Shown here: one piece after another, positions 1 through 37,825 of the stretch
How the letters are laid out: every line of letters begins with the position of its first letter
Position numbering within the stretch: the stretch's first letter is position 1
Assembly (NCBI GenBank): GCA_902475645.1
Contig: CABSAH010000001.1
Span: 1 to 37,825 of the forward strand
Origin: an uncultured Christensenellaceae bacterium
Lineage (GTDB): Bacteria; Bacillota; Clostridia; Christensenellales; CAG-138
Length of the DNA stretch: 37,825 nt
Reading direction: 5' to 3'
Program-made: the position numbers and the translations under genes
The notes under the pieces: generated by a model
Databases searched by the model: none
Seen by the model: the letters and a program-made list of their open reading frames with translations, nothing else
Told to the model about the DNA's origin: nothing

Positions 1-31
1 AGCGTAAAAAGAAACCGAAGGAGGTGATTGA

Positions 32-244
32 GTGGTAGACACAAAGGCGTTGCATGGCGTAATTATATCAAGGGGCGAGACCCAAAGAAGCATTGCGAAG
101 AAGATAGGGATGCCACTTTCAACATTTTGCACTAAGATGCGGCGAAAATCGTTCAACAGTGATGATATGTTCGCACTGCGCCGCGAGTTGGGGATGAGTG
201 ACAGCATGGCTATCGAAATTTTTTTTGCAGATGAAGTAGCGTGA
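32..244 (+). CDS. Cro/XRE-like helix-turn-helix early regulator (70 aa)
   Basis: GTG start about 8 nt after GGAGG (21-25). HTH-like segment ETQRSIAKKIGMPLSTFCTKM. Small size and a position at the left end of the early region. Confidence 0.55.
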   Translation: MVDTKALHGVIISRGETQRSIAKKIGMPLSTFCTKMRRKSFNSDDMFALRRELGMSDSMAIEIFFADEVA

Positions 245-274
245 GAATCTACCAGCAAAAGAAAGGGGCATGAG

Positions 275-299
275 GTGACCTGACTATTATTCAGGTCAC
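275..299. repeat. 9-bp perfect inverted repeat GTGACCTGA-N7-TCAGGTCAC (operator or stem-loop)
   Basis: Read directly from the sequence in the intergenic region after the Cro-like gene. No T-tract follows, so it is not a classical terminator. Confidence 0.5.
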
Positions 300-321
300 A
301 TCCGGAGGAAAGGAGGCGGAG

Positions 322-411
322 ATGCGCGACAGACTTTCGTTGGGACTGATAATTTTTTGTGTGGGCTTGGTCGTAATCGCGGTGGCGAGCTGGCTGTGCC
401 ACACGGCATGA
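322..411 (+). CDS. Small hydrophobic peptide (29 aa, MRDRLSLGLIIFCVGLVVIAVASWLCHTA)
   Basis: ATG preceded by AGGAGG at good spacing. A single predicted TM helix. Below the 60-aa cutoff of the ORF track, so translated by hand. Confidence 0.3.
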   Translation: MRDRLSLGLIIFCVGLVVIAVASWLCHTA

Positions 412-445
412 GAAAAGGAGGAAAGATGCTGGATGGATTGGGAGG

Positions 446-958
446 TTACAACTGACATCTTCGGCCAAGTGGAACTACGAATTTTTTTGACCTGTGACCA
501 ATGGCATGAACTTGAAACGTCACCTGTTTGGCATCGTCTGATGGAATTCGTGGGAGAGCTTGAAAAAGCACAAGAGCGTTCTGCGCCGACAAAGGTTCAA
601 CCTTGATAGGCAGCGGCGCTGAAAATTCTTCCGTGTAACCCACAATTTCCGCGCCCCTGCGTCGAGTGTATGACCGTACAAGGGTAGGAGTAGGCTCACA
701 TTGAAATGGCTTGCCATCAATCATCAAATATACATTTGTTATGGCGGTGGGGAGCTGGGAAGTATTTTCAAAGCACAGCAAGAAGAAAGCCGTTTGCCGT
801 AATGCACGCCACTCAATGCAGCGGACTTGAATGGACGGGCGTTTGACCACAAAAGCATAAACGGACGCTACAACAGCAACCAGCGTGCTTATCACAGTCA
901 CAGCAAACGAGAGCGAATTAGGAATTTCAATTGCTGCTATTTTATCCCATAGCGACAT
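446..958 (-). CDS. Membrane-anchored hypothetical protein (about 170 aa), opposite strand to the early genes
   Basis: From ORF 446-967. The ATG at 958 (MSLWDK...) lies 8 nt after GGAGG on the minus strand, whereas the GTG at 967 abuts the RBS. N-terminal TM segment IPNSLSFAVTVISTLVAVVASVYAFVV. Confidence 0.55.
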   Translation of the reverse strand: MSLWDKIAAIEIPNSLSFAVTVISTLVAVVASVYAFVVKRPSIQVRCIEWRALRQTAFFLLCFENTSQLPTAITNVYLMIDGKPFQCEPTPTLVRSYTRRRGAEIVGYTEEFSAPLPIKVEPLSAQNALVLFQALPRIPSDDAKQVTFQVHAIGHRSKKFVVPLGRRCQL

Positions 959-1022
959 AAAGAACACCTCCGTTTATAGGAGATTATACCACAAAAGCAA
1001 TCAAAAAGGAGGAAAAGAGGAA

Positions 1023-1373
1023 ATGAGAAAGTGCGAAATTTGCGGGGCAAACCTTGACAGCGGGGAGCGCTGCGACTGTGAGCGCGAGAGCGACAGGGAG
1101 AAGCTTGACAGGGCGTGCTGGATGATAAAAGAGGCCATATCCACCATGCGCGTGGCTGACAGGCTGCTGAGGGAGTGCGGGATTAAACCCTGCGCGATCC
1201 TTGATTACGACCATGATATCACGGACAAGTATGGGCGGCACTTCCAGCTCCATTCCGGCAGGGAAGCCTTTGAGCGTATCACCGGAGAGAAGCGGAAGGA
1301 AGAGCCGACGGGCTATGACTTTATACGGGCGTCAACCATATACCGCGGAGTAAAAATCATAGAGCTGCGATAG
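1023..1373 (+). CDS. Hypothetical protein with N-terminal Cys4 knuckle (CEICGANLDSGERCDCE)
   Basis: Internal ATG of ORF 885-1373, preceded by AAAGGAGGAAAAGAGG. The upstream part of the ORF overlaps the minus-strand gene. Confidence 0.55.
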   Translation: MRKCEICGANLDSGERCDCERESDREKLDRACWMIKEAISTMRVADRLLRECGIKPCAILDYDHDITDKYGRHFQLHSGREAFERITGEKRKEEPTGYDFIRASTIYRGVKIIELR

Positions 1374-1386
1374 GAGGGCGAGGGCA

Positions 1387-1692
1387 GTGGATTTTGAAAA
1401 GATGATGCGCGAGATGATACAGCAGGCCGTGGACGAGCGCATACACTGCGCCGAGGCGGTAGAGGAGCGCATGGTACGGGCGCACGGCGAGTATGTGACT
1501 GTGACGCAGGCCGCTAAGCTGCTAAATGTCAGCCCGTCCACGGTGCGGCGCATGCTCGATGATGGGCGGCTTGTCGGCACAGCCCAGGGTGCGCCGCTGG
1601 TGATGGTGCGGAGCATGGCGGAGATGGCCGAGACGGGCAAGACGCGGCGGGAAAAGTACCCCGATTTTAAGATAGTCAGGAGGCAAGCATGA
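1387..1692 (+). CDS. Excisionase/MerR-type HTH DNA-binding protein
   Basis: GTG start 8 nt after AGGAGGG. The motif VTVTQAAKLLNVSPSTVRRMLDDGRL is typical of the excisionase-family HTH_17 fold. Confidence 0.55.
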   Translation: MDFEKMMREMIQQAVDERIHCAEAVEERMVRAHGEYVTVTQAAKLLNVSPSTVRRMLDDGRLVGTAQGAPLVMVRSMAEMAETGKTRREKYPDFKIVRRQA

Positions 1693-1826
1693 CAAAGCTT
1701 ACAAGGGCTGAATTTGTTGCCCGTGCCGTGGCGGATATGAACCGCGCAAAGCAGCGTGGGCGCAGGGAGGCGTGGCTTTCGACAAGAGACCACATAGAAG
1801 CCGAAAGGAGGAAGCGGAGGAAGTGA
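1689..1826 (+). CDS. Small basic hypothetical protein (45 aa)
   Basis: ATGA overlap with the upstream stop. Hand translation MTKLTRAEFVARAVADMNRAKQRGRREAWLSTRDHIEAERRKRRK. Fills an otherwise non-coding gap. Confidence 0.35.
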   Translation: MTKLTRAEFVARAVADMNRAKQRGRREAWLSTRDHIEAERRKRRK

Positions 1827-1951
1827 GCATTTTCAAGATTATCCTATGGGCATATCTGCTGGGCGGCGAGGCCGTACTGCTGGCGATTGCTTTTAGCATT
1901 TGCCGCAAGGACGTAAGGAAGGGGAGGAAGTATGAGCAAGGAGACATTTAA
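1823..1951 (+). CDS. Small hydrophobic peptide (42 aa), tentative
   Basis: GTGA overlap with the previous ORF. Hand translation contains a TM-like stretch IILWAYLLGGEAVLLAIAFSI. Overlaps the next ORF by 20 nt. Confidence 0.25.
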   Translation: MSIFKIILWAYLLGGEAVLLAIAFSICRKDVRKGRKYEQGDI

Positions 1952-2117
1952 GAGCCGTGTGTACACGGACAGACCGCCATATGCGGATTTTGACGCTCCG
2001 CATAAATATGGAAGCAACAAGTTAAAAAAAGCCCCGCAACCGGGCAAAATAACCACCGCAGGGCGTGAAAATCAAGTTATAAGCAAGTGTTGCGGTGTCA
2101 TAGCGTATAACCATTAG
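1932..2117 (+). CDS. Hypothetical protein (61 aa)
   Basis: From the ORF track. GGAGG lies just upstream of the ATG. No recognisable motif. Confidence 0.4.
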   Translation: MSKETFKSRVYTDRPPYADFDAPHKYGSNKLKKAPQPGKITTAGRENQVISKCCGVIAYNH

Positions 2118-2137
2118 GGAGACGGAGGAGTAAGGCA

Positions 2138-2569
2138 ATGAAAGAAAAACTTAACATGGGTATTGAAATCGACAAAGAGCTTATAGAAAGTAATGTGAGC
2201 AATGCTGTATGCGCCGCCATAGCAAGTGCATTGGGAGACACAGATGCGTTGATTAGTAAAGCTGTGAAGGCGGTTGTATCGTCGTATGTAGACTCAGAAG
2301 GTCAGCCGTGTAGTTCAGGCAGCTATCGCGCAATACCATATCTTAAATATTTGGCTGAACGGAGTATTAAAGAGTCTGTGAAAAGTGAAATAGCTAAAAT
2401 GGTCGAAGAAAATAAAGAGCAGTTTTCACAAGCCATTCGGGCAGAGCTGAACAAACCATCTGTCCGGCAACAACTGGCTACGGCGTTCATAGATGCGGTC
2501 ATTGGTGCGGCACAACAGGATTGGAGGATGCCGATATCAGTCTCCTTCGATCGCCACGAGGACTACTAA
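2138..2569 (+). CDS. Hypothetical protein (143 aa)
   Basis: RBS GACGGAGGAG upstream. Protein-like composition. Directly abuts the next gene. Confidence 0.6.
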   Translation: MKEKLNMGIEIDKELIESNVSNAVCAAIASALGDTDALISKAVKAVVSSYVDSEGQPCSSGSYRAIPYLKYLAERSIKESVKSEIAKMVEENKEQFSQAIRAELNKPSVRQQLATAFIDAVIGAAQQDWRMPISVSFDRHEDY

Positions 2570-2590
2570 ATGAGGCAAGAGGAGGATACT

Positions 2591-3142
2591 ATGGAAGCAA
2601 AAGAAAAGCCCGCTGCGGGAGTTAGTACGCAAGCGAGCCGTGATAAAGCAGGGGAAAACCCCTCTATCGAAAGTATATCATATCGCTTACCTTTTGGTCA
2701 AGCCGTACCCTTTGTGGCGTATGAAAAAGTAGCGGGCGGGGCGAAGGGGCTTGTGAGAATCGGGCAGGAGGTTTGCCCGAAGTTTGACAAGAGCAATTAC
2801 AGCAAGGCCAAGAAGCCGGACGAGACGGGCGTGACACTATATAAGGCGGTTGCCAAGGCGTGGCAGGCGGCATATCCCGAAATAGCCGCCAAACAGCCCC
2901 GCAGACACGAGCCACAGGACAGGCCGTGCAAAATCACGCTGAGGGTATCAAAAGACCTGTATGGGCGGTTGCAACAAGACCAGAGGGGACGCACGATGCA
3001 GAACACAATCATGGAAATGATTATGGACTGCGTGATGAATCCGGGCAAAACGCGGACGGAGCTTTGGGCGGAGAATGCAATCTTAAAGGCGGAAATAATT
3101 TCGTTGAAGGCGAGGCTGAATGATGACGATGAAGAAGATTAA
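2591..3142 (+). CDS. Hypothetical protein (183 aa)
   Basis: From ORF 2570-3142. The second ATG at 2591 has the better RBS (GAGGAGGA, 6-nt spacing). Acidic C-terminal tail DDDEED. Confidence 0.55.
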   Translation: MEAKEKPAAGVSTQASRDKAGENPSIESISYRLPFGQAVPFVAYEKVAGGAKGLVRIGQEVCPKFDKSNYSKAKKPDETGVTLYKAVAKAWQAAYPEIAAKQPRRHEPQDRPCKITLRVSKDLYGRLQQDQRGRTMQNTIMEMIMDCVMNPGKTRTELWAENAILKAEIISLKARLNDDDEED

Positions 3143-4052
3143 AACTGCCAATATGTCCCGCGAGGACTGGCTCAATCTGCGTCGGCACAGCATAGGCGGC
3201 TCCGATGCGGCTGCAATAGTGGGGCTTAACGAATATGCCTCCCCCTTCTCCGTGTGGGCGGATAAGCGCGGGCTGACGGAGGACAAGCCCGACAATGAGG
3301 CCATGCGGCAGGGGCGCGACCTTGAGGAATATGTGGCGCAGCGGTTTTGCGCTGAGACGGGCAAGCGCGTTAAGAGGTGCAACTACACGCTGTATAACAC
3401 GCTGTATCCGTTCGCCCATGCAAATATTGACCGTAGTATCGTGGGAGAGAATGCGGGGCTTGAATGCAAAACAACTTCCGCTTTGAACATGCGGAAGTTC
3501 AAAAACGGCGAGTTCCCCGCAAATTACTATGTACAATGCATGCATTATATGGCCGTCACGGGCATGGATAAATGGTACTTGGCCGTGCTTGTGCTTAACA
3601 AGGCTTTCATGGTTTTCGAGATAGAGCGGGACGAGGGCGAGATTGCGGCGCTTATGGCCGCCGAGGAGGAATTCTGGGCGCATGTGAATGCGGGCGTTCC
3701 GCCCGCACCTGACGGCAGCAAGGCCACCACCGACGTTATAACCAAACTATACGCGGAAGCATATACGGACGATGTTGTCAATTTGGCTGACTGTATGCAA
3801 AATTTCTATGAGCTGAAAGCAATACAGGAGCAAATGAAAACGCTGGAGAGCCGAAAGAACGAGCTGCAAAACGTTATTAAAACGCACATGGGAGCCTCAG
3901 AGCGCGGAGAGTGCGGCGACTTCACCGTTACATGGAAGAATCAGAGGCGCACAAGCTATGATATGGGACGCTTAACGGCTGACTACCCCGACATAGACTT
4001 AGCAGGGTATGCGCGCACTACTCAAACGCGCGTTTTCAAAATAAGCATATAA
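3120..4052 (+). CDS. YqaJ-like viral recombinase-domain exonuclease (PD-(D/E)XK, lambda Exo-like)
   Basis: N-terminal signature REDWLNLRRHSIGGSDAAAIVGLNEYASPFSVWADKRG and the later ECKT motif, both typical of the YqaJ family. Immediately precedes RecT. Confidence 0.85.
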   Translation: MMTMKKIKTANMSREDWLNLRRHSIGGSDAAAIVGLNEYASPFSVWADKRGLTEDKPDNEAMRQGRDLEEYVAQRFCAETGKRVKRCNYTLYNTLYPFAHANIDRSIVGENAGLECKTTSALNMRKFKNGEFPANYYVQCMHYMAVTGMDKWYLAVLVLNKAFMVFEIERDEGEIAALMAAEEEFWAHVNAGVPPAPDGSKATTDVITKLYAEAYTDDVVNLADCMQNFYELKAIQEQMKTLESRKNELQNVIKTHMGASERGECGDFTVTWKNQRRTSYDMGRLTADYPDIDLAGYARTTQTRVFKISI

Positions 4053-4067
4053 GGAGAGAAAAAGAAG

Positions 4068-4928
4068 ATGGAAGCAAACAAAATCCAGAAGGCTACGGCC
4101 ACGGCAGCACCCGCCGCAAAAGCATCACAGACAGTTAATCAGCTAATGAACAGCATACTTGACGGAGAGGGTATGCGAAAGCGGTTTAATGACCTGCTCG
4201 GCAAACGCGCGCCGCAATTCATAAGCAGTGTTGTATCTATGGTTAATGCCGATAAGACAATGCAGATGGCCTTTTACGAAAGCCCGATGACCGTAATACA
4301 GGCCGCACTAAAGGCCGCGACCTTTGACCTACCTATAGACCAAAACCTTGGCTATGCCTATATAGTCCCGTTCAAAAATTACAAAAAGGATACGGGGAAA
4401 TCTGTGCATGAAGCGACTTTCATACTTGGCTGGAAGGGCATGCACCAGCTTGCACTACGCACGGGCGCTTATAAGACCATTAACGTGGTGGACGTGCGCG
4501 AAGGCGAGCTTGAGAGTTATAACCGCCTTACGGAGGAGGTGAAAATAAACTTTATTGAGGACGAGGAAGAGCGCGAGAGTAAACCCGTTATTGGGTATCT
4601 GGGCTATTATCGTTTGGTGAACGGGGCTGAGAAAACAATTTATATGTCCCTAAAGCAGATAGAGGCGCATGAACTGAAATTCCGCAAAGGGCAATCCATG
4701 GGTAAAGGCTGGCGGGATGACTTTGACGCGATGGCGCGTAAGACTGTATATCGCAAGCTAATCGGCAAATGGGGCGTGATGTCTATAGACTACCGCACCG
4801 TGGGCGAAGGGCAGCAGATAGCGGACGCGCTTGCGGCTGACGCGGAGCAGGAAAAGGCATTGGACAATGCCATAGATATAACGCCGCCCGAAAGCATAGA
4901 CGCAGAGACGGGCGAAATCAAGGAATAA
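4068..4928 (+). CDS. recT: RecT-family single-strand annealing recombinase
   Basis: Motifs SVVSMVNADKTM, GYAYIVPFKN, GWKGMHQLALRTGAYK and RKTVYRKLI match my memory of RecT. Paired with YqaJ upstream. Confidence 0.85.
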   Translation: MEANKIQKATATAAPAAKASQTVNQLMNSILDGEGMRKRFNDLLGKRAPQFISSVVSMVNADKTMQMAFYESPMTVIQAALKAATFDLPIDQNLGYAYIVPFKNYKKDTGKSVHEATFILGWKGMHQLALRTGAYKTINVVDVREGELESYNRLTEEVKINFIEDEEERESKPVIGYLGYYRLVNGAEKTIYMSLKQIEAHELKFRKGQSMGKGWRDDFDAMARKTVYRKLIGKWGVMSIDYRTVGEGQQIADALAADAEQEKALDNAIDITPPESIDAETGEIKE

Positions 4929-4984
4929 TTTGTGGGCACAGCAGGGCGCGGCACGATAGCCGCCCCTGCGGGAAGGATAAAAGC

Positions 4985-5365
4985 ATGAATTATGTGGGCA
5001 TGATAGGGCGATTAACCAAAATCCCCGACATAAGACAGACCAACACCGGCAAAAACGTATGCACCTTTACGCTGGCGGTAAACCGCCGCTACAAGGACGC
5101 GCAAGGCAAAGCCACGGCTGACTTCTTCTCCGTGCAGGCGTGGGAAAAGCTGGCCGAGCTGTGCGCCCGGTATCTGGACAAGGGCAGCAAGGTATTTGTA
5201 TCCGGCGAGCTGCGTAACCGGAGCTACGAGGCAAAGGACGGCACAAAGCGGACTGTGACCGAGATAATCGCAAGCGAGGTGGAGTTCTTGTCACCCAAAG
5301 CCGAACCCGCAATGCCGCCCATGGAGGAATGGGAGCAGTTCGAGGACAGCGACTTGCCGTTTTAA
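4985..5365 (+). CDS. ssb: Single-stranded DNA-binding protein
   Basis: OB-fold start MNYVGMIGRLTKIPDIRQT...FTLAVNR, plus the acidic C-terminal tip EDSDLPF characteristic of bacterial and phage SSBs. Confidence 0.9.
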   Translation: MNYVGMIGRLTKIPDIRQTNTGKNVCTFTLAVNRRYKDAQGKATADFFSVQAWEKLAELCARYLDKGSKVFVSGELRNRSYEAKDGTKRTVTEIIASEVEFLSPKAEPAMPPMEEWEQFEDSDLPF

Positions 5366-5377
5366 GGAGGTAGGAGT

Positions 5378-5617
5378 ATGCGAAAAGAATTTGAGGTCAA
5401 CATGAGCCGAGATATAGGGATTATATCCTCCGCCAACGGATATACGCTTGAGCTTAACCACTGCGGCTTTAACGGATATCCGCCAAAGTGGGATTTAAGG
5501 CGCTGGGACAGGCAGAACAACAGACCATTAAAAGGGGTTGCAATGACGGACGATGAAATCAAGGTGCTGTATACGCTTCTCACAGATGAGGTAATGCCCT
5601 ATATAAGCGATTGCTGA
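5378..5617 (+). CDS. YdbC/PC4-like putative ssDNA-binding protein
   Basis: FNGYPPKWDLRRWDRQNNRPLKGVAMTDDEIKVL resembles the W-N-G-x-P-P-K-x-D-I-R-x-W ... GKGITLT motif I recall for the YdbC (PC4-like) family. Strong RBS AAGGAGG. Confidence 0.55.
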   Translation: MRKEFEVNMSRDIGIISSANGYTLELNHCGFNGYPPKWDLRRWDRQNNRPLKGVAMTDDEIKVLYTLLTDEVMPYISDC

Positions 5618-5628
5618 AAGGAGCGACC

Positions 5629-6417
5629 ATGCCGAATAGAATCATAAAGGAGAGCATAACTACAAGCGAAAAGTTAGCGTCCCTTTCGGATTTTGAGTTT
5701 CGGCTTTGGATAGGATTGATTACTCAGGCTGACGATGCAGGGCGCGGAGATGCCCGCCCTGCCGTGATTAAAGGCCGCGTTTTCCCGTTTCGGGAAAGGT
5801 TAACCGTTAAGGACGTTGGTAGTTCCCTCCGTGCGTTGGCGGATAAAGGCTGCGTCACCCTCTACGAGATAGGCGGGAGGCCCTACTTTTATTTCCCAAA
5901 TTGGAGCAAGCACCAGCGCGTCCGCGACTGCAAACCAAAGTATCCCGGACCCACGGATGACAGCTTGCGGCAAGTTGCGGCAGATTGCGGCGAAGCGCGG
6001 CAGAGTGCGGCTATAATCCAATCCAATCCAATCCAATCCGAATACAATATACCCCCCCTATCCCCTAACGGGGATATCGCCCCCCCTGAGGGGGCACACC
6101 CCCACGAGCGCAAGTATGGCGAGTTTGACAATGTGGTTTTGACGGCGGAAGAGGTAGACAAGCTGAAAGCCCGCTTTGCGGACTGGGAAGAGCGTATAGA
6201 GCGACTGTCGCAGTACCTCAAGGCTAATCCCCGTAAGCGCTATGGCAGCCACTATGCCACTTTGCTCATGTGGGCGGACGGGGACGGGAAAAAGGCAGCG
6301 GTTCGCAAGCCGCTTACTTCCCCGCGCCCGAACCGGCAGCGGGATTTAGTGAGCAGCCGCGCATACAGCGGGGCAGAGCTTGACGGGGTGGGGCATGACC
6401 TTTTGGGAGGTGATTAG
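5629..6417 (+). CDS. Phage replisome organizer / DnaD-like replication initiation protein
   Basis: The N-terminus NRIIKESITTSEKLASLSDFEFRLWIGLITQADDAGRGDARPAVIKGRVFPF matches the phage replisome-organizer N-terminal domain. RBS GAAAGGAG precedes the ATG at 5629. Contains internal DNA repeats. Confidence 0.65.
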   Translation: MPNRIIKESITTSEKLASLSDFEFRLWIGLITQADDAGRGDARPAVIKGRVFPFRERLTVKDVGSSLRALADKGCVTLYEIGGRPYFYFPNWSKHQRVRDCKPKYPGPTDDSLRQVAADCGEARQSAAIIQSNPIQSEYNIPPLSPNGDIAPPEGAHPHERKYGEFDNVVLTAEEVDKLKARFADWEERIERLSQYLKANPRKRYGSHYATLLMWADGDGKKAAVRKPLTSPRPNRQRDLVSSRAYSGAELDGVGHDLLGGD

Positions 6418-6419
6418 CT

Positions 6420-6635
6420 ATGCCGACACTTGAAATTATCCAGATTGTCAACGGCGCAACGAAGGTTCTGCGCACGGTGAAAAGCTATCCCGAGCTTTAC
6501 AAGGCATATCGGCTTATGAAAGCCCGCGGCGCCTTTGTGCGTATGCGGATAGACGGTGAGGTGCTGCCGATTTATCAGGCGGATAGCCGCGTGACGAAGA
6601 CCGACCAATCTGCGATATGGAGGAAGAGTTTTTGA
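6420..6635 (+). CDS. Hypothetical protein (71 aa)
   Basis: RBS GGGAGGTG upstream. Its stop overlaps the next start (TGATG). Confidence 0.5.
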   Translation: MPTLEIIQIVNGATKVLRTVKSYPELYKAYRLMKARGAFVRMRIDGEVLPIYQADSRVTKTDQSAIWRKSF

Positions 6636-7015
6636 TGAAGCGCACATATACCCCGCCAACCGTGCCCTTGGAGGACGCGGAGCAACGGATAATCTTTCAA
6701 TGGGCGGCAATGGAGACCGCCGCTTGCCCTGAGCTGGGGCTGCTGTACGCCATACCCAACGGCGGCAAGCGGGCAATAAAAACCGCAATCGCGCTGAAGG
6801 CGCAGGGCGTTAAATCAGGTGTGCCTGATATGTGCTTACCCGTGGCACGCGGAGCCTACCACGGGCTATACATCGAGCTTAAACGGCAGCGTGGCGGCAC
6901 GGTGAGCGAGCTGCAAAAAGAGTGGATAACCGCACTTACAGGGCAAGGCTATAAGGCCGTGGTTTGCAGGGGCGCAGAGGAGGCGATACGGACGATAAAG
7001 GAGTATTTGAAATGA
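6635..7015 (+). CDS. VRR-NUC domain nuclease
   Basis: GVPDMCLPVARGAYHGLYIELKRQRGGTVSELQKEWITALTGQGYKAVVCRGAEEAIRTIKEYL carries the D...ExK core and the layout typical of VRR-NUC. Confidence 0.8.
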   Translation: MKRTYTPPTVPLEDAEQRIIFQWAAMETAACPELGLLYAIPNGGKRAIKTAIALKAQGVKSGVPDMCLPVARGAYHGLYIELKRQRGGTVSELQKEWITALTGQGYKAVVCRGAEEAIRTIKEYLK

Positions 7016-7404
7016 GCTGTATAAAAATCAAAAGGTTCCAGACGTGCGATATTTGCCACGTGGAGCGCGAAGTCGAAGTGGCGCTTACGGCGCTTGATTT
7101 GCCAATGTACACCGAAGAAGGGCCGTGGGGAGGACGTTGTACGACCATGTGCAGATTAGCGGTGTGTGATTACTGCATGGAGGATTTACGCGACTTGCTT
7201 GACACAAAATACGCGACGCGCGAGGAAAACGGCGAAAGAATTTGTTACAAAAGGGAGGACGGGGAATGTACCCGGAAATCTGCGGAAAATGGTACGCCAA
7301 CTTTAGCACATCCGAATGTACGGCGCTGGCTGAAAAAACTCATTTCAAGGTCAAAAAGGGCAGAGGACCCATTGATGGATAAGTGGCAACGTTTGGAGGA
7401 ATGA
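7012..7404 (+). CDS. Hypothetical Cys-rich protein (130 aa)
   Basis: ATGA overlap with the VRR-NUC stop. Several CxxC pairs (CDICH, CDYC). Confidence 0.5.
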   Translation: MSCIKIKRFQTCDICHVEREVEVALTALDLPMYTEEGPWGGRCTTMCRLAVCDYCMEDLRDLLDTKYATREENGERICYKREDGECTRKSAENGTPTLAHPNVRRWLKKLISRSKRAEDPLMDKWQRLEE

Positions 7405-7409
7405 AAGGC

Positions 7410-7649
7410 ATGAATTTATATCTTTGCACGGATTTTTTGTATGAAGCGGGGCTATACGTTGCAGCGGAATCACGGGGCAAAGCGAAGCGCATGTACTGCG
7501 ATTATTGTGACCCTTTGCTGGATTTTCTCATGGTACGCACATACATAGTGCGCCACGATTTCAAAGCCCCTGCGGGCGTGTATGATGAAAATTGCGAAGC
7601 TTTAAGGGCTGCCGGGGTGCAGTATCGTGACGAAACGGAGGAGGAATGA
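7410..7649 (+). CDS. Hypothetical protein (79 aa)
   Basis: ATG 7 nt after GGAGGA. This is the internal start of ORF 7383-7649. Confidence 0.5.
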   Translation: MNLYLCTDFLYEAGLYVAAESRGKAKRMYCDYCDPLLDFLMVRTYIVRHDFKAPAGVYDENCEALRAAGVQYRDETEEE

Positions 7650-7652
7650 AAA

Positions 7653-7874
7653 ATGGATTGGATAAGCGTTAAGGACGGGATGCCGGAGGCAGGAATATAT
7701 GTCTTGGCTTGCTGCACAATGAAGGTGACAGACAAAATTAGATACGAGAAAGCGATTGTGATGGCGTTTGTTTGCGAAGATGGATTTGTAGACGTGGACC
7801 TTGACAAGGCAATCACGGCAGGCGTAACGCATTGGATGCCGCTGCCGGAGCTGCCGGAGGAGGGAAATCTGTAA
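7653..7874 (+). CDS. DUF551-like phage protein
   Basis: MDWISVKDGMPE...THWMPLPELP is the pattern I associate with DUF551. Confidence 0.65.
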   Translation: MDWISVKDGMPEAGIYVLACCTMKVTDKIRYEKAIVMAFVCEDGFVDVDLDKAITAGVTHWMPLPELPEEGNL

Positions 7875-8137
7875 TGAATATTTGTGATAAATGCAAGAAT
7901 TATTACCCGAATAATCATTACTGCCAATATTGGGATTGCGATGTCACGATACAACACGAAACGTGCTGCGGCTTTGCAAATATGACTAACGCCGACCTCA
8001 TCAGGACGATGAGCGACGAGGAACTGGCACATCTTTTAACTAACTGTTCAGTGGCTTCAGAATTTGATAGAAAATTTTGCTATCAAACGATTGTTGGCTG
8101 GCTTAGGCAACCAGCAGAGGAGACTGATGATGAATAA
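7874..8137 (+). CDS. Hypothetical Cys-rich protein (87 aa)
   Basis: TAATG overlap with the upstream stop. Begins MNICDKCKNYYPNNHYCQYWDCD. Confidence 0.55.
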   Translation: MNICDKCKNYYPNNHYCQYWDCDVTIQHETCCGFANMTNADLIRTMSDEELAHLLTNCSVASEFDRKFCYQTIVGWLRQPAEETDDE

Positions 8138-8414
8138 AGAATATGTGGGGCGAGAAGAAGTGATAAAAATTCTCGAACATTATGGCCTGTCGGATGGTTC
8201 GACGCTCGGCTATCATAGCGGCGCAATAGAGTGTGCAATATCCGCGATAGAGATGTTGCCCGCCGCCGATGTTGCGCCGATAGTACGCTGTAAGGATTGC
8301 CACTGGCGCGGGAGTGAAGAGTGCGCCATGTTTTACCGCTGCGAATGTGGGGAGCAGCACACATGGGAGACGGATAAAGACTTTTGCAGTTATGGAGAGA
8401 GGATAGACACATGA
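8127..8414 (+). CDS. Hypothetical Cys-rich protein (95 aa)
   Basis: Internal ATG of ORF 8064-8414 after GGAGAC. Overlaps the upstream gene by 11 nt. Contains CKDCHW...CECGEQH. Confidence 0.5.
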   Translation: MMNKEYVGREEVIKILEHYGLSDGSTLGYHSGAIECAISAIEMLPAADVAPIVRCKDCHWRGSEECAMFYRCECGEQHTWETDKDFCSYGERIDT

Positions 8415-8608
8415 GCAGAATGTACATACTTGAACACAAAAAGCTATACATCGTGCCGGAGCCGCTGCGAAAGAACCGGTGCTGCCAGTCTTACCGCTGG
8501 GAACAGGTTTGCATGTGCAGTGATAGATCTGTACTTGAGGAGGCGATTGCTAAACGGCGAAATCCGAAGGAGTGGAGAATCACAGAAACAGCATACGACG
8601 GCTTTTAG
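8411..8608 (+). CDS. Hypothetical protein (65 aa)
   Basis: ATGA overlap with the previous stop. This is the internal start of ORF 8384-8608. Confidence 0.45.
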   Translation: MSRMYILEHKKLYIVPEPLRKNRCCQSYRWEQVCMCSDRSVLEEAIAKRRNPKEWRITETAYDGF

Positions 8609-8684
8609 AAGACAACATTACCGATCTACACAATGCGACCGTAAAAGTACAGCGCCACGAAGCCGAGCTGTGGAAGGAGGACAC

Positions 8685-9383
8685 ATGAGCAGAGCGCTTA
8701 TAAGCGACCCGCAATGGGCGGGATGGGAGGATATACGGCATATGCGCAGTACGGGCGTGCCGTGGGACAGGATAGCGCATGAGTATGGAGTATCAAAGAC
8801 CCGCCTACGCAATTACGCAAGGCTTAACGGCATTGATACGGGCGGCGTGGCGCACGCGGGCGCGGTAAAGATTGACTGGCAGGACGTACAGCGCAAGCGC
8901 ATGGCGGGTAAGACGTGGGCAGAAATCGCAGAGCCTTACCACATAGCGGGCTGCACTCTTTCGGAAAAGGCAAAATTTCAGGGGCTTAAAATGCCCCCGA
9001 GCAAGGCTGACCAGATAGCACGGATGGAAAGCCCCGAGTGGGACGGCTGGGCAGAGGTCAGGAAGATGCGCGAGGAAGGAGTATCATGGGAGGACGTAAG
9101 CGCGCGCATTGGCGTGAGCGACCCGACCTTGCGGAGGATGGTGGCCAAGCTGGGCATGGACTTCCCCGCGCCCAAGTGTCGGCACAGAAACGGCGGCGGC
9201 CATGTGGCGAAGCAAATGACGCTGTGTTGGCAGTGCGCTAACGCCGTGCCGAATAATGAGACTGGACGGGGCTGCTCATGGAGCAGGAGCTTTAAGCCTG
9301 TGCCTGGGTGGGACGCGAACGATGGTGAGCGTTCGACTGTCTCTTACCATGTGCGGAGCTGCCCCGAGTTTGTGGAGGGGTAG
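8685..9383 (+). CDS. Protein with three tandem HTH-like repeats and a C-terminal Cys cluster (232 aa), putative DNA-binding regulator
   Basis: ATG 5 nt after GGAAGGAGG. The longer 8430 start would overlap the previous gene with junk-like sequence. Repeats such as PQWAGWEDIRHMRSTGVPWDRIAHEYGVSKTRLRNYARLNGID and PEWDGWAEVRKMREEGVSWEDVSARIGVSDPTLRRMVAKLGMD. C-terminal CWQC...GCSWS...SCPEF. Confidence 0.6.
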   Translation: MSRALISDPQWAGWEDIRHMRSTGVPWDRIAHEYGVSKTRLRNYARLNGIDTGGVAHAGAVKIDWQDVQRKRMAGKTWAEIAEPYHIAGCTLSEKAKFQGLKMPPSKADQIARMESPEWDGWAEVRKMREEGVSWEDVSARIGVSDPTLRRMVAKLGMDFPAPKCRHRNGGGHVAKQMTLCWQCANAVPNNETGRGCSWSRSFKPVPGWDANDGERSTVSYHVRSCPEFVEG

Positions 9384-9473
9384 GGGGTATAAAATCCCTG
9401 TGCCGAGGCGGCTCGAACCGCGGGACCACCATACGCGGTAAAATTTTTCGATATTTGAGAAAGGACACAGGCT

Positions 9474-9968
9474 GTGAACACGAGCACCAAGGAAAAGCGG
9501 CAAAGCGAACGCGCGGCAGTGCGGCGGCTCCTGATGTACTGGGGCAATGCCGAGCGCACGCGCACGGACAAGGAGCGGCAGCTCATAGCGATTGACGAAG
9601 AAATCGAAAGCCAGTATGACCTTCATCCTCAAAGGCTAACGGGCTTGCCGCACGGGAGCGGGGTATCTGATGCCACATACAATGCGGCGTTAAAAGCCAC
9701 CCGCGAGATAAAGCGGCTCGAACGCAAGAAGCAGCGCATTGAAGCCGAGTTGCAAGAGCTGAACCATCACGCGGGGATGATTGAATTTGAGGTGATGTGC
9801 CTGCCGCCGCTGGAGTGCGAGGTGGTGAAGCTGAGGTATGTGGAGTACGGCGTGGCGAAAAGCGGGTACTGGGAAAAGATTGCACAGCGCATGCATGTAT
9901 CGCAGGATTGGGCGAAGGCTTTGGAGCGGCACGGCGTGGAGCGGCTGATAAATCGCATAGCCCCATAA
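9474..9968 (+). CDS. Sigma-70 region-4-like / RinA-ArpU-type putative late-gene regulator
   Basis: GTG start. EVVKLRYVEYGVAKSGYWEKIAQRMHVSQDWAKALERHGVERL looks like a region-4 HTH. Sits immediately upstream of the packaging and structural block. Confidence 0.5.
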   Translation: MNTSTKEKRQSERAAVRRLLMYWGNAERTRTDKERQLIAIDEEIESQYDLHPQRLTGLPHGSGVSDATYNAALKATREIKRLERKKQRIEAELQELNHHAGMIEFEVMCLPPLECEVVKLRYVEYGVAKSGYWEKIAQRMHVSQDWAKALERHGVERLINRIAP

Positions 9969-9971
9969 AAG

Positions 9972-10005
9972 ACAACACGATACAACACGATTTATATGCT
10001 ATAAT
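9972..10005 (+). promoter_or_regulatory. Candidate late promoter: tandem ACAACACGAT x2 followed by an extended -10 (TGcTATAAT), with no -35
   Basis: Direct repeats at 9972-9981 and 9982-9991. TG at 9997-9998 and TATAAT at 10000-10005, read from the sequence. Confidence 0.4.
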
Positions 10006-10021
10006 ACTATCATCAAAAAAG

Positions 10022-10045
10022 GGCTTCCGCAGGGGGAGCCTTTTT
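10022..10045 (+). terminator. Promoter-proximal intrinsic terminator-like hairpin plus T5
   Basis: GGCTTCC / GGGAGCC 7-bp stem with one G.U pair, 5-nt loop, then TTTTT. It lies about 20 nt downstream of the TATAAT box and 15 nt before the next ATG. Confidence 0.5.
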
Positions 10046-10060
10046 GCATAGGGGGAAGAA

Positions 10061-10875
10061 ATGGACAGCTTCAAGGAGAAAATGGCGCTTGGCGACCAGA
10101 TGGAAATGACGGGCGAATATGGCGCATTTGTTGAAAAATTCAAGCCGAAGAAAACAACGGATGATTGCTACACGCCCGATAATGTATATGCCGCCGTCCT
10201 TGATTGGGCAGTTAAAGAATACGGCTTGGAGGGAGCGCAGATAATACGCCCGTTTTACCCCGGCGGGGATTACACAAAAGAGGATTACAGCGGGAATTGT
10301 GCGGTGATAGACAACCCGCCCTTTTCAATTTTGGCCGAGATTTGCCGCTGGTATAATCAGCGCGGCATACGCTTTTTCCTTTTCGGACCGGGACAAACGC
10401 TTTTTTCAGGCAGCGGTATGGACGGTATAAATTATGTCATATGCGATGGCAGTATCACATATGCAAACGGCGCGACTATAAAAACGGGCTTTGTAACAAA
10501 TTTGGGACAGTATAAAATCATTGTTGCGCCTGACCTTATAAAGCAATTAAAGCGGTCAATTATGAAAATCACAAGGCGGCTACAAAGTCAGTGCCTAAAT
10601 ACGATTACCCCGACCATGTTCTGACGGCGGCAAGGATACAGCGCATTGCGAAATATGGGCAGTCATTAAGGATACGCGCCGAAGATTGCGCGTTTATCCG
10701 CGCGTTGGACAGCCAAAGAGGCACAGGAAAGGCGGTTTTCGGCGGTGGTTTTCTTTTGTCGGAGAAAGCGGCGGCAGAGAAAGCAGCGGCAGAGAAAGCG
10801 GCGGCAGAGAAAGCGAAGGCAAAAATATGGGAGCTATCGGAGAGGGAGAAGGAAATAATAAGGCGGCTTGGGTGA
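10061..10875 (+). pseudogene. Putative DNA (adenine) methyltransferase-like gene split by a -1 frameshift near 10540-10555
   Basis: ORF 10061-10624 carries TTDDCYTP and a DNPPF (motif IV-like) sequence. Its last ~25 aa look like junk. The -1 frame is open from 10534 and reads ...KAVNYENHKAATKSVPKYDYPDHVLTAARIQRIAKYG... through ORF 10591-10875. The two ORFs therefore look like one gene. Confidence 0.55.
10762..10821 (+). repeat. 15-bp tandem repeat GAGAAAGCGGCGGCA x4 (last copy diverged), encoding (EKAAA)3-EKAKA
   Basis: Read directly from the sequence, inside the C-terminal part of the split methyltransferase-like gene. Confidence 0.9.
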
Positions 10876-10991
10876 CGTGGATACACACACCCGCCACCTG
10901 CAAAGAGTGCAAACACTATGACAACAACAAAAAGCGGTGCGGCCTAAATTGGTGCAGATACCCCGCGCGAAGAGGGGGCGGCACGAGGTGA
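10872..10991 (+). CDS. Small Cys-rich protein (39 aa), tentative
   Basis: GTGA overlap with the upstream stop. Translation TWIHTPATCKECKHYDNNKKRCGLNWCRYPARRGGGTR. This is the 3' part of ORF 10686-10991. Confidence 0.35.
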   Translation: MTWIHTPATCKECKHYDNNKKRCGLNWCRYPARRGGGTR

Positions 10992-11224
10992 ATTTAAGGC
11001 GTGTAGCACATAGATTGCAGCAGGCTTTGTGTGCAAAGGGGATAAGGGTAAAAATAAATCAAGTACAAAGCTACTCTGAAAAGGCTGAAAGGATGGTGAA
11101 TAAATACGTGATAATCCAGACTGAAAAGCAGATGGATGGCAGAAATAAAAATACCACGCTACTTGAATCCTATCAGCTTGCAGAAGTAGTAAAGCTACTT
11201 GCAGGACTGTACAAGGATGCCTAA
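10988..11224 (+). CDS. Hypothetical protein (78 aa)
   Basis: GTGA overlap with the previous ORF and AGAGGGGG upstream. This is the 3' part of ORF 10937-11224. Confidence 0.45.
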   Translation: MNLRRVAHRLQQALCAKGIRVKINQVQSYSEKAERMVNKYVIIQTEKQMDGRNKNTTLLESYQLAEVVKLLAGLYKDA

Positions 11225-11627
11225 GCCTAAGACAGACAAGCTCACGCTTACCCCAAAACAAAAAGCCTTTGCAGAATTTTATATACAGTGCGGTAATGCA
11301 ACCGAGGCAGCACGTAAAGCTGGGTATCCAGAAAAAAGCGCAAAAAGCATAGGCAATGAGAACTTGACAAAGCCCCACATCCGTGCATATATAGACAAAC
11401 TTACCGCACCAGACGAAGAAAAGCGCATAGCGGACGCGCAAGAAGTCATGCAATTTTACAGCGCCGTTATGCGCGGTGAAGTTAAAGACAGTTTCGGGCT
11501 TGATGCAGCTTTGGCAGACCGATTAAAAGCTGGTGATGCGCTGATGAAGCGCTTTATTGCAATGCAGGGCAAGGCGGCAGAGAATGAATGTGAAGACCTT
11601 ACGCCGCTGGCGAATATGCTGAAATAG
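11217..11627 (+). CDS. terS: Terminase small subunit
   Basis: LTPKQKAFAEFYIQCGNATEAARKAGYPEKSAKSIGNENLTKPHIRAYID is the classic Terminase_2 HTH signature. Lies directly upstream of the large subunit. Confidence 0.8.
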   Translation: MPKPKTDKLTLTPKQKAFAEFYIQCGNATEAARKAGYPEKSAKSIGNENLTKPHIRAYIDKLTAPDEEKRIADAQEVMQFYSAVMRGEVKDSFGLDAALADRLKAGDALMKRFIAMQGKAAENECEDLTPLANMLK

Positions 11628-11640
11628 GAGGGCGGGACGC

Positions 11641-12963
11641 ATGAAAAAGACCGCCACAATACCGTGGCAGCCGTTAAGCGAGAAGCACAAGGCATATATC
11701 CTGCGCGGCATGAATGCCCGAATGTGTGTAGCGGAGGGCGCGATCAGAAGCGGCAAGACAATCGACCATTGCATAATGGCGGCGGCATACTTGGAAACAT
11801 GCCCCGACAAGATACATTTGGCGTCGGGCAGCACCATAGCTAACGCGAAGCTTAATATTGGGGTGTGCAACGGCTTCGGCCTTGAAAACCTTTTCCGTGG
11901 GCGCTCCCGATGGGGGAAGTACAAGGAGAACCAAGCGCTTTTCCTTGCCACTCAGACAGGGGAGAAGGTAGTCGTTTTCACGGGCGGGAAGAACTCAGAC
12001 AGCTATAAGCGGATTCTGGGTAATTCATATGGTTTGTGGATAGCCACGGAGATAAACGAGCATTACGATAGTGACGATAGCCGCGAAAGCTTTGTAAAAG
12101 TGGCTAATGGCCGTCAGCTTGCAGCCGTTCGGCCTTATACGCTATGGGACATGAACCCTTGTAGCCCGCGCCACCCGATATACACCGAGTACATAGACAA
12201 GTACCGCGACAACGGCATGAAAGGCTATGTATACGAGCATTTCACAATACGGGATAACCTGTCGATAAGCGAGGAGCGGCAAGCGGAAATAACCGCGCAG
12301 TATGACCCCAAAACCGTATGGTATAGGCGCGACATACTTGGCGAGAGATGCACGGCGGAGGGGCTTGTGTATCCAAGCTTTGCGGACACGCCCGAGAGAT
12401 ATATCATCGATGCGCCGCCCGCGATTCAGTATGCCAATGTCGGCGTGGACTTTGGCGGGACTAAATCCGGCCACGCCTTCACGCTAACGGGCTTCACGCA
12501 CGGGTATAAAGAAATTGTGGTGCTGGATGAATATTATCACGATAACGCCAAGGACGGGCGCTTTAACCCCGACCAGCTTAACGCGGCCTTTATAGACTTT
12601 GTGCGGAGGGCACAGCAGAAATACAGGGTTGCAATCGCCCGATGCGACAGCGCGGAGCAGACGCTAATTGAGGGCTTACGCTCAGCCGCAAGCAAGGCGG
12701 GCGTGCCGATAGGCATTGAAAATGCGATAAAGGGCGCGATAAACGACCGTATAGCCTTTTACAATTCGCTGATGGCGCAGGAGCGGTTTAAGATTATGAG
12801 CCATTGCAAAGCGACAATAGAGGCGTTGCAAACGGCCATATATGATGCGGACAAGATAGACGATGAACGCCTCGACAACGGCACAACGAACATAGACAGC
12901 CTTGACAGTATGGAGTATTCGACAGAGGTTGAACAGTCGTCGATTATGTACATAAGGAGATAG
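11641..12963 (+). CDS. terL: Terminase large subunit (PBSX/Terminase_3-like)
   Basis: Walker A-like EGAIRSGKT. Size of 440 aa. C-terminal nuclease-like segment GVDFGG...DSAE. Position between terS and portal. Confidence 0.9.
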   Translation: MKKTATIPWQPLSEKHKAYILRGMNARMCVAEGAIRSGKTIDHCIMAAAYLETCPDKIHLASGSTIANAKLNIGVCNGFGLENLFRGRSRWGKYKENQALFLATQTGEKVVVFTGGKNSDSYKRILGNSYGLWIATEINEHYDSDDSRESFVKVANGRQLAAVRPYTLWDMNPCSPRHPIYTEYIDKYRDNGMKGYVYEHFTIRDNLSISEERQAEITAQYDPKTVWYRRDILGERCTAEGLVYPSFADTPERYIIDAPPAIQYANVGVDFGGTKSGHAFTLTGFTHGYKEIVVLDEYYHDNAKDGRFNPDQLNAAFIDFVRRAQQKYRVAIARCDSAEQTLIEGLRSAASKAGVPIGIENAIKGAINDRIAFYNSLMAQERFKIMSHCKATIEALQTAIYDADKIDDERLDNGTTNIDSLDSMEYSTEVEQSSIMYIRR

Positions 12964-12964
12964 C

Positions 12965-14317
12965 ATGCAAGCAATAACCGAATATTTGACGCGCAACGGG
13001 TACACGGCGGTTGACGATGCCTATTATGCGCAAATCGCCCTGTGGCAGTCGTGGTACCAGGGCAAGGTGAACAGCTTCCACACTTACAAGCAGTACAACG
13101 GACAGCGCAAGGTAACGCGGCAGCGCAAGACAATGGGAATGGCTAAACGTTTCTGCGAGGATTGGGCGGCGCTTCTGCTCAATGAGAAGGTGCGCATAAG
13201 CGTAGGGAACGAAACGGCGCAAGCGGCAATGGATGAGATACTAAAGCGCAACCGCTTCGGCGTGAGGGCTAATCAGCTTGTGGAGCTGGCGTTCGCCCTT
13301 GGCACGGGCGCATTCGTTGAGTATCTGGACGGCGGCGAGGTAGTGATTGACTATGTGCGCGGGAGCATGATATACCCGCTGGCATGGGATAACGGCATCA
13401 TTACGGAGTGCGCCTTTGCGTCGGAGCGCAAGCAGGGCGCGGAGAAGTATATATACTTGAATATCCACCGCAAGGATGGGCAGGGGCGGTATGTTGTCGA
13501 AAACAAAATGTTCCGCCGTAACGGCGATACCATAACCCCCGCCGACCTCCCCGAAGGTGTAGCCGATGAAGTAATGACTGGCTCGGAAGTCCCCTACTTC
13601 CAAATAGTCACGCCGAACATTGTCAACAACGCGGATTTGTCGTCCCCGATGGGCATATCAGTTTTTGCCAACGCGATAGACAACCTCCAAAACATAGACC
13701 TTGTTTTCGATGCATATGATAACGAGTTTAGACTTGGCAAAAAGCGCGTGCTTGTGCCGCTTACACTGACACAGACCACAATGGCAGACAGCGGGGTAAC
13801 TAAGCCCGTTTTTGATGATAATGACGTTGAATTTTATGTGATTGATACCGGAGAGCAGAACACGCAGAAAATCGAGGAAATGAACGGCGCGTTACGGTAT
13901 GACGCTTTTGAGGCGGGCATAAAGACCGCTATAAACCTTGCGGCCTATAAATGCGGTTTTGGTGAAAATCGATACCGCTTTGAGGGCGGCACGGCTATGA
14001 CCGCAACACAGGTAATATCACAGGACAGCGACCTTTTCCGCAATCTGAAAAAACATGAGCTTATACTCGATGCGGCCTTGCAGGGGCTTATAAGGGCTAT
14101 CGCGCAGATGGCGGGCATAGGCATAGGCGAAATAACCATAGAATTTGATGATAGTATCATCGAGGACGAGGACAAGGAGCGGCAGCGCTTCATGCAGGAG
14201 ATTCGGGAGGGCTTACGGCAGCCGTGGGAATACCGCGTTAAATACTTCGGCGAAGCCGAGGAACAGGCGCGGGCAATGACCGCAATACAGACTATCGCGG
14301 AAGGGTTTGAGGCGTAA
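12965..14317 (+). CDS. Portal protein (SPP1 gp6-like)
   Basis: 450 aa, follows terL, and has an acidic C-terminus. RBS AAGGAGA. Gene order is conserved. Confidence 0.85.
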   Translation: MQAITEYLTRNGYTAVDDAYYAQIALWQSWYQGKVNSFHTYKQYNGQRKVTRQRKTMGMAKRFCEDWAALLLNEKVRISVGNETAQAAMDEILKRNRFGVRANQLVELAFALGTGAFVEYLDGGEVVIDYVRGSMIYPLAWDNGIITECAFASERKQGAEKYIYLNIHRKDGQGRYVVENKMFRRNGDTITPADLPEGVADEVMTGSEVPYFQIVTPNIVNNADLSSPMGISVFANAIDNLQNIDLVFDAYDNEFRLGKKRVLVPLTLTQTTMADSGVTKPVFDDNDVEFYVIDTGEQNTQKIEEMNGALRYDAFEAGIKTAINLAAYKCGFGENRYRFEGGTAMTATQVISQDSDLFRNLKKHELILDAALQGLIRAIAQMAGIGIGEITIEFDDSIIEDEDKERQRFMQEIREGLRQPWEYRVKYFGEAEEQARAMTAIQTIAEGFEA

Positions 14318-15429
14318 TGCTTACCCCCGAATATATCGACCATGCGCCCGATGAGCTTGTGGAACTGCACCGTCAAGCCGAAGATGATATCCTGCGGGAT
14401 ATGGCAAAGCGCATAAATAGCGCCGATTTGTATATACCCTCCACGCAGTGGCAGGAGCGGAAATTACAGGCCATGGGCATGACGCACAAAGAGATTGTGC
14501 GGCGGCTGGCTGCACTCACCCGAAAGACCAATGCGGAGATAGAAGCAATCATAAGTGACGCGGGGGCGCAGGCTTTGAGCCTTGACCCTGACGTGATACC
14601 GACTTATAAGGGCATATCCTCTGCACCTTGGGTAAAAACCCTGATTGCAACAGGTATAACGCGCACACAAGGGACATTTAAGAATCTCACCCTTACCACG
14701 GCAAAGACCGCCACAGGGCAATTTGAGCGGGTTTTAGACCGTGCATATATGCAGGTAAGCACGGGCGCATTTGCTCAGGATAAGGCCATATTGATGGCGG
14801 TTAAAGACCTATGCGCGAGAGGCATCGAGGCTATCACATACCCCACGGGGCATAGGGATTACATTGATGTAGCCGTGCGGCGGGCGGTCATCACGGGCTT
14901 GAACCAGACTGCGGGGGAAGTATCCGACAGGCTTGCAAAGGAGCTGGACTATGACCTTGTAGAAGTATCGGCCCACGCGGGCGCAAGGCCGTCACATGCG
15001 GAATGGCAGGGCAAGGTATACAGCCGGAAGGGCAAGACAGAGAAGTATGAGGACTTCTATACCGCCACGGGATACGGCACGGGGGCGGGGCTGTGCGGAT
15101 GGAATTGCCGCCACTCTTTCAGCGCGTATCAGGAGGGACAGGCGCGGGCGTATACCCCCGAAATGCTGGCCAAGTTCGAAGCGAAGGATTACAGCTATAA
15201 CGGCAAGGCCATGACGGAGTATGAGGCCACGCAGAAGCAGAGATACATTGAGCGGCAGATAAGGCGGTATAAGCGTGAAGCAATGGCCACAAGGGACATA
15301 GGGCAGGACGCGGAAGCAGCCGAGGCAAAGGTATATGAATGGCAAAAACGCTTGACCGACTTTTGCCGACAAACAGGACTTAAAAAGAGCTTCCCCCGCG
15401 CGGTTGTGCCGGGGTATGGGCGCGATTAA
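14317..15429 (+). CDS. Head morphogenesis / minor capsid protein (Mu F / SPP1 gp7-like)
   Basis: VEVSAHAGARPSHAEWQGKVYS and GWNCRH match the Phage_Mu_F domain core. TAATG overlap with the portal gene. Confidence 0.85.
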   Translation: MLTPEYIDHAPDELVELHRQAEDDILRDMAKRINSADLYIPSTQWQERKLQAMGMTHKEIVRRLAALTRKTNAEIEAIISDAGAQALSLDPDVIPTYKGISSAPWVKTLIATGITRTQGTFKNLTLTTAKTATGQFERVLDRAYMQVSTGAFAQDKAILMAVKDLCARGIEAITYPTGHRDYIDVAVRRAVITGLNQTAGEVSDRLAKELDYDLVEVSAHAGARPSHAEWQGKVYSRKGKTEKYEDFYTATGYGTGAGLCGWNCRHSFSAYQEGQARAYTPEMLAKFEAKDYSYNGKAMTEYEATQKQRYIERQIRRYKREAMATRDIGQDAEAAEAKVYEWQKRLTDFCRQTGLKKSFPRAVVPGYGRD

Positions 15430-15553
15430 CACCGCGCTTTTTCTATGCACAAAATCCCGTTCAGGGTTTTGGATATATCACGCGCAAGCGGGCTGACGAG
15501 CATTATACGGATTATAGAGCCGACGGGCTGAAAACGGAAAAGGAGAAAAAACA

Positions 15554-16090
15554 ATGGCAGAAGAAAACAACCAGAACCAGCAGCAGAACCAGCCGAGCGC
15601 GGAGCAGATAGCAAACAGCATTGTGGCCGCGATAGAGGCAAGGAGCAAGCGGACGGAAAACGGCATAGTGAAAAGCTATGCGGAGCAGTACGGCATGACG
15701 GAAGCCGAAATTGCGCAGATACTCGACAGCGCAAAGAAGCAGAAAGCGGCACAGCCTACACCGGAACAACAGGCCGCAATGGACAAGCGGCTTGATATGG
15801 CAAACGGGCGTTTGATATCTGCCGAGATAAAGGCCGTCGGCGGTTCCCTTGGACTTTTGGATGCAGACGCGGCAAGCACGCTGATGGACAAATCCAAGGT
15901 AAAAGTTAAAGACGATGGCACAGTAGAGGGCGTGAAGGAAGCCCTTGAAGCATTGAAGAAAAGCAAGCCTTACCTTTTCAATGCCGCGCCCCAAAGGACG
16001 GGAATGCGGCAGAACGGAACGGAGGGCAAAGAACCCCCGCACGCGGCAGCCAACGCGGCCTTGCGTGCGCTATTTATGAAAGGAGAATAA
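15554..16090 (+). CDS. Scaffolding protein
   Basis: Low-complexity, Q/A/E/K-rich helical protein of 178 aa directly upstream of the major capsid gene. Confidence 0.7.
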   Translation: MAEENNQNQQQNQPSAEQIANSIVAAIEARSKRTENGIVKSYAEQYGMTEAEIAQILDSAKKQKAAQPTPEQQAAMDKRLDMANGRLISAEIKAVGGSLGLLDADAASTLMDKSKVKVKDDGTVEGVKEALEALKKSKPYLFNAAPQRTGMRQNGTEGKEPPHAAANAALRALFMKGE

Positions 16091-16096
16091 AAACAC

Positions 16097-17272
16097 ATGG
16101 CAATTATTGACAGAAGCGCGGCAGAAGCCCTTATACAGGAGCAGATTGTAGCGGAGATTTTCCAGAAACCCGTGGAGGATTCGACCTTCCTGCGGCTTGC
16201 GCGCCGCATGCCCGATATGACCTCCAGTCAGACCCGCATAAGGGTACTTGATACCCTGCCCATGGCCTACTGGGTGGACGGCGATACGGGCTTTAAGCAG
16301 ACCGCCGAACAGGCGTGGGACAACGTATACATTAACGCGGCGGAGCTGGCGGTTATAGTCCCCATCCCCGAAGCTGTACTGGCTGATGCGTCCATAGACA
16401 TAATGGCGCAGGTAACGCCGCGTGTGCGTGAGCAGTTTGGCCGCATGGTTGACCTTGCGACCATTTTCGGCATAAATAAACCCGCGTCTTGGCGTGCCGA
16501 CATAATCACCACCGCACGACAGGCGGGAAACAACGTGGCTGGCGGCACTCTGACCTATGATAACCTTCTGGGCGAGGGCGGCCTTTTCGAGAAGGTTGAA
16601 GTCGGCGGCAACGCCATTAACGGTGTAGTGGCTGCCCTTGCCGCCCGCGCCAAGCTGCGCGGCATAAAGACCACGGACGGTCTCCCCATTTTCAAGGCTG
16701 ATTCCATGCAGGGTGTGACCAGCTATGCCCTTGACGGTGCGCCCGTATACTTCCCCGTCAACGGCGGCTTTGACCCCTCCGTCGCGCTTATGATAGCGGG
16801 CGATTGGAACCAGGCGGTATACGCTATCCGTCAGGACGTGACCGTCAAGATACTCGACCAGGCAATCATACAAGACCCGTCCAGCAAGGCTATTGTCTAT
16901 AACCTTGCACAGCAGGACATGATTGCCCTGCGCGTGGTTTTCCGTATGGGCTGGGCACTGCCTAACCCCGTATCGCCGATAGACGGCACGCGCACAAACT
17001 GCCCGTTCGCCTATATCGAGCCTACCACCGCAGTAACCACGCAGAAGGTAACCTTTACCGTTACCAATGGCGCGACCAGTGCGGCCGCAGTAGCCGACGC
17101 TAAGGTTGAGGTTGACGGGGTGCGCAAGATTACCGGAGCGGACGGCAAGGCCGAATTTAATCTGCGCAAGGGAACTTACACCTACAAGGTGAGCAAGAAG
17201 GACGCGACCACCGTAAACGGCTCTGTGACCGTGGCGGCGGCTGCCGTTAACGAGGCCGTAACCCTGAAATAA
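16097..17272 (+). CDS. Major capsid protein (HK97-fold) with a C-terminal ~75-aa beta-rich extension
   Basis: Position and size fit. Strong RBS. The C-terminus KVTFTVTNGATSAAAVADAKVEVDGVRKITGADGKAEFNLRKGTYTYKVSKKDATTVNGSVTV looks like an Ig/CarboxypepD_reg-like domain. Confidence 0.8.
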   Translation: MAIIDRSAAEALIQEQIVAEIFQKPVEDSTFLRLARRMPDMTSSQTRIRVLDTLPMAYWVDGDTGFKQTAEQAWDNVYINAAELAVIVPIPEAVLADASIDIMAQVTPRVREQFGRMVDLATIFGINKPASWRADIITTARQAGNNVAGGTLTYDNLLGEGGLFEKVEVGGNAINGVVAALAARAKLRGIKTTDGLPIFKADSMQGVTSYALDGAPVYFPVNGGFDPSVALMIAGDWNQAVYAIRQDVTVKILDQAIIQDPSSKAIVYNLAQQDMIALRVVFRMGWALPNPVSPIDGTRTNCPFAYIEPTTAVTTQKVTFTVTNGATSAAAVADAKVEVDGVRKITGADGKAEFNLRKGTYTYKVSKKDATTVNGSVTVAAAAVNEAVTLK

Positions 17273-17282
17273 TCTGTGAATG

Positions 17283-17304
17283 CGGCGGGGCTAAAACCCC
17301 GCCG
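17283..17304 (+). terminator. GC-rich stem-loop after the capsid gene (CGGCGGGG-CTAAAA-CCCCGCCG)
   Basis: 8-bp perfect stem read from the sequence with no following T-tract. Possibly a partial terminator or mRNA stabiliser. Confidence 0.4.
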
Positions 17305-17320
17305 AGTTAAGGAGGCAAGA

Positions 17321-17719
17321 ATGTGCCCGAATATGTATTTGAACCTACAAGAGTATATCCGCTTTGGCGGCGATATATCTATACACGCGGAAGAATACAG
17401 CCGCCTTGAATACGCTGCCCGCAGAAGGATTGACTTGTACACCTTCGGGCGCGTAAAGCACATGCGGGAAGTGCCCGAGGCCGTGAAGCGGCTAATGTTC
17501 GAGCTGATACGTCCGCAAGCCCTGAGCGCGGGAACCGCGAACAGCTCCGCCCCCGTTGCGTCATTCAGCACGGACGGGTATAGCGAAACCTATGTAAACA
17601 CTCATACCGCCGAATTTCTGAGGTATAGCGGGCAAAAGGAAAGAGCCCTGATATATGAGTATCTGGCGGGCGTGACCGATGATAACGGCGTTGCGCTGCT
17701 ATATAGCGGAGGTGCGTGA
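17321..17719 (+). CDS. Head-tail connector (gp6-like) protein
   Basis: Internal ATG after AAGGAGG. Position directly after the capsid gene. About 130 aa. Confidence 0.55.
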   Translation: MCPNMYLNLQEYIRFGGDISIHAEEYSRLEYAARRRIDLYTFGRVKHMREVPEAVKRLMFELIRPQALSAGTANSSAPVASFSTDGYSETYVNTHTAEFLRYSGQKERALIYEYLAGVTDDNGVALLYSGGA

Positions 17720-17720
17720 T

Positions 17721-18071
17721 ATGCAACTGTGCAATGATACCGCAAGCCTTTTCAATAAACTGCCCGATGGTCAGCGCGGGTATACATGGCGAAAGACCCT
17801 GCTACGGGGTGTATCGTGGTACGCCAAGGACATATCCAGCGTGACGAATGACGGTTTGCAGACCGCGAGGCAATTCATAGTCCGCATACCCGATACAACG
17901 GGATACGGGGACAAATGGGCGCTGCATACGGGGGATTACATGGTAAAGGGGGACGTGGAATACACCCCTGCAATGGCTGAGGCATACGCGCCCGATGTAA
18001 TGACCGTGACCGCCGTTATTGATAATCGCCGCGCCCCTAATGCTCCGCATATAAAGGTGCTGGGCGCATGA
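17721..18071 (+). CDS. Head-closure / head-tail adaptor-like protein
   Basis: Call rests on gene order and a size of 116 aa. ATGA overlap with the next gene. Confidence 0.5.
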   Translation: MQLCNDTASLFNKLPDGQRGYTWRKTLLRGVSWYAKDISSVTNDGLQTARQFIVRIPDTTGYGDKWALHTGDYMVKGDVEYTPAMAEAYAPDVMTVTAVIDNRRAPNAPHIKVLGA

Positions 18072-18508
18072 TTATAAAAGCTGAATTTAAGTGGAACAAA
18101 AGCGTTGAACAGCTTTTGCGCGACCGCAACCTTGAAAGCGGCGGCAAGGTACAGGCGGCGATTGATAATGCCGTTTTACGGTACATAGACCCTTATGTGC
18201 CCATGGAAACGGGCGTTTTCAAGAACAAAGCGCGGCAGGATTCAAGCCCCGGCAAAATCGTGTATAATGACCCGCGGGCGCGATACTTGTACTACGGCGA
18301 GGTATACGGCCCCAATATCCCGCGATTTGAGGGCGGGGAGCTTGTGGGCTTTTTCTCACCCAAGGGACAGCCAAAGCACCCGACGGGGCGAGAGCTGCAC
18401 TATCGCGGAGAACCGATGCGCGGGGCGTTTTGGTTTGAGCGCATGAAGGCCGACCACGGCAAGGACATTTTGAAGGAGGCGCAGGATGCCGCTAATAAAC
18501 AATATTAG
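18068..18508 (+). CDS. Tail-completion (HK97 gp10-like / minor capsid-like) protein
   Basis: Gene order supports the call. Motif AIDNAVLRYIDPYVPMETG...ARYLYYG. Confidence 0.5.
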   Translation: MIIKAEFKWNKSVEQLLRDRNLESGGKVQAAIDNAVLRYIDPYVPMETGVFKNKARQDSSPGKIVYNDPRARYLYYGEVYGPNIPRFEGGELVGFFSPKGQPKHPTGRELHYRGEPMRGAFWFERMKADHGKDILKEAQDAANKQY

Positions 18509-18923
18509 TCAATTGCGGAGCTGGCTTTCCGGTTGCCCCGCCATACCCAAAAACGCGGCTATATCCATTGATTACATGGACGGCAGCGCGGCTGAGTACG
18601 CGATATATTCCGTGCCTTCAAGCATACGATATCACGAAAACGTGCTTGGCGAATATGTGCCCGATGATATACAGTCCGTGGACTATATATTGTGCTCAAG
18701 CGAGAATTACGGCGCGGACATAGAGCGGAACGCGGATAACCTTGGGATATATCAGAAAATTGTGAGCTGGATTATAGCGCAGAACGCGGCGCGTAAATTC
18801 CCCAAATGGGCGGACGGGGCTATACAAAGCCTTGTCCCGACACTCACGGCAAACCCGACACAGGCGGGCGCGAATGTAGCCCGCTACCAGATAAACATTA
18901 AAATCACATACAGGAGGCTATAA
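18486..18923 (+). CDS. Tail-terminator-like protein
   Basis: RBS AAGGAGG 6 nt upstream. Lies immediately before the major tail protein gene. Confidence 0.5.
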   Translation: MPLINNISQLRSWLSGCPAIPKNAAISIDYMDGSAAEYAIYSVPSSIRYHENVLGEYVPDDIQSVDYILCSSENYGADIERNADNLGIYQKIVSWIIAQNAARKFPKWADGAIQSLVPTLTANPTQAGANVARYQINIKITYRRL

Positions 18924-19451
18924 ATGGCAAAGAAACCCAGAAAAGCATTTTTGCAGGCCGTGGCTTACAGCAAGGACGCAACCGTTTCCGTTGAGAAGCT
19001 TTCGGCGGCGCAGTGGAGCGTGCTCGGCCACGATACGGACGATTTGTCCCACGAGATGAACCCTGACACAAGCACCAGCAAGAACGTACTCGGCGAATCG
19101 CGCTTTACGCATAACGGCTATGAGCCGGAAGTATCTGTTGATACCTTCTATGCCGATGCGGAGGAAGCGATTTACGAGACCTTGAAGAACAACGCTATGC
19201 TTGAAGATTTCAGCGAGGAAAACAACACGGGCTTTTACGCGAAGTGTGAGCTGGAAACCTTCACCGAAGGAACCACCACGGCAACCGGAACGGCATATGT
19301 ACAGCGCTGCTGGATTATCCCGCAGTCCATGGGCGGCGATACTTCCGGCTTCCAAATTCCCTTCAATGTCAACCCGTTCGGCGCGGTGCAGAAGTTTAAC
19401 GTGTCCTACAACTGGACTACCTACGCCGTGACCTTTACAGCGGCTTCCTAA
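18924..19451 (+). CDS. Major tail (tube) protein
   Basis: 175 aa. Position relative to the head-tail genes and the tape measure. Good RBS CAGGAGG. Confidence 0.6.
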   Translation: MAKKPRKAFLQAVAYSKDATVSVEKLSAAQWSVLGHDTDDLSHEMNPDTSTSKNVLGESRFTHNGYEPEVSVDTFYADAEEAIYETLKNNAMLEDFSEENNTGFYAKCELETFTEGTTTATGTAYVQRCWIIPQSMGGDTSGFQIPFNVNPFGAVQKFNVSYNWTTYAVTFTAAS

Positions 19452-19507
19452 GGCGTTGCAACGGGGCTGTACGGCGCTTATCCTCCCGCCGCAATATAAA
19501 TCCCCGC

Positions 19508-19537
19508 TTGACAACATACCCCCGCAGGGGCGATAAT
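19508..19537 (+). promoter_or_regulatory. Candidate sigma-70-type promoter (TTGACA-N18-GATAAT) in front of the zinc-ribbon gene insert
   Basis: TTGACA at 19508-19513 and GATAAT at 19532-19537, in the 116-nt gap after the major tail gene. Confidence 0.4.
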
Positions 19538-19567
19538 AAGGCATCAATTCTGTGGGGGTAAAGTTTA

Positions 19568-20101
19568 ATGAAATGCAAGAAGTGTGGCGCGGAGGTAAAC
19601 GGAAATTTTTGTCCTAACTGTGGTGCTAAGGCGAAGCGCAAACATACGGTTTTATATATCGTGCTTGGCTTTGTCGCGTTTATAGCCATTATGGCGATAA
19701 TCGGCAGTATAATAGATTCTGGCGATACAGCCACAACTGGTGATGCGCCCACGCCGAGCTTATACACAACCCAGCCACAAGACACCCAAACAACTGAACC
19801 TACTGTAAAACCAACGCTTACGGTTGTACCGACATTAACACCCGAACCCACGCCGGAACCCACGCCCGGCAAGCTTACAATGGACAAGTTTAAGGCATTG
19901 GAAACCGGAATGACGTATGAACAAGTGGTCTCCGTGCTTGGGATGGAGGGCGAACTTGGCAGTGTTGTGGACATTGGAGACCCGCAATTCAGAACCGAAA
20001 CATACACATTCCAAAACAGCTTTTTGGACGGTGGCGGGAATATTATAGTACAGATTCAGGGCGGCGGCCTTGTGACAAAGGCGCAGTACGGGCTTGACTG
20101 A
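19568..20101 (+). CDS. Zinc-ribbon / single-TM protein with Pro/Thr linker and a DUF3862-like extracytoplasmic domain
   Basis: MKCKKCGAEVNGNFCPNCGAKA, then the TM helix VLYIVLGFVAFIAIMAIIGSI, a TPEPTPEPTP linker, and a C-terminal ...MTYEQVVSVLG...TYTF...GLV domain. Confidence 0.7.
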   Translation: MKCKKCGAEVNGNFCPNCGAKAKRKHTVLYIVLGFVAFIAIMAIIGSIIDSGDTATTGDAPTPSLYTTQPQDTQTTEPTVKPTLTVVPTLTPEPTPEPTPGKLTMDKFKALETGMTYEQVVSVLGMEGELGSVVDIGDPQFRTETYTFQNSFLDGGGNIIVQIQGGGLVTKAQYGLD

Positions 20102-20122
20102 TATTTGATTGGGAGGATACAA

Positions 20123-20743
20123 ATGAAGTGCAAAAAGTGCGGCGCCGAGGTAAACGGCGAGTTTTGTGGGAATTGCGGGACAAAGGTAAGCAAGCCTAAG
20201 TGGAAGGTTCCCGTTATAGTGATTGCAGCAGTGGGCGCAATCATACTGGTGAGAGCGTGCTTGCAGAATATTGTTATAGCCGACCTAAATAAGCCGGAAG
20301 TTTCAACGGCTCCGCCCACCACGCCAATTCCGTTGATTACGCCCGAGCCTACGGAAAGCCCTGATACAAACGTGTTTGAAATAAGCGCGTTTAAGGTGGT
20401 GTATGTTTCCCACGAGGTGCTTACGAACCGCGATAACGAGCCGATGCTCCTTATCAAGTTTGAGTATACAAACAAGTCAAAAGAACCGACCGCGTTCGGA
20501 TGGGCAGCAAGCGTTAAAGCATACCAAGACGGCGTTGAGATTGAGAGCAGCCCCATATCATGGTTAAAGACCAAGCAGCCGGAGGAATGTCAAAACCGAT
20601 GGTTGGAAGTGCAACAGGGCACAACAATAACAGCCGCTGAGACATTTAAGCTGAGGAACATGGAATCCCCTGTGGATATAACGGTAATGGAATGGCCAGG
20701 CATAGGGAGCGAAAAAACGGAACTGACGTTAGATATTAAGTGA
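20123..20743 (+). CDS. Zinc-ribbon / single-TM protein with a DUF4352/DUF5067-like extracytoplasmic domain
   Basis: MKCKKCGAEVNGEFCGNCGTKV is paralogous to the previous N-terminus. TM helix VPVIVIAAVGAIILV. FKVVYVSHEVLTNRDNEPMLLIKFEYTNKSKEPTAF resembles the DUF5067 core. Confidence 0.7.
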   Translation: MKCKKCGAEVNGEFCGNCGTKVSKPKWKVPVIVIAAVGAIILVRACLQNIVIADLNKPEVSTAPPTTPIPLITPEPTESPDTNVFEISAFKVVYVSHEVLTNRDNEPMLLIKFEYTNKSKEPTAFGWAASVKAYQDGVEIESSPISWLKTKQPEECQNRWLEVQQGTTITAAETFKLRNMESPVDITVMEWPGIGSEKTELTLDIK

Positions 20744-20758
20744 TTGGGGGATTAAGCC

Positions 20759-21373
20759 GTGAGAATAGTTGAATTGAAGTGCCCAAATTGCAATGGCGAC
20801 ATTACAATAAACACGGATAGAAACTTTGCTTTCTGCCCATACTGCGGAACACGGCTAAAGGTTGAGGAGGCGCAGCAAATCCCCGATACAATTAAGGTTA
20901 ACCGTGAATGGGAAGCTAATAACTACGTTCTTCGGGCACAGGAATATGAGCGTGTTGGGGATATAGATAACGCGGAAATTTACTATAACCGTGCGCTTGA
21001 CGCTGACGTTAATAATGCGAGGGCGCGCGACGGCTATAATCGTATGCAACGAATTATAACCGAGCACAACGTATCAATACAGTATATCCAATCGAGTTCC
21101 GATCCGCTTGTAAGGCTGATTGTCAAAGAGGCGGGGCAGACCTTGTGCAAGATAAGACGCGGCGAAGGGATTAATCTTTTGCTGCCTATCGGCGAACACC
21201 CGCTTTTGTTTTATCAGGGTGGCAGCTCTAAAGCATATGTACGGGTAACAATTAGGAGCCGCCACGACAGAGCCAAGATATACACACAGACGGGTATGTT
21301 ATGGAATAAGACTTCTGCGGAAGGTACGGCCGAAGTAATGGCTAAAAAAGCAATGTATAAGATAAGAAATTAA
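20759..21373 (+). CDS. Zinc-ribbon protein with a TPR-like segment (204 aa)
   Basis: GTG start. CPNCNGDITINTDRNFAFCPYCGTRL, then AQEYERVGDIDNAEIYYNRALDAD. Confidence 0.6.
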   Translation: MRIVELKCPNCNGDITINTDRNFAFCPYCGTRLKVEEAQQIPDTIKVNREWEANNYVLRAQEYERVGDIDNAEIYYNRALDADVNNARARDGYNRMQRIITEHNVSIQYIQSSSDPLVRLIVKEAGQTLCKIRRGEGINLLLPIGEHPLLFYQGGSSKAYVRVTIRSRHDRAKIYTQTGMLWNKTSAEGTAEVMAKKAMYKIRN

Positions 21374-21382
21374 GGAGATAAC

Positions 21383-21811
21383 ATGGCAACACTATCTTTT
21401 GAAACTGGCATAAAAACATTTGACATAAACGGCGACCCGAACAGGGTCGTTTCTTTTAACCCTTCTGACTTGAACTTCATACACAGGCTGTATGATGGCT
21501 ACTTAAAGCTTGACGCTTTGCAGCGCAAGTATAGCCTGCAAGCCGATAAAGCACCGGAAGCAACAAAAATGATGGCCATAGCACATGAGGCAGACCTTGA
21601 AATACGCAAGATTATAGACGGCATTTTTGCCGCGCCCGTGTCTGAAATAGTCTTTGAAGGGCAAGCCACAAACGCTATCACGGGCGACGGATGCCCGCTA
21701 TGGCTCGGGTTCTTGGTTGCAATAATGGCAAATTGCGACGAAACCGTAACAGAGCGCGAGAACGCGAAAAACCCCAAACTGGAAGCCCTCATTGCCAAAT
21801 ACAATAAATGA
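21383..21811 (+). CDS. Tail assembly chaperone
   Basis: 142 aa and acidic. It is the first of the two genes preceding the tape measure. Confidence 0.6.
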   Translation: MATLSFETGIKTFDINGDPNRVVSFNPSDLNFIHRLYDGYLKLDALQRKYSLQADKAPEATKMMAIAHEADLEIRKIIDGIFAAPVSEIVFEGQATNAITGDGCPLWLGFLVAIMANCDETVTERENAKNPKLEALIAKYNK

Positions 21812-22371
21812 ACTATACACTCCCAACGAGCGTAAATATTGACGGGGTTGAACACCCTATACGTTCAGATTATCGCGTTATATTGGACATTATATCAGCC
21901 TTGAACGACGATGATTTTACCGAAAGAGAAAAAGCCGTAGCTATGATGCGGCTTTTTTTCGTTGATGCTTACGCGGTAACGGATTGGGCGAAAGGACTTG
22001 AAGCGGCTGCAAAATTTATAGCGTGCGGGAGGGATGAGGGCAGCACAAAGCGCCCGCGTGTTATAGATTGGGACAAGGACTTCCCCTATATGGTATCGGC
22101 TATAAACAAGGTTGCGGGGCGGGAAATACGCGCCGACGAATATTGCCATTGGTGGACGTTTATAGGGTACTTTGACGCGATAGACGGGGAAAGCACGTTT
22201 GCAAATATTGTCAACATACGCCATAAAAAGGCTAAAGGGAAAAAACTTGAAAAATGGGAGCAGGAATTTTACAACGCGAACCGCGACTTGTGCGACATAA
22301 AGAACAAGCAACACGGGACGAGCAAGGAGAGCCTTGCGGCGTTGTGTGAATCATTGGCGGCAGAGGAGTAA
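21808..22371 (+). CDS. Phage Gp15-family protein (second tail chaperone position)
   Basis: ATGA overlap with the upstream gene. LPTSVNIDGVEHPIRSDYRVILDIISAL resembles the Gp15 family N-terminus as I recall it. Confidence 0.6.
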   Translation: MNYTLPTSVNIDGVEHPIRSDYRVILDIISALNDDDFTEREKAVAMMRLFFVDAYAVTDWAKGLEAAAKFIACGRDEGSTKRPRVIDWDKDFPYMVSAINKVAGREIRADEYCHWWTFIGYFDAIDGESTFANIVNIRHKKAKGKKLEKWEQEFYNANRDLCDIKNKQHGTSKESLAALCESLAAEE

Positions 22372-22378
22372 ATAAAAA

Positions 22379-24625
22379 ATGGTAGATGGCAGCATTATTT
22401 TTGATACCGCGTTGGATACAGGCGGCTTTGAAAAAGGGGTGCAGCAACTTGGGAAAACAAACAAAGCCGCCGCAAATAGCGTGAATGAAACATCACGAGC
22501 TATAGAGGCACAAGTAAAAAAGGTCGAGCGGCTTCGGCAGAAGCTGCTGCTTGCGCAAGATGTTTATAAAGAGGCGGAATATAGAGGATTTAACACCGAG
22601 AATGCCGCCATTGGCGTATATAACGCAAAACGCGAGGTAGCAAGCGCAACGGCTGAACTAAGAGCAATGCAAAAGGCGGCAGACGGCGCGGCAAGCGCAA
22701 CTGGCGCTATTGCTCCGAACGCGGAGGAGGCCGCAAAATCAACCAAAAAGATAGGGAAAGCAGCAAAGGAGTCCCAAAAGCATGTTGGCGGGCTTGAACG
22801 GAGGATTGTCGGCCTTGCCCGTCGCGTTTTGGTTTTTAGCGTTATTACACGGGCGCTGCGTTCGTTCCGTGAATACTTGGGGAAAGCCCTGAAAACGTCA
22901 AAAGAGTTTACGGCGGCATGGAACAGTCTACGCGGAGCACTGCTCACGGCATTTCAACCGATATGGGAAACCATATTGCCGTGGTTGACCAAATTTATAA
23001 ATGTTCTTGCCAAGGTTATAACGTGGGTTGCAGCGTTTTTTTCGTGGCTCACGGGCAAAAGCCTTGCTGCAAGCTCAAAAAACGCAAAAAGCCTATATAA
23101 AGAGGCTAACGCGATTGAGGCCGTAGGCAAAGCGGCTGACAAGTCGAAATTGTCCCTTGCGGCGTTTGACGAGATAAATAACCTATCATCCAACAAGGAT
23201 ACTGGCAGCGGGGGCGGGAGCAGCGGTGTTACAACGCCCACGTTCGAGGTTGATACAAGCTATCTCGAAAAAGTTGAGGGCATAATGAAGAAAATCGGCG
23301 GATGGGTGCTTGCCATAGCCGCAGGGCTTGGTGCGTGGAAGATAGCAAGCGCATTTGGCGCTGACCTAAAGAAGTGCATAGGATGGTTTATGACAATATC
23401 CGGCCTTGTGCTTGGCATTACCGGCTTTTTAGACGCATGGAATGAAGGACTTAATTGGGATAATTTAATCCAGATACTCACGGGGGCGGCCTTGTTTGCT
23501 GGCGGCCTTGCTGTGCTGTTTGGCAAGGTTGGCGGTGCTATCGGGCTTATAATTGACGGCATTGCACTTATTGTAATAGGCATTAAGGAATGGGTTGAAC
23601 AGGGCGAGCTAACAGACCAAGCATTTGTAGCAATAGAGGCGGGAATAATCGCAATAGGCGCGGCACTTGCATTGCTGATTAGCCCGTGGGCGTTGGTTGT
23701 CGCTGCGATCGCCGGTGTTGCGCTTGCCGTATACAAATACTGGGACGAAATATCCGCATTTTTCCAGGGCGTTTGGGAGAAAATAAGCGCCTTTTTTGTC
23801 GGCATATGGGAGAAAGTCAAAGAGATTTTTGCGCCCGTGGTGCAATGGTTTGACGATAATATAATAACTCCCCTTGTCGAATTTTTCAGAGGTTGGGCAG
23901 AGAGGACGGCAGCGGTATTTGAAGGCTGCTGGATTATTATTCAAGCCGTCTGGAAAATCGTTTCGGAGTGGTTTGACCAAAACGTTATCCAGCCCGTTGT
24001 GGCTTTTTTCAAGAAGCTTGGTGAGGACATTTCCCGCATATTCAAGGAGGCGTGGGAGGTAATAAAGCCGATATGGAACGCCGTGGCGGGGTGGTTTAAC
24101 CAGCACGTTATCCAGCCCATAGTTAAGTTTTTTACCGCCGCATGGGACAAAATCAAAAATGCGTTTGTTACTGCTTTTGAAGCTATTTCGGCATTTGCAA
24201 AGAGCATTTTTAATGGCGTTATATCCATGGTGGAGGGTATTGTGAACCGCGTTATTAAAGCTATAAACGGCATAATTGGCGGGTTTAATAAGGTCGTAAC
24301 GTGGGCGGCCGGGGTTATTGGTAAGGATTGGGGCGGAGTTGCTCTCCTGCCGGAAGTGCATCTGCCGAGACTGGCGGAAGGCACGGTTGTACCCGCGAAC
24401 CGCGAGTTTTTAGCCATGCTGGGCGATAACAAACGCGAAACTGAAATTGTATCGCCGTTATCGACCATGAAGCAAGCGCTGAAAGAGGCATTGAAGGAAA
24501 GCGGCATGGGCGGCAACATGAACGTTCAAGTTTTCCTTGACGGTCAAAAAGTATATGACAGCGTGGTTGACTACTCAAAGCGCGACATACGCCGCACGGG
24601 GCGATATCCGATTTTAGGAGAGTGA
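22379..24625 (+). CDS. Tail tape measure protein
   Basis: 748 aa. Coiled-coil N-terminus, Gly/Ala-rich TM-like centre, and repeated W-x-x-I motifs (FFQGVWEKISAFFVGIWEKVKEIF...). Canonical position. Confidence 0.9.
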   Translation: MVDGSIIFDTALDTGGFEKGVQQLGKTNKAAANSVNETSRAIEAQVKKVERLRQKLLLAQDVYKEAEYRGFNTENAAIGVYNAKREVASATAELRAMQKAADGAASATGAIAPNAEEAAKSTKKIGKAAKESQKHVGGLERRIVGLARRVLVFSVITRALRSFREYLGKALKTSKEFTAAWNSLRGALLTAFQPIWETILPWLTKFINVLAKVITWVAAFFSWLTGKSLAASSKNAKSLYKEANAIEAVGKAADKSKLSLAAFDEINNLSSNKDTGSGGGSSGVTTPTFEVDTSYLEKVEGIMKKIGGWVLAIAAGLGAWKIASAFGADLKKCIGWFMTISGLVLGITGFLDAWNEGLNWDNLIQILTGAALFAGGLAVLFGKVGGAIGLIIDGIALIVIGIKEWVEQGELTDQAFVAIEAGIIAIGAALALLISPWALVVAAIAGVALAVYKYWDEISAFFQGVWEKISAFFVGIWEKVKEIFAPVVQWFDDNIITPLVEFFRGWAERTAAVFEGCWIIIQAVWKIVSEWFDQNVIQPVVAFFKKLGEDISRIFKEAWEVIKPIWNAVAGWFNQHVIQPIVKFFTAAWDKIKNAFVTAFEAISAFAKSIFNGVISMVEGIVNRVIKAINGIIGGFNKVVTWAAGVIGKDWGGVALLPEVHLPRLAEGTVVPANREFLAMLGDNKRETEIVSPLSTMKQALKEALKESGMGGNMNVQVFLDGQKVYDSVVDYSKRDIRRTGRYPILGE

Positions 24626-24629
24626 AGCA

Positions 24630-25037
24630 ATGGCATTTGAAGGATACTTGATGAAAGCGTTTGGGAAAACGTTCCCGCATAAGTATATACAGCTATCGAC
24701 ATATCAGACCACGCCGAGCCAACGGCAAGACCTTGACAGTTATCAGGACAGCAAAGGCAATTTGCACCGAACCGTTGTGCCGCATGACCGCTCAAAGATA
24801 GTCTTTAAGACGATGGATAACTTAAAGCTTGCCGAAAAGCAGGAAATACAGGCTTTCTTTAACGGGGCAATGACCAACGCGCGGGAACGCAAGATAAGCC
24901 TGACATACTGGAATGACGAGAGCAACACATACGCCATGGGCAGCTTTTACATTCCCGATGTTACCTATCCCATAAAGCGGATTATGGGGAACGATATCGT
25001 ATATGATTCGGTTGAGTATCACCTAATCGAATACTAA
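24630..25037 (+). CDS. Small distal-tail-position protein (135 aa)
   Basis: Immediately follows the tape measure and has a good RBS. Function inferred from position only. Confidence 0.55.
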   Translation: MAFEGYLMKAFGKTFPHKYIQLSTYQTTPSQRQDLDSYQDSKGNLHRTVVPHDRSKIVFKTMDNLKLAEKQEIQAFFNGAMTNARERKISLTYWNDESNTYAMGSFYIPDVTYPIKRIMGNDIVYDSVEYHLIEY

Positions 25038-25046
25038 GGAGGGCGC

Positions 25047-27503
25047 ATGAAAAGCTGGACGGATGAACAAAAAGCGAAATGGTGGAACAGCGACTCACGC
25101 CAAATTAAGGTAGAAATTGAACTTGGGCATTATACATGGGTGCCGCCCCCACCCGAACCTGACGAACCGGACGTAGACGAACCCGAACCGGGGGAAGTTA
25201 AAATAGCTTACAAAATAGAGCCTGGCGAGATTGTAGGGAACTCCACCAAGATAGACGAGGCCATATCCGATGCGGAAACCATCAAATATGGCACGGTACA
25301 GCCCGCAGCACTTGAAATACAGATTGTCGAAGATAGTAAAGAAGTAAGTCGGGTAGAGCAGTATAGCCAGCATCTGGACGGATACGTTAAAGGGCGCATC
25401 TGGGATTATGCGATAGGCCACAAGATAACGGTACATCTATGGGATACAAGTAATGTGTTTGTAGAGAACTCGATTTATGTCGCTGAATTTTACATTGCCG
25501 GGGTCAAGGGCGAGGGCACGACAAAATTTAAGACTATTACGGCATATGACGCGCTGAGCCTTTTTGACAAAGACGTTTCCGACTGGTACAACAGCCTTGA
25601 CTTCAACGGGCTTACCCTTAAAGTGTTCCGCGAGAGCCTATGTACATATTGCGGCGTGGAATTTGAGAGCGTAACGCTGCCCAATGACAGCATGACCATA
25701 AGCCGTACAATGTCCGCAACGTCCATATCGGGGCGCGATATCCTTTCCGCGTGCTGCGAGCTCAACGGCTGCTGGCCTAAGATGGAGCTATGGGCAGACG
25801 TACCGCCGGATTGGGATATCTCATTCATGGGAACAATAAGCAAGCTCCGCTGGGTGACGCTTGGCAGCACCTCATGCGAAACGTTTGATTACAGCCAATA
25901 CGATTACACCTTCCGTCCCGAAAGCACCCGCGAGGAATACGACTGCAAGGGCATTAACGCCGTTATCATACGGGCAACCGATGATGATGTAGGAGGGCAC
26001 TACCCCGCAACCGTGCAGGATAACCCGTATATCATACAGGGCAATTTCCTATGCTTTGGCAAGACCACTGCGGAGCTTACCACCATAGCGCAAAACATAT
26101 ATAACCAAATAGCGAATAAGCCGTACAGGCCGCACAAAACGGTTATAACGGGGCGGCCATACCTTGAACCGGGCGACAAGGTAACGGTGAAATTCGCCGA
26201 GGGCAACGGCGGCACTTTCGACACCTATATACTCAAGCGCACAATGACGGGCGAAGCCGCCCTGCTGGATACCTATGAAGCCAAGGGGCAAAAGGAGCAT
26301 AGGGAGCAGTACGGCATATCCCAACAGATACAGCAGATACAGGGCAGGACAAACGAGCTTACCCGAACGGTGGACGAAACCGTAAACACCATTACGCGCA
26401 TCGAGTACCTTACCCCCGTTTTGTCGAAAACCGACCCGTCAACGGACTGGACGGACGATGAAAAGGCGGCAAAGGCGGGCTATCAATGGTTTGACGGTAC
26501 GGACTTGCGCATATGGGACGGCGCTTCATGGAAGCTTACCATATACCCCGACTATAACCAAAGCACACAGCCCACAAACGCCAAGGAGGGGGAATACTGG
26601 TATAATCCCACAACGGGCGAGATAAAGAAGCTTGTCGGGGATACTTGGACGGCTGATAGCACGGTATGTATACCCACAACGTGGACGCAGACCATGCAGA
26701 CACAGCTTAAAATCACCGCCGAGGGCGTACAAAGCACCGTCACAAAGGACAACATTATATCCACCATCAATCAGAGCGCGGAGAGCGTGAGCATAAACGC
26801 AAGCAAGATTGATTTGACGGGCTATGTCACCATAAACTCCCTGAAAGCTGGGGGCACAACGCAGATTGACGGCGGGCGCATAACCACGGGAACGGTAGCG
26901 GCGGCGCGGATTGACGTTGATAATCTCTATGTTAAGCACCTGAGCGCGGCAGATGGGACGTTTACCGGAAAGCTGCAAGCCGCAAGCGGCACTTTTGATA
27001 CGCTTGACGCGGTAGGCGGCTATGTTCACTTCGGCTATAACTTTTTGCGCATAAACGGCGTTGAGATAGGCTATTATCCCGGGTATTCCCAAGTGTGTGT
27101 TGTCCCGCCATATCATGAAGTGGGGAACCTTGGCGCGGGAACGCTTGCATGGAATCAATGCGTTGCGACACTTTTGTACAGTAAAAGCGGCGGCGTGAAG
27201 GCCTATTCAATGCGTAAGCTGAAAAAGGATATAGAGGACTACCCATACGACCCAACGCTTGTAGACAGGCTGCAACCCGTAACTTTCAGAATGAAAGACG
27301 ATGCGGACAATATAAAACACGTCGGCCTAATCGCCGATGATGTGCAGGAGGTTGAACCGCTTATCGTCTCTCCATTTCAGGACGAGGGTATGCCCGAAGC
27401 AATATTAACGATAGAATACGACAAGGTCGGCGTGCTTTTAATCAATGAAATAAAAGCGCTGCGACAGCGCGTGAAAAAACTTGAAGAAAGGAGACTTATA
27501 TGA
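25047..27503 (+). CDS. Tail tip / fibre protein with a C-terminal intramolecular-chaperone (peptidase S74-like) domain
   Basis: 818 aa. The C-terminus KKDIEDYPYDPTLVDRLQPVTFRMKDDADNIKHVGLIADDVQEVEPLIV...TIEYDKVGVLLINEIKALRQRVKKLEE matches the auto-cleaving chaperone domain of tail spikes and fibres. Confidence 0.8.
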   Translation: MKSWTDEQKAKWWNSDSRQIKVEIELGHYTWVPPPPEPDEPDVDEPEPGEVKIAYKIEPGEIVGNSTKIDEAISDAETIKYGTVQPAALEIQIVEDSKEVSRVEQYSQHLDGYVKGRIWDYAIGHKITVHLWDTSNVFVENSIYVAEFYIAGVKGEGTTKFKTITAYDALSLFDKDVSDWYNSLDFNGLTLKVFRESLCTYCGVEFESVTLPNDSMTISRTMSATSISGRDILSACCELNGCWPKMELWADVPPDWDISFMGTISKLRWVTLGSTSCETFDYSQYDYTFRPESTREEYDCKGINAVIIRATDDDVGGHYPATVQDNPYIIQGNFLCFGKTTAELTTIAQNIYNQIANKPYRPHKTVITGRPYLEPGDKVTVKFAEGNGGTFDTYILKRTMTGEAALLDTYEAKGQKEHREQYGISQQIQQIQGRTNELTRTVDETVNTITRIEYLTPVLSKTDPSTDWTDDEKAAKAGYQWFDGTDLRIWDGASWKLTIYPDYNQSTQPTNAKEGEYWYNPTTGEIKKLVGDTWTADSTVCIPTTWTQTMQTQLKITAEGVQSTVTKDNIISTINQSAESVSINASKIDLTGYVTINSLKAGGTTQIDGGRITTGTVAAARIDVDNLYVKHLSAADGTFTGKLQAASGTFDTLDAVGGYVHFGYNFLRINGVEIGYYPGYSQVCVVPPYHEVGNLGAGTLAWNQCVATLLYSKSGGVKAYSMRKLKKDIEDYPYDPTLVDRLQPVTFRMKDDADNIKHVGLIADDVQEVEPLIVSPFQDEGMPEAILTIEYDKVGVLLINEIKALRQRVKKLEERRLI

Positions 27504-27670
27504 ACAAGGCTGAAAAACAGGTCATAGAGAGCATATACGCCACTTTGGAGCAGACCATGCCCGTAACGGCATATCGGGACGTTGAAGCCAAATGCGGCGT
27601 GTTGCAATCGCTCAAACGGCTATATAACGGCGAGTTTGAGGACAAAGCGGAAAAGGAGAACGAAGCATGA
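27500..27670 (+). CDS. Small hypothetical protein (56 aa)
   Basis: ATGA overlaps at both ends. Hand translation MNKAEKQVIESIYATLEQTMPVTAYRDVEAKCGVLQSLKRLYNGEFEDKAEKENEA. Confidence 0.4.
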   Translation: MNKAEKQVIESIYATLEQTMPVTAYRDVEAKCGVLQSLKRLYNGEFEDKAEKENEA

Positions 27671-28599
27671 CCTACAACATCACCTTGACCGCCAACCACC
27701 AGACCCTGACCGCCGAGTATATCCCCCTTGCGGCGAATTCGGTGCAGTACCTTACCGTGAAGGTGGTATGCGAAACCGAGGACTGGACGGGGCTTGCCGT
27801 CAATGCCATTTTCACACAGGGCTGCATAAGGCGCGGCTTTGCGGTGGTGAATGGCGAGATAACGGCAAAACAGCAGCTTAACCTTTCTGCGGGCGACTGG
27901 TGCGTATCTTTGGCGGGATACGGAGAGCGGGACGGCGCTATAATCCCGCTCATTACCACCAACACCGCGCACATAAGCGTAATGCCGACGAATGACACGG
28001 AGGGCTTCCCCATGATACCGCCCACAGCCGAGGAAGAACTCCGCGCGGAAATAGGCAACCTCGCTGACCTCTCCACAGAGGACAAAAGCAATCTTGTGGC
28101 GGCGGTAAACGAGCTGGAGCGGACACGGGCTAAGGAGAACGAGGTTGTCAAGCACACTCCCCAAGCCCTTACGGAAGCACAGCAGGAACAAGCGCGAACA
28201 AACATCAGCGCCGAAAAGGCGGGGACAGGCTACACAAAAGAAGCCGTAGACGCGGCTATTAAAGATGTGACCGATGCCCAGACCGAGGGCTTTACAATAG
28301 TAGGGCAAGAGCTGAGCAACGTTAAAAGCGATATCCAAAAGAAATACACCAAGCCCGCATCCGGCATACCCAAGGCCGACCTTGCGGTAGATGTGCAAGA
28401 AAGCCTTTCCCGCGCGGACAAAGCCTTGCAGAGCGTCCCCGACACATACCGCACGGCGGCGGAGCAGGACAAGCTGGACGAGAAAAAGCAGCCCAAAGCC
28501 ATTGCGGACGCGGGCGGGCATTTTGGCGCGAACCCCACCGTGGAAAGCGCCTTACAGCAGCTGGGCGGGGCAATCGTTTTGCGCACATGGACTAAGTAA
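27667..28599 (+). CDS. Tail-fibre-module structural protein (310 aa)
   Basis: Lies between the tail tip protein and the receptor-binding fibre. Has a helical, coiled-coil-like C-terminal half. Confidence 0.6.
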   Translation: MTYNITLTANHQTLTAEYIPLAANSVQYLTVKVVCETEDWTGLAVNAIFTQGCIRRGFAVVNGEITAKQQLNLSAGDWCVSLAGYGERDGAIIPLITTNTAHISVMPTNDTEGFPMIPPTAEEELRAEIGNLADLSTEDKSNLVAAVNELERTRAKENEVVKHTPQALTEAQQEQARTNISAEKAGTGYTKEAVDAAIKDVTDAQTEGFTIVGQELSNVKSDIQKKYTKPASGIPKADLAVDVQESLSRADKALQSVPDTYRTAAEQDKLDEKKQPKAIADAGGHFGANPTVESALQQLGGAIVLRTWTK

Positions 28600-28609
28600 G
28601 AGGTGAAAA

Positions 28610-30175
28610 ATGGCTCAATCAACAGATAAAACATTAAAACAGCTTATAATCAACAAAATGCCGCGAAGCGTGTACAAAGCGAAGGACGCGGCCGGGGAGC
28701 TTGACCCCGAACAGGTGTATCTCCCCGATTCGGCATACGATGACAGCCTCGGCATAACCTCCGCTACCCCCGGTCAAATCGTAAAGGTCAAGACCGTGCA
28801 GGACGGCAAGCCGACCGAGTGGGAAGCGGTGAACGATTACCCCGCAGTGCAAACCCGCTATGGGGTGCGCTTTACCGGAAGCCCCCCGGAGGGGGAGCGC
28901 CTGTATGGTGCCGTGGGGCTAAAGGCAAACGTGGGCGTGGGCGCAGAGCTTGTCGAGAATGATTTTGACTACATCATGCCGTGGGCGGGTATGAAACGCT
29001 GTAATACAAAGCTTGTTAACGGGGAGCGCGTGCCGACATTTTACGAGGGTGAACCGGGCTTTTCAAACACGGCGGCAGACGTTTTTGTGCAAGTGCCACG
29101 CTTTTATTATTTTAGGAGCGATGATGATGCGGAGCATGTCGTTTCGATGTACCCCCTTGCGGGATACCGCCCTCCCGAAAAATTTCGCCGTGCCGATGGG
29201 ACGCTGCGAGACTATGTTTTCCTCCCCGCGTATACGTCAGCGCTGGTGGACGGCGTTCCGGTGAGCCGTAGCGGGCTTTATGCGTATATGGCGTCTTTGA
29301 ATGGCTGGATGAAGCTGCTCTCCGATATGCACGCCGCCGGAAAGCTTGATTCGGATATATGGATTGAAGGCACAAAGGACGAGGACATCGTGCGCATTTT
29401 GTGCGACATCGAATTTGCGACGCGCGACCACCAGACCAAAATGATGGGCGCTTGCCTAATGAGATATGCCGACGACACTGTAGTAGAGGGAGGTGTAAAT
29501 CAATTTACCTTATCGCCGGAAATAGCTGCAAAATATGTCATAGGTCAGGCGATTGCCATTGGCACGGCTGATAAAGGTCAGCAGATTGCAATGAACGCCA
29601 CAATTACGAGCATAGACGCCGGCGTCATTACTTTCGAGCCTTCGGACGCTGATGTGACGGTAGAAGCGGGGCATTTCGTTTCTTCAATGCCGTGGAAATC
29701 AGGAGCTTGCGACGGTGTTAAGGCTTCGTCCGGCTCACCCATTTCAAATTCAAACGGCATATATCCGTGTAAATACAGGGGCATTGAAAACCCGTGGGGC
29801 AACCAATTCCGTTGGCGCTGGGACGTTCTTGTGAATGACTATGTGCCTTCGGTCTTACTCGACCCCACGAAATATGCGGATGGTAGGCTGACAGAGGACT
29901 ATCACGCGCTTGCTTACACTATACCCACAACGGCCGGTTATGCAAAAGAAATGGGCTATGACCCAGAATTTCCGTTTGTCCGCATAACAAAAGAGCTGGG
30001 TGGCACATGGAACTCGTTTTTCGCGGATTATAATTGGGTCAACGCTGGCTTGCGGGCGCTTCTTGTCGGGGGTGGCGTGAACGGCGGTCGTGGCGCTGGG
30101 TTGCGGTACTGCAGCGTGGCTGGCGCGCCGTCTAGCGCGAACTGGAGCATCGGCGCGGCTCTTTCTCCCGCGTAA
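28610..30175 (+). CDS. Tail fibre / receptor-binding protein, the DGR target protein with a C-terminal variable region
   Basis: 521 aa. The N-terminus KQLIINKMPRSVYKAKDAAGELDPEQVYLPDS is typical of fibre anchors. The last ~40 codons are the VR copy of a VR/TR pair, with a lectin-like ...GGGVNGGRGAGLRYCSVAGAPSSANWSIGAALS end. Confidence 0.85.
   Translation: MAQSTDKTLKQLIINKMPRSVYKAKDAAGELDPEQVYLPDSAYDDSLGITSATPGQIVKVKTVQDGKPTEWEAVNDYPAVQTRYGVRFTGSPPEGERLYGAVGLKANVGVGAELVENDFDYIMPWAGMKRCNTKLVNGERVPTFYEGEPGFSNTAADVFVQVPRFYYFRSDDDAEHVVSMYPLAGYRPPEKFRRADGTLRDYVFLPAYTSALVDGVPVSRSGLYAYMASLNGWMKLLSDMHAAGKLDSDIWIEGTKDEDIVRILCDIEFATRDHQTKMMGACLMRYADDTVVEGGVNQFTLSPEIAAKYVIGQAIAIGTADKGQQIAMNATITSIDAGVITFEPSDADVTVEAGHFVSSMPWKSGACDGVKASSGSPISNSNGIYPCKYRGIENPWGNQFRWRWDVLVNDYVPSVLLDPTKYADGRLTEDYHALAYTIPTTAGYAKEMGYDPEFPFVRITKELGGTWNSFFADYNWVNAGLRALLVGGGVNGGRGAGLRYCSVAGAPSSANWSIGAALSPA
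30048..30166 (+). repeat. DGR variable repeat (VR)
   Basis: Gap-free 119-nt alignment to 30255-30373 at an offset of 207 nt. There are 16 mismatches, all opposite adenines in the other copy. Confidence 0.9.
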
Positions 30176-30214
30176 GCGGGAACTGGTAAGGGGGTACGGG
30201 GGCGAAAGCCCCCG
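30167..30214 (+). promoter_or_regulatory. Two GNRA-loop hairpins directly 3' of VR (candidate DGR target-recognition element)
   Basis: CCCGC-GTAA-GCGGG at 30167-30180, where the loop contains the target stop codon. CGGGGGC-GAAA-GCCCCCG at 30197-30214. Confidence 0.55.
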
Positions 30215-30254
30215 ATTCTTATAGATTCGGATTGGACGCGGGGCGTCGGTGGGT

Positions 30255-30373
30255 GCTTGCGGGCGCTTCATGTCGGAGGTAACGTGAACAACGGTCGTAA
30301 CGCTGGGTTGCGGTACTGCAACGTGAATAACGCGCCGTCTAACGCGAACTGGAACATCGGCGCGGCACTTTCT
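30255..30373 (+). repeat. DGR template repeat (TR), non-coding template RNA
   Basis: Rich in AAC/AAT codons. 16 of its 25 adenines differ in VR, and no other base differs. Lies between the target gene and the RT. Confidence 0.9.
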
Positions 30374-30514
30374 TGGTTTTGTTGGATTTCGCGTCCTCTC
30401 CCGTGCCACAGCGCCCGTAGGGGCGGCGGGCAAAAGCCCGTGCAGAAATAGACCGTTCCAGACGGGGTTAGTAACGCAAGTGAAACCCCTGTAGGTCAAA
30501 AGAAAGATGATTGG

Positions 30515-31612
30515 ATGAAACGTTATAAGGGTAAAGACATGACCGACCGTGACTTGATTCGGTTGGCTATAATGAACGCCGCAAAGCGAAAGAAAAACCG
30601 CGCCGAAGTGAAGCGGGTGCTTGCGGATATCGAAAGCCACATTACCATAATTCAACATATAATCGTTGAAGAAACGTATAAGCCCGCACCATACAGAGTT
30701 TTTGAAGTAGTTGACGGCGTAAGCGGGAAACGCCGCACCGTGAGCTGTTCGAGATTCTTTCCAGACCAAGTGCTTCATTGGCTGGTGATTCTGTCCGCGC
30801 AAGACATTTTTATGCACGGGATGTACGAATTTGTGTGTGGGAGCGTCCCGAATCGCGGCATTCATTACGGACGAAAGTATGTCAAGAAATGGATAGAAAC
30901 AGACCGGAAAAATATAAAATACTGTGCAAAGCTGGATATAACCAAATTTTACCCATCGATAAGCCATGATGCTTTGAAAGCATCCTTACAGCGAAAAATC
31001 AAAGACCGCAAATTGCTGTGGCTGTTTGACGTGATTATTGACAGCACGGAAAGCGGGTTGCCGATTGGGAATTATACATCACAGTGGCTTGCAAATTTCC
31101 TTCTCCAAGATTTAGACCATAGAATCAAAGAAGAAATGCATATCGCGCATTATATGAGGTACATGGATGATATGGTTTTGCTTGGTGCTAACAAGAAAAG
31201 GTTGCACGCGGCAATAAACGAAATTGCGGCGGCACTTGCACCTTTGGGCTTGACGCTGAACAAAAATTGGCAAGTTTTTCGCGTTGATTATATTGACAGA
31301 AACGGCAAGCGCCGTGGGCGTGATATTGATTTTATGGGATTCCGATTTTTCCGCAATAAAATCATAATGCGAAAAAGGATATCGCTTCGGGCACGGCGGC
31401 TGGCGGCGCGTATATCAAAGTCAGAATGTGTCACCTTTAAGCAAGCTGCGGCTATACTTTCGTATATGGGATGGCTTAAGTATTCTGATTCTTTTGGATT
31501 TTATGAAAAGCACATAAAACCAAAAATCAATATATCAAAGTTAAAGGAGGTAGTAAGGAGTGAAAACAGAAAGCGCAAGCAGGCAACCGAAGTATATACT
31601 CGAACCGCTTGA
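30515..31612 (+). CDS. DGR reverse transcriptase
   Basis: RT motifs AKLDITKFYPSI, LPIGNYTSQWLANFLL (the [LIV]GxxxSQ DGR signature), YMRYMDDMVLLG (YxDD) and DFMGFRF. 365 aa. Visibly more AT-rich than its neighbours. Confidence 0.9.
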   Translation: MKRYKGKDMTDRDLIRLAIMNAAKRKKNRAEVKRVLADIESHITIIQHIIVEETYKPAPYRVFEVVDGVSGKRRTVSCSRFFPDQVLHWLVILSAQDIFMHGMYEFVCGSVPNRGIHYGRKYVKKWIETDRKNIKYCAKLDITKFYPSISHDALKASLQRKIKDRKLLWLFDVIIDSTESGLPIGNYTSQWLANFLLQDLDHRIKEEMHIAHYMRYMDDMVLLGANKKRLHAAINEIAAALAPLGLTLNKNWQVFRVDYIDRNGKRRGRDIDFMGFRFFRNKIIMRKRISLRARRLAARISKSECVTFKQAAAILSYMGWLKYSDSFGFYEKHIKPKINISKLKEVVRSENRKRKQATEVYTRTA

Positions 31613-32051
31613 TTTTGGGCGGGTTCGCGTGACACTTTTTGCCAACGAAAAAACGATTGAGCAGGAAGACGGCACACATTACCTGTATGACGTCTACTCG
31701 ACAGTAACGCTGAATCGCCCGTCACTGGGGCAGTACATCTCAGGGAATCTTGATGAGTGGATAGCGGCCTATGAGGAAGCAGAGATAGAGGAAGTAGCCG
31801 CTGCCGCCCGCCGTGCCCGTGACCGTTTGCTTGCTGAATCGGATAAGACGATGGTGCTTGACAGGATGGGGCTTAACATCCCCGAAAACATAACCGCTAC
31901 AACGCTGCTCCCTGCCGCTCAGGGGCTTTTCCGTGCGCTGCGTGCAGCTTGCAGCGGCGAGTGGGCTGCGTATAGACAGGCTTTAAGGGATATCCCAGAG
32001 CAAGCGGGTTTCCCGTATGAGATTGATTGGCCTAAAAAGCCGGAAATATAA
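31560..32051 (+). CDS. Tail fibre assembly chaperone-like protein
   Basis: GTG start 9 nt after AAAGGAGG. ARDRLLAESDKTMVLDR...WAAYRQALRDIPEQAGFPYEIDWPKKP matches the phage tail assembly chaperone C-terminal pattern. Overlaps the RT 3' end by 53 nt. Confidence 0.6.
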   Translation: MKTESASRQPKYILEPLDFGRVRVTLFANEKTIEQEDGTHYLYDVYSTVTLNRPSLGQYISGNLDEWIAAYEEAEIEEVAAAARRARDRLLAESDKTMVLDRMGLNIPENITATTLLPAAQGLFRALRAACSGEWAAYRQALRDIPEQAGFPYEIDWPKKPEI

Positions 32052-32067
32052 GGAGGTCTAAAAAGTA

Positions 32068-32805
32068 ATGAAGAAGTATTTTGCTATGATGCTTGCCGTT
32101 GTGCTGCTGTGCATATGCACGGGCGCAATGGCGATGGGCTGGGGGCGCACGGATGCGCCTGCACCCGACTATACCGCGACCGTGACCAAGCTCGACAGAG
32201 TGACCACCACGGGCGGGCTTGCGTACACCCCCGCGCCGGGCAAAACCGCTGCCGTGGGTACGGTGGTATACTTTACCGCAAAGGTGACGGACGCGGACGG
32301 GAACCCCGTGGCGGGTGAGCTGAGACTTACAGACCTTGAAAGGCTGTATATGGACGGCGAGGTAACGGCAGCGATTGTGACGGGCACTGCTCCGTGCGCA
32401 AAGATAGTATATGAGCACAAGACCCCGCTTGCGGAGCTGACCTACGGCGGCAAGCCCGTGACCATAGTCGGGGATACCGTGACTATCGGTAGCCTGACCT
32501 TCACGCGCAAAAACGGCCTTGCGGTGGATGTATCCACGGCTGGCAGCCTTGGCGAGCTGACAAAGGAGCTGGCCGCACTGGGTATGACACTTGATGATAT
32601 CTATGCGGGCAGAGTATACATGGACGATGCCGCGCTTGTGGCGAACCTCGGCCGAAATGTACGGGCTGAGGGTGTGGCAAGGTGGTACGATAAAAAGCCC
32701 GCCGTGCCTGACCTTCCGCAGACAGGCTCCGCGCCCATGTATATAGGCTACATAATGATTCTTGCCGCGCTTGGCGTGGGGGTGCGTGTATGGGCGAAAA
32801 GGTGA
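32068..32805 (+). CDS. Secreted LPXTG-type sortase-anchored surface protein
   Basis: Signal peptide MKKYFAMMLAVVLLCICTGAMA. C-terminal LPQTG followed by the hydrophobic stretch APMYIGYIMILAALGVGV and a basic tail RVWAKR. Confidence 0.75.
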   Translation: MKKYFAMMLAVVLLCICTGAMAMGWGRTDAPAPDYTATVTKLDRVTTTGGLAYTPAPGKTAAVGTVVYFTAKVTDADGNPVAGELRLTDLERLYMDGEVTAAIVTGTAPCAKIVYEHKTPLAELTYGGKPVTIVGDTVTIGSLTFTRKNGLAVDVSTAGSLGELTKELAALGMTLDDIYAGRVYMDDAALVANLGRNVRAEGVARWYDKKPAVPDLPQTGSAPMYIGYIMILAALGVGVRVWAKR

Positions 32806-33467
32806 AGGAATTTTTGGCTTACCTCGAAAGCCACGTCGGGGACGCTTACGTCTGGGGCGCACAGGGCGAAAGGGTAGACAACCGCGCCGACCTTGAAAAA
32901 TGGGTACGGCGCAAAGAAACTTCACGCCGCGAAGCCGACCGCGCCCTTGCATACATCAAAAAAGCCACCAAAACGCCGCTGTACGCCTTTGATTGCAGCG
33001 GCCTTATCACACACTGGCTTCGCGATATAAAAGGGCTTATCGATGGCGATACCAATGCGCAGGGCTTGTATAAGCAATGTGAGCAGCGAGGCAAGCTGGG
33101 CGCATGGAGAATGGAGCCCGGCGGCCTTGTGTTCCGGTACAGCGCCGCAAAAGCCAAGATGGGGCATGTAGGCGTGTATATCGGTGACGGCATGGTGATA
33201 GAGGCTAAAGGCCGCGATTACGGCGTGGTGAATCTCCACCTGTCTTTCGGCGGCTGGACACACCAAGGCAAACACCCCGCGCTTGCGGAGGATACCGCCC
33301 CGACCGTCTTTAGGCTGACCTCGCCCATGATGCGCGGCGAAAACGTGAAGCTTATGCAGGCCGCATTAACCGCCTGTGGCTACGACTGCGGCAAGGCCGA
33401 TGGAATCTGCGGCAAGGCTACAATGGCGGCTGTAAAGGCCTTTGCAACAGCGCATACGGAGGTATAG
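32790..33467 (+). CDS. Endolysin: NlpC/P60 cysteine peptidase plus a PG_binding_1 domain
   Basis: YVWGAQGE...FDCSGLITHWL...GHVGVYIGDGMVIEA gives the Cys-His core. The C-terminal VKLMQAALTACGYDCGKADGICGKATMAAVKAF is a peptidoglycan-binding repeat. Confidence 0.85.
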   Translation: MGEKVKEFLAYLESHVGDAYVWGAQGERVDNRADLEKWVRRKETSRREADRALAYIKKATKTPLYAFDCSGLITHWLRDIKGLIDGDTNAQGLYKQCEQRGKLGAWRMEPGGLVFRYSAAKAKMGHVGVYIGDGMVIEAKGRDYGVVNLHLSFGGWTHQGKHPALAEDTAPTVFRLTSPMMRGENVKLMQAALTACGYDCGKADGICGKATMAAVKAFATAHTEV

Positions 33468-33468
33468 C

Positions 33469-33783
33469 GTGGAATGGTGGGGATGGTGCGCGTCAATTTT
33501 GGGCGGGGTAGTGCTTATCGCGCAGGGCGTTAAAGCGATAAAGGAAATCATTGCCCCTGCTACATCTATGCGGGAGAAGCTTGACAAAGTGCTTGAGCAT
33601 GATTCAAACGATTTGAAGCGATTTGAGGAAATCAACACAAAATTTGAGCAGCAGGAAGTCACAAACCAGGCCATTATAACTGGTCTTGTGGCGCTGATAA
33701 ATCACGAGATTGACGGAAACGGGATTGACGGGCTGAAAAATGCCCGTGCGGAGCTTTTACAGCACATAATCGAAAGGAGATAA
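33469..33783 (+). CDS. Lysis-module membrane protein (N-terminal TM, coiled C-terminus)
   Basis: GTG start 9 nt after GGAGG. TM segment WWGWCASILGGVVLIAQGV. Lies between the endolysin and the holin. Confidence 0.5.
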   Translation: MEWWGWCASILGGVVLIAQGVKAIKEIIAPATSMREKLDKVLEHDSNDLKRFEEINTKFEQQEVTNQAIITGLVALINHEIDGNGIDGLKNARAELLQHIIERR

Positions 33784-33784
33784 A

Positions 33785-34069
33785 ATGACAATGACTAACG
33801 AATTTTTTACCTGGGCGGTGCTTTTGACCTATGCGGGGGCGACCCTTGCTACCAGCCTTATCACACAGCTTATAAAGGGCTTAGGCTTTATAGACAAGAT
33901 ACCCACCCGCATTACAAGCTATGCAATCGCGCTTGTGGTGCTTATAGCCGCTACCTTTTTCACGGGCGGTCTGACCCTCGAAGCGGGGGCGCTGTGCGTG
34001 ATAAATGCCGTGGTGGTGTCCTTGGCCGCGAATGGCGCGTATGATGCCATAGCCCGCGACCGGAAGTAA
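33785..34069 (+). CDS. Holin
   Basis: 94 aa with 2-3 predicted TM helices (FFTWAVLLTYAGATLATSLI, SYAIALVVLIAATFF, ALCVINAVVVSLAA) and a charged C-terminus. Adjacent to the endolysin. Confidence 0.7.
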   Translation: MTMTNEFFTWAVLLTYAGATLATSLITQLIKGLGFIDKIPTRITSYAIALVVLIAATFFTGGLTLEAGALCVINAVVVSLAANGAYDAIARDRK

Positions 34070-34135
34070 GCTTGCCGCCGCCCCTCTGCGACAAAAAGGC
34101 CGGAGGTGATAGGCCGATGAGAAGCCGGCCTGCGT

Positions 34136-34372
34136 GTGGACAAAAAGACCTTGCAGACCCTTTCCCGCGCGGAATGGGAAGGGATTATCTATCAGCGGAT
34201 TTTTAGTGAGCGCGACCGCTGGCTTGTGGCGCGTCACCTGCTGGATGGTGTGCCTTATGACAGGCTTACAGCGGAGTACCAGGCGCGATATACAGATGCG
34301 CCGCTGGAGTATGACCAAATCCGCCGCCGATATAGGGCAGCGGAAAAGACAATAATAAAATATGCCCCCTGA
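34136..34372 (+). CDS. Small sigma-region-4-like HTH protein (78 aa)
   Basis: GTG start with a weak RBS. IFSERDRWLVARHLLDGVPYDRLTAEY resembles a region-4 HTH. This is the last + strand gene before a strong terminator. Confidence 0.5.
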   Translation: MDKKTLQTLSRAEWEGIIYQRIFSERDRWLVARHLLDGVPYDRLTAEYQARYTDAPLEYDQIRRRYRAAEKTIIKYAP

Positions 34373-34393
34373 TGGGGGCTTTTTTGCTTTTTT
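34364..34393 (+). terminator. Rho-independent terminator ending the late operon
   Basis: GCCCCC-TGAT-GGGGGC followed by TTTTTTGCTTTTTT. The stop codon sits in the loop. Confidence 0.75.
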
Positions 34394-34463
34394 GGGATTT
34401 AGTAAATCTCAACACCCAGCTTGGCGGCGGCGGCCTTCATAAGGCGCATTCATCAGCAATTTT

Positions 34464-35033
34464 TTATGCCTCGTCAATTCTGCGCGCCGCCTCAGCTCCA
34501 AGGCGGTCTTTATAGTCCTCATAGCCCCAGTATACTTCATATGGGAATTCACTCCGCTCAAATATAACAGCTTCAGGATGCCTTTCCCGATATCTCGATG
34601 TAGGGCTGGTATTGCTGGGGAATATCCAACCTGGGTTACAGTACCATTCCTCAACCGCCGCATAATAATGGAACCGGAAGTCGGGTTCTACCACATCATC
34701 CTCCTCTCGCTCTAAGACATAATATGTTTTACAAAAAACAGCATGGCACGCGATTAACTCATTGCACTCCATTATTTCTTCAAAGCAGCGTGCATTGGCA
34801 TCTTTACGAAAAGCCACACGAGAGTCAAACTTTATTTTATCGCAATGAGTATGTAGCCCGCAAGCACCTATGTAGTCAGCAGTGCATGTGCGTGGATATA
34901 ACCGCTCAAATTCCGGCAATACATCAATTGGTTTCCACCCTGCCGGAATCTGTTTAACGTCGGTTATAAAGGGTACGTCAGTAGGGCATTCTTCAACTGT
35001 GAGATACACACCAAGGTCATAATATCGTTCCAT
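34464..35033 (-). CDS. Hypothetical Cys/His-rich acidic protein (189 aa), cargo gene 1
   Basis: RBS AAGGAG 7 nt upstream. Driven by consensus promoter copy A. I recognise no family. Confidence 0.65.
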   Translation of the reverse strand: MERYYDLGVYLTVEECPTDVPFITDVKQIPAGWKPIDVLPEFERLYPRTCTADYIGACGLHTHCDKIKFDSRVAFRKDANARCFEEIMECNELIACHAVFCKTYYVLEREEDDVVEPDFRFHYYAAVEEWYCNPGWIFPSNTSPTSRYRERHPEAVIFERSEFPYEVYWGYEDYKDRLGAEAARRIDEA

Positions 35034-35079
35034 TTTCTAACTCCTTTCGGGGTTTTACCCCTTGCTTTATCATGGCTCT

Positions 35080-35108
35080 ATTATATACTATTCCGGAATA
35101 GATGTCAA
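35080..35108 (-). promoter_or_regulatory. Consensus promoter copy A: TTGACA-N17-TATAAT with the palindrome CTATTCCGGAATAG in the spacer
   Basis: On the minus strand, -35 is at 35108-35103 and -10 at 35085-35080. The operator-like palindrome is at 35088-35101. An AT-rich 10-bp-stem palindrome lies at 35112-35135 just upstream. Confidence 0.7.
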
Positions 35109-35136
35109 TAGTTTTTCTAAACTTTTTTAGAAAAAA

Positions 35137-35328
35137 TTATTCCCCGCGCTGCATGGCATTGTCGATGATGCGGTTTATAAACTCGGTCATGCTCTCCCCC
35201 TTTTTTGCCGCATATTCTTTTATGAGCTGTTTTTTGCCCTGCGGCACAAATACATCGATTCTATCCATAGATGCGCGGTAAGCATCATAATATTTTTTGT
35301 TGCTTTTGTACTTGGCGTTTTTCTCCAT
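35137..35328 (-). CDS. Ribbon-helix-helix (Arc/CopG-like) DNA-binding protein
   Basis: RIDVFVPQGKKQLIKEYAAKKGESMTEFINRIIDNAM fits a beta-strand, helix, helix RHH layout. 63 aa. Confidence 0.7.
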   Translation of the reverse strand: MEKNAKYKSNKKYYDAYRASMDRIDVFVPQGKKQLIKEYAAKKGESMTEFINRIIDNAMQRGE

Positions 35329-35335
35329 CTTGTGC

Positions 35336-35365
35336 TTGACAATCCTCGCTTTCGTGTGATAGTAT
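35336..35365 (+). promoter_or_regulatory. Candidate promoter for the mini-CRISPR array (TTGACA-N18-TAGTAT with a TG extended -10)
   Basis: TTGACA at 35336-35341, TG at 35357-35358 and TAGTAT at 35360-35365. The predicted transcription start is around 35372, at the left arm of the flanking inverted repeat. Confidence 0.5.
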
Positions 35366-35384
35366 AGGTCAAGAAGTAATTCCC

Positions 35385-35474
35385 GTGTTCCCCGCGTAAG
35401 CGGGGGTGACTCTTGAGCTCATCGTAGAGGCGGTCAAAGAATACTGTGTTCCCCGCGTAAGCGGGGGTGGCCTA
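35385..35474 (+). CRISPR. Cas-less mini-CRISPR array: two type I-E-like 29-nt repeats and one 32-nt spacer
   Basis: GTGTTCCCCGCGTAAGCGGGGGTG is identical at 35385 and 35446, a 61-nt period equal to 29+32. The stem CCCCGC/GCGGGG with a 4-nt loop and a GTGA... 3' handle resembles type I-E repeats (compare E. coli GTGTTCCCCGCGCCAGCGGGGATAAACCG). The spacer is TGAGCTCATCGTAGAGGCGGTCAAAGAATACT. The 3' end of repeat 2 is degenerate. Confidence 0.7.
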
Positions 35475-35506
35475 GACTAAAGCTAATGCTCTGTCATGGC
35501 AATTTG

Positions 35507-35526
35507 GGGAATTACTTCTTTTTTTT
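35507..35526 (+). terminator. Right arm of the 14-bp inverted repeat plus a T-tract closing the mini-array transcript
   Basis: GGGAATTACTTCTT (35507-35520) is the reverse complement of AAGAAGTAATTCCC (35371-35384). It runs straight into further Ts to 35526. Confidence 0.45.
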
Positions 35527-35530
35527 GTAC

Positions 35531-36331
35531 TTAGTCCTGGTCGAACCGGAATTTCAGCCATCCCTCGGGGATGCCGTTCTCGCTTGCTTGGCTCAGTATC
35601 TCGGCCTTTAGTTCGTCGTAAGCTTCACGGCTTTCGGGAGCCTTCTTTTTGCTCTTGACCTCGGCGTATAGCTCGATGTCGTTTATCTCGACCATCATCC
35701 AGTCTACACCGTGCGTCCCGTATCGGCTTTCGCCGGATTGATATTCCACCTCATACGGCTCACAAAAATTACACACGCAGTTGCCTTCCTTGTCGTCCCA
35801 CATTTCTCGGTAGAGGTAAAAATATTTCCCACAAACAGCACATTTGCAGTAGCATGCTGCTCGGGCGTGGTCAGCATTGAAAAATATCTTGCCGTCCGCT
35901 GCCGTAATCATTCCATCTTCTTCCCCTGCGTGAATCTCTACGCCCCAAGTTTCCGCTTTCTTTATGGTTTCTTCATCGAAGCAGATAGGGTCGAATCTGG
36001 CTTTTTTCTTGAGAAATTCCGCTAATGCTACATAAAAGCAGGTGCCGAGGTCGCCGTATTCGCCGCAATAATCGCCACAATTTAACCCTAACTCTTCGCA
36101 CAAATCTTCGTACATATCATCGTCCCCGCCTTCATCGTAATTAACGATTGCGTCAAGCAGCTCTTCGGCTTCGGGATATTTTATACGTACAAAATCGTCC
36201 GCAGAAGCCTCCTCGTCGCCATACCATTCAGCTTCCAGTAGCTTATCGAGTATGTAATGCGGAATCAAACCTGCGCCGTACTTTTCGCGCGCCTTCGTGC
36301 CTTCGATTGCCCTGTAATAATAGTTCATCAT
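35531..36331 (-). CDS. Hypothetical highly acidic protein with a C-terminal Cys cluster (266 aa), cargo gene 2
   Basis: RBS AAAGGAG. D/E-rich N-terminal half (DEGGDDDMYEDLCEELG). CYCKCAVCGKYF...CVCNFCEPYE zinc-ribbon-like cluster. Driven by promoter copy B. Confidence 0.7.
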   Translation of the reverse strand: MMNYYYRAIEGTKAREKYGAGLIPHYILDKLLEAEWYGDEEASADDFVRIKYPEAEELLDAIVNYDEGGDDDMYEDLCEELGLNCGDYCGEYGDLGTCFYVALAEFLKKKARFDPICFDEETIKKAETWGVEIHAGEEDGMITAADGKIFFNADHARAACYCKCAVCGKYFYLYREMWDDKEGNCVCNFCEPYEVEYQSGESRYGTHGVDWMMVEINDIELYAEVKSKKKAPESREAYDELKAEILSQASENGIPEGWLKFRFDQD

Positions 36332-36376
36332 TTCTAACTCCTTTCGGGCTTTGCCCTTGCTTTACTTGATGGTCTT

Positions 36377-36405
36377 ATTATATACTATTCCGGAATAGTT
36401 GTCAA
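36377..36405 (-). promoter_or_regulatory. Consensus promoter copy B: TTGACA-N17-TATAAT with the palindrome CTATTCCGGAATAG in the spacer
   Basis: On the minus strand, -35 is at 36405-36400 and -10 at 36382-36377. The palindrome is at 36385-36398 and the AT-rich palindrome at 36409-36432. It is part of a ~108-bp direct repeat with 35031-35139. Confidence 0.7.
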
Positions 36406-36448
36406 GGGTTTTTCTAAACTTTTTTAGAAAAAATTTATGCCCGTAAAT

Positions 36449-36493
36449 GCCCTGCAAATGCCCGCTGTGCGCACTCAAAGCAGGGCTTTTTTT
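36449..36493 (+). terminator. Orphan + strand terminator-like structure (GCCCTGC...GCAGGGC plus T7)
   Basis: 7-bp stem enclosing a 24-nt loop that contains the GTGCGCAC palindrome, followed by TTTTTTT. No + strand gene lies upstream of it. Confidence 0.45.
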
Positions 36494-36549
36494 ATGCGAA
36501 AATCAGGGTATGATAGCTATCTAAATATCATTAAAAGGAGATACTAAAA

Positions 36550-36987
36550 ATGGCAGAATTTGCATCAAGGGGAGTAGCTAATACCGGGCTTGGCTTTGGC
36601 ATAGCCGGAACCGCAATTAGCCTGCTTGACGGTCTTAGCGGCCTGATGGCCAATCGCCGCAACAGCGACGATGCCCCCGTGAGCCGCTATGAGCTATCGC
36701 TTGTCCAGGAAAACGCGATTCTCAAGGCACAGGCGGACGTGGACAAGAAGCTTGTCGAGGTCTACGAGGTTATAAACGACAAGGCCAACGCAAACCGCGA
36801 GCGCTTCACGGCCTTCGAGAAGGAGCAGCTTGTATATAACGGCGTGAACTCCGCGACAATCGGCTGCTTGCAGCAGCAGGTCAACGCCCTGCTGGGTATG
36901 ACTAAGATGGTCATACCTAACAGCTCCGTCTGCCCCGGTTGGGGCGAGGCTAAAGTGACCGTATCTACCGGCACGGCCGCGGCCTGA
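36550..36987 (+). CDS. Hypothetical protein with a Gly-rich hydrophobic N-terminus (145 aa)
   Basis: Strong RBS AAAAGGAG. N-terminus GVANTGLGFGIAGTAISLLDGLSGLM, a central coiled-coil-like part, and CPGWG near the C-terminus. Confidence 0.6.
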   Translation: MAEFASRGVANTGLGFGIAGTAISLLDGLSGLMANRRNSDDAPVSRYELSLVQENAILKAQADVDKKLVEVYEVINDKANANRERFTAFEKEQLVYNGVNSATIGCLQQQVNALLGMTKMVIPNSSVCPGWGEAKVTVSTGTAAA

Positions 36988-37000
36988 AAGGCAGCGCCAC

Positions 37001-37339
37001 ATGATAAGCGTACAGCAAGCCGAAAAAGGGCTAATGCGCTACATAGATAGCGAGATAATGCCTAAGCTTACGGGCTGGCGCAAAGTGGGCATGGGGGCGT
37101 ATATCGCCCTCATAGCCCGCAATGGGCGAAGCCTGATAGCAAAGTACAAAGACCACCCCGCCGTTACCGTGCTGAATGTCACGGACGGCGAAAGCATGGA
37201 TATAGACGCGGTATATAATGCCGTCCTGCCATACGCGGACGAGGCAATCAAAATCGACATTCCCGCCATCGGGGAAATATCGTTTAATCGCGACGATATA
37301 GACAAGATGTACCGCTACATGAAAGGAGAAAGCGAATGA
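37001..37339 (+). CDS. Hypothetical protein (112 aa)
   Basis: From the ORF track. Closely follows the previous gene and has an ATGA overlap with the next. Confidence 0.55.
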   Translation: MISVQQAEKGLMRYIDSEIMPKLTGWRKVGMGAYIALIARNGRSLIAKYKDHPAVTVLNVTDGESMDIDAVYNAVLPYADEAIKIDIPAIGEISFNRDDIDKMYRYMKGESE

Positions 37340-37644
37340 CTTTTATAAAAGACCTGTCGGAGCGCATATCCGAGGAGATAGCCGATGCCGAGTACTACGC
37401 CAAGCACGCCCTGAGCGCGAAAGACGAGTACCCCACGGCGGCACAGACTTTTTACACAATCGCGGGGCAGGAGCTAAACCACGCCTCCATGCTACACGAC
37501 CTTGCCACCCGCGCCATTGCGGACTACCGCGCAAAGCACGGCGAACCGCCCGCGGCCATGGAGGCCGTCTACAAATATTTGCACGAGCAGCAGATTGAGC
37601 ATACCGAAGCGGTAAAAAGGTATCTGGATATGTATAAGGCGTAA
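37336..37644 (+). CDS. Small all-helical hypothetical protein (102 aa)
   Basis: RBS AAAGGAGA. Predicted helical bundle with an ExxH-like motif (QELNHA). Family not recognised. Confidence 0.6.
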   Translation: MTFIKDLSERISEEIADAEYYAKHALSAKDEYPTAAQTFYTIAGQELNHASMLHDLATRAIADYRAKHGEPPAAMEAVYKYLHEQQIEHTEAVKRYLDMYKA

Positions 37645-37799
37645 TCGATTTACACGCGGCGCTGGCAACTTTCTGGCAACCTTTTTTTGATAACCGCCTG
37701 CAAGCCGTAAAACAGAAAATGCCTAAATTCCTATGTTTTTTGGCGCATAAATGCGCAAGATTACCCAAGAAAGATAGGTAGCTGCCGGATACCAACGAA

Positions 37800-37825
37800 A
37801 AGAACAGTCCAAACGGACTGTTCTT
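37800..37825. repeat. Perfect 11-bp inverted repeat AAGAACAGTCC-AAAC-GGACTGTTCTT at the window edge
   Basis: Read from the sequence in the 180-nt non-coding tail of the window. Truncated context. Confidence 0.5.

Follow-up and report, generated by a model that had tools for sequence, protein, structure and literature searches.

The window – the whole 37,825-nucleotide stretch analysed here, from an uncultured Christensenellaceae bacterium – carries a run of phage tail genes on its forward strand. Downstream of genes for a tape measure protein, DUF6711 and an 818-aa fibre-like protein with a Peptidase_S74 domain (25047-27503) lies a 521-aa ORF, followed by a repeat, a reverse transcriptase (RT) gene and a chaperone-like gene (Table 1).

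Table 1. Features of the diversity-generating retroelement (DGR) locus, in window coordinates.
Feature	Position	Strand	Characteristics	Basis
Fibre-shaft-like ORF	27667..28599	+	310 aa; upstream of target	ORF call, PHROG, comparison with sibling phage L001
DGR target gene	28610..30175	+	521-aa tail-fibre / receptor-binding protein	ORF, phrog_5302, AF2 model, BFVD, PDB
Connector	28745..28834	+	target residues 46-75, LGITSATPGQIVKVKTVQDGKPTEWEAV	tblastn, blastn collinearity
VR	30048..30166	+	codons ~480-519 of target gene	repeat detection, ungapped comparison
Hairpin 1	30166..30181	+	6-bp stem, GTAA loop; directly at VR end	
Hairpin 2	30197..30214	+	CGGGGGC-GAAA-GCCCCCG; 7-bp all-GC stem, GAAA loop	terminator-like match
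TR	30255..30373	+	25 adenines	repeat detection, ungapped comparison
Structured spacer RNA	30394..30512	+	RT-18-like	Rfam RF03021, independent covariance model, covariation statistics
DGR reverse transcriptase	30515..31612	+	365 aa, pI 10.1	RVT_1, phrog_1423, PDB match 8ub7_A
Tail-fibre assembly-chaperone-like gene	31560..32051	+	163 aa, pI 4.85	Pfam Phage_tail_APC, PHROG

A repeat search of the window identified a 119-nt direct repeat with a spacing of 207 nt and 87% identity; beyond either end of the repeat, identity drops at once. An earlier sequence-only reading had described two gapless copies at this offset – a variable copy (VR) ending a fibre ORF and an intergenic template copy (TR) – and had counted 16 mismatches by hand, all at TR adenines. 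The repeat search, the ORF coordinates and a computed alignment reproduce these observations. VR forms the 3' end of the target ORF, and the sole ORF overlapping TR is a spurious 64-aa frame, that is, TR translated. Compared without gaps, the copies differ at 16 positions, every one a TR adenine (16 of the 25; 13 A>G, 2 A>T, 1 A>C), with no mismatch at the 94 non-adenine positions. The chance of 16 random mismatches all hitting A is P=7.6e-14 (hypergeometric). Two of the 16 are synonymous third-position changes (GGA>GGG, GCA>GCT), and the pattern thus tracks the template base, not amino-acid selection.

Nearly all TR adenines (23/25) occupy codon positions 1-2. Thirteen codons are changeable – 10 AAY codons plus CAT, TAC and ATC – which sets a computed ceiling of 3.7e13 protein variants and makes a stop codon impossible. 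VR and TR have a common GC-rich 3' end (CATCGGCGCGGC.CTTTCT). Searching the window using TR with every A as N returned no second VR.

The RT ORF begins 141 nt past TR, and its length and motifs – KFYPSI (residue 144), IGNYTSQ (184) and YMDD (216) – are as the sequence-only reading had given them. The protein matches RVT_1 (E=4e-15) and phrog_1423 (E=2e-100). Its best PDB match is 8ub7_A, residues 49-313 of the BPP-1 reverse transcriptase Brt (E=1.3e-24); the top-scoring group II intron RT has E=1.7e-13. Published work describes the motif that defines DGR RTs and what R74 and I181 do (PMC7826257); the window RT carries IGxxxSQ, not QGxxxSP, and an R74 equivalent. Its annotated phage relatives (Arawn, LBR48, Faecalibacterium, crAss-like and Hankyphage-type phages, BPP-1 and VHML) are known DGR carriers, and most of its nearest relatives in genomes are Clostridia-type. 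Of 124 sequences, most of them loci fetched as relatives of the RT, 109 have their own A-biased TR/VR pair, arranged VR-TR-RT. The Brt match, the IGxxxSQ motif and this recurrence place the RT with DGR RTs.

These data also bear on a conventional explanation: that the repeat is a remnant of the fibre gene's 3' end, left by ordinary duplication and diverged by mutation and selection, and that the RT is an unrelated neighbour from a group II intron, retron or defence system. Searches of NCBIfam and PADLOC did match the RT domain to group II, Drt and retron models, as is expected for any prokaryotic RT, but every NCBIfam model for group II, retron, Drt or Abi RTs scores far under its curated cut-off (group II, 88 bits vs 300) and the PADLOC matches are partial (<=97 bits). 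Rfam detected neither a group II intron nor a retron RNA in the window, and the RT motif itself speaks for a DGR enzyme. Together with these results, the adenine-only pattern, synonymous sites included, and the recurrence of the A-biased repeat with the RT effectively refute this explanation, to which we give almost no credence.

The target matches phrog_5302 'tail protein' (E=1e-42). An AF2 model (pLDDT 90.3) has an N-terminal anchor and connector modelled at low confidence (residues 1-~80), then a confidently folded head (residues ~83-521), of which VR encodes the last ~40 aa; the protein includes an inserted beta-barrel of ~100 aa weakly like the pyruvate kinase B domain. Searched against BFVD, the model matched 'tail collar fiber' proteins of gut phages, with TM reaching 0.75. 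The sole significant PDB fold match, for the full-length model (E=1e-7) and a domain-level model (E=1e-6) alike, is the DGR variable protein TaqVP of Thermus aquaticus (5vf4; probability 1.00 for both). TM is 0.46-0.47 at 9-12% sequence identity, so the C-type-lectin assignment stands on Foldseek probability, not close superposition; a profile of the target sequence found nothing among PDB sequences. TaqVP differs from the target in being a bacterial protein, not a phage fibre, and the window protein has extra elements. As modelled, the 13 changeable residues would fall within the last ~40 of a fold resembling DGR variable proteins, and the VR-encoded tip probably binds a receptor. The target had been called 'the' tail fibre, but the window encodes at least two fibre-like proteins, this one and the 818-aa S74-bearing protein.

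TR/VR statistics, RT, relatives and fold all support the original proposal of a DGR that diversifies the C-terminus of a tail fibre. The element is very probably a bona fide DGR of the Avd-less target-TR-RT architecture, located in the tail module of a siphovirus-like phage from the gut. Its suggested likeness to BPP-1 (mtd-avd-TR-brt, the prototype) holds for the adenine-specific signature and extends to the position of VR at the 3' terminus of a receptor-binding gene of the tail, TR directly upstream of the RT, a structured RNA between TR and the RT, a GC-rich hairpin past VR with a loop of 4 nt, and the RT, which is 32% identical to Brt (E=5e-18, tblastn) and has IGxxxSQ, R74 and an I181 equivalent in common with it. 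The likeness does not hold for organisation. Avd is essential in BPP-1, where avd lies in the VR-TR gap, whereas the gap in the window is 88 nt with no avd ORF, and a search in which the positive control worked found Avd neither in the window nor in any of eight relatives. The TR-RT slot of BPP-1 holds RF03022 (Phage_DGR RNA) rather than an RT-18-like RNA. The 521-aa window target matches Mtd weakly in the fold search, and the window differs further in the chaperone gene overlapping the RT end.

Lacking Avd, the element is not organised like BPP-1 but has a known Avd-less architecture. According to Wu et al. (2018, PMC5758913), 'Architecture A', a TR-RT core without Avd, makes up 29% of DGRs (75 of 372); the same study reports an RT lineage without avd, with lineage 3A restricted to Bacteroides and relatives. 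The window shares with Architecture A the target-TR-RT order on one strand and the absence of Avd, HRDC and MSL genes; it differs from the Bacteroides-restricted lineage in its mostly Clostridia-type RT relatives. The element thus belongs to a large, already described class of Avd-less DGRs and is not a new kind of system; DGRs of this sort are very common.

The closest annotated RTs are those of Butyrivibrio phage Arawn (44%), Lactobacillus phage LBR48 (43%) and Faecalibacterium phages (FP_Epona and others, 38%). Arawn has the same target-TR-RT order without avd and a 111-nt TR/VR pair in which 9/9 mismatches lie at A; it differs in that its target is annotated 'hypothetical protein' and no chaperone-like gene follows the RT. 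Its spacer gives a weak RT-4-like Rfam match under threshold (49 bits) and a match to our lineage model R1 (31 bits). The closest relative found, IMGVR_UViG_3300011008_000191 (IMG/VR; loci L004/L007 and L005), has all four parts in the same order – target with VR, TR, RT and chaperone – with identities to the window of 71% (RT), 62% (target) and 66% (chaperone), and shares both post-VR hairpins and an RT-18 match near threshold. It differs in that its one TR serves both an adjacent VR and another in a remote second fibre-like gene, with 15/17 and 19/25 mismatches at A, where the window has a single VR.

The spacer between TR and the RT encodes a structured RNA. It matches the full 84-position Rfam model RF03021 at 37.6 bits (E=8e-5), under the gathering score of 41.3, and is the sole match in the window to a covariance model made without the window (29.5 bits, E=1.4e-5); covariation statistics show that the motif covaries. 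Of the RT loci, 79/80 viral and 25/38 genomic ones have the motif at this position, or about 90% of relatives, and the RF03021 gathering score was passed there in 11/15 relatives. An outer stem (ACC/GGU, 30452-30454/30494-30496) encloses an inner stem (GACGGGG/CCCCUGU, 30461-30467/30486-30492) and a loop with conserved UAGUA...GAAA; the ribosome-binding region of the RT comes next. These elements and nested stems resemble 'RT-18 RNA'; apart from its score, the spacer differs in a longer, branched first stem, with a 35-nt insertion holding two mini-hairpins (30412-30425 and 30427-30440). The source paper for RF03021 (Weinberg et al. 2017, PMC5737381) proposed RT-10, in the TR-RT gap, as a primer; it linked RT-10 alone to a DGR and did not assign the remaining RT motifs.

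Two hairpins, both conserved, follow VR. The loop of hairpin 1 contains the target stop codon (TAA, 30173-30175); L004 has a hairpin of different sequence at this position. Hairpin 2 begins 30 nt beyond the VR end and is followed by ATTCTTAT; its L004 counterpart lies at +35 with a GCAA loop. Family-wide folding of the 40 nt past VR gave a mean of -12.9 kcal/mol, vs -3.5 past TR. Hairpin 2 agrees with the consensus for DGR target hairpins (7-10 bp GC-rich stem, 4-nt GRNA loop, 4-34 bp past VR; PMC3240598) and is a candidate target-recognition hairpin or cruciform, intrinsic terminator of the fibre gene, or both. No sigma-70-type promoter was predicted upstream of TR. Because no terminator was found between TR, spacer and RT and a terminator-like hairpin lies upstream of TR, these three are probably co-transcribed.

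The following mechanism can be proposed. The RT would bind the spacer RNA, which would position and prime cDNA synthesis at the TR 3' end, as suggested by the BPP-1 spacer in the same slot. The RT would copy C, G and U faithfully and misincorporate opposite A; the outcome is seen in the sequence (16/16 at A), and the conserved IGxxxSQ and equivalents of Brt R74 and I181 suggest its enzymatic basis. The cDNA would then replace VR, guided by the common GC-rich 3' end and one or both hairpins. Since the hairpins lie only downstream of VR, transfer would presumably be one-way. Both the homing role of the hairpins and the priming role of the spacer are drawn by analogy with BPP-1, an Avd-dependent system. 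Thirteen codons would thereby vary in the fibre tip.

A single TR/VR comparison fits one past homing event or continuing activity alike. We consider it unlikely that the element is a relic, once active and bearing an A-specific scar but no longer retrohoming, for example for want of a host or accessory factor. Such a reading could draw on the missing Avd, the absence of any near-identical copy of the window element in homologue searches, the sub-threshold spacer RNA with its atypical first stem, and the A>G skew in VR (13/16), unlike the broader family spectrum. However, that skew is not exceptional once about 62 distinct loci compared are allowed for. The RT ORF is uninterrupted and keeps every catalytic and DGR motif, TR retains its 10 AAY codons and an open frame, both hairpins past VR are intact, and so are the loop and core stems of the spacer RNA. 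Avd is missing throughout the lineage, yet hypervariation is seen in populations of homologous targets. In three clusters of target homologues at >=90% identity, hypervariable columns occur only at positions matching window TR-adenine codons, on the VR scaffold AL.VGG.V..GR..GAR.C.V...P....W...AALSPA. We infer that the window copy is currently active.

The chaperone-like gene has a GTG start and an AAGGAGG Shine-Dalgarno sequence and overlaps the RT 3' end by 53 nt. In each of the six loci with an RT of >=50% identity, the orthologue likewise overlaps the end of the RT gene, suggesting that translation of the two is coupled. The product matches Phage_tail_APC (E=8e-18) and PHROG tail-fibre assembly families, and, judging from its family, probably assists folding or assembly of the fibre head. 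In phages, a fibre gene is normally followed directly by a chaperone gene. Alternatively, the protein could be a DGR accessory factor equivalent to 'CH1', alongside or instead of its fibre role, so that the system would not be RT-only. CH1 proteins, of 160-169 aa and pI 4.7+/-0.2, are described as confined to DGRs that lack avd, HRDC and MSL (PMC5758913), and the window protein and its L004 orthologue (162 aa, pI 4.80) agree with this description in size and pI; the conserved RT overlap also favours this idea. The significant tail-assembly matches and the usual gene order argue against it, CH1 is reported only in a Bacteroides-type lineage, in contrast to the mostly Clostridia-type nearest genomic relatives of the window RT, and the gene was not detectable beside more distant RT relatives, whose DGRs look working. 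We consider a CH1-like role improbable and favour fibre assembly.

Comparison with sibling phage L001, otherwise collinear, suggests how the element moves. Blastn collinearity stops at window position 28831 and resumes at 32050; the fibre head, TR, RT and chaperone are missing from L001, in which the homologue of the 310-aa shaft-like ORF is fused via the connector to a different, non-DGR head. The connector is 83% identical to L001 21724-21813 (tblastn), and its motif lies inside a 417-aa fibre ORF of that phage. In these alignments, the connector marks the left junction, and the chaperone gene the right end, of an exchangeable module; head, TR, RT and chaperone travel as one recombination unit joined at the conserved N-terminal connector. 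The connector is common to unrelated fibre proteins, many of which match only the first 14-15% of the target query, at 75-91% identity.

A repeat search of the window identified a 119-nt direct repeat whose copies, the variable repeat (VR) and the template repeat (TR), are offset by 207 nt and separated by an 88-nt gap. The VR is the 3′ end of the 521-aa fibre ORF, the putative diversification target, and the TR is intergenic. The sequence-only reading had described this tail-fibre locus as a diversity-generating retroelement (DGR) on the basis of a hand count. Consistent with that proposal, the computed ungapped alignment reproduced 16 mismatches, all of them at TR adenines (13 A>G, 2 A>T and 1 A>C). 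The VR thus differs at 16 of the 25 TR adenines and at 0 of the 94 non-adenine positions (P=7.6e-14 for 16 mismatches all falling on A by chance), and identity ends sharply beyond both edges of each copy. As two of the 16 substitutions are synonymous third-position changes, the substitutions track the template base, not protein selection. A search of the window with every TR adenine masked returned no second VR.

The arrangement of the template fits a coding target: 23/25 TR adenines lie in codon positions 1–2, and 13 codons are able to change amino acid, ten of them AAY. Theoretical diversity reaches up to 3.7e13 proteins. The locus thereby displays two DGR hallmarks – TR/VR differences confined to TR adenines, and a VR inside a coding target in which no stop codon can arise. 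The VR substitutions are skewed to A>G (13/16), with AAC mostly becoming GGC or AGC (Gly, Ser). We considered whether this excess signals a different mutational process; its nominal P is 0.005 against the family substitution spectrum (G 47%, T 31%, C 22%), but with ~62 distinct loci compared and a 47% A>G baseline it is unremarkable, and we rejected that explanation.

Coordinates of the DGR, its surroundings and the repeats of related phages (window positions unless another sequence is named)
Feature	Position	Description
Target fibre ORF	28610-30175	521 aa
VR	30048-30166	119 nt
Hairpin 1	30166-30181	at VR end; 6-bp stem, GTAA loop enclosing the target stop codon
Hairpin 2	30197-30214	7-bp all-GC stem, GAAA loop; starts 30 nt past VR end; scored terminator-like
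TR	30255-30373	119 nt
Covariance-model match	30394-30512	single match in the window, E=1.4e-5
Extra mini-hairpins of the spacer RNA	30412-30440	CGCCC-GUAG-GGGCG and CGGGC-AAAA-GCCCG
Rfam RF03021 'RT-18' match	30434-30505	full model, E=8e-5
Reverse transcriptase ORF	30515-31612	365 aa; starts 141 nt after TR
Chaperone-like ORF	31560-32051	163 aa, pI 4.85, Phage_tail_APC domain
Segment exchanged in the DGR-less sibling (L001)	28832-32049	856 nt in its place, L001 21811-22666
105-nt direct repeat	35034-35138 and 36331-36435	also L001 25345-25439 and 26563-26657
Leftward ORFs	34464-35033 and 35531-36331	directly downstream of the 105-nt copies
Ferritin-like ORF	37336-37641	102 aa, pI 5.4
Tandem repeat	10762-10815	15-nt unit x3.6, 94% identity
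Tandem repeat	5961-6011	20-nt unit x2.5
Tandem repeat	6015-6048	AATCC x6.6
Repeats of the closest relative	L004 5205-5323 / 5438-5556; L005 4947-5065
TR/VR pair of phage Arawn (L125)	3468-3578 and 3710-3820 of its locus	111 nt

The target ORF belongs to the tail module; upstream of it come the tape measure, a DUF6711 protein, an 818-aa fibre-like protein that carries a Peptidase_S74 domain, and an ORF of 310 aa. It matches phrog_5302 ('tail protein'). Homologues reach no more than 69% identity and align over residues ~83–521; residues 1–~75 match many otherwise unrelated fibre proteins at 75–91%. PDB sequence searches with the target, as a single sequence or as a 61-sequence profile, returned no match, and fold comparison alone worked. 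The AlphaFold model (61 sequences, pLDDT 90.3) had one significant PDB fold match, the DGR variable protein TaqVP (E=1e-7, probability 1.00, TM 0.47), and a separate model of residues 200–521 (pLDDT 96) had the same single significant match (E=1e-6), with TM values across the models of 0.46–0.47 that are low despite the probability of 1.00. Variants of Mtd, the target of the prototype DGR of Bordetella phage BPP-1, appeared weakly among the fold matches. In the viral structure library BFVD, the target retrieved gut-phage 'tail collar fiber' proteins (TM up to 0.75), crAss-like tail fibres and proteins labelled FGE-like and TvpA-like.

The C-type-lectin fold, as in Mtd, TvpA and TaqVP, is the commonest display scaffold of DGRs, although not a universal one. 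The sequence-only reading had suggested looking for it at the C-terminus, and the models indeed place the variable region on a predicted C-type-lectin-type fold, the low TM to TaqVP notwithstanding. The variable tip would contact the receptor; a single tail fibre whose receptor-binding tip can sample up to ~4e13 variants would plausibly allow the phage to adapt its host range rapidly in the gut. In the models, residues ~293–360 of the fibre head (nt ~29486–29690) form an inserted beta-barrel of ~100 aa that weakly resembles the pyruvate kinase B domain (probability up to 0.97, E about 0.02–0.1) and probably represents an insertion within the lectin-like fold. We also compared the target with Tentaclins, DGR-targeted receptor-binding proteins of phages in which an N-terminal C-lec domain carrying the VR is followed by Ig-like domains (PMC10743442). 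In contrast, the window target carries its VR at the very C-terminal end and has no Pfam match to an Ig domain, and membership was rejected on topology.

The reverse transcriptase (RT) ORF and its KFYPSI, IGNYTSQ and YMDD motifs, likewise noted from the sequence, were recovered at the same length and distance from the TR. IGNYTSQ (RT residues 184–190) fits the DGR signature [I/V/L]GxxxSQ, the corresponding motif being QGxxxSP in group II intron and retroviral RTs (PMC7826257). Equivalents of R74 and I181 of Brt, the BPP-1 RT, are kept in an alignment to the Brt structure; these two residues promote adenine mutagenesis (PMC7826257). The RT matches Pfam RVT_1 and, over its full length, phrog_1423 (E=2e-100). 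Its top PDB match is 8ub7_A (E=1.3e-24), of which the aligned chain is exactly BPP-1 Brt residues 49–313, and the next is a group II intron RT (1.7e-13).

We weighed a group II intron, retron or defence (Drt, Abi) origin for this RT. Models of these families do register in NCBIfam, but far below their curated cut-offs (group II, 88 of 300 bits; Drt3a, 77 of 200; retron St85, 60 of 235; AbiA, 28 of 250). PADLOC gave generic partial matches alone, at no more than 97 bits, and Rfam detected no group II intron or retron RNA in the window. These origins were therefore ruled out, and the enzyme was assigned to the DGR RTs by its best PDB match, its IGxxxSQ motif and the low scores of other families. 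Among annotated phages, the RT is 44% identical to that of Butyrivibrio phage Arawn, 43% to Lactobacillus LBR48 and 32% to BPP-1; further annotated relatives come from Faecalibacterium phages, crAss-like phages, Hankyphage-type Bacteroides phages and VHML, all known DGR carriers.

The strongest evidence on the RT is comparative. We fetched RT relatives from 80 IMG/VR and 37 genome loci and scanned them with a simple repeat and mismatch-bias finder, which detected an adenine-biased repeat pair in 109 of the 124 sequences tested, most of them from these loci. The layout is nearly always VR-TR-RT, the VR preceding the TR by ~200–250 nt and the TR in turn preceding the RT by a few hundred nt. Together with the adenine-only signature and the RT itself, this shared layout supports the DGR interpretation of the locus. 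Genome matches to the RT come mostly from gut and rumen Clostridia-type organisms, in agreement with the strong Shine-Dalgarno sites in the window.

To follow diversification in relatives, we examined three clusters of homologous targets at ≥90% identity. In each, columns with 6–9 different residues occur solely within the last ~35 aa, where they sit on the scaffold AL.VGG.V..GR..GAR.C.V...P....W...AALSPA at the positions of the window's TR-adenine codons. Hypervariation is thus a property of the family, and the window copy may itself be currently active. Look-ups aimed at the window element returned no identical record for the RT protein, no IMG/VR match for two exact 40–42-nt flank patterns and no match in the metagenome collection for an adenine-masked VR/TR pattern; the best target homologue found is 69% identical, and no near-identical element was found.

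The closest relative, the IMG/VR contig IMGVR_UViG_3300011008_000191, has an RT 71% and a target 62% identical to those of the window. It carries one TR and two VRs in two fibre-like genes ~20 kb apart. Mismatches fall at A in 15/17 cases for the adjacent VR and 19/25 for the remote one, and the non-A differences lie at the 5′ boundary. An identical copy of the remote-type VR also occurs in two other loci (L002 and L006) with no RT nearby. In the cultured phage Arawn (MN882550.2), we observed a TR/VR pair with 9/9 mismatches at A; it is unannotated, lies upstream of a 'putative reverse transcriptase' and belongs to a locus with a target annotated as a hypothetical protein and no avd.

Downstream of the VR are two hairpins that have no counterpart downstream of the TR. 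DGR target-recognition hairpins have a consensus of a 7–10 bp GC-rich stem and a 4-nt GRNA loop, 4–34 bp after the VR (Guo et al. 2011, PMC3240598), and by its sequence hairpin 2, a candidate for this role, fits this consensus. Both hairpins are kept in the closest relative at the same positions with other sequences. In a comparison of 107 loci, the mean folding energy of the 40 nt following the VR was -12.9 kcal/mol, and that of the 40 nt following the TR was -3.5 kcal/mol. Counting perfect-stem hairpins with stems ≥5 bp did not separate the flanks (53 versus 48 loci) because the TR flank includes stems of the spacer RNA described below; the 40-nt folding contrast and the count at stems ≥7 bp did. 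Homing in this element would be directed by a hairpin.

The accessory protein Avd of BPP-1-type DGRs is about 128 aa, basic, a four-helix bundle and encoded next to the TR and RT. We found no significant Avd-family Pfam match among the window's 87 ORFs of 85–190 aa and no tblastn match to BPP-1 Avd in the window. Nor did any of 62 small ORFs within ±5 kb in eight diverse relatives match, while the positive control, BPP-1 Avd, hit PF22296 at 7e-36. The Pfam families listed for small ORFs of the window include no HRDC or MutS-like family. One candidate for a hidden Avd, considered since both are helical bundles, is the 102-aa ORF in the table, which has a sub-threshold Rubrerythrin/ferritin-like four-helix-bundle match (E=3e-4, 21.5 bits; cut-off, 22.8); we rejected it, as the match is weak and ferritin-like and the ORF is acidic and lies 5.7 kb away among early-type genes. 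Because no Avd was found, the element is not filed as BPP-1-type (Architecture B, avd-TR-RT).

The element is a genuine DGR of the Avd-less type and joins a large, known class. DGRs are common on the tail fibres of gut phages and have been described in detail, and catalogues already include Avd-less architectures. Among 372 curated DGRs, 29% carry no accessory gene, and avd is absent from one RT lineage (PMC5758913). The analogy with BPP-1 (mtd-avd-TR-brt) drawn in the sequence-only reading extends to the mutagenic signature, the RT and the logic of the target, and fails for the accessory protein and the family of the spacer RNA.

The chaperone-like ORF overlaps the RT 3′ end by 53 nt and is kept there in 6/6 loci with an RT at least 50% identical. 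Some Avd-less DGRs encode an accessory protein, CH1, published as having no identifiable motif (PMC5758913); the chaperone-like ORF fits CH1 by published size and pI, a comparison made by description only. If the two share ancestry, CH1 would be nothing more than a chaperone for tail-fibre assembly, and the element would be Architecture E, not Architecture A (a TR-RT core without avd, HRDC, MSL or CH1; Wu et al. 2018).

The gap between TR and RT holds a structured RNA. Its match to RT-18 scores 37.6 bits, below the gathering threshold of 41.3 bits, and RT-18 is found above threshold at the same position in 11 of 15 relatives, with two more near threshold. Judged by its sequence, the window spacer RNA is probably a divergent RT-18 member, formally below threshold. 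An independent covariance model was built from ten relatives, excluding both the window and its closest relative. Pairing in the three stems of this model is 96.6%, compared with ~41% when partners are slid; compensatory changes occur in 11/15 pairs, and 0/500 shuffles reach the observed covariation score. Among the RT loci, 79/80 viral and 25/38 genomic ones contain a single match to the model, in every case immediately upstream of the RT; the model has no match in BPP-1 or in the DGR-less sibling phage. The whole TR-spacer region is no more stable than shuffled sequence (z-score +0.75); the structured element is visible by comparative analysis alone. In the window RNA, a 35-nt insertion in the first stem forms two extra mini-hairpins; at this site the relatives show a plain 5-bp stem capped by a 4-nt loop.

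In BPP-1 the same slot is occupied by RF03022 'Phage_DGR' (104.7 bits), which has no match in the window or its relatives. The paper that defined the RT motifs tied RT-10 alone to a DGR and speculated that others might be linked (PMC5737381). Our observations give the orphan motif RT-18 a context – it forms the spacer between TR and RT in a large Avd-less DGR lineage, at the position of the BPP-1 DGR RNA. The spacer would be co-transcribed with TR and RT and, by this placement, would serve in priming. A bolder proposal, which we consider improbable, is that the RT-18-type RNA scaffolds and primes the RT on its own in place of the BPP-1 Avd pentamer, giving this large gut-phage lineage an Avd-independent retrohoming in which the acidic RT-coupled protein might join as a CH1-like factor. 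Were this so, the ~2-kb cassette would be a minimal, protein-poor system for targeted mutagenesis.

The window is a phage, encoding a terminase, SPP1-type portal, capsid, tape measure, RecT/YqaJ, SSB and an NlpC/P60 endolysin. MT835524 (L001), a phage record from human faeces, is collinear with it at 82–91% on both sides of the DGR and exchanges the intervening segment for a much shorter one. The L001 fibre is a single 417-aa protein that joins the upstream ORF and the connector TPGQI.KVKTVQ.GKPTEWEAV to an unrelated head. This comparison shows that fibre head, TR, RT and chaperone are exchanged as one module, with the connector at one boundary and the chaperone stop codon at the other; the DGR moves with the fibre head and its chaperone as a single recombination unit. 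The compact cassette (fibre head, TR, spacer RNA, RT and chaperone) and the sibling without it make a convenient pair for the study of Avd-free retrohoming.

Apart from the TR/VR pair and three tandem repeats, the window contains a 105-nt direct repeat without adenine bias that is also present in L001. On the minus strand, each copy holds a palindrome TTCTAAAAAAGTTTAGAA, a perfect sigma-70 promoter (TTGACA-17 nt-TATAAT) with a 14-bp palindrome CTATTCCGGAATAG inside its spacer, a small hairpin and a Shine-Dalgarno sequence. Each copy immediately precedes a leftward ORF, neither of the two ORFs has a Pfam or PHROG match, and the repeat looks like a duplicated operator/promoter.

Follow-up and report, generated by a model that had tools for sequence, protein, structure and literature searches.

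How can a DGR diversify its target without Avd? The protein is essential in the single DGR whose biochemistry has been worked out, and yet roughly one DGR in four has no avd gene. The question is raised here by a 37.8-kb contig, which was analysed over its entire length of 37,825 nucleotides and is called the window in the following; its parent MAG comprises 1.84 Mb and is 83% complete. An earlier note on this DNA, made from the letters alone, had described a compact target-TR-RT cassette without a recognisable avd. The evidence assembled below makes it highly probable that the window holds the complete DGR of a Clostridia phage, temperate or virulent, and that the RT clade to which it belongs works without Avd. 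In kind there is nothing new about it, as the window is an ordinary member of a published avd-less DGR class. What is added is a link of this clade to the RT-18 RNA, a predicted covarying duplex that would bracket the TR and a reading of the downstream acidic gene as a probable partner of the fibre, all of which are useful for studying Avd-independent homing.

Layout of the Locus

The element is a DGR: TR and VR differ in an adenine-specific manner, the RT is of the DGR type and the VR lies at the 3' end of the target gene (Table 1). All 16 mismatches within the 119 nt of the repeat fall on TR adenines, and the VR occupies about 40 terminal codons of the target ORF, which stops with the TAA at 30173-30175. 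A Pfam scan of the target protein gave no match. The RT is 29% identical to bRT of BPP-1 across 292 aa, has an intact frame with the catalytic YMDD and an IGNYTSQ motif (IGxxxSQ) that aligns with IGSLTSQ of bRT, and carries no additional domain. The TR sits directly 5' of the RT gene on the same strand and with the target adjacent, which is the arrangement known as Architecture A1.

Is there room for a further gene within this cassette? The target stop and the TR are 79 nt apart (30176-30254), and 141 nt separate the TR from the ATG of the RT (30374-30514). The ORF listing contains no ORF of at least 40 aa within either gap. Just two frames touch them, a 44-aa frame that is read-through out of the end of the target, and a 64-aa TTG frame (30257-30451) that is the TR copy of the fibre C-terminus extended into the spacer. 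The RT reaches to 31612, and the following gene begins inside it, with a GTG at 31560 that AAGGAGG precedes. Sequence, ORF listing and coordinates thus bear out what had been noted earlier, namely two gaps devoid of ORFs and a 53-nt overlap between the RT and the downstream gene. An Avd-like domain fused to the N-terminus of the RT, which would have undone the reading of the earlier note, is impossible because upstream of the ATG the RT frame stays open for no more than 21 codons (open frame of 386 aa as compared to 365 aa). Moreover, Pfam scans of ten neighbouring genes revealed neither an HRDC nor a MutS domain.

TABLE 1. Features of the DGR locus. Positions are those of the window.
Feature	Position	Strand	Basis or remark
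Target gene, tail/fibre protein, 521 aa	28610..30175	+	phrog_5302 'tail protein', E 1e-42
VR	30048..30166	+	119-nt direct repeat of TR, 87% identity
Hairpin CCCGC-GUAA-GCGGG just after VR	30167..30180	+	sequence and fold
7-bp all-GC hairpin CGGGGGC-GAAA-GCCCCCG	30197..30214	+	sequence and conservation
Predicted duplex, 5' arm (GGAUUGGACGCG)	30229..30240	+	10/12 pairs with 30390-30401
TR	30255..30373	+	119-nt repeat comparison with VR
U-rich linker, 16 nt, predicted unpaired	30374..30389	+	between TR end and 3' arm
Predicted duplex, 3' arm (CGCGUCCUCUCC)	30390..30401	+	abuts P1
P1 of RT-18 RNA, three-way junction here	30404..30444	+	alignments A3, A4
RT-18 (RF03021) match	30434..30505	+	37.6 bits, E 3e-5, full-length model (1-84)
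Purine-rich tract AAAAGAAAGA	30498..30507	+	AAGA(A/G)AG nearly invariant in A3, A4
DGR reverse transcriptase, 365 aa	30515..31612	+	PF00078, 56 bits; phrog_1423, E 2e-100
Acidic protein, 163 aa, pI 4.9	31560..32051	+	PF16778, 64.5 bits (cut-off 26.6)

Two hairpins follow the VR. The first holds the stop codon of the target within its GUAA loop, its position is conserved, and its stem covaries in relatives, where it reads CCGGCGU/ACGCCGG, GAUGC/GCAUC or GCCUC/GAGGC. The second is conserved in four loci (L002 and L088-L090), and most relatives have a GC-rich hairpin at the equivalent position. It is a candidate for a target-side recognition hairpin or cruciform and possibly a weak terminator, loosely fitting the terminator pattern; a promoter scan of the VR-TR gap found no promoter-like site. 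BPP-1 reportedly has a hairpin/cruciform 3' of its VR, and by this analogy the two hairpins of the window would correspond to it.

Absence of a Recognisable Avd

Four profiles were used as Avd detectors: PF22296 (bAvd), NF033474, PF05635 and TIGR02436. In hmmscan controls PF22296 gave 123 bits for the Avd of BPP-1 and 52 bits for the Avd of phage Lagaffe, in a six-frame control it recovered the BPP-1 protein at E 2e-37, and hmmscan also assigns BPP-1 Avd to NF033474. PF22296 likewise detects an Avd in three of five genomes of distant RT relatives (24-34% identity), and the coordinates of two of these three matches are within the range of the RT locus. In the source MAG the same profile found nothing at E<=10. 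Phage Arawn and the contigs of 30 IMG/VR relatives, of which 15 have a completeness of 90% or more, gave no match. Five host genomes that harbour members of the clade, among them Clostridium leptum DSM 753 and a MAG submitted as one chromosome record, yielded no credible match either. NF033474 identified no Avd in the MAG, its sole match (11.6 bits) containing an internal stop and lying on another contig. Searches with PF05635 and TIGR02436 were without a match in the window and the MAG. These latter negatives have little weight, PF05635 having been dropped as Avd detector as its control missed both BPP-1 Avd and Lagaffe Avd, and PF22296 and NF033474 took their place. In addition, a two-sequence Avd profile was compared by hhalign with 172 six-frame ORFs of 60-260 aa; the best probability was 6%, for a tail-completion protein, in a screen of low power that gave 20% for the control pair of BPP-1 Avd and Lagaffe Avd. 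The small ORFs of the window that are left unclassified are acidic or too short for an Avd.

Conservation among Avd proteins is poor, and a profile may miss some of them. Within these bounds the statement of the earlier note that there is no recognisable Avd holds, as four profiles are negative in window and MAG and the PF22296 controls are positive. The profile searches it had proposed, for Avd, TIGR02436-like proteins and HRDC, thereby come out as no Avd in the MAG and no HRDC in the ten neighbours.

The RT Clade and Its Activity

Is the missing gene a peculiarity of this contig? RT relatives number 212 in IMG/VR, 308 in metagenomes and 37 in GTDB genomes (24-74% identity). The compact VR-TR-RT layout is common to about 170 of them (33-74% identity), and a TR/VR pair with adenine-specific mismatches is present in 173 retrieved loci. 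Among the listed relatives the VR-TR gap measures 63-146 nt, with the single exception of L012 (402 nt), and the TR-RT gap, counted to the RT start as called, about 100-245 nt. A VR-TR gap of 63-146 nt cannot accommodate a gene of about 350 nt, so that no avd lies between VR and TR in these listed relatives, and the absence of avd appears to be a property of the whole RT clade. The target belongs to the same family as the phrog_5302 fibre in 72 of 79 IMG/VR relatives, and cultured members of the clade are Butyrivibrio phage Arawn and Lactobacillus phage LBR48.

DGRs of this layout demonstrably diversify. A sub-clade of 30 near-identical human-gut phage contigs carries 5 distinct TRs and as many distinct VRs as there are contigs. 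Across them 25 of the 26 sites with an A in the TR are variable in the VR as compared to none of the 26 G sites, and in pairs with identical TR the VR differences are found at TR adenines in 2998 of 3240 cases. A 46-nt exact word from the spacer of the window had no match in the metagenome or genome collections.

Could Another Protein Take the Place of Avd?

The gene that overlaps the 3' end of the RT encodes a protein with two parts. Towards its C-terminus lies a tail-fibre assembly chaperone domain (PF16778), the gene coming after a fibre gene, and in tblastn residues 102-163 only match Tfa genes of DGR-less phages. The N-terminal approximately 55 aa are common to small acidic ORFs 3' of nearly every RT of the clade (alignment A5), and the PF16778 domain is added only in the sublineage of the window. 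Of 183 loci, 179 have such an acidic ORF (pI 4.1-4.9, 70-190 aa) starting at most about 130 nt from the stop of the RT, and there is overlap with the RT gene in 156. An hhalign comparison of small alignments, the 163-aa protein against the acidic ORFs of 76-139 aa, reached a probability of 29% only; the A5 profile, made from 31 sequences, matches the window protein at E 7e-18. Among 399 genomes of the same class this profile has matches in nine other genomes. Seven of these have an RT directly upstream. In the remaining two there is neither TR nor RT between a phrog_5302 fibre and the small ORF directly behind it; for one of these genomes, of 100% completeness, a search at E<=1e-10 gave no RT. 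The RT-less fibre is 30% identical to the target of the window, through the region equivalent to the VR. Thus, the fibre/partner pair exists on its own, which supports the earlier idea that the TR-RT unit sits inside a fibre-chaperone pair. Taken together, these comparisons suggest that the downstream acidic protein is best read as a partner of the fibre and not as a substitute for Avd.

Alternatively, the acidic protein could be an accessory that replaces Avd, maybe one related to CH1, the acidic accessory of 160-169 aa that was described without explanation and in avd-less DGRs only (Wu et al., 2018; PMC5758913). A length of 163 aa and a pI of 4.9 agree with that published description, and the close coupling to the RT throughout the clade as well as the shared N-terminal domain would suit such a role. 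However, a DGR accessory would hardly be expected behind a phrog_5302 fibre in genomes without TR and RT at that place, the version of the window ends in a bona fide chaperone domain, and a basic nucleic-acid binder would not readily be replaced by an acidic protein, so that this explanation is improbable. Just as little weight is given to the idea that the protein, being coupled to the RT in about 98% of the clade, has a second role as a DGR accessory, perhaps as CH1. If it had, it might for example hand mutagenised fibre tips to folding or recruit the RT-RNA particle, and the 'Avd-less' DGRs of this clade would not be accessory-free.

It could also be imagined that Avd is supplied in trans, by the host chromosome, possibly from an unassembled part of it, or by another prophage. 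Avd, TR and brt of BPP-1 do function in trans (Wu et al., 2018; PMC5758913), and with a MAG that is 83% complete a host gene may have escaped assembly. Nevertheless, bAvd, NF033474, PF05635 and TIGR02436 find no Avd in the 1.84 Mb at hand, and bAvd is missing from the five host genomes and from the 15 relatives' phage genomes of at least 90% completeness. Remote avd genes for avd-less cassettes have been sought before, without success (Wu et al., 2018; PMC5758913). Moreover, it is implausible that a function of the lytic cycle would need a host gene that most hosts lack. The trans-complementation considered in the earlier note is therefore unsupported, and a supply from elsewhere is even less probable than an accessory role of the acidic protein. 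The reading preferred here remains a clade of RTs that works without Avd.

The Spacer RNA

The spacer between TR and RT matches the RNA motif RT-18 with a score 3.7 bits short of the gathering score of 41.3, because the loop of P1 is replaced by two inserted hairpins. All 33 relatives tested have an RT-18 match, 26 of them above the gathering score and the best at 64.6 bits; Arawn matches with 34.6 bits, and BPP-1 and Lagaffe have no match. P1 consists of a UGC/GCA closing stem around the inserted hairpins CGCCC-GUAG-GGGCG (30412-30425) and CGGGC-AAAA-GCCCG (30427-30440). The former covaries, to CGUCC/GGACG in L090 and UCCCA/UGGGA in L091. The closing stem, invariant within the sublineage, counts as unproven. 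This two-hairpin insertion is found in the window and its close relatives, and Arawn has an analogous one. Further elements within the RT-18 match are a single-stranded linker GAAAUA, P2 (30451-30454 paired with 30494-30497) and P3 (30462-30467 paired with 30487-30492), the latter containing GGGGTT/AACCCC (30464-30469, 30484-30489). Conserved internal loops UAGUA (30469-30473) and GAAA and an apical mini-hairpin are also present. The purine-rich tract AAAAGAAAGA is likely to serve as ribosome-binding site of the RT and at the same time to be the conserved 3' tail of RT-18, judging from its position and near-invariance.

What speaks for this structure? Folding of the single sequence was rejected as evidence, the spacer alone having a folding z of +0.18 relative to shuffled sequence, and the support comes from covariation among relatives. 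RNAalifold on a MAFFT alignment of 20 spacers predicted P1 and P3. When P1, P2 and P3 were specified, 91.9% of the cells were paired as compared to 39-48% in slid controls, 11 of the 15 RT-18 pairs were altered on both sides, and the covariation score was reached by none of 500 shuffles; four loci with large insertions in the apical region (L018, L020, L022 and L075) were left out of this analysis. P2 and P3 covary inside the window's own sublineage as well. The earlier note had drawn two hairpins, 30427-30440 and 30464-30489, as a fold on paper. Their coordinates are correct and both occur in the MFE fold of the spacer, the unusual stability that a single-sequence fold might suggest is not there, and it is the covariation analysis, as proposed at the time, that establishes the spacer as a conserved structured RNA. 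Its proposed role as the self-priming part of the DGR RNA would fit the analogy to BPP-1 discussed below.

A Predicted Duplex around the TR

A second, long-range pairing appears to bracket the TR. One of its arms lies 15 nt before the TR and the other 17 nt after it, and the core GGACGCG/CGCGUCC of the window is exchanged in close relatives for compensatory arm pairs, GGAAGCGC/GCGCUUCC in L002, L088 and L089, GAAUGUGC/GCACAUUC in L090 and GAACGCGC/GCGCGUUC in L091. In about 20 more distant loci, anchored only by the 13 nt before a simple P1 hairpin and with the partner site 14-39 nt upstream of the TR, 12-13 of 13 positions of the arms pair (p<=0.007 against 300 shuffles), and the arm sequences are unrelated except for their GGG.../...YCC ends. 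Where hairpins intervene between the 3' arm and P1 the simple anchor does not work, as is to be expected, and the duplex of these loci is seen in a separate comparison. RNAduplex on the GC-rich sequence of the window returned a non-specific global solution (z = 0.3), which was discarded, and the duplex of the window was identified by its position and by comparison within the sublineage. The pattern of compensatory exchange argues for a covarying duplex that closes around the TR throughout these loci.

Between the TR and the 3' arm the window has the short U-rich linker. Some relatives, for example the L013 group, have a hairpin immediately after the TR, so that loss of an Avd-binding hairpin is not a rule for the whole clade.

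A Working Model

How could RT and RNA act together at this locus? The DGR would rewrite the tip of a tail fibre of the phrog_5302 type. Its RNA would span at least from about 30229 to about 30505, with the duplex 30229-30240/30390-30401 closing the TR into a loop. The RT-18 RNA would follow, with the P1 junction, the conserved single-stranded A-rich linker and the long interrupted P2/P3 stem, which would end at the ribosome-binding site of the RT. By analogy to the particle of BPP-1 the bracketing duplex may be the counterpart of the 'cPRT Stop' duplex, the single-stranded linker that of the 'Thumb Ring', and P2/P3 that of the stem that binds the RT; this analogy for the functions of the RNA elements is drawn from one solved RNP, which comes from a distant and Avd-dependent DGR. 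The RT would thus bind the RNA encoded just upstream of its own gene, prime in cis and copy the TR with errors at adenines, and the cDNA would take the place of the VR, a step in which the GC hairpins immediately 3' of the VR would act as guides. The segment that binds Avd in BPP-1 would be reduced to the 16-nt linker, which agrees with a particle of RT and RNA that does without Avd.

That the DGR of the window is in decay or no longer active, so that Avd is missing through loss of function and not through independence, is as improbable as a supply of Avd in trans, for although no near-identical contigs exist (the nearest RTs are 71-74% identical) and activity is thereby seen in relatives only, the RT frame is intact with its YMDD, TR and VR differ solely at adenines, none of the RNA elements conserved in the clade is missing and clade members of the same layout are visibly diversifying. 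The window's own DGR, a member of a clade that most probably works without Avd, is accordingly presumed still active.

The clade should be a good model for Avd independence, as it offers about 170 loci, cultured phages, activity visible in gut metagenomes and an RNA that can be drawn, with the proposed TR-bracketing duplex, RT-18 and, in the member found in the window, an almost empty position where Avd would bind. A search of the literature found no reconstitution of an avd-less DGR. Tools for DGR-based directed evolution now co-express bRT and Avd, and a two-part mutagenesis module made of RT and RNA would be of interest for them.

Comparison with Known DGRs

A survey of 372 DGRs found avd in 275 of them and none in 97 (26%) (Wu et al., 2018; NAR 46:11; PMC5758913). 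It defined Architecture A, in which TR and RT occur without an accessory gene, for 75 DGRs, described an RT 'Lineage 3' without avd and concluded that some DGRs home independently of Avd (Wu et al., 2018; PMC5758913). The window resembles Architecture A1 of this survey in having target, TR and RT on one strand and no avd, HRDC or MutS-like gene nearby, which answers the comparison with published surveys that had been suggested. As in Lineage 3, the absence of avd tracks the RT tree, and the published inference of Avd-independent retrohoming would fit the window. The novelty implied at first for an avd-less DGR is thereby lost, the class having been published since 2017 (PMC5758913) and the spacer RNA being RT-18 of Rfam already. 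The 163-aa acidic gene fits CH1 in published size and pI, a likeness by description only (Wu et al., 2018; PMC5758913). The available text of the survey (Wu et al., 2018; PMC5758913) does not mention the RT-18 link, the TR-bracketing duplex or the fibre-partner gene, and the names LBR48 and Lactobacillus do not occur in it.

The DGR of BPP-1 (mtd-avd-TR-Sp-brt) is the reference for the RNP (Handa et al., 2018; PMC6182149; Handa et al., 2024; bioRxiv 10.1101/2023.10.23.563531). The 5' end of its Sp is an 11-bp stem-loop that binds Avd, the single-stranded 'Thumb Ring' and a long interrupted 3' stem bind bRT, and a duplex is named 'cPRT Stop' (Handa et al., 2024). Like BPP-1, the window has a tail-fibre target with a 3' VR followed by GC hairpins, a TR-RT spacer of similar length (144 nt in the BPP-1 record), a long interrupted stem just before the RT gene and a related RT. 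Unlike BPP-1, it has no avd gene and hence not the avd-TR-RT order of the canonical BPP-1 type (Architecture B, with avd in the cassette), its spacer RNA is RT-18 and not RT-10, and there are 16 nt where Sp of BPP-1 has the Avd-binding stem-loop.

Among the types of Faecalibacterium phages with DGRs, Avd homologues are present only in Lagaffe and Mushu (Cornuault et al., 2018; PMC5883640). These are gut Clostridia phages like that of the window, and the RT of FP_Epona is 38% identical to the window's. Lagaffe differs from the window in having a bAvd between target and TR and no RT-18, and represents the Avd-dependent type. Within the clade itself, the RTs of the cultured phages Arawn (MN882550) and LBR48 (NC_027990) are 43-44% identical to that of the window. 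In Arawn 375 nt separate target and RT, with an RT-18 match and no bAvd, and in LBR48 a small ORF overlaps the end of the RT by 47 nt; phage backbones and hosts of both differ from those of the window, and both records are annotated with 'reverse transcriptase' only and not as DGR. Finally, the motifs RT-1 to RT-19 were discovered near RT genes, with only RT-10 tied to a DGR as the spacer of BPP-1 and with the speculation that others belong to other DGRs (Weinberg et al., 2017; PMC5737381). RT-18 was an orphan among them, with no specific role proposed (Weinberg et al., 2017), and is placed here in the TR-RT spacer of an avd-less DGR clade.

An acidic partner protein adjoining the RT

A family of small acidic proteins (70–190 aa, pI 4.1–4.9) comprises the product of 31560-32051 in the window and of ORFs adjoining the RT stops in the retrieved loci L002-L194. 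Its members have a common N-terminal domain with the consensus ..W...ES...P...D.......VY.R.NI....Y.E, for which no Pfam family was found, and the PHROG matches of the family are only weak. Of the 183 loci, 179 show translational coupling of the acidic ORF to the RT. Fusion of the N-terminal domain to a PF16778 Tfa domain occurs in the window's sublineage only. In two genomes the acidic partner gene comes straight after a fibre gene of the target's own family (phrog_5302), and neither TR nor RT separates the two; these loci are versions of the module free of the DGR.

Fibre and acidic partner modules free of a DGR
Locus	Feature	Positions	Genome:contig
L206	fibre + acidic partner	2011-4902	G170:C18
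L207	fibre + acidic partner	3365-5718	G313:C331

The RT ends in a Lys/Arg-rich tail of ~35 residues (31510-31612 in the window) that lies past the region alignable with the BPP-1 enzyme bRT; its codons fall where the RT gene and the next gene overlap.

Avd profiles and small frames near the TR

PF05635 (23S_rRNA_IVP) is often cited as the Avd family. In a six-frame search, however, this profile detected neither the Avd of BPP-1 nor that of the Faecalibacterium phage Lagaffe, whereas PF22296 (bAvd) detects both. A 64-aa frame with a TTG start at 30257-30451 of the window, which crosses the TR and continues for 78 nt into the spacer, is the copy of the fibre C-terminus in the TR and probably not a gene. 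L012 is the sole relative with a VR-TR gap (402 nt, 3312-3713) that leaves room for a small gene; searches of its contig with PF22296 and PF05635 gave no match.

Variation of the spacer RNA and of host assignment

In the TR-RT spacers of L018, L020, L022 and L075, insertions of 40–100 nt that form additional hairpins enlarge the apical region of the P3 stem of the Rfam RNA RT-18, and the RT-18 scores of these relatives go down to 18–25 bits. In a human-gut sub-clade (L013, L015, L017, L021, L023 and others), two hairpins about 40–75 nt past the TR separate P1 from the 3' arm of the duplex bracketing the TR, whereas in the window, L002 and the Butyrivibrio phage Arawn two hairpins lie within the P1 loop. 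The two-hairpin modules are alike but differently placed.

Three clade members (L177, L178, L187) lie on genome contigs from MAGs assigned to Tannerellaceae, Bacteroidaceae and Bacteroides. Lineage 3a of a published DGR survey is avd-less and Bacteroides-restricted (Wu et al., 2018; PMC5758913). The binning may reflect either mis-binning or a link of the clade to Lineage 3a.

Follow-up and report, generated by a model that had tools for sequence, protein, structure and literature searches.

A repeated promoter cassette with a candidate Aca14-like repressor in an accessory locus of gut Clostridia phages

Arc of phage P22, a ribbon-helix-helix (RHH) protein, acts on a palindromic operator between the -35 and -10 hexamers of the strong promoter Pant, which it represses tightly, and it controls antirepressor expression in the immI region. 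The RHH protein Aca14 of Pasteurella multocida is an anti-CRISPR-associated regulator that binds inverted repeats in the promoters of its own operon and of a neighbouring anti-defence operon and represses both (Feussner et al., bioRxiv 10.64898/2026.07.27.740549). HTH-type acr-aca operons have been described for Aca1, Aca2, Aca10 and others (PMC6765145, PMC9410906, PMC8633003). At the RNA level, Racr repeats are reported to cluster with acr genes (PMC10651486) and Cracr elements are viral crRNA-like regulators (bioRxiv 10.1101/2024.10.29.618823), and in archaeal viruses consensus regulatory sequences lie upstream of anti-defence genes (PMC11065993). Almost nothing of anti-defence regulation has been described so far in gut Clostridia phages. 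The locus examined here, in a 37.8-kb window (the whole stretch of DNA analysed, 37,825 nucleotides), offers a candidate pair of operator and repressor in these phages, the repressor being an Aca14-like RHH protein, and is most likely a further example of the recently described phage design for throttling anti-defence genes.

Two copies of a promoter cassette and an RHH gene

A sequence-only reading of this DNA had described a duplicated regulatory cassette, and every part of it was recovered at the positions given there. Copy 1 (35031-35146, minus strand, promoter P1) lies upstream of the cargo gene ORF189 (34464..35033, minus strand), and copy 2 (36329-36443, minus strand, promoter P2) lies upstream of the cargo gene ORF266 (35531..36331, minus strand). 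When aligned, the two copies (116 and 115 nt) are identical at 103 positions (89%), and the repeat ends at the cassette borders. The 100-nt flanks on each side show 55-60% identity, which is background, so that the repeat is limited to the cassette and a longer duplicated mobile element as its source is ruled out.

Both promoters match TTGACA-N17-TATAAT on the minus strand at 12/12 positions, in agreement with the earlier claim. P1 runs from 35108..35080 (-35 at 35103-35108, -10 at 35080-35085) and P2 from 36405..36377 (TTGACA at 36400-36405, TATAAT at 36377-36382), and these are the only two perfect matches in the window, where shuffled sequence would be expected to give 0.01. The palindrome that had been reported inside the 17-nt spacer is present in both promoters, as 14 bp in P1 (CTATTCCGGAATAG, 35088-35101) and as an extension of the same sequence to 16 bp in P2 (ACTATTCCGGAATAGT, 36384-36399), and its core TATTCCGGAATA has exact matches in the whole window at P1 and P2 only. 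An AT-rich palindrome, TTTTTCTAAA-N4-TTTAGAAAAA, occupies 35112-35135 in P1 and 36409-36432 in P2. It was rejected as a terminator; its AU-only stem has a folding energy of -6 kcal/mol, and it is found also where no gene precedes it. The leaders contain a hairpin (GGGGTTTTACCCC at 35049-35061 with a folding energy of -7.6 kcal/mol in P1, GGGCTTTGCCC at 36346-36356 with -6.0 kcal/mol in P2, both in plus-strand spelling), the ribosome-binding site AAGGAG (35041-35046 and 36338-36343) and the ATG start codon (35031-35033 and 36329-36331). Each copy can be read as a series of four elements: an UP-like tract rich in AT, a promoter of full consensus for the housekeeping sigma factor, a putative operator of 14-16 bp in the spacer, and a short leader in which a conserved GC hairpin is combined with a strong Shine-Dalgarno sequence. 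The whole would form a portable expression cassette of a group of temperate gut Clostridia siphophages, sited in their variable accessory region, with the lysis genes on one side and the integration module on the other.

The gene next to P1 encodes a 63-aa Arc-like RHH protein (RHH63, 35137..35328, minus strand) with an N-terminal helical extension and with Pfam and PHROG matches. It is the last gene of the P2 unit and ends in a stop codon directly next to P1. No separate promoter was found for it, its SD-ATG spacing is long (14 nt), and a convergent small-RNA unit with strong hairpins separates it from ORF266; its transcription would come from P2 by read-through. Both cargo units on the minus strand and a 78-aa gene on the plus strand end at a bidirectional intrinsic terminator, GCCCCCTGATGGGGGC (34364..34379), with T-runs on both strands. 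At the far end of the window, at 32-244, a phage Cro/CI-type protein is encoded.

A word-indexed homologue search with RHH63 returned the protein itself alone, and its relatives emerged in a full HMMER scan, which yielded a family of 270 representatives. The family profile matches the structures of AmrZ (7e-5) and Arc (2e-3) and also ParG, and 20/57 members carry a Pfam Arc match and 17/57 a match to RHH_5. Aligned with hhalign to the Aca14 sequence, the profile (A4) gives a probability of 92.5% with an E value of 4.9e-7 over 50 columns that take in the N-terminal KKxxxxYxxxxY helix. BLASTP gives 31% identity to Aca14 over 49 aa (E 0.028), and phrog_13890 is the best PHROG for Aca14, RHH63 and the 61-aa homologue RHH61 alike. 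Since the relationship is distant we avoid the word orthologue, and placing the two proteins in the same superfamily or PHROG appears the safer wording. A single-sequence AF2 model of RHH63 was all-helical (pLDDT 68) and did not recover the ribbon, so it was uninformative.

Operator and regulator change together in related phages

The same promoter and leader chassis stands upstream of other cargo genes in about 27 related gut phage contigs, with 1-3 copies per genome. It was found in MT835524 (L001) and at 30 loci on about 25 IMG/VR contigs, in 2-3 copies per genome where the sequence spans the whole region and as a single copy in at least one contig (L010). One DNA pattern in this way leads to ~55 promoter copies upstream of ~10 unannotated gene families. 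The copies fall into three operator classes, each with a regulator of its own. Class C1 pairs the CCGG-centred spacer palindrome CTATWCCGGWATAG with an RHH protein and consists of two independent genomes, the window and IMGVR _123769, plus one contig that is near-identical (L046); the RHH protein of _123769 is RHH61, with 65% identity to that of the window, and the contig has three C1 promoters. Class C2 has another spacer palindrome, TAGGTATATACCTA, and a protein of 62-64 aa (9 loci); searches with the 64-aa form gave no fold, and it is RHH-like by eye only. In class C3 (14 contigs) a repeat of the TGTCA-N-TGACA type, TTTGTCA-N10/11-TGACAAA, covers the -35 and is paired with a 159-aa protein that has a C-terminal HTH_3 domain (HTH159).

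No mixed genomes and no mismatched operator/regulator pairs were found among the about 27 contigs, although, all of them being related phages, this co-variation amounts to about three module swaps and not to 27 independent events. The spacer palindrome and the RHH family occur together in both independent genomes that have either of them. The regulator gene comes immediately before the final cassette in all three classes, and one C3 contig, L010, has the cassette and lacks the regulator. As a control, conservation across all classes was measured for the holin and for the 78-aa protein in the flank and is 90-97%, and cargo families of 94, 139/140 and 243 aa are found behind different operator classes. 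With the flanks conserved and the cargo shuffled, the linkage of operator and regulator is one that survives recombination. This comparative evidence, the three operator classes together with the shuffled cargo, argues for the earlier proposal that a strong and probably repressible promoter has been placed as a module before two unrelated genes.

Upstream of the -10, the core hexamers and the spacer palindrome are all that the two C1 genomes have in common, and the upstream tract of _123769 is C2-like; the specificity of RHH is therefore placed on the spacer palindrome. The sequence-only reading had described the palindrome in the spacer as an operator, and this holds up as a prediction for that palindrome, which tracks RHH. 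No such tracking is seen for the AT-rich palindrome: it is missing from the second genome with RHH and the CCGG palindrome, and other AT-rich tracts occupy its position in all operator classes. It is therefore probably a UP-like element and not an RHH operator. The hairpin beside the ribosome-binding site had also been noted correctly in both copies, but it is common to all regulator classes and is thus a general leader element that is not specific to any regulator. The exact C1 operator plus -10 had no match in IMG/VR, where a degenerate C1 pattern was found in contig _123769 only, and the same pattern gave four unrelated chance matches in JGI metagenomes, none with the cassette backbone. Flavonifractor phage Chenonceau encodes a relative of RHH with 49% identity, and upstream of it lies ATACTTCCGGTAGTAT, abutting a TATAAT. 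In L055, a more distant relative, the repeat is another one and the CCGG palindrome is lacking, so that the family as a whole does not share the site.

From the co-variation of operator and regulator and the homology to Aca14, we read RHH as an Aca-like repressor, and we consider it likely that it represses both P1 and P2 through the spacer palindrome. The suggestion in the sequence-only reading that RHH would be the operator-binding repressor has thus gained in weight, given that the protein co-occurs with the spacer palindrome, is Arc-like and is a distant relative of Aca14. Under this proposal the 63-aa Arc/Aca14-like protein would be made from the last gene of its operon (P2 > ORF266 > RHH), its dimers would block RNA polymerase by binding the CCGG-centred palindrome, and negative feedback would act on RHH's own operon and on the next one (P1 > ORF189). 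The expected timing is a burst of expression at entry, before RHH builds up, followed by low expression.

It is very improbable that something other than RHH binds the palindrome, be it a regulator of the host or the Cro/CI-type phage protein, with RHH being, for example, of the antitoxin or partition type. RHH domains do occur in antitoxins and in ParG/CopG, the weak matches of RHH include TacA, RelB, ParG and RepB-RCR_reg, and the RHH gene lies immediately before ORF189. However, P1 stands between these two genes, an acidic 94-aa protein comes after this position in relatives, and RHH is swapped for the HTH or the 64-aa protein exactly when the operator changes, while the conserved flanking proteins stay constant across the operator classes; the palindrome is also found nowhere else in the window. 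A type II toxin-antitoxin pair was likewise rejected, with P1 parting the RHH gene from ORF189, no single autoregulated promoter for both, and relatives in which the downstream protein is the acidic 94-aa one and an HTH protein can take the place of the regulator.

The shuffling of cargo among cassettes and operator classes, and the variation in cassette number from 1 to 3, could also mean that the repeats are mainly recombination substrates for cassette swapping, with the promoter secondary and the palindromes serving as recombination or nicking sites. Further signs of recombination are an "empty" solitary-repeat site that resembles a deletion between two AGAAGCGCTTCT copies and an ORF266 homologue elsewhere that retains the hairpin and RBS part only. 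Homology for recombination, however, needs neither a perfect -35 and -10 at 17 nt, nor a well-placed SD, nor concordance between operator and regulator. We regard this explanation as having hardly any likelihood as a replacement for the regulatory role, with which a role in recombination is compatible.

A CRISPR-repeat unit and the nature of the cargo

The small-RNA unit inside the upstream operon, between ORF266 and the RHH gene, is a self-contained type I-E CRISPR mini-array (35336..35528, plus strand) that is convergent with P2. Its promoter has TTGACA at 35336-35341 and an extended -10, TGATAGTAT, that ends at 35365 (10/12 matches). Closing-stem arms of 14 nt (35371-35384 and 35507-35520) enclose two repeats placed 61 nt apart (35385-35412 and 35446-35473) and a 33-nt spacer, TTGAGCTCATCGTAGAGGCGGTCAAAGAATACT (35413-35445), and the structured RNA (z = -6.1) ends in a T-run at 35521-35528. 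Genuine arrays with the same 61-nt period, among them those of a Clostridiales MAG and of Lachnoanaerobaculum, have a 28-nt repeat (GTGTTCCCCGCGTAAGCGGGGGTGATCC) whose first 24 nt agree exactly with the repeats of the unit, GTGTTCCCCGCGTAAGCGGGGGTG. In the unit, the part of the repeat corresponding to the 5'-handle is altered (GTGACTC versus GTGATCC). Having two repeats and a full 33-nt spacer, the unit is formally a one-spacer mini-array. An Rfam search of the region returned nothing meaningful, including no CRISPR-DR match on the I-E repeats. No target of the spacer was found in the window, in all loci or in IMG/VR; the only PAM-proximal match is one of 8 nt, at chance level, in a solute-binding protein gene of L035, where a Cracr spacer would be expected to show at least 9 matches to a host cas or toxin promoter. 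Of 151 spacers taken from arrays that have this repeat, none matches the phage of the window, so CRISPR gives no host assignment. Related phages have either an empty site or a solitary repeat with its own promoter (a single repeat in L001, L006 and L032), and an unrelated 58-kb phage holds a solitary repeat together with an ORF227-family gene and an HTH159 homologue. The locus thus holds a predicted promoter-driven CRISPR-repeat RNA that is Racr- or crRNA-like. The mini-array, and the context of an anti-defence island that it implies, had been absent from the first reading.

The cargo itself gave few clues. The N-terminal ~90 aa of ORF266 belong to a family of acidic 94-97-aa proteins encoded after the last cassette by nearly all of the related phages, and its C-terminal half is Cys-rich. 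ORF189 had no family match and has homologues (~68% identity) in other mobile elements that lack the cassette, and its AF2 model from 6 sequences was unusable (pLDDT 34). In Pfam, PHROGs, PADLOC and NCBIfam, neither ORF189 nor ORF266 nor the cargo of the related phages belonged to an annotated family, and no known or demonstrated anti-CRISPR gene was found in the operons. For the cargo an anti-defence function is a serious possibility that we put forward tentatively. The locus as a whole, given the acr-aca logic of its circuit, is most likely an anti-defence island, probably of the anti-CRISPR kind and directed at type I-E, a reading that the I-E mini-array supports.

The same circuit would also fit cassettes that drive lysogenic-conversion or superinfection-exclusion genes (morons) from the prophage, with RHH only tuning their level and the CRISPR repeats being incidental or serving competition between phages. 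The locus is flanked by the lysis genes and, in its relative L001, by the integrase, which is the classic site for morons, it is on the strand opposite to the late genes, it has a GC content of 45% versus 52% and a terminator of its own, and none of the cargo genes matched an anti-defence protein that is already known. This explanation is nevertheless unlikely when it is set against a regulator of the Aca14/phrog_13890 family, promoter-driven solitary I-E repeats in the same locus of several phages, the recurrence of these repeats, again next to this cargo and regulator, in a different phage background, and the small, acidic and hypervariable character of much of the cargo, which is typical of anti-defence genes.

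If the anti-defence island is accepted, the convergent arrangement might go further and constitute a two-layer anti-CRISPR switch, in which the P2 operon runs antisense through the I-E repeat/crRNA unit and a timed hand-over from protein to RNA takes place. Early on, P2 would make protein effectors and hinder the repeat RNA through polymerase collision and antisense pairing; later, RHH would silence P2, the interference would be gone and an RNA anti-CRISPR or the mini-array crRNA would become active. We consider such a switch quite unlikely. On the same far-reaching reading, the three interchangeable operator/repressor pairs would also be naturally orthogonal parts for gut Clostridia.

Relation to known systems

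The locus brings protein cargo, a candidate Aca-like repressor and a CRISPR-repeat RNA together inside one 2-kb unit. One chassis with three mutually exclusive operator/regulator pairs suggests that regulatory specificity is swapped as a module, and the promoters may be of use in Bacillota engineering as strong, compact and probably orthogonal repressible parts. The cassette also provides a search handle by which the ~10 gene families that it drives become candidates for anti-defence, possibly anti-type I-E, genes. In this it resembles the archaeal-virus motif, where one conserved strong promoter is likewise repeated before many unrelated early or anti-defence genes and aids gene finding, although the promoter architecture and regulators are different and the cassette exists here in three interchangeable operator/regulator versions.

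Like Racr and Cracr elements, the repeats of the window are promoter-driven CRISPR repeats without cas genes, and the phage locus in which they lie is of the accessory or anti-defence type. As expected of a Racr, there is a repeat mimic with its own promoter on a mobile element with no adjacent cas genes, its hairpin is the same as in the repeats of real I-E arrays, and relatives have one repeat. The window differs in having two repeats with a 33-nt spacer in place of a solitary one, an altered 5'-handle and no spacer target found. With the HTH-type acr-aca operons the locus shares the order of a strong promoter, small accessory genes and a presumed autorepressor acting on inverted repeats in the promoter, and the C3 relatives employ such an HTH_3 protein. 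In the window, however, the fold is RHH, and the leader hairpin is not regulator-specific, unlike the Aca1/Aca2 RNA motifs. The position of the putative operator in the -35/-10 spacer of a strong promoter is that of Arc in P22, whose structures the RHH family profile matches, but the predicted targets here are two cargo operons, and the operator differs in sequence and length.

There is a likeness to Aca14 as well, even though identity is about 26-31%, the unspaced, GC-centred palindrome of 14-16 bp lies in the spacer here whereas the Aca14 site is an AT-rich 8-N4-8 repeat over the -10, and a Bacillota gut phage with no known acr gene in its operons stands against a system from Pseudomonadota. 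Both proteins are small (63 versus 66-67 aa) and consist of an N-terminal helical extension and an RHH domain, and both are encoded by the last gene of an anti-defence-type operon. A further presumed CRISPR-directed counter-defence element, the I-E mini-array, lies in the locus, and relatives have solitary repeats there. Finally, as with Aca14, a near-identical inverted repeat is found in the promoter from which the regulator would be transcribed (36384-36399, P2) and in that of the adjacent downstream operon (35088-35101, P1).

The duplicated cassette and its family

The minus strand carries a pair of direct repeats, seen on reading the sequence of 34400-37825 and with a repeat finder, and each member of the pair precedes a cargo gene: P1, or copy 1 (35031-35146, minus strand), lies before ORF189 (34464-35033), and P2, or copy 2 (36329-36443, minus strand), lies before ORF266 (35531-36331), with a 63-aa ORF (35137-35328) between the two cargo genes. 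Read 5' to 3', each cassette begins with a 24-nt AT-only palindrome (TTTTTCTAAA-AAAG-TTTAGAAAAA), followed by TTGACA, a 17-nt spacer containing CTATTCCGGAATAG (widened in copy 2 to a 16-bp palindrome, ACTATTCCGGAATAGT), and TATAAT. Downstream of these come a roughly 45-nt leader that forms a GC hairpin of 4-5 bp, then AAGGAG, and finally ATG. The sequence-only reading had described near-identical repeats, each with a perfect consensus promoter and a palindrome between -35 and -10, and all of this was borne out: global alignment of the two copies gave identity at 103 of 116 positions (89%), both promoters scored 12/12 in a promoter scan, and the palindrome is present in both spacers. The 37.8-kb window contains no TTGACA-N16-18-TATAAT besides these two (0.01 sites expected), and exact copies of the palindrome core are likewise confined to them. 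The idea that the repeat is a piece of a longer duplication is contradicted by the adjoining 100 nt on each side, where identity is only 55-60%, the background level. The duplicated, portable promoter-operator-leader cassette is a real feature of this sequence.

The genome closest to the window, MT835524 from human faeces (88% identity over the structural genes), has three copies of a related cassette. A pattern taken from the conserved -10/leader/RBS part, TATAATN{8,14}TAAAGCAAGGGN{10,17}GGAGTTA, was searched against IMG/VR and matched 30 loci on about 25 contigs, most with two or three copies. The 56 aligned copies share a constant chassis (AT-rich tract, -35, 17-18-nt spacer, TATAAT, GATAAAGCAAGG, GC hairpin, and GAAGGGAGTTAAAAATG) that carries three mutually exclusive operator designs. 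Class C1 has CTATWCCGGWATAG in the spacer (the window and the IMG/VR contig _123769), C2 has TAGGTATATACCTA in the spacer and TTGACG as its -35 (10 contigs), and C3 has a variable spacer and an inverted repeat, TTTGTCA-N10/11-TGACAAA, that overlaps the -35 (15 contigs, including MT835524). The two C1 genomes differ upstream of the -35, where the window has its own AT palindrome and _123769 has a C2-type AAAAATATTTTTTCAAAAA tract, and the spacer palindrome is the only class-specific element that they have in common.

The GC hairpin adjoining the RBS is present in all operator classes. Of the cells in 17 distinct leaders, 94.8% pair, one pair swaps G-C and C-G in 6 sequences, and the P1 leader of the window has a C-G to U-A change. 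On an unrelated, integrase-bearing contig (L053, 4939-5003), an ORF266 homologue with 49% identity keeps the hairpin and the RBS (together GGGCGAAGCCCGAAAGGAGTTAGAAAATG) with no promoter upstream, which shows that a gene can carry the hairpin-RBS unit along without the promoter. From this promoterless copy and its presence in all classes, the hairpin is read as an element with a general role in the leader or in translation initiation, perhaps as a 5' stabiliser. Since every regulator class has it, it is not an RNA operator tied to one regulator, as in Aca1 and Aca2 (Aca, anti-CRISPR-associated regulator).

Pairing of operators with regulators

The ORFs behind every cassette were called and clustered, and candidate regulators were run by tblastn. 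All C3 contigs with the upstream region present, except one, encode a 159-aa protein with a C-terminal HTH_3 domain (HTH159; Pfam, 1.9e-7). The exception, L010 (IMGVR_UViG_3300045988_104938), has a lone C3 cassette at ~520 with a mutated -35 (CTGACA), and the HTH159 gene is absent throughout the 14.9-kb locus; this is apparently an unregulated orphan copy. A 62-64-aa protein is encoded in 9/9 C2 loci with the upstream region present, and both C1 genomes encode the ribbon-helix-helix (RHH) protein, the _123769 copy being 61 aa long and 65% identical. Among the cassette contigs compared, no genome mixed operator classes and no regulator was paired with a foreign operator. The regulator comes last in the upstream unit in every class, and its gene ends inside the final cassette or within a few dozen nucleotides of it. 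The C2 64-aa regulator gene (L002, 1162-1353, and equivalents) overlaps the next promoter, with the TTGACG -35 inside its last codons and its TAG stop inside the TAGGTATATACCTA operator; the protein looks RHH-like by eye only, and no fold could be assigned to it.

Two controls bear on this pairing. Across all three classes, both the holin and the 78-aa protein beside the locus show 90-97% conservation, and cargo families (94-97-aa acidic, 139/140-aa zinc-ribbon, and 243-aa) are found behind different operator classes. Operator and regulator thus stay linked while their surroundings recombine or stay constant. Given the kinship of these phages, this counts as about three swaps of the module with persistent linkage and not as dozens of independent events. 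The RHH protein can be assigned to the CCGG palindrome since the spacer palindrome alone is common to the C1 genomes. The absence of the AT palindrome from _123769 argues against it as the RHH site; it lies at the UP-element position (-38 to -62), where AT-rich A-tracts occur in all classes.

By itself, the 63-aa protein gave weak RHH matches (RepB-RCR_reg, 8e-4; ParG, 7e-3; PHROG Arc-like repressor, 2e-3), and a single-sequence AF2 model was uninformative. A full HMMER scan gave a family of 270 representatives, mostly small (about 60-125 aa), whose alignment has the RHH signature YDRIxxxVPKGKKxxIKxHAxxxGESxNxFINRAIDE. The family profile matched solved Arc-type RHH proteins (AmrZ, 7e-5; Arc, 2e-3; also ParG, AvtR, and CopG), and family members matched Pfam Arc (20/57) and RHH_5 (17/57). 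Aca14, described in a July 2026 preprint, is an RHH regulator whose N-terminus is extended by a helical stretch; it binds inverted repeats in its own and the adjacent anti-defence operon promoters and represses both (bioRxiv 10.64898/2026.07.27.740549). With the Aca14 sequence from supplementary Table S2 of that preprint, the family profile gave a 50-column alignment that takes in the N-terminal helix (92.5% probability, E 4.9e-7), and phrog_13890 is the best PHROG for Aca14 and for the window and _123769 RHH proteins, which together make the window protein a distant relative of Aca14. In Flavonifractor phage Chenonceau (ON453904; L054, 617-700), a 49%-identical 'Arc-like repressor' gene adjoining the integrase is preceded by ATACTTCCGGTAGTAT abutting TATAAT, and the site is present there in two further, imperfect copies. 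Its CCGG-centred palindrome is similar to the operator of the window and gives one more independent hint of the RHH-CCGG pairing; a more distant RHH relative, at the one locus examined, has a different repeat instead.

Genome setting, cargo and the CRISPR mini-array

The window is a siphophage-type genome with early genes at its left end (a Cro-like HTH protein, a YqaJ-type exonuclease, RecT, and SSB), followed by structural genes, an endolysin (NlpC/P60 plus PG_binding), and a holin directly upstream of the cassette locus. The best matches of the large terminase are Clostridioides difficile phage terminases (44-47%). MT835524 has a homologous accessory region followed by an integrase, and the gene order of the two genomes puts the cassettes in an accessory region of variable content, with the lysis module on one side and the integration module on the other. 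The cassettes lie on the strand opposite the late genes, with a local GC content of 45% versus 52%, and a bidirectional terminator (34364-34379) closes the region. The 78-aa protein, encoded at 34136-34372 on the plus strand with the holin on one side and the cargo locus on the other, is without a family match; being about 90% conserved in each of the three operator classes, it served as a negative control for regulation specific to a class. No integrase is present on the window contig (1-5400 and 37645-37825 noted), and in the closest relative, it directly follows the homologue of a 102-aa rubrerythrin-like gene; the contig probably breaks off at the integration module or close to it. The window terminates in a hairpin, AAGAACAGTCC-AAA-CGGACTGTTCTT. 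Directly upstream of P2, a plus-strand terminator-like hairpin (GCCCTGC...GCAGGGC, then T7; 36451-36497) has no plus-strand gene ahead of it and may halt antisense or late read-through before the plus-strand genes starting at 36550. The junction beside it, GGGCATTTA..GGGCA, is conserved at the first cassette in all related phages.

Family database searches gave no assignment for ORF189 or ORF266. The N-terminal domain of ORF266 is common to the acidic 94-97-aa family behind the last cassette in nearly all relatives, and ORF189 homologues occur on other mobile elements behind different promoters. From the locus context only, we infer a candidate anti-defence function for the cargo.

Between ORF266 and the RHH gene, the repeat finder detected GTGTTCCCCGCGTAAGCGGGGGTG twice on the plus strand, 61 nt apart, a feature overlooked in the sequence-only reading. 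A genome scan showed that it corresponds to nucleotides 1-24 of a genuine repeat of 28 nt, GTGTTCCCCGCGTAAGCGGGGGTGATCC, whose arrays, present in a Clostridiales MAG, Lachnoanaerobaculum, Bombilactobacillus, an actinomycete MAG, and an uncultured bin, have a period of 61 nt; sequence and period match type I-E repeats. The mini-array unit (35336-35528, plus strand) consists of two repeats, one 33-nt spacer, a promoter (TTGACA-18-TAGTAT with TG, 10/12), and a 14-bp closing stem followed by a T-run (T8), and it folds far better than shuffled sequences (z = -6.1). The phage repeats retain the hairpin and GTGA, with an altered 3' part (the 5'-handle; GTGACTC and GTGGCCT versus GTGATCC in the array consensus). 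The unit is convergent with P2, so the RHH gene would be read through the mini-array in antisense.

Single I-E repeats with a similar promoter and stem occur in related phages (MT835524, 4681-4812; L006, 673-800; both minus strand), where the promoter is TTGACT...TGGTACTAT and the palindrome AGAAGCGCTTCT stands on either side of the repeat. Empty sites (L018, 11214-11270; L028, ~3620-3677; both minus strand) have one AGAAGCGCTTCT copy and a T-run, as if the repeat had been gained or lost when the palindromes recombined. A solitary I-E repeat within the tail-gene region of an unrelated 58-kb phage (L032, 840-2101; IMGVR_UViG_3300045988_109750) is divergently placed beside an ORF227-family gene, followed by a 55%-identical HTH159 homologue, an arrangement suggesting that the three move as a set on another genome background as well. 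Repeats driven by a promoter in this way have been described as RNA anti-CRISPRs, which cluster with acr genes (PMC10651486), and, alternatively, as crRNA-like regulators (bioRxiv 10.1101/2024.10.29.618823). No target of the 33-nt spacer was found in the window, the related loci or IMG/VR, and the two roles are therefore inseparable for the mini-array.

The proposed circuit and known systems

The first interpretation, a strong repressible module with the RHH protein as its likely repressor, was largely right, supported by operator/regulator co-variation and RHH homology; the AT palindrome is probably not a site for the RHH protein. As judged from sequence, an Arc/Aca14-like RHH protein most likely represses the cassette through the spacer palindrome, and its binding there would place two adjacent cargo operons under negative feedback. 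Particular to this case are the three interchangeable operator/regulator pairs on one chassis and the convergent I-E mini-array embedded in the operon. The cassette/RHH arrangement matches the acr-aca design (PMC6765145, PMC9410906), and the locus matches its recently described RHH, multi-operon form, with Aca14 and the window RHH alike in gene position and two-promoter arrangement. The design is thus already known, and the locus is a further example of it, with a likeness to Arc/Pant of its own in that a perfect promoter has its -35/-10 spacer taken up by the operator.

Follow-up and report, generated by a model that had tools for sequence, protein, structure and literature searches.

Type I-E CRISPR systems are inhibited by Racrs, which are encoded in clusters together with acr genes (Camara-Wilpert et al. 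2023, PMC10651486). Type I-E Racrs have been validated and, in a Bifidobacterium prophage, 11 nt separate a Racr from an AcrIC5 homologue; the same study left open a mechanistic cooperation of RNA with protein anti-CRISPRs (PMC10651486). Here we describe a related locus in the window, by which we mean the whole 37,825-nt stretch of DNA that was analyzed, and read positions 34385-36443, with a probability of about 0.6, as an accessory anti-CRISPR locus directed against type I-E in the variable post-lysis slot of a human-gut siphophage. As in Racr-acr loci, the phage encodes a mimic of a CRISPR repeat outside a CRISPR-Cas locus, with its own promoter and candidate acr genes as neighbors. The locus differs from them in having two repeats and a 33-nt spacer instead of a solitary repeat, in the enclosure of its type of RNA by a covarying clamp stem of 12-14 bp, to which a second hairpin is added, in the convergence of the RNA with the neighboring protein gene, the read-through of which overlaps it, and in the adjacent proteins, which belong to no known Acr family. 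An earlier note on this DNA had considered the combination of protein and RNA anti-defence components possibly undescribed, a claim that falls with the clustering of racr and acr already published in 2023 (PMC10651486); we file the locus among the known Racr-Acr-Aca loci.

The gene arrangement is also that of acr-aca operons, in which small genes and a small DNA-binding regulator lie on the same strand of a mobile element behind a strong promoter with an inverted-repeat operator at its core elements (present in two copies in the window). The acr-aca-like layout described earlier is supported by association only, with a regulator in the aca position and one palindrome shared by the two promoters. 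Recent work has added Aca regulators of RHH type, namely Aca14 (bioRxiv 10.64898/2026.07.27.740549) and the RHH domain of AcrIE10 (PMC13530269). The window resembles both in its small putative RHH protein in the aca position, in the inverted repeat that overlaps the core promoter and in the recurrence of the same motif at its own operon and a neighboring one (here promoters P1 and P2), and it shares with Aca14 an N-terminal K-rich extension. However, sequence likeness to Aca14 is marginal (31% over 49 aa, E = 0.028, in pairwise BLASTP with WP_005725436.1) and the operator sequence is different, while searches with the RHH sequence match no AcrIE10 chain in the PDB.

Two further comparisons concern the largest protein and the RNA. 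The C-terminal domain of the former, hereafter C72, is in other mobile elements fused to AcrIC5 (PF22147) and to HTH domains, much as Acr domains fuse together or with Aca-type domains in AcrIE4-F7, AcrIIA1 and AcrIF24; the window protein itself lacks an AcrIC5 domain, its C72 being joined to a zinc ribbon and, at the N terminus, an acidic domain, and the linked RNA belongs to type I-E instead of I-C. Viral Cracr arrays against type I-E systems have been described as well (bioRxiv 10.1101/2024.10.29.618823), and they share with the window a phage mini-array of I-E-like repeats with degenerate ends beside acr-like genes. A Cracr is defined by a spacer partially complementary, over at least 9 PAM-proximal bp, to the host cas promoter or CreT; no convincing match of this kind was found for the window spacer in the fetched host loci and public collections, and the relatives of the RNA are spacer-less.

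Results

A bidirectional GC-rich terminator hairpin (34364-34379) bounds the variable cargo region on the left. The late operon on the plus strand and the cassette of the 189-aa protein on the minus strand both end at it, as does homology with the related phage MT835524.1. The region past this late-operon terminator had been described as AT-richer than the phage backbone, in agreement with a GC content of 45.6% at 34400-36450 versus 52.0% for the remainder of the window; the sign of the GC skew also flips across this interval. The carrier is a siphophage, and the order of genes on the minus strand is a 266-aa acidic protein (35531-36331), a 63-aa basic RHH protein (35137-35328) and a 189-aa acidic protein rich in Cys and His (34464-35033), all three appearing in the ORF list as the earlier note had them. 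The 202-nt gap between the 266-aa and RHH genes holds, on the plus strand and as likewise claimed before, a two-repeat type I-E-like mini-array with two identical 24-nt cores, 61 nt apart.

Each large gene is preceded on the minus strand by a copy of the same cassette head, head 1 (36332-36443) ahead of the 266-aa gene and head 2 (35034-35146) ahead of the 189-aa gene; the duplication (35034-35146 and 36331-36443) consists of a 75-nt repeat that is 88% identical and a 22-nt repeat that is 95% identical. Both copies contain a perfect TTGACA-17-TATAAT promoter, hereafter P1 and P2, so that the promoter reported to be copied ahead of the 189-aa gene is indeed present. In head 1, an upstream inverted repeat (36409-36432) is followed by the -35 box TTGACA (36400-36405), the palindrome CTATTCCGGAATAG (36385-36398), the -10 box TATAAT (36377-36382) and a 5'UTR with a small GGGC/GCCC hairpin (about 36346-36356) plus a GGAG ribosome-binding site. 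Head 2 has the inverted repeat at 35112-35135, the -35 box at 35103-35108, the same palindrome, again between the two boxes, at 35088-35101, the -10 box at 35080-35085 and the 5'UTR hairpin at 35049-35061, then a ribosome-binding site. The upstream inverted repeat reads TTCTAAA-N4-TTTAGAA in both heads, and the UTR hairpin with its ribosome-binding site is kept in five cassettes bearing different genes. No further copies of the putative P1/P2 operator were found in the viral and metagenome contigs of public collections, and in a related phage that shares the cassette head, the operator is another one and an HTH regulator takes the place of RHH. The cargo slot after the lysis genes contains different genes under the same head in related phages; the cassette is mobile and variable among them.

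On the plus strand, a promoter-like site (35336-35365) with TTGACA, a spacer of 16-18 nt and a TG-extended -10 overlaps, on the opposite strand, the translation initiation region of RHH, in a position conserved in five loci. It is followed by the clamped CRISPR-repeat RNA (35371-35528, plus strand), in which outer arms of a 14-bp stem (35371-35384 and 35507-35520) enclose repeat 1 (35385-35412), a spacer of 32-33 nt (35413-35445) and repeat 2 (35446-35473), with a tail hairpin and then a U-run (35521-35528). The predicted fold has an MFE of -68.3 kcal/mol (z = -6.1), and clamp stem, repeat hairpin, second hairpin and U-run recur in the predicted folds of all five RNAs compared (window, L001, L002, L005 and L008; z between -4.8 and -6.1). 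The clamp stem, terminator-like together with its U-run, covaries, its three different sequences each being fully complementary; no Rfam family matches in the window.

Type I-E repeats from several MAGs and from Lachnoanaerobaculum saburreum are identical over the 24-nt core. Compared with the complete repeat GTGTTCCCCGCGTAAGCGGGGGTGATCC of the I-E arrays of Lachnoanaerobaculum, Clostridiales and other MAGs, the phage repeat is equal except for the handle bases, departing in the last 3-5 nt, and repeat 1 gives a 5' handle of GUGACUC in place of GUGAUCC. Relatives of the RNA (L001, L002, L005, L008 and L035-37) have a solitary repeat and no spacer, and the window alone carries a repeat-spacer unit. 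Every relative found (8/8 loci) adjoins a gene with either C72 or another domain, hereafter domain X, the latter in L005, MT835524.1 and L035-37; the eight loci span different genomic positions and protein architectures. No cas genes were found among the ten large ORFs scanned.

The 266-aa protein has three parts, namely an acidic N-terminal domain (aa 1-112, nt 36331-35996), a middle part with the motif HAGEEDGMITAADG and a CxxC...CxxC zinc ribbon (aa 113-192, 35995-35756) and the C72 domain, about the last 72 residues (aa 193-266, 35755-35534), all on the minus strand. It is the most acidic protein in the phage, with a pI of 4.37 and a D+E content of 22.6% versus a minimum of 4.58 and a maximum of 19.8%, respectively, in a background of 39 other phage ORFs of at least 100 aa; with a pI of 4.74 for the 189-aa protein, the description of the former as very acidic and of the latter as acidic is confirmed. 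The Cys content of the two large proteins is 4.5% and 4.8% versus a 90th percentile of 2.6%, and both genes evolve under purifying selection (dN/dS 0.25-0.39 against homologues; 0.31 for the 266-aa and 0.25-0.30 for the 189-aa gene). The motifs CYCKCAVC and CVCNFC are present, in line with the Cys cluster of the earlier note. Only 4 of the 12 cysteines of the 266-aa protein are conserved, though, and the zinc ribbon is the sole conserved Cys feature; we rejected the N-terminal cluster as a functional hallmark since it is absent or unconserved in homologues.

Neither large protein has a match in Pfam (the AcrIC5 model PF22147 included), PHROGs, PADLOC or NCBIfam, and none of the genes in the window matches known Acr, Aca, Ard or Ocr families or structures. 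The profile and structure comparison with Acr, Ard and Ocr that the earlier note had proposed leaves both proteins without a family. In the AF2 model of the 266-aa protein, residues ~150-266 alone were usable (poor over 1-143), and the model of the 189-aa protein was unusable (pLDDT 34); Foldseek searches of the models against PDB and BFVD gave nothing significant, and the profiles A1, A2 and A5 retrieved nothing relevant from PDB sequences. By tblastn, the 266-aa protein has no match in annotated phages and plasmids, nor the 189-aa protein in annotated phages, and IMG/VR yielded no related locus with A1, A5 or RHH queries. The two proteins show no kinship by BLASTP, nor by hhalign of C72 versus the 189-aa family. 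The suggestion that they are DNA mimics of the Ocr or ArdA kind is not supported, given the lack of likeness to Ocr or Ard in Pfam and PDB and best Foldseek E values of 0.06-0.2, obtained with an unreliable model of the N-terminal half.

Full-length homologues of the 266-aa protein number only two among 5.8 billion proteins, and both genes have the same repeat RNA, convergent at the stop codon. C72, in contrast, is a coherent uncharacterized domain with 205 cluster representatives at E <= 1e-3, many members being stand-alone proteins of 73-85 aa. Among 148 scanned members, two (P0028 and P0024) are fused to AcrIC5 as defined in Pfam and five to HTH domains; in P0010, C72 is fused to domain X. 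P0028, to which the window C72 is 42% identical (E = 7e-11), combines C72 with a full-length AcrIC5 (76 bits), and its gene is located downstream of a holin gene, with a small HTH gene and then a terminator behind it, surroundings that are those of a canonical acr-aca operon. The AcrIC5 link concerns type I-C, and the repeat RNA of our locus is of type I-E. Because some C72 genes have no repeat RNA nearby, C72 might be a generic oligomerization or adaptor domain.

The 189-aa protein has no match to any family or structure. The earlier note had counted it among the anti-CRISPR components, a role that is not sustained, for its only tie to CRISPR is the shared promoter and its homologues sit in unrelated operons without RHH or repeat RNA. 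We regard it as co-regulated cargo, possibly another anti-defence factor.

The RHH protein (pI 9.6), a putative Aca-like repressor, is the only product of a DNA-binding gene in the locus. The previous assignment to the RHH fold is backed by several mutually consistent matches, all of them sub-threshold (RepB-RCR_reg, ParG, RHH_5, TacA1 and Arc-like PHROGs), and by a phage homologue annotated as an Arc-like repressor. In the PDB it retrieves ParG at E = 0.016 and otherwise an unrelated cathepsin (E = 0.93). The homologue, in Flavonifractor phage Chenonceau (E = 6e-7), is weakly similar to Aca14 (E = 8e-4), and its own promoter carries palindromes of the type TACTTCCGGTAGTA with a TTCCGG core. 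RHH is not kept beside homologues of either large protein, an HTH gene being present in L001 and nothing comparable in L003 and L004. Since RHH has no identifiable consensus promoter to itself, it is probably made by read-through from P1, its transcript then probably running across the repeat RNA locus and antisense to that RNA.

Discussion

The anti-CRISPR reading of the earlier note gains real but indirect support, by association, from the C72-AcrIC5 fusions and the linkage to the repeat RNA, and is deprived of the parts that concerned the 189-aa protein, DNA mimicry and the Cys cluster. We infer all functional steps of the mechanism from the underlying sequence features, the latter being what was observed. 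On phage entry, the host-type consensus promoters P1 and P2 would fire early and express the 266-aa and 189-aa proteins from the conserved leader of hairpin plus ribosome-binding site, and the third promoter, on the opposite strand, would make a structured RNA of roughly 160 nt. This RNA would display two hairpins of the host I-E repeat with altered 5'-handle bases and, shut by its 14-bp clamp and U-run, could serve as a Racr-type decoy for Cas6e/Cascade. The 266-aa protein would be the protein anti-CRISPR partner, most likely binding a Cas component, and C72 would be its likeliest effector part. Read-through from P1 across the RNA locus would yield RHH, which in turn may bind its presumed operator between -35 and -10 of P1 and P2 and silence both cassettes, in an Aca-like negative feedback.

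If confirmed, C72 would be a new anti-CRISPR domain family, counting over 200 clusters (50% identity) from metagenomes of the gut and elsewhere and so far devoid of structure and annotation. The clamped repeat RNA would represent a structured Racr variant wired to particular proteins, and RNA and proteins together a natural test system for the mechanistic cooperation of RNA and protein anti-CRISPRs. RHH would be a further Aca of this fold with a clean operator, and as such a helpful marker for guilt-by-association searches in phages of Firmicutes, for which few Aca families are known. Lachnospiraceae and other taxa of the gut and mouth possess type I-E systems with this repeat, so that inhibitors of these systems would matter for the dynamics between phages and hosts in the human gut.

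The alternative that survives best, even if we deem it unlikely, is that of a generic array of moron or accessory cassettes, in which the acidic proteins have other jobs (another anti-defence target, superinfection exclusion or host takeover), the repeat RNA acts independently and all share merely a hot spot and a promoter type. The variability of the slot under a common head is in line with such an array, as are the unrelated operons of the 189-aa homologues, the C72 genes devoid of repeat RNA and the lack of Acr family matches; it does not account, however, for the fact that the repeat RNA adjoins a C72 or X gene in each of the eight related loci, across varied positions and architectures, nor for the C72-AcrIC5 fusion inside acr-aca operons.

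That the repeat RNA and its neighbor protein form an obligate two-component anti-CRISPR ribonucleoprotein, rather than two independent inhibitors, is an idea we regard as doubtful. The C72, X, acidic and zinc-ribbon proteins would then bind the clamped RNA, or Cas6e/Cascade on the decoy, which we consider equally doubtful, and would trap Cas proteins on the decoy or shield it, while convergent overlapping transcription would couple the doses of RNA, effector and RHH repressor. Of note, the C-terminal domain has weak fold matches of dsRBD/HPF-like type (Foldseek E 0.2-1), which are compatible with a ribonucleoprotein and do not constitute evidence for it.

It is improbable that the mini-array is instead a working guide RNA, turning host Cascade on a competitor phage or repressing the cas operon in the manner of a Cracr, with flanking proteins that are accessory or unrelated. 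The full 61-nt repeat-spacer unit, which has the period of the host array and is peculiar to the window, would suit this function, for which the viral Cracr arrays against I-E systems provide a precedent; yet all relatives consist of a single repeat without spacer, and the 5' handle from repeat 1 is altered. Moreover, the spacer has no match in the window, the fetched host loci, viral contigs or metagenome contigs, and no convincing match to a cas promoter or CreT in the fetched loci and public collections.

A module like immI of P22, in which an Arc-like RHH represses antirepressor promoters with the involvement of an antisense RNA, would govern lysogeny or cross-induction instead of defence. 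The Arc-like character of RHH (a weak match to PHROG 582 besides the Chenonceau annotation), the strong promoters with operators and the antisense RNA between genes recall such a module, which we nonetheless judge very improbable: the two large proteins lack Ant, Bro and KilA domains, the antisense RNA is a CRISPR-repeat mimic and the ten large ORFs scanned include no integrase or CI-type module. Finally, a type II toxin-antitoxin pair, with RHH as antitoxin (it has weak matches to TacA1 and RelB, both antitoxin families) and either large protein as toxin, is hardly credible and was rejected because these very acidic proteins match no toxin family and the pairing with RHH is not conserved; a full promoter, moreover, stands between the RHH and 189-aa genes.

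Gene content of the minus-strand locus

The plus strand of the siphophage genome in the window encodes RecE/RecT, large terminase, portal, major head protein, tape measure, tail fibre and endolysin. Its lysis genes are followed by a 78-aa open reading frame (ORF) and then, at 34364-34379, by a bidirectional GC-rich terminator, after which the coding strand switches and the GC content is 45.6%, compared with 52% in the rest of the window. The three minus-strand ORFs that the earlier note placed in this locus were recovered exactly as described, namely a 266-aa gene at 35531-36331, a 63-aa gene at 35137-35328 encoding a putative ribbon-helix-helix protein (RHH) and a 189-aa gene at 34464-35033. 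No other protein of the phage is as acidic as the 266-aa product (pI 4.37); the 189-aa product has a pI of 4.74 and RHH one of 9.6, and the cysteine content of the two larger proteins, 4.5% and 4.8%, respectively, lies above the 90th percentile of 2.6%. Because their dN/dS values against homologues (0.25-0.39) indicate purifying selection, the 266-aa and 189-aa ORFs are real genes.

A predicted clamped type I-E repeat RNA between the 266-aa and RHH genes

The 202-nt gap separating the 266-aa and RHH genes contains a series of plus-strand elements, which starts with a promoter-like site (TTGACA at 35336) and continues with a first clamp arm of 14 nt, AAGAAGTAATTCCC, two repeats beginning with GTGTTCCCCGCGTAAGCGGGGGTG and spaced 61 nt, a 45-nt tail and the complementary clamp arm GGGAATTACTTCTT, followed by eight T. 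For the resulting RNA (35371-35528), folding predicts an outer clamp that encloses both repeat hairpins together with a hairpin in the tail, with a free energy of -68.3 kcal/mol (z = -6.1). The repeat is that of type I-E systems with the sequence GTGTTCCCCGCGTAAGCGGGGGTGATCC and a 61-nt period, save for the last 3-5 bases, which correspond to the 5' handle of the crRNA. Carriers of this I-E repeat include Lachnoanaerobaculum saburreum, Bombilactobacillus apium and MAGs of Clostridiales and Actinomycetes.

The array of the window (35385-35474) equals the single repeat present in its closest relative (L001:7383-7407) plus exactly one unit of 61 nt, comprising a 28-nt repeat and a 33-nt spacer, and this added unit has the period of host I-E arrays. 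The mini-array looks like a phage solitary repeat that was extended in a single event, either spacer acquisition or recombination. No match to the spacer was found in the window, the fetched loci, viral contigs or metagenome contigs. Since the gap contains no consensus minus-strand promoter for the RHH gene, this gene would most simply be expressed by read-through from P1, the promoter of the 266-aa gene, antisense to the repeat RNA.

A Negativicutes MAG contig contains the same I-E repeat three times (L022:943-962, 1646-1665 and 1930-1949), at an irregular spacing of 703 and 284 nt; the copies may be solitary or the remains of a decayed array. Short I-E mini-arrays with GTTGTCCCCGCCCGCGCGGGGGTGATCC, ending in a variant last repeat and then a terminator, are present on high-GC actinophage contigs (L006:2590-2690 and L007:810-1030).

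Linkage of the repeat RNA to a set of domain-shuffled proteins

Clamped repeat RNA was found in eight loci of mobile elements and in all eight it adjoins a gene for a member of a small, domain-shuffled protein set. In the window, L001 and L002 the neighbour gene combines the acidic N-terminal domain, the Zn ribbon and C72, the C-terminal domain of the 266-aa protein; in L035-37 it combines C72 with another partner domain, X (protein P0010), and in MT835524.1 domain X with a different C-terminus (227 aa). All of these genes are convergent with the RNA, and that of L005, which encodes domain X in a protein of 174 aa, is divergent. The clamp stem occurs in three different sequences, AAGAAGUAAUUCCC, GAGAUGUUUCUC and AGAAGCGCUUCUG, the arm in L005 being a close variant of AAGAAGUAAUUCCC; because each of the three remains fully complementary, the comparison supports the clamp stem as a selected RNA structure.

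The module of promoter, C72 gene and repeat RNA lies beside the small terminase gene in the related phages of L002 (L002:73-746, equivalent to window 10878-11554) and L035 (L035:3253-4700), not after the lysis genes as in the window, and on account of this difference in position it behaves as a mobile cassette. Some C72 genes have no I-E repeat nearby.

Racrs, the RNA anti-CRISPRs of phages, mimic repeats and are clustered with acr genes, with validated I-E examples and one case adjoining a homologue of AcrIC5 (PMC10651486). For viral crRNA-like arrays (Cracr), silencing of cas operons has been described (bioRxiv 10.1101/2024.10.29.618823). The window locus fits this known kind of Racr, acr and Aca association, everything functional about it being what we infer from sequence. 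Its proteins fall outside every described Acr or Aca family, and its RNA shows features that the Racr, Cracr and Aca papers do not spell out, namely the clamp stem, the strict set of protein partners and the convergent overlap with the effector operon.

The 266-aa protein and the distribution of C72

Only two full-length homologues of the 266-aa protein were retrieved among 5.8 billion proteins, and next to both of them one copy of the window's repeat, equipped with a promoter, clamp arms and a T-run of its own, lies convergent to the gene at its stop codon. The family alignment has three parts: an acidic N-terminal domain of approximately 110 aa, which the related gut phage MT835524.1 also encodes as a separate 94-aa protein, behind the same cassette head; a middle part in which the HAGEE..MITAADG motif is invariant, as are four cysteines (C164, C167, C187 and C190) that form a zinc ribbon; and C72, approximately 72 aa long and modelled as beta-beta-beta-alpha (pLDDT 75-94). 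The N-terminal cysteine cluster previously emphasized in this protein does not hold as a family trait, for it is missing in one homologue and not conserved in the other.

When 1.84 billion representatives were scanned in full with HMMER, 205 proteins were retrieved at E <= 1e-3, nearly all matching C72 alone and many being stand-alone proteins of 73-85 aa; none of the 205 is named, and for none is there a Pfam domain or a solved structure. Among 148 members scanned with Pfam, two are fused to AcrIC5 (PF22147) and others to HTH domains (HTH_17 in two, HTH_26 and HTH_3 in one each). In one protein of 139 aa, P0028, C72 precedes a full-length AcrIC5 domain (76 bits), and its gene, just after a holin gene, precedes a small HTH ORF and then a terminator, the layout of a textbook acr-aca operon. 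Acr domains are known to fuse with one another and with Aca-type HTH domains, and for this reason the C72-AcrIC5 fusion represents genuine guilt by association, but in few members and with an inhibitor of type I-C. On two phage contigs a type II hammerhead ribozyme (Rfam RF02276) is situated immediately 3' of a stand-alone C72 gene (L013:4244-4308 and L014:4247-4311), with scores of 49-54 bits against a gathering score of 37.

Cassette heads, putative operator and the RHH protein

A near-identical head of 113 nt precedes each large gene, at 36331-36443 for the 266-aa and at 35034-35146 for the 189-aa gene. Each head carries on the minus strand a perfect TTGACA-17-TATAAT promoter with the palindrome CTATTCCGGAATAG between the -35 and -10 hexamers, an inverted repeat TTCTAAA-N4-TTTAGAA in its upstream part and a leader in which a small GC hairpin lies immediately ahead of the GGAG ribosome-binding site. 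MT835524.1 (L008) has the same head three times, at 5725-5781, 6944-6999 and 7851-7921, preceding its 94-, 202- and 227-aa genes, respectively, together with a clamped I-E repeat RNA at 7094-7186; its operator is TTTGTCA-N11-TGACAAA and a 159-aa HTH regulator takes the place of RHH. Operator and regulator thus change together between the window and MT835524.1, which supports the pairing of RHH with the CTATTCCGGAATAG palindrome as putative operator.

The RHH fold is putative, with consistent but sub-threshold matches: four RHH Pfam families (E 8e-4 to 0.08), Arc-like PHROGs, phrog_13890 (2.6e-11) and, in the PDB, ParG (E = 0.016). Among annotated relatives the closest is an "Arc-like repressor" from Flavonifractor phage Chenonceau (E = 6e-7), the gene of which has TACTTCCGGTAGTA-type palindromes in its promoter region, resembling CTATTCCGGAATAG of the window; another homologue is the final gene behind two small ORFs. 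The recently described Aca14 (bioRxiv 10.64898/2026.07.27.740549) and AcrIE10 (PMC13530269) are documented cases of Aca regulation of the RHH type. The similarity of RHH to Aca14 is marginal (E = 0.028 directly, 8e-4 via the Chenonceau protein), and the two share a K-rich N-terminal extension.

The 189-aa protein has five homologues with 67-70% identity, encoded by the first or second gene in long operons of small unknown genes within AT-rich elements, to which DNA similarity is limited to the gene itself. Neither RHH nor repeat RNA was found at these loci, and searches for a related family, structure or profile gave nothing for the protein; it is tied to the locus only by sharing the promoter and putative operator.

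Just beyond the head of the 266-aa gene there is a plus-strand terminator-like hairpin with a T-run (36447-36497), with no plus-strand gene upstream. The plus-strand genes in 36550-37644 encode products of 145, 112 and 102 aa, the last weakly rubrerythrin-like, and lie in or beside a segment lacking alignment to MT835524.1; homology to that phage returns at 37441. The short GC hairpin of the leaders (35034-35062 and 36331-36358) is retained, with stem changes, in five cassettes holding different genes (alignment A3), and is reminiscent of structured 5'UTR motifs reported for acr-aca operons.

Follow-up and report, generated by a model that had tools for sequence, protein, structure and literature searches.

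A temperate gut phage small RNA gene that mimics a host type I-E CRISPR repeat: a candidate RNA anti-CRISPR with one additional repeat-spacer unit

RNA anti-CRISPRs (Racrs) are derived from solitary repeat units (SRUs), and examples are RacrIE1, RacrIE2, RacrIF1 and RacrIC1 (Camara-Wilpert et al., 2023; PMC10651486). [quoted passage not shown] Viral mini-arrays hold one or two spacers, set between repeats of host type, in viruses that lack cas genes (Medvedeva et al., 2019, PMC6858448; review PMC11656645), and Cracr arrays are viral crRNA-like regulatory RNAs whose short pseudo-spacers (21-24 nt) match the promoters of cas or toxin genes (Liu et al., bioRxiv 10.1101/2024.10.29.618823). We describe here an element from a 37,825-nt stretch of DNA (the window) which, by analogy, would work like a Racr and would formally count as a one-spacer viral mini-array (Table 1). 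Our preferred explanation, to which we give a probability of roughly 60%, is that a temperate gut phage carries it as a self-contained sRNA gene imitating the host type I-E repeat: a Racr-type RNA anti-CRISPR which has gained one canonical repeat-spacer unit.

Table 1. Position, strand and description of the features of the sRNA gene and its neighbourhood in the window.
Feature	Position	Strand	Description
189-aa gene	34464-35033	-	Downstream of the second promoter/operator cassette
Promoter/operator cassette 2	35080-35108	-	Palindrome 35088-35101; 12/12 promoter match; upstream of the 189-aa gene
RHH protein, 63 aa	35137-35328	-	Candidate Aca-like regulator; sRNA gene directly upstream, on the opposite strand
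sRNA promoter, sigma-70-type (predicted)	35336-35365	+	-35 TTGACA at 35336-35341, 18-nt spacer, extended -10 TGaTAGTAT, -10 at 35360-35365
Closing stem, 5′ arm	35371-35384	+	AAGAAGTAATTCCC; directly abuts repeat 1
Repeat 1	35385-35412	+	28 nt: GTGTTCCCCGCGTAAGCGGGGGTG + ACTC; Cas6e-type hairpin
Spacer	35413-35445	+	33 nt including the 29th-position T; 32 nt if counted from 35414: TGAGCTCATCGTAGAGGCGGTCAAAGAATACT
Repeat 2	35446-35473	+	28 nt: GTGTTCCCCGCGTAAGCGGGGGTG + GCCT; counterpart of the relatives' single repeat
Tail	35474-35506	+	Handle end plus exactly 32 nt (35475-35506); own hairpin, which includes handle bases
Closing stem, 3′ arm, and T-run	35507-35526	+	GGGAATTACTTCTT at 35507-35520; intrinsic-terminator-like sRNA end
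266-aa protein	35531-36331	-	Acidic, Cys-rich; convergent with the sRNA; first gene of a putative operon; candidate anti-defence protein
Promoter/operator cassette 1	36377-36405	-	TTGACA, palindrome CTATTCCGGAATAG (36385-36398), TATAAT; upstream of the 266-aa gene

The core of the element is a 24-mer, GTGTTCCCCGCGTAAGCGGGGGTG, which occurs on the + strand at 35385-35408 and again at 35446-35469, a start-to-start distance of 61 nt. These are the only two copies in the window even if up to three mismatches are tolerated, none of 100 dinucleotide-preserving shuffles matched the 24-mer, and an exact search of IMG/VR with it returned no match. In the predicted fold, four nucleotides of each copy stay unpaired and a stem of 7 bp (U-G plus CCCCGC/GCGGGG) is closed by the loop GUAA, and the spacer between the copies has the length that is canonical for a repeat family with a 61-nt period. 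A sequence-only reading of the locus had claimed the exact duplication, its period and a hairpin of type I-E architecture, all of which we reproduced. It had also called the handle of repeat 2 degenerate, and this stands (GTGGCCT, three mismatches to GTGATCC[T/C], the consensus of the host arrays examined), although the handle of repeat 1 departs from the same consensus as well (GTGACTC, two mismatches). The GTGACTC handle is seen again in repeat units on three viral contigs (L128, L133 and L141) and may thus belong to an unsampled clade of hosts. No Rfam family reached its gathering score in the window. The CRISPR-DR28 family gave weak matches on the minus strand (E = 0.39 and 4.5), which contradict the direction of the predicted promoter and terminator; since these set the + strand, the matches were discarded.

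Scanning for an 18-nt core of the repeat in one genome per species yielded at least 119 host loci. Multi-copy arrays built on the full 24-mer occur in L084 (18 copies), Lachnoanaerobaculum saburreum (L092, 14 copies) and Bombilactobacillus apium (L114, 19 copies), and also in L113; intervals of 61 nt account for 16/17, 13/13 and 17/18 of those in the first three (46 of 48 in total). After the part shared with the 24-mer, the host-array repeats read GATCC[T/C] or GATTC[T/C], and the I-E repeat form used, for example, by L. saburreum DSM 3986 is GTGTTCCCCGCGTAAGCGGGGGTGATCC. The array of L. saburreum is neighboured by Cas6e (E = 6e-19), Cas1e (E = 2.5e-105) and Cas2e-DnaQ, and in a Christensenellaceae MAG (L032) Cas2e, Cas6e and Cas5e adjoin CTTTTCCCCGCGTAAGCGGGGGTGATCC, the 21-nt core of which is the same as that of the window repeat. 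The element accordingly combines the sequence and hairpin of a type I-E repeat with repeats of 28-29 nt and a spacer of 32-33 nt at a 61-nt period. On this evidence the 24-mer is, as far as its sequence can tell, an authentic type I-E repeat, in line with the earlier proposal of an I-E-type repeat in canonical geometry: all 24 of its 24 nt are found in arrays of 61-nt period linked to cas6e, cas1e and cas2e. The same reading had named a generic dispersed hairpin repeat as the finding that would overturn it, and this is ruled out because the 24-mer is the unit of real I-E arrays that lie beside cas genes.

The repeats are part of a larger unit. The promoter (TTGACA-N18-TGnTAGTAT) scored 10/12 matches plus the TG in a scan and points into the array, as had been noted from the sequence, with a predicted transcription start at around 35371-35372, i.e. 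at the 5′ arm. This arm and its 3′ partner form a perfect 14-bp inverted repeat (100% complementary) that brackets both repeats, and the 5′ arm is paired in the MFE and the centroid folds alike. The predicted RNA of ~150 nt has both ends paired and a folding energy of -68.3 kcal/mol (z = -5.3 against shuffles). A handle of 8 nt and exactly 32 nt of tail (35475-35506) separate repeat 2 from the 3′ arm. The 14-bp stem and the T-run enclosing both repeats mark the locus as a discrete predicted sRNA gene of ~150 nt. The closing stem and T-run around the array do not appear in the sequence-only reading. Host CRISPR leaders end in ...TTTTTAGT and the 5′ arm is unlike them, so canonical leader-directed acquisition of spacers is unsupported.

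The gene is carried by a phage. L120 is 100% identical to the window over 12.3 kb and then runs, past the window end, into the host genes McrBC, LigT and AddAB (8.5 kb of host flank), which identifies the window as a prophage. The window, L120 and L121 are 100% identical in sequence and come from three independent samples. Phage functions encoded in the window include terminase, portal, HK97 capsid, NlpC/P60 endolysin, YqaJ/RecT and a DGR. No cas family was found in the scanned window ORFs, which agrees with the earlier claim that cas genes are absent, nor in the annotated genes of L120; the window has no adjacent cas genes of the kind that define a CRISPR-Cas locus, and the prophage is integrated beside McrBC/AddAB, outside any CRISPR array. 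The sole hint of the host is the 90% cluster of McrB, one member of which is annotated as Christensenellales, and no spacer of the 119 host loci listed matched the phage. At clade level, the prediction made from the sequence that the host carries a matching type I-E system can be set against the Christensenellaceae MAG L032, with its I-E cas genes and its repeat of the same 21-nt core.

Ten distinct relatives of the sRNA gene were found in other gut phages. Two lie in the loci of homologues of the 266-aa protein (L122 and L123), one comes from IMG/VR (L132, found again as L144), one from GenBank phage MT835524.1 (L157), and the remaining six (L166, L167, L170, L173, L174 and L177) were reached through homologues of the 227-aa neighbour in L157. 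A family-specific pattern search of JGI metagenomes gave L144, identical to L132, and one chance match only. The ten share a common design of promoter, 5′ arm, I-E repeat hairpin, handle, tail hairpin, 3′ arm and U-run, and the distance from the -35 (TTGAC) and the -10 to the 5′ arm is kept. Each of the ten carries one repeat; a second repeat and a spacer are found in the window alone, where alignment with the relatives reveals a clean 61-nt insertion on the promoter-proximal side. The eleven distinct RNAs, the window's included, fall into a class 1 of six, with A or G followed by TGTTCCCCGCGTAAGCGGGGGTG, and a class 2 of five with another I-E-type hairpin, TCCCCACnnnnGTGGGGGTGAACCG. All eleven are predicted to form a three-way junction made of an 11-14-bp closing stem, the repeat hairpin and a tail hairpin that takes in handle bases. 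RNAalifold on five class-1 members gave 13 closing-stem pairs, of which eight show compensatory double changes and none is broken, with an invariant repeat hairpin; the consensus fold of class 2 has the same structure with fewer changes, and there is a compensatory change in the tail hairpin between L170 and L123. In L122 and L123 the promoter, arm, single repeat, tail, second arm and T-run directly follow the 266-aa homologue on the opposite strand. The arms of L122 are identical to those of the window and its tail is near-identical, and the neighbouring proteins share 49% identity, so the RNA is far better conserved than the protein that adjoins it. In the other relatives the tail is unrelated in sequence to that of the window, yet it forms a hairpin in all of them. 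The window tail itself had no match in IMG/VR, either as a protospacer or as an element elsewhere.

These relatives bear on whether the RNA has anything to do with CRISPR. One possibility is that it modulates the convergent 266-aa/RHH operon as an antisense RNA or a terminator; another is that it provides a patch of homology through which the phage integrates into CRISPR arrays. The sRNA gene does run antisense between the 266-aa and RHH genes, which makes convergent transcription likely, and integration into arrays has already been proposed for SRUs. However, 23-24 nt are identical to I-E repeats in six RNAs, unpaired bases included, a second I-E repeat variant occupies the same scaffold in the other five, and the prophage sits in the McrBC/AddAB neighbourhood rather than in an array. 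L158, moreover, has an 'empty' version of the L157 sRNA gene that keeps the promoter, one palindromic arm and the T-run and lacks the repeat, which argues that the repeat is a separable cargo. A role unrelated to CRISPR is the least probable of the readings that we considered.

The surroundings of the gene point in the direction of anti-defence. A cassette of ~130 bp is duplicated at 36315-36442 and 35020-35144 and comprises TTGACA, CTATTCCGGAATAG, TATAAT, a 5′ UTR hairpin and an RBS, with the palindrome between the -35 and the -10 in both copies. The same cassette drives an AcrIC5-RHH pair in sibling phages: in eight syntenic loci (L158-L165), with shared lysis genes on one side and shared 145/102-aa genes on the other, the slot holds a 60-aa AcrIC5 homologue (PF22147, E = 3e-23) followed by an RHH protein 67% identical to that of the window. 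The 63-aa RHH protein matches the Pfam families RepB-RCR_reg, ParG and RHH_5 weakly and gives Arc-like matches in PHROG; a word-indexed search for its homologues returned only the query itself, and the nearest RHH representative in the full scan (P0113) has no repeat nearby. L122 has an HTH_3 protein in place of the RHH. Searches of Pfam, PHROG and PDB sequences with the 266-aa and 189-aa proteins were all without a match. The 266-aa protein has only two homologues (49-50% identity), each followed by a repeat sRNA, and its N-terminal domain is shared with the 94-aa ORFs of the L157 and L158 loci. The window itself holds no known acr gene and the co-location with acr is seen through the syntenic sibling slot; a small predicted DNA-binding protein stands at the operon end and an inverted repeat lies in the operon promoter. 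With an AcrIC5 homologue in the syntenic slot under the same cassette, the locus is by its architecture of the acr-aca type, the roles of AcrIC5 and of the RHH protein being assigned from homology and synteny. In this respect, it resembles acr-aca operons with Aca14, an RHH-type Aca (bioRxiv 10.64898/2026.07.27.740549), in having an RHH gene at the operon end, an inverted repeat inside the promoter that recurs at the neighbouring operon, and a known acr family in the sibling slot. The RHH protein of the window, a putative repressor, comes from a Firmicutes phage lineage, and the likeness to the Aca14 operons is drawn from locus architecture.

The element shares with the Racrs described earlier (PMC10651486) a phage-encoded and cas-less copy of a host repeat, an intact Cas6-binding hairpin, a strong predicted promoter of its own, a predicted small non-coding RNA and a place in an acr locus, and the AcrIC5 homologue of its siblings recalls the pairing of RacrIC1 with AcrIC5. 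Across the family the Cas6-binding stem-loop is kept (invariant in class 1, another I-E-type hairpin in class 2), as are the predicted promoter and terminator. Unlike the Racrs described there, the window copy is built of two repeats and a spacer, its 5′ flank is an arm of 12-14 nt held in a closing stem, and it shares with its relatives a conserved scaffold, a three-way junction that includes a tail hairpin. SRUFinder counts a repeat as solitary if no second repeat lies within about 100 bp, a rule satisfied by 10 of the 10 relatives and not by the window, where the repeats are 61 nt apart. Among the SRU-table entries compared, the 18-nt core occurs only as GAGTTCCCCGCGTAAGCGGGGATGAACCGA and not in the ...GGGGGTG form of the window family (PMC10651486). 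Given that an engineered RacrIF1-repeat-spacer crRNA works, the window element can be regarded as a natural counterpart of that construct. The sequence-only reading had placed two roles side by side, RNA anti-CRISPR and mini-array; the ten solitary-repeat relatives and the AcrIC5/RHH-type locus favour the first for the family, and the second, which may hold for the extra unit, is left without a protospacer in the databases searched.

We regard it as unlikely that the element is a viral mini-CRISPR array first and foremost, i.e. that its crRNA hijacks the host Cascade-Cas3 against a competing phage or plasmid (superinfection exclusion) and that any decoy effect is incidental. Much of the anatomy would suit such a role, including two repeats at an exact 61-nt period, a spacer of 32-33 nt, a promoter belonging to the sRNA gene itself and residence in a prophage, from which the RNA can be made in lysogens. 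One spacer is flanked by host-type repeats, as in viral mini-arrays, in a cas-less prophage with terminase, portal, capsid, endolysin and a host junction. Viral mini-CRISPR arrays were reportedly also treated by Faure and colleagues in 2019. The spacers of viral mini-arrays mostly match related viruses (PMC6858448; PMC11656645), unlike that of the window, which has no match in the databases searched. The search for its target, which the sequence-only reading had called for, came back empty: no target was found within the window with up to three mismatches, in IMG/VR (searched with the 30-mer exactly and, for the open frames ELIVEAVKEY and VFFDRLYDEL, with two codon-wobble-degenerate patterns) or among the 119 host loci listed, tblastn of the spacer-frame peptides against the collected loci gave no match, blastn against INPHARED phages and PLSDB plasmids gave no target, and the best hits agreed with the spacer at only 21-24 of 33 positions, which is the chance level. 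These databases are incomplete, and the absence of a related virus or mobile element matching the spacer from the window, IMG/VR, INPHARED and PLSDB is weak evidence. Unlike viral mini-arrays, the array of the window lies inside a closing stem and terminator. The spacer is absent from 10 of its 10 homologues, and a guide therefore cannot be what the gene's conserved function requires. The handle that the crRNA would carry, GTGACTC, also differs from the consensus GTGATCC.

A guide of another kind would be needed if the gene encoded a Cracr- or crlRNA-type regulator, in which the spacer or tail pairs partly, by at least 9 PAM-proximal bases, with the promoter of a host cas gene or of a CRISPR-guarding toxin, Cascade is reprogrammed and immunity is silenced. 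Prophage I-E Cracr arrays with two to three pseudo-spacers repress casA (bioRxiv 10.1101/2024.10.29.618823). Like them, the window element sits in a prophage, has spacer-like sequence after an I-E repeat-like unit and is proposed to subvert Cascade, and in every relative the handle is followed by a tail of 23-33 nt, a potential pseudo-spacer. In contrast to the pseudo-spacers of 21-24 nt described, however, the window spacer is of full length (32-33 nt), and no cas or toxin promoter was matched in the loci searched: when the spacer and four tails were compared by seed-anchored matching with the 119 listed host loci (I-E cas loci included) and with the host flank, they did no better than shuffled guides. 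The tails, unrelated in sequence, nonetheless always form hairpins that bury handle bases, which suggests that their role is structural rather than that of a guide. We therefore consider a regulator of the Cracr type improbable.

The preferred reading, an RNA anti-CRISPR with a gained unit, has to account for the insertion. The extra 61-nt unit would most likely have originated in a host array and entered by short-homology recombination inside the 24-nt identity, a capture which the YqaJ/RecT of the phage could promote. The handle of repeat 1 (GTGACTC) is seen elsewhere and that of repeat 2 is the family's own, which fits a crossover within the repeat. The same event could have left a neutral relic, a repeat-spacer unit from an accidental recombination with a host array which has no function itself and sits in a decoy gene or a decaying one. 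That the unit is unique to the lineage of the window, that the handles of its two repeats differ as a crossover inside the repeat predicts, and that the phage encodes YqaJ/RecT are all compatible with this. Set against it, the insertion leaves the scaffold and the two hairpins undisturbed and falls exactly into the 61-nt register, and the sequence is unchanged in the three independent samples. A relic of this sort thus seems highly improbable.

How would an anti-CRISPR RNA of this design act? Cas6e binds its own product tightly and is a stoichiometric subunit of the type I-E Cascade. The ancestral and main role, common to the ten relatives, would be to offer Cas6e a hairpin that it binds with high affinity, mounted on a scaffold that resists nucleases, so that Cas6e, and possibly also the subunits of Cascade that bind the handle, would be titrated away from host pre-crRNA with the outcome of weaker type I-E immunity against the phage or prophage. 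The mechanism of RacrIF1, with its Cas7 filament on a long leader, is inapplicable since the 5′ part is only 12-14 nt long and is base-paired; judging from its predicted fold, the RNA seems to exploit repeat mimicry in another way. The predicted three-way junction could hinder the access of Cas6e. The window RNA might do more than its relatives. Cas6e cutting at both hairpins would release one canonical 61-nt crRNA with a handle of 7-8 nt, to which the 3′ part of repeat 1, GTGACTC(T), would contribute as the 5′ handle, a spacer of 32-33 nt and a hairpin of 21 nt; it would start at GUGACUCU, and the next Cas6e fragment at GUGGCCUA. That one mature crRNA could be produced had been suggested from the sequence, and the two predicted hairpins at a 61-nt register permit it. 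Once released, the crRNA could load the host Cascade, and the canonical length of the spacer is no less compatible with a working crRNA than with a pure decoy. We also count against the decoy reading that the window copy is not solitary and that both handles depart from the GTGATCC consensus.

Tentatively, and as an outside possibility, the closed-stem RNA may be a convertible module with two functions: it would act by default as a decoy for Cas6e and could capture host repeat-spacer units through its 24-nt identity with the aid of RecT/YqaJ. A related possibility is a 'permuted crRNA'. In this variant the closing stem would, after cleavage by Cas6e, tether the Cas6e-bound hairpin to the 3′ end of the fragment made of handle plus tail, which would let a single repeat trap whole Cascade complexes. 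If the convertible module is real, one gene would both suppress the I-E immunity of the host and turn what Cascade remains against a rival element, with the window as a natural snapshot of the switch.

Racrs and mini-arrays are both known and have usually been treated as separate things. The locus offers a natural series within one homologous gene, from an empty site (L158) through a solitary repeat (ten phages) to a repeat plus spacer (the window), located in a recognisable anti-CRISPR locus of common human-gut phages, and it lets a conversion from decoy to guide be examined. What appears to be new here, on comparative grounds, is the conserved closed scaffold, the homologous series and the position in an AcrIC5/RHH locus. 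The scaffold, compact and conserved, with both RNA ends paired and with repeat and tail hairpins, suggests a way in which an RNA decoy is stabilised and could serve as a template in the design of RNA inhibitors of type I-E systems. Finally, the analysis puts forward the two adjoining proteins, of 266 and 189 aa, as candidates for anti-defence genes in little-studied phages of Clostridia.

Eight sibling gut-phage contigs (L158-L165) encode a 60-aa homologue of the anti-CRISPR protein AcrIC5 (PF22147, E = 3e-23), and its presence implies that the hosts of this phage group also use type I-C CRISPR-Cas. L158 has the sRNA gene in a form that we call an 'empty site': it retains a promoter (TTGACT...TACTATAAT), one palindromic arm (AGAAGCGCTTCT) and a T-run, and is missing the repeat and tail that are present in the single-repeat sRNA gene of phage MT835524.1 (L157).

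In the viral contigs L128 and L141, as well as in L126, L127 and L136 and at the genome locus L104, one or two I-E repeat hairpins lie inside a closing stem, CAAGGCAC / GTGCCTTG. After this stem comes the handle of a type I-C crRNA, TGGATTGAAAT. The whole resembles an I-C repeat mimic with an I-E repeat in its loop, and for this reason it may be a dual-specificity decoy.

Other viral mini-arrays were also observed. A provirus of Lactobacillus selangorensis DSM 13344 (L138, identical to L016) carries a separate one-spacer I-E mini-array, in the order ATATTCCCCGCGTAAGCGGGGGTGATCC, a 33-nt spacer, and a degenerate repeat that runs directly into a terminator. A Parasutterella-type I-E repeat, GAGTTCCCCGCGTAAGCGGGGATGAACC, forms mini-arrays of two to three repeats in the viral contigs L129, L130, L131 and L135, all preceded by a common leader-like sequence.

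A promoter/5'UTR cassette of ~130 bp is duplicated in the window (35020-35144 and 36315-36442; 85.6% identity by BLAST). Its promoter matches the consensus at 12/12 positions and carries the palindrome CTATTCCGGAATAG in the stretch that separates the -35 from the -10 element. In the window, the cassette drives the genes of the 266-aa and 189-aa proteins. In the sibling phages, the same cassette drives both AcrIC5-RHH and a 94-aa gene (L158 3310-3392 and 3838-3915). The 266-aa protein has a very acidic N-terminus and a Cys-rich centre, and its N-terminal ~95 aa correspond to stand-alone 94-aa ORFs at the L157 and L158 loci. Neither it nor the 189-aa protein has a match in Pfam, PHROG or PDB; we propose both as candidate anti-defence proteins.

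Coordinates of features in the window and in sibling contig L158
Feature	Position	Strand	Remarks
YqaJ-like exonuclease + RecT recombinase	window 3120-4928		
Variable repeat	window 30048-30166		3' end of 521-aa ORF
Template repeat	window 30255-30373		
Reverse transcriptase	window 30515-31612		PF00078, phrog_1423; after template repeat; adjoins Phage_tail_APC gene
189-aa protein gene	window 34464-35033	-	operator cassette upstream
266-aa protein gene	window 35531-36331	-	operator cassette upstream
'Empty site' of sRNA gene	L158 3233-3290	reverse	promoter, one arm, T-run
60-aa AcrIC5 homologue (example)	L158 3392-3574		PF22147

The window also holds a complete diversity-generating retroelement (28610-31612), in which all differences between the variable and template repeats fall at template adenines. 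Finally, the YqaJ-like exonuclease and RecT constitute a phage single-strand-annealing recombination module, and this module could allow the phage to exchange sequence with CRISPR arrays of the host over short homologies.

Follow-up and report, generated by a model that had tools for sequence, protein, structure and literature searches.

The perfect 14-bp inverted repeat that encloses two type I-E-like CRISPR repeats on the phage contig studied here, hereafter called the clamp, probably forms the helix by which a self-contained small-RNA gene of the phage is closed; the product of this gene most likely acts as an RNA anti-CRISPR, a reading that we hold with moderate confidence. The window, i.e., the whole stretch of 37.8 kb that was analysed, is identical to a complete contig (C1) of a metagenome-assembled genome (MAG) of 1.84 Mb (83% complete, 274 contigs), and this contig is of phage origin, encoding an endolysin as well as a tail fibre.

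Within the element, the 5' arm, the first repeat (R1), a 32-nt spacer (S1), the second repeat (R2), a further 32-nt segment, and the 3' arm follow each other directly (Table 1). As described in the initial annotation, the left arm abuts R1, and the right arm begins 32 nt past R2 and runs into a T-tract, which was confirmed by the sequence itself and by a repeat finder: the arms are complementary at 14 of 14 positions and enclose 122 nt. R1 and R2 constitute a direct repeat with a period of 61 nt that is exact over 24 nt, whereas the final 5 nt of the 29-nt repeats differ; the 8-nt handle parts read GTGACTCT in R1 and GTGGCCTA in R2.

Table 1. Positions and strands, within the phage window, of the clamp element, its neighbouring genes, and the protospacer matched by the host array
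Feature	Positions	Strand	Sequence or remark
Protospacer in the tail-fibre gene (28610-30175)	29749-29781	+	32/33 match to the leader-proximal C4 spacer (C4:538-570)
RHH gene, aca-like (63 aa)	35137-35328	-	directly downstream of the element, opposite strand
Predicted promoter of the small-RNA gene	35336-35365	+	TTGACA (35336-35341), 18 nt, TG-extended TAGTAT (35360-35365)
5' arm of the clamp	35371-35384	+	AAGAAGTAATTCCC; from sequence, repeat finding, and RNA fold
Repeat 1 (R1), type I-E-like	35385-35413	+	GTGTTCCCCGCGTAAGCGGGGGTGACTCT
S1	35414-35445	+	32-nt spacer between the two full repeats
Repeat 2 (R2)	35446-35474	+	GTGTTCCCCGCGTAAGCGGGGGTGGCCTA
Spacer-like segment	35475-35506	+	32 nt, from R2 to the 3' arm
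3' arm of the clamp	35507-35520	+	GGGAATTACTTCTT
T8 run	35519-35526	+	first two T inside the 3' arm; U-tract of the predicted intrinsic terminator
Gene of a 266-aa acidic protein	35531-36331	-	first gene of a minus-strand operon reading antisense through the element

A chance origin of the inverted repeat is excluded. The clamp is the sole perfect inverted repeat of at least 12 bp with a gap of 20-200 nt in the entire window, 14-mer inverted repeats are expected there by chance at a number of 0.017 according to Markov simulations, and none of 2000 local shuffles attained 14 bp.

Concerning transcription, a promoter scan detected a sigma-70-like promoter with 10 of 12 matches and a TG preceding the -10 box, predicted to end 19 nt upstream of R1. 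The transcription start is thereby predicted at around 35371-35372, i.e., at the first or second base of the 5' arm, where it had already been placed. In the predicted RNA (35371-35526), the 14-bp stem is closed in a fold of -67.8 kcal/mol (z = -5.7, with none of 200 shuffles equal), as in the long-range pairing of the two transcript ends suggested earlier. Two of the hallmarks of a Rho-independent terminator, a stem (here of 14 bp) and a T-run (T8), are present, whereas the short loop of 3-8 nt is absent, 122 nt being enclosed instead; because of this 122-nt 'loop', the clamp structure was not called in a consensus terminator scan.

The same arrangement is found in related phages, in which four arm families can be distinguished. 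All of them possess in common the order of promoter, 5-6 nt, 5' arm, 1-2 nt, one or two I-E repeats, 25-32 nt, 3' arm, and T-tract. Family A, with two repeats, is that of the window, whereas family A' (AGAGAAGTAATTtCC / GGnAATTACTTCTCT) comprises L020 and L022 with one repeat as well as L066 and L070 with two; family B (AGAAGCGCTTCTG / CAGAAGCGCTTCT), found in L017 (MT835524.1, human faeces) and L019, and family C (GAGATGTTTCTC / GAGAAACATCTC), found in L079, L080, and L081, contain one repeat each. The layout of a -35 and an extended -10 box is also situated 5-6 nt ahead of the left arm in L017, L019, L020, L066, L070, and L079; in L017, for instance, a promoter of the form TTGACT-17-TG-TACTAT precedes the single repeat, and a T5 run lies past the 3' arm. 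Past the 3' arm, a T-rich stretch is present in every relative belonging to the four arm families, and in every locus the helix ends 1-2 nt ahead of the TGTT of the repeat. The conserved helix measures 12-14 bp, and its arms are 53-122 nt apart (53-66 bp in the single-repeat forms). The expectation that homologous loci would exhibit the same flanking arms holds, hence, in part: arms are present, but their sequences are not the same, and it is their complementarity that is kept. Equally, the exact spacer-length geometry of 32 nt applies to this phage but not to its relatives. In L066 and L070 the inner spacer likewise measures 32 nt, whereas the segment before the 3' arm, 32 nt long in the window only, amounts to 25, 26-30, and 28 nt in the relatives.

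The helix positions of the four arm families were tabulated from the inner end of each helix, because MAFFT set the arm families in three different registers. Counted in this way, 8 of the 14 positions exhibit at least two Watson-Crick pair types, and there is one mismatch in total. With RNAalifold, applied to four single-repeat RNAs, the clamp is obtained as the closing helix of the consensus, compensatory change being evident in 10 of the 27 pairs predicted for the structure as a whole. Since the layout recurs, since the arms differ and are nevertheless complementary, and since the changes are compensatory, the stem can be regarded as a selected RNA helix; judged from these comparisons, the clamp is under selection as a helix and is not fortuitous. 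The terminator-like stem formed by the two ends, as initially proposed, has thus proven to be both real and selected, recurring with different arms and with compensatory changes in related phages.

Among close relatives, the parts of the element diverge to different degrees. The RNAs of L017 and L019 are identical at 82 of 84 positions and the adjacent gene is around 90% identical between them, and their promoter spacers are unrelated. L020 and L066 share identical arms and a nearly identical repeat; the segment before the 3' arm agrees at just 20 of 26 positions. The single repeat of L020 combines the R1 loop with the R2 handle of L066 and L070, such that L020 looks to be derived from the two-repeat form, as recombination between the repeats would give. 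Loci lacking the element (L068, L069) contain ragged remnants, and L071 has retained a promoter, a single arm, and a T-tract, the body between the arms being lost; this locus arose by deletion between the arms, which in family B, owing to the palindromic nature of the arm, constitute direct repeats as well. In a more distant I-E solitary repeat (L027), the repeat is likewise bracketed by a helix, of 9 bp plus 7 bp, and there is a separate terminator.

Searches with exact junction and 24-nt repeat patterns in IMG/VR yielded no match initially, the relatives being missed because they start with ATG and not with GTG. A covariance model of R1, run over 150 genomes of the bacterial family, retrieved ordinary host arrays only, and the repeat variant of the window is not among the entries listed of the Racr catalogue.

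The small-RNA gene is situated antisense within a pair of minus-strand genes, since both of its neighbours are encoded on the minus strand. Concerning the protein of 266 aa, there is no match in Pfam or PHROG, and no relatives were found. The RHH protein of 63 aa exhibits weak Pfam matches to RepB-RCR_reg and ParG; it shares 67% identity (E 5e-28) with the RHH protein following acrIC5 in related phages, in which acrIC5 (PF22147, 82 bits) and then the RHH gene occupy the corresponding position. In L071, what remains of a clamp-RNA gene directly adjoins the acrIC5-RHH operon.

A short type I-E array with the repeat CTGTTCCCCGCGCAAGCGGGGGTGATCC exists on another contig of the MAG (C4). R1 agrees with this repeat at 25 of 29 positions; the stem is identical, the loop reads GTAA instead of GCAA, and the handle bases -4 and -3 differ. 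Taken together, the phage repeats differ from the C4 repeat in the last five bases, which correspond to the 3' half of the 8-nt 5' handle expected from cutting by Cas6e; the handle parts GTGACTCT and GTGGCCTA thus contrast with GTGATCC(T/C) in the C4 array. The leader-proximal spacer of this array matches a protospacer in the tail-fibre gene of the window at 32 of 33 positions, which implies an earlier encounter between a I-E system bearing this repeat and this phage or a close relative of it. Cas1, Cas6e, Cas7e, and Cse1 were not found in the MAG including the window, which at 83% completeness and in 274 contigs does not amount to a demonstration of their absence, and the open reading frames flanking the array on C4 gave no Pfam match.

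The repeat hairpin recognised by Cas6e is invariant across the phage units, and the handle bases -5 to -1 vary between copies and families (ACTCT, GCCTA, GCTCA, ACACG, ACGCT, and GCGCG in the phages vs. ATCCN in the C4 array). The phage handles are predicted to be paired with the segment that follows them. For the handle bases -5 to -2, the mean pairing probability shows a median of 0.77 in 10 phage units vs. 0.32 in 92 units of genuine arrays (p = 0.0014), a statistic which refers to predicted folds and to units that are not independent, the number of independent units being about six. The single-repeat RNAs are predicted to form a three-way junction consisting of the clamp, the repeat hairpin, and an additional hairpin beginning immediately past the handle. 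In the window, an interrupted hairpin is predicted for the segment between R2 and the 3' arm, and it includes bases of the R2 handle. Contrary to the initial annotation, in which this segment was said to resemble a second spacer, its predicted folding on itself and on bases of the 5' handle of the repeat makes it look more like structural filler. After an in-silico cut by Cas6e, the 5' piece (arm and repeat hairpin) and the 3' piece (handle, segment, and arm) are predicted to stay paired at -10 to -20 kcal/mol.

According to the reading preferred here, transcription would start at the first bases of the left arm, would cross two type I-E repeat hairpins and two structured 32-nt segments, and would stop once the right arm has paired with the left one ahead of the U-tract, the helix being predicted to work as a long-range Rho-independent terminator. 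Both ends of the RNA would then be buried in a duplex and shielded from exonucleases, and no free 5' end would exist, because the helix begins at the first transcribed base. Terminal stems are known to guard bacterial RNAs against decay from the 5' as well as from the 3' end, and the clamp most likely serves as terminator and as end protection. The small-RNA gene is always antisense to its neighbours, which may be explained by the fact that a terminator acting on one strand should, in that orientation, leave transcription of these neighbours unimpeded.

The repeat hairpins would bind the Cas6e of the host and would compete with the host crRNAs for Cas6e and Cascade; as the bases of the 5' handle are diverged and sequestered, productive surveillance complexes would form poorly. 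After cutting by Cas6e, the clamp would hold the outer pieces together. An invariant hairpin combined with a handle that is predicted to be sequestered is what would be expected of a decoy offering Cas6e its hairpin without maturing into a working guide. The neighbourhood of the element, the lack of any target in the collections searched, and the diverged and predictedly paired handles indirectly favour an anti-CRISPR role over that of a guide, and the array on C4, with its identical repeat stem and its spacer against this phage, points in the same direction. As a separate observation, counting against a decoy, the window copy has the look of a functional mini-array, with two full repeats, a spacing of 61 nt, and a spacer of exactly 32 nt, such that S1 would constitute a crRNA of normal size. 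The negative search for cas genes in the 83%-complete MAG also counts against it.

Such a working viral mini-CRISPR array, from which Cas6e would free the S1 crRNA and perhaps the second segment as well, and with which Cascade-Cas3 of the host would hit competing phages or other targets, the clamp being merely the terminator, is unlikely but has to be taken seriously, since the window copy could still release one normal-sized crRNA. Two full repeats at the canonical period of 61 nt and with a 32-nt spacer are present, an arrangement shared by L066 and L070; the R1 handle GTGACTCT differs by a single base from the natural variant GTGACCCT of a metagenomic array (L021); and S1 resembles a fragment of coding sequence. 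For S1 and the second segment, however, no protospacer was found in the MAG, in INPHARED, in IMG/VR (allowing for wobble positions, and with 20-mers), or in the fetched loci, these databases being incomplete; an 18-nt match in INPHARED (MT835480) extends to 20 of 32 positions only. Moreover, close relatives keep the clamp with one repeat, from which no canonical crRNA is possible, the handle bases differ between the copies and are predicted to be paired, S1 of L066 and L070 has retained an internal stem of 6 bp, three of its four differences being located in the loop, and the element is placed in an acr-aca neighbourhood.

During these searches, S1 was also considered as a guide against dnaA, given a match of 30 of 34 positions to the dnaA of a genome of the same family. 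This candidate was rejected as generic coding-like similarity: in an order-wide search, S1 exhibits matches of 21-27 of 32 positions in numerous genes that are not related to one another but have the peptide motif IVEAVK(E/D) in common, and the MAG's own dnaA contains no match to S1.

Rather improbable is a regulatory role like that of Cracr arrays, in which the spacer-like segments would pair partially with the promoter of a host cas operon or of a CRISPR-guarding toxin, and in which Cascade would thus repress the immunity genes of the host. Type I-E arrays of two or three units with short pseudo-spacers do exist in phages (bioRxiv 10.1101/2024.10.29.618823), the segments of the single-repeat relatives, with 25-28 nt, stay below the 32 nt of a spacer, and RNAs of this kind tolerate divergence of the handle. 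The MAG offers no cas locus for comparison, but in G063, a genome of the same family and a different genus that possesses a complete I-E operon, none of the segments shows seed matches beyond chance level, and none of the matches falls within the cas3 promoter. Furthermore, the first bases of the segments, which should represent the seed, are predicted to lie inside a hairpin. The spacers of the G063 array, in turn, match none of the phage loci collected.

Similarly doubtful is the idea that, through the clamp, the transcript becomes a crRNA in circularly permuted form, such that a single repeat would suffice to load Cascade. Because the helix ends 1-2 nt before the repeat and follows the segment, one cut by Cas6e would yield the 5' handle and, at the same time, the hairpin at the 3' end, and the two pieces, joined by the helix, would mimic the succession of handle, guide, and repeat hairpin with Cas6e. 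The two-repeat version of the window would then be a kind of 'circular' array with two guides, the second of exactly 32 nt. The exact 32 nt in the window, the fixed junction of 1-2 nt, and the predicted association at -10 to -20 kcal/mol are in favour of this idea; the 25-30 nt in the relatives, the diverged and paired handles, and the lack of targets are opposed to it.

Very improbable, finally, is a function of the arms at the DNA level, be it as an invertible switch, as the ends of a miniature mobile cassette, or as operator sites of the RHH protein: inverted repeats do flank a short segment beside a regulator gene, the family B arm AGAAGCGCTTCT is itself a palindrome, and L071 has lost the body between the arms with one arm left, but the repeats have one orientation relative to promoter and T-tract in all loci of the four arm families, the 53-122 bp between the arms would be very short for the synapsis of a recombinase, each arm occurs in one copy in the MAG and no target-site duplication is found there at the arms, the homology shared by the relatives sets in at the -35 box or with the RHH gene and not at the arms, neither family A nor family C has palindromic arms, the RHH-linked promoters bear a different palindrome (CTATTCCGGAATAG), and the fixed position at the predicted +1 and beside the T-tract fits a role in RNA. 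The single-copy arms, the limits of homology, the remnants, the one orientation, and the short gap therefore make a cassette, a switch, and an operator pair poor explanations, and the footprint of a mobile mini-array cassette, suggested at first, is not borne out, loss of the element leaving ragged remnants or a solo arm.

To our knowledge, phage RNAs that mimic CRISPR repeats have been described from 2023 only, and how they are built for stability, abundance, and correct termination is largely unexplored. In the phages studied here, the type I-E repeats, one or two in number, are packed by a conserved end-to-end helix into a compact RNA, which is encoded within an anti-CRISPR neighbourhood of gut phages. 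If activity depends on the helix, the succession of promoter, arm, repeat, arm, and U-tract would provide a signature that can be searched for, a design rule for stable repeat-bearing RNAs would be at hand, and there would be a testable route from a single repeat to a two-handled RNA after one cut by Cas6e. If the helix is merely a terminator, the element would constitute a well-documented but ordinary case of a known counter-defence. The possibility of a permuted crRNA would be of note if true.

Among known systems, Rho-independent terminators consist of a stem followed by a U-tract, with a loop of 3-8 nt, and 5' stabiliser stems begin at the first transcribed bases. Like the terminators and 5' stabiliser stems of bacterial sRNAs, the clamp is a stem followed by a U-tract, predicted to set in with the first transcribed bases. 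In ordinary terminators the two halves are not separated by 53-122 nt, as is the case in the clamp, nor do they enclose a whole functional RNA body.

Viral mini-CRISPR arrays are reportedly used in inter-virus conflicts, as put forward by Medvedeva et al. in 2019. The element resembles such arrays (PMC11656645) in that one or two spacers are situated between host-type repeats, at the canonical period, on a virus without cas genes. In contrast to them, no target was found, and the repeats of the window are not identical to those of the host over their full length, loop and handle being different, with the last five bases differing also between the copies. Furthermore, the element is closed by a long-range stem, and its relatives reduce to one repeat and keep the stem.

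With the Cracr arrays described by Liu et al. (bioRxiv 10.1101/2024.10.29.618823), the element shares the compact phage units of repeat-like and spacer-like parts. The type I-E examples of that study possess two or three units, and a V-A example consists of one repeat, a spacer-like part, and a Rho-independent terminator (bioRxiv 10.1101/2024.10.29.618823). The described I-E Cracrs end in a further repeat-like unit, whereas the window element ends in a stem that pairs with its 5' end; the feature that defines the class is a match to a cas promoter (bioRxiv 10.1101/2024.10.29.618823).

The element would work like the Racrs, promoter-proximal repeat mimics whose candidates cluster with acr genes (PMC10651486), which include RacrIE1 and RacrIE2, and of which two of type I-E inhibit immunity (Camara-Wilpert et al., Nature 2023, PMC10651486). 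Like these, the element is a phage copy of the host repeat with the hairpin preserved, in a phage without cas genes, with a strong predicted promoter of its own directly upstream and with anti-CRISPR-associated neighbours, and the single-repeat relatives L017, L020, and L079 resemble Racrs in their number of repeats, too. The window copy, however, is not solitary as Racrs are, but comprises two repeats and a canonical 32-nt spacer, and in contrast to Racrs the repeats are enclosed by a conserved helix of 12-14 bp that is formed by the transcript ends and doubles as predicted terminator. RacrIF1 carries a long 5' leader coated by Cas7f, whereas in the window element only the paired 14-nt arm precedes the repeat; the word 'terminator' is absent from the main text of the Racr paper (PMC10651486).

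No CRISPR leader or trailer organised like this was known to the initial annotation, and none was found in the papers on Racrs and Cracrs or in reviews: an end-to-end terminator helix around a repeat unit was not found described in PMC10651486, PMC11656645, or bioRxiv 10.1101/2024.10.29.618823, nor in further full-text searches. The element is situated between Racrs (PMC10651486), viral mini-arrays (PMC11656645), and Cracr arrays (bioRxiv 10.1101/2024.10.29.618823), and most likely constitutes a known type of RNA anti-CRISPR, in a folded form for which no description was found in the literature searched.

In the window, and at the equivalent sites in L017, L019, L020 and L079, other loci with clamp RNA genes, the small-RNA gene runs antisense to the flanking phage genes (35329-35530 in the window). 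It appears to lie within the 5' UTR of the adjacent gene in L020 and between two genes of one operon in the window, such that the phage mRNA would include a sequence exactly complementary to the small RNA, with which it could therefore pair.

Concerning the spacer-like segments, an in-frame translation of window positions 35407-35445, which cover the handle end together with S1, the spacer between the two window repeats, gives (V)TLELIVEAVKEY, and the same stretch finds matches of 21-27 of 32 bases in many unrelated genes; judged from its sequence, S1 looks like a fragment of some protein-coding gene. The 32-nt inner spacer of L066 and L070 contains a 6-bp hairpin (TCAAGG...CCTTGA), and of the four positions at which these phages differ in the spacer, three are situated in its loop, a pattern unusual for a guide.

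A spacer matching the phage itself is found elsewhere in the MAG: by sequence comparison, the leader-proximal spacer of the type I-E array on contig C4 corresponds to part of the tail-fibre gene (28610-30175). The sole mismatch is at guide position 5 or 6, according to which base is counted as the first of the spacer, and the match is flanked at its 5' side by AAA/T.

Besides intact genes, remnants exist. In L071 (around 1930-1985, minus strand), the promoter TTGACT-17-TACTATAAT is followed by one AGAAGCGCTTCT and a T-tract, without a repeat: what is left of a clamp RNA gene after deletion of the body between its two arms. In L068 and L069, the site that corresponds to the position of the clamp RNA gene in L020 and L066, upstream of the gene for a 110-aa protein, contains only fragments (AACAGTCGC, then TTCTCTTT); here, an imprecise deletion removed the element.

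In related phages, acrIC5 (PF22147, 82 bits) is followed by an RHH gene, and since its product is 67% identical to the 63-aa RHH protein of the window, the latter is, by sequence, a likely aca-type regulator. The 266-aa acidic protein encoded upstream of it is a candidate Acr. A promoter and 5'-UTR module recurs, consisting of a perfect TTGACA-17-TATAAT, a small GC hairpin and an RBS. Between its hexamers, the window and L071 possess the palindrome CTATTCCGGAATAG, a likely operator for the RHH protein, which is absent from the promoter of the small RNA.

Locations of the spacer match, the promoter modules and the acrIC5 neighbourhood
Feature	Location	Strand	Identity
Spacer-protospacer match	window 29749-29781; MAG contig C4 538-570 (L004)		32/33
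Promoter/5'-UTR module	window 35080-35108, 36377-36405	minus	
Promoter/5'-UTR module	L017 4725-4840, 5944-6040, 6851-6960		
acrIC5 and RHH gene	L071 2092-2274 and 2335-2520; also L072-L078		

In L027 (IMGVR_UViG_3300045988_117532), a more distant solitary type I-E repeat with a GCAA loop and an ATGACC handle is likewise enclosed by a helix formed over a long range, in which AGTGCAAGC pairs with GCTTGCACT and AGTTGTT with AACAACT; a separate conventional terminator follows.
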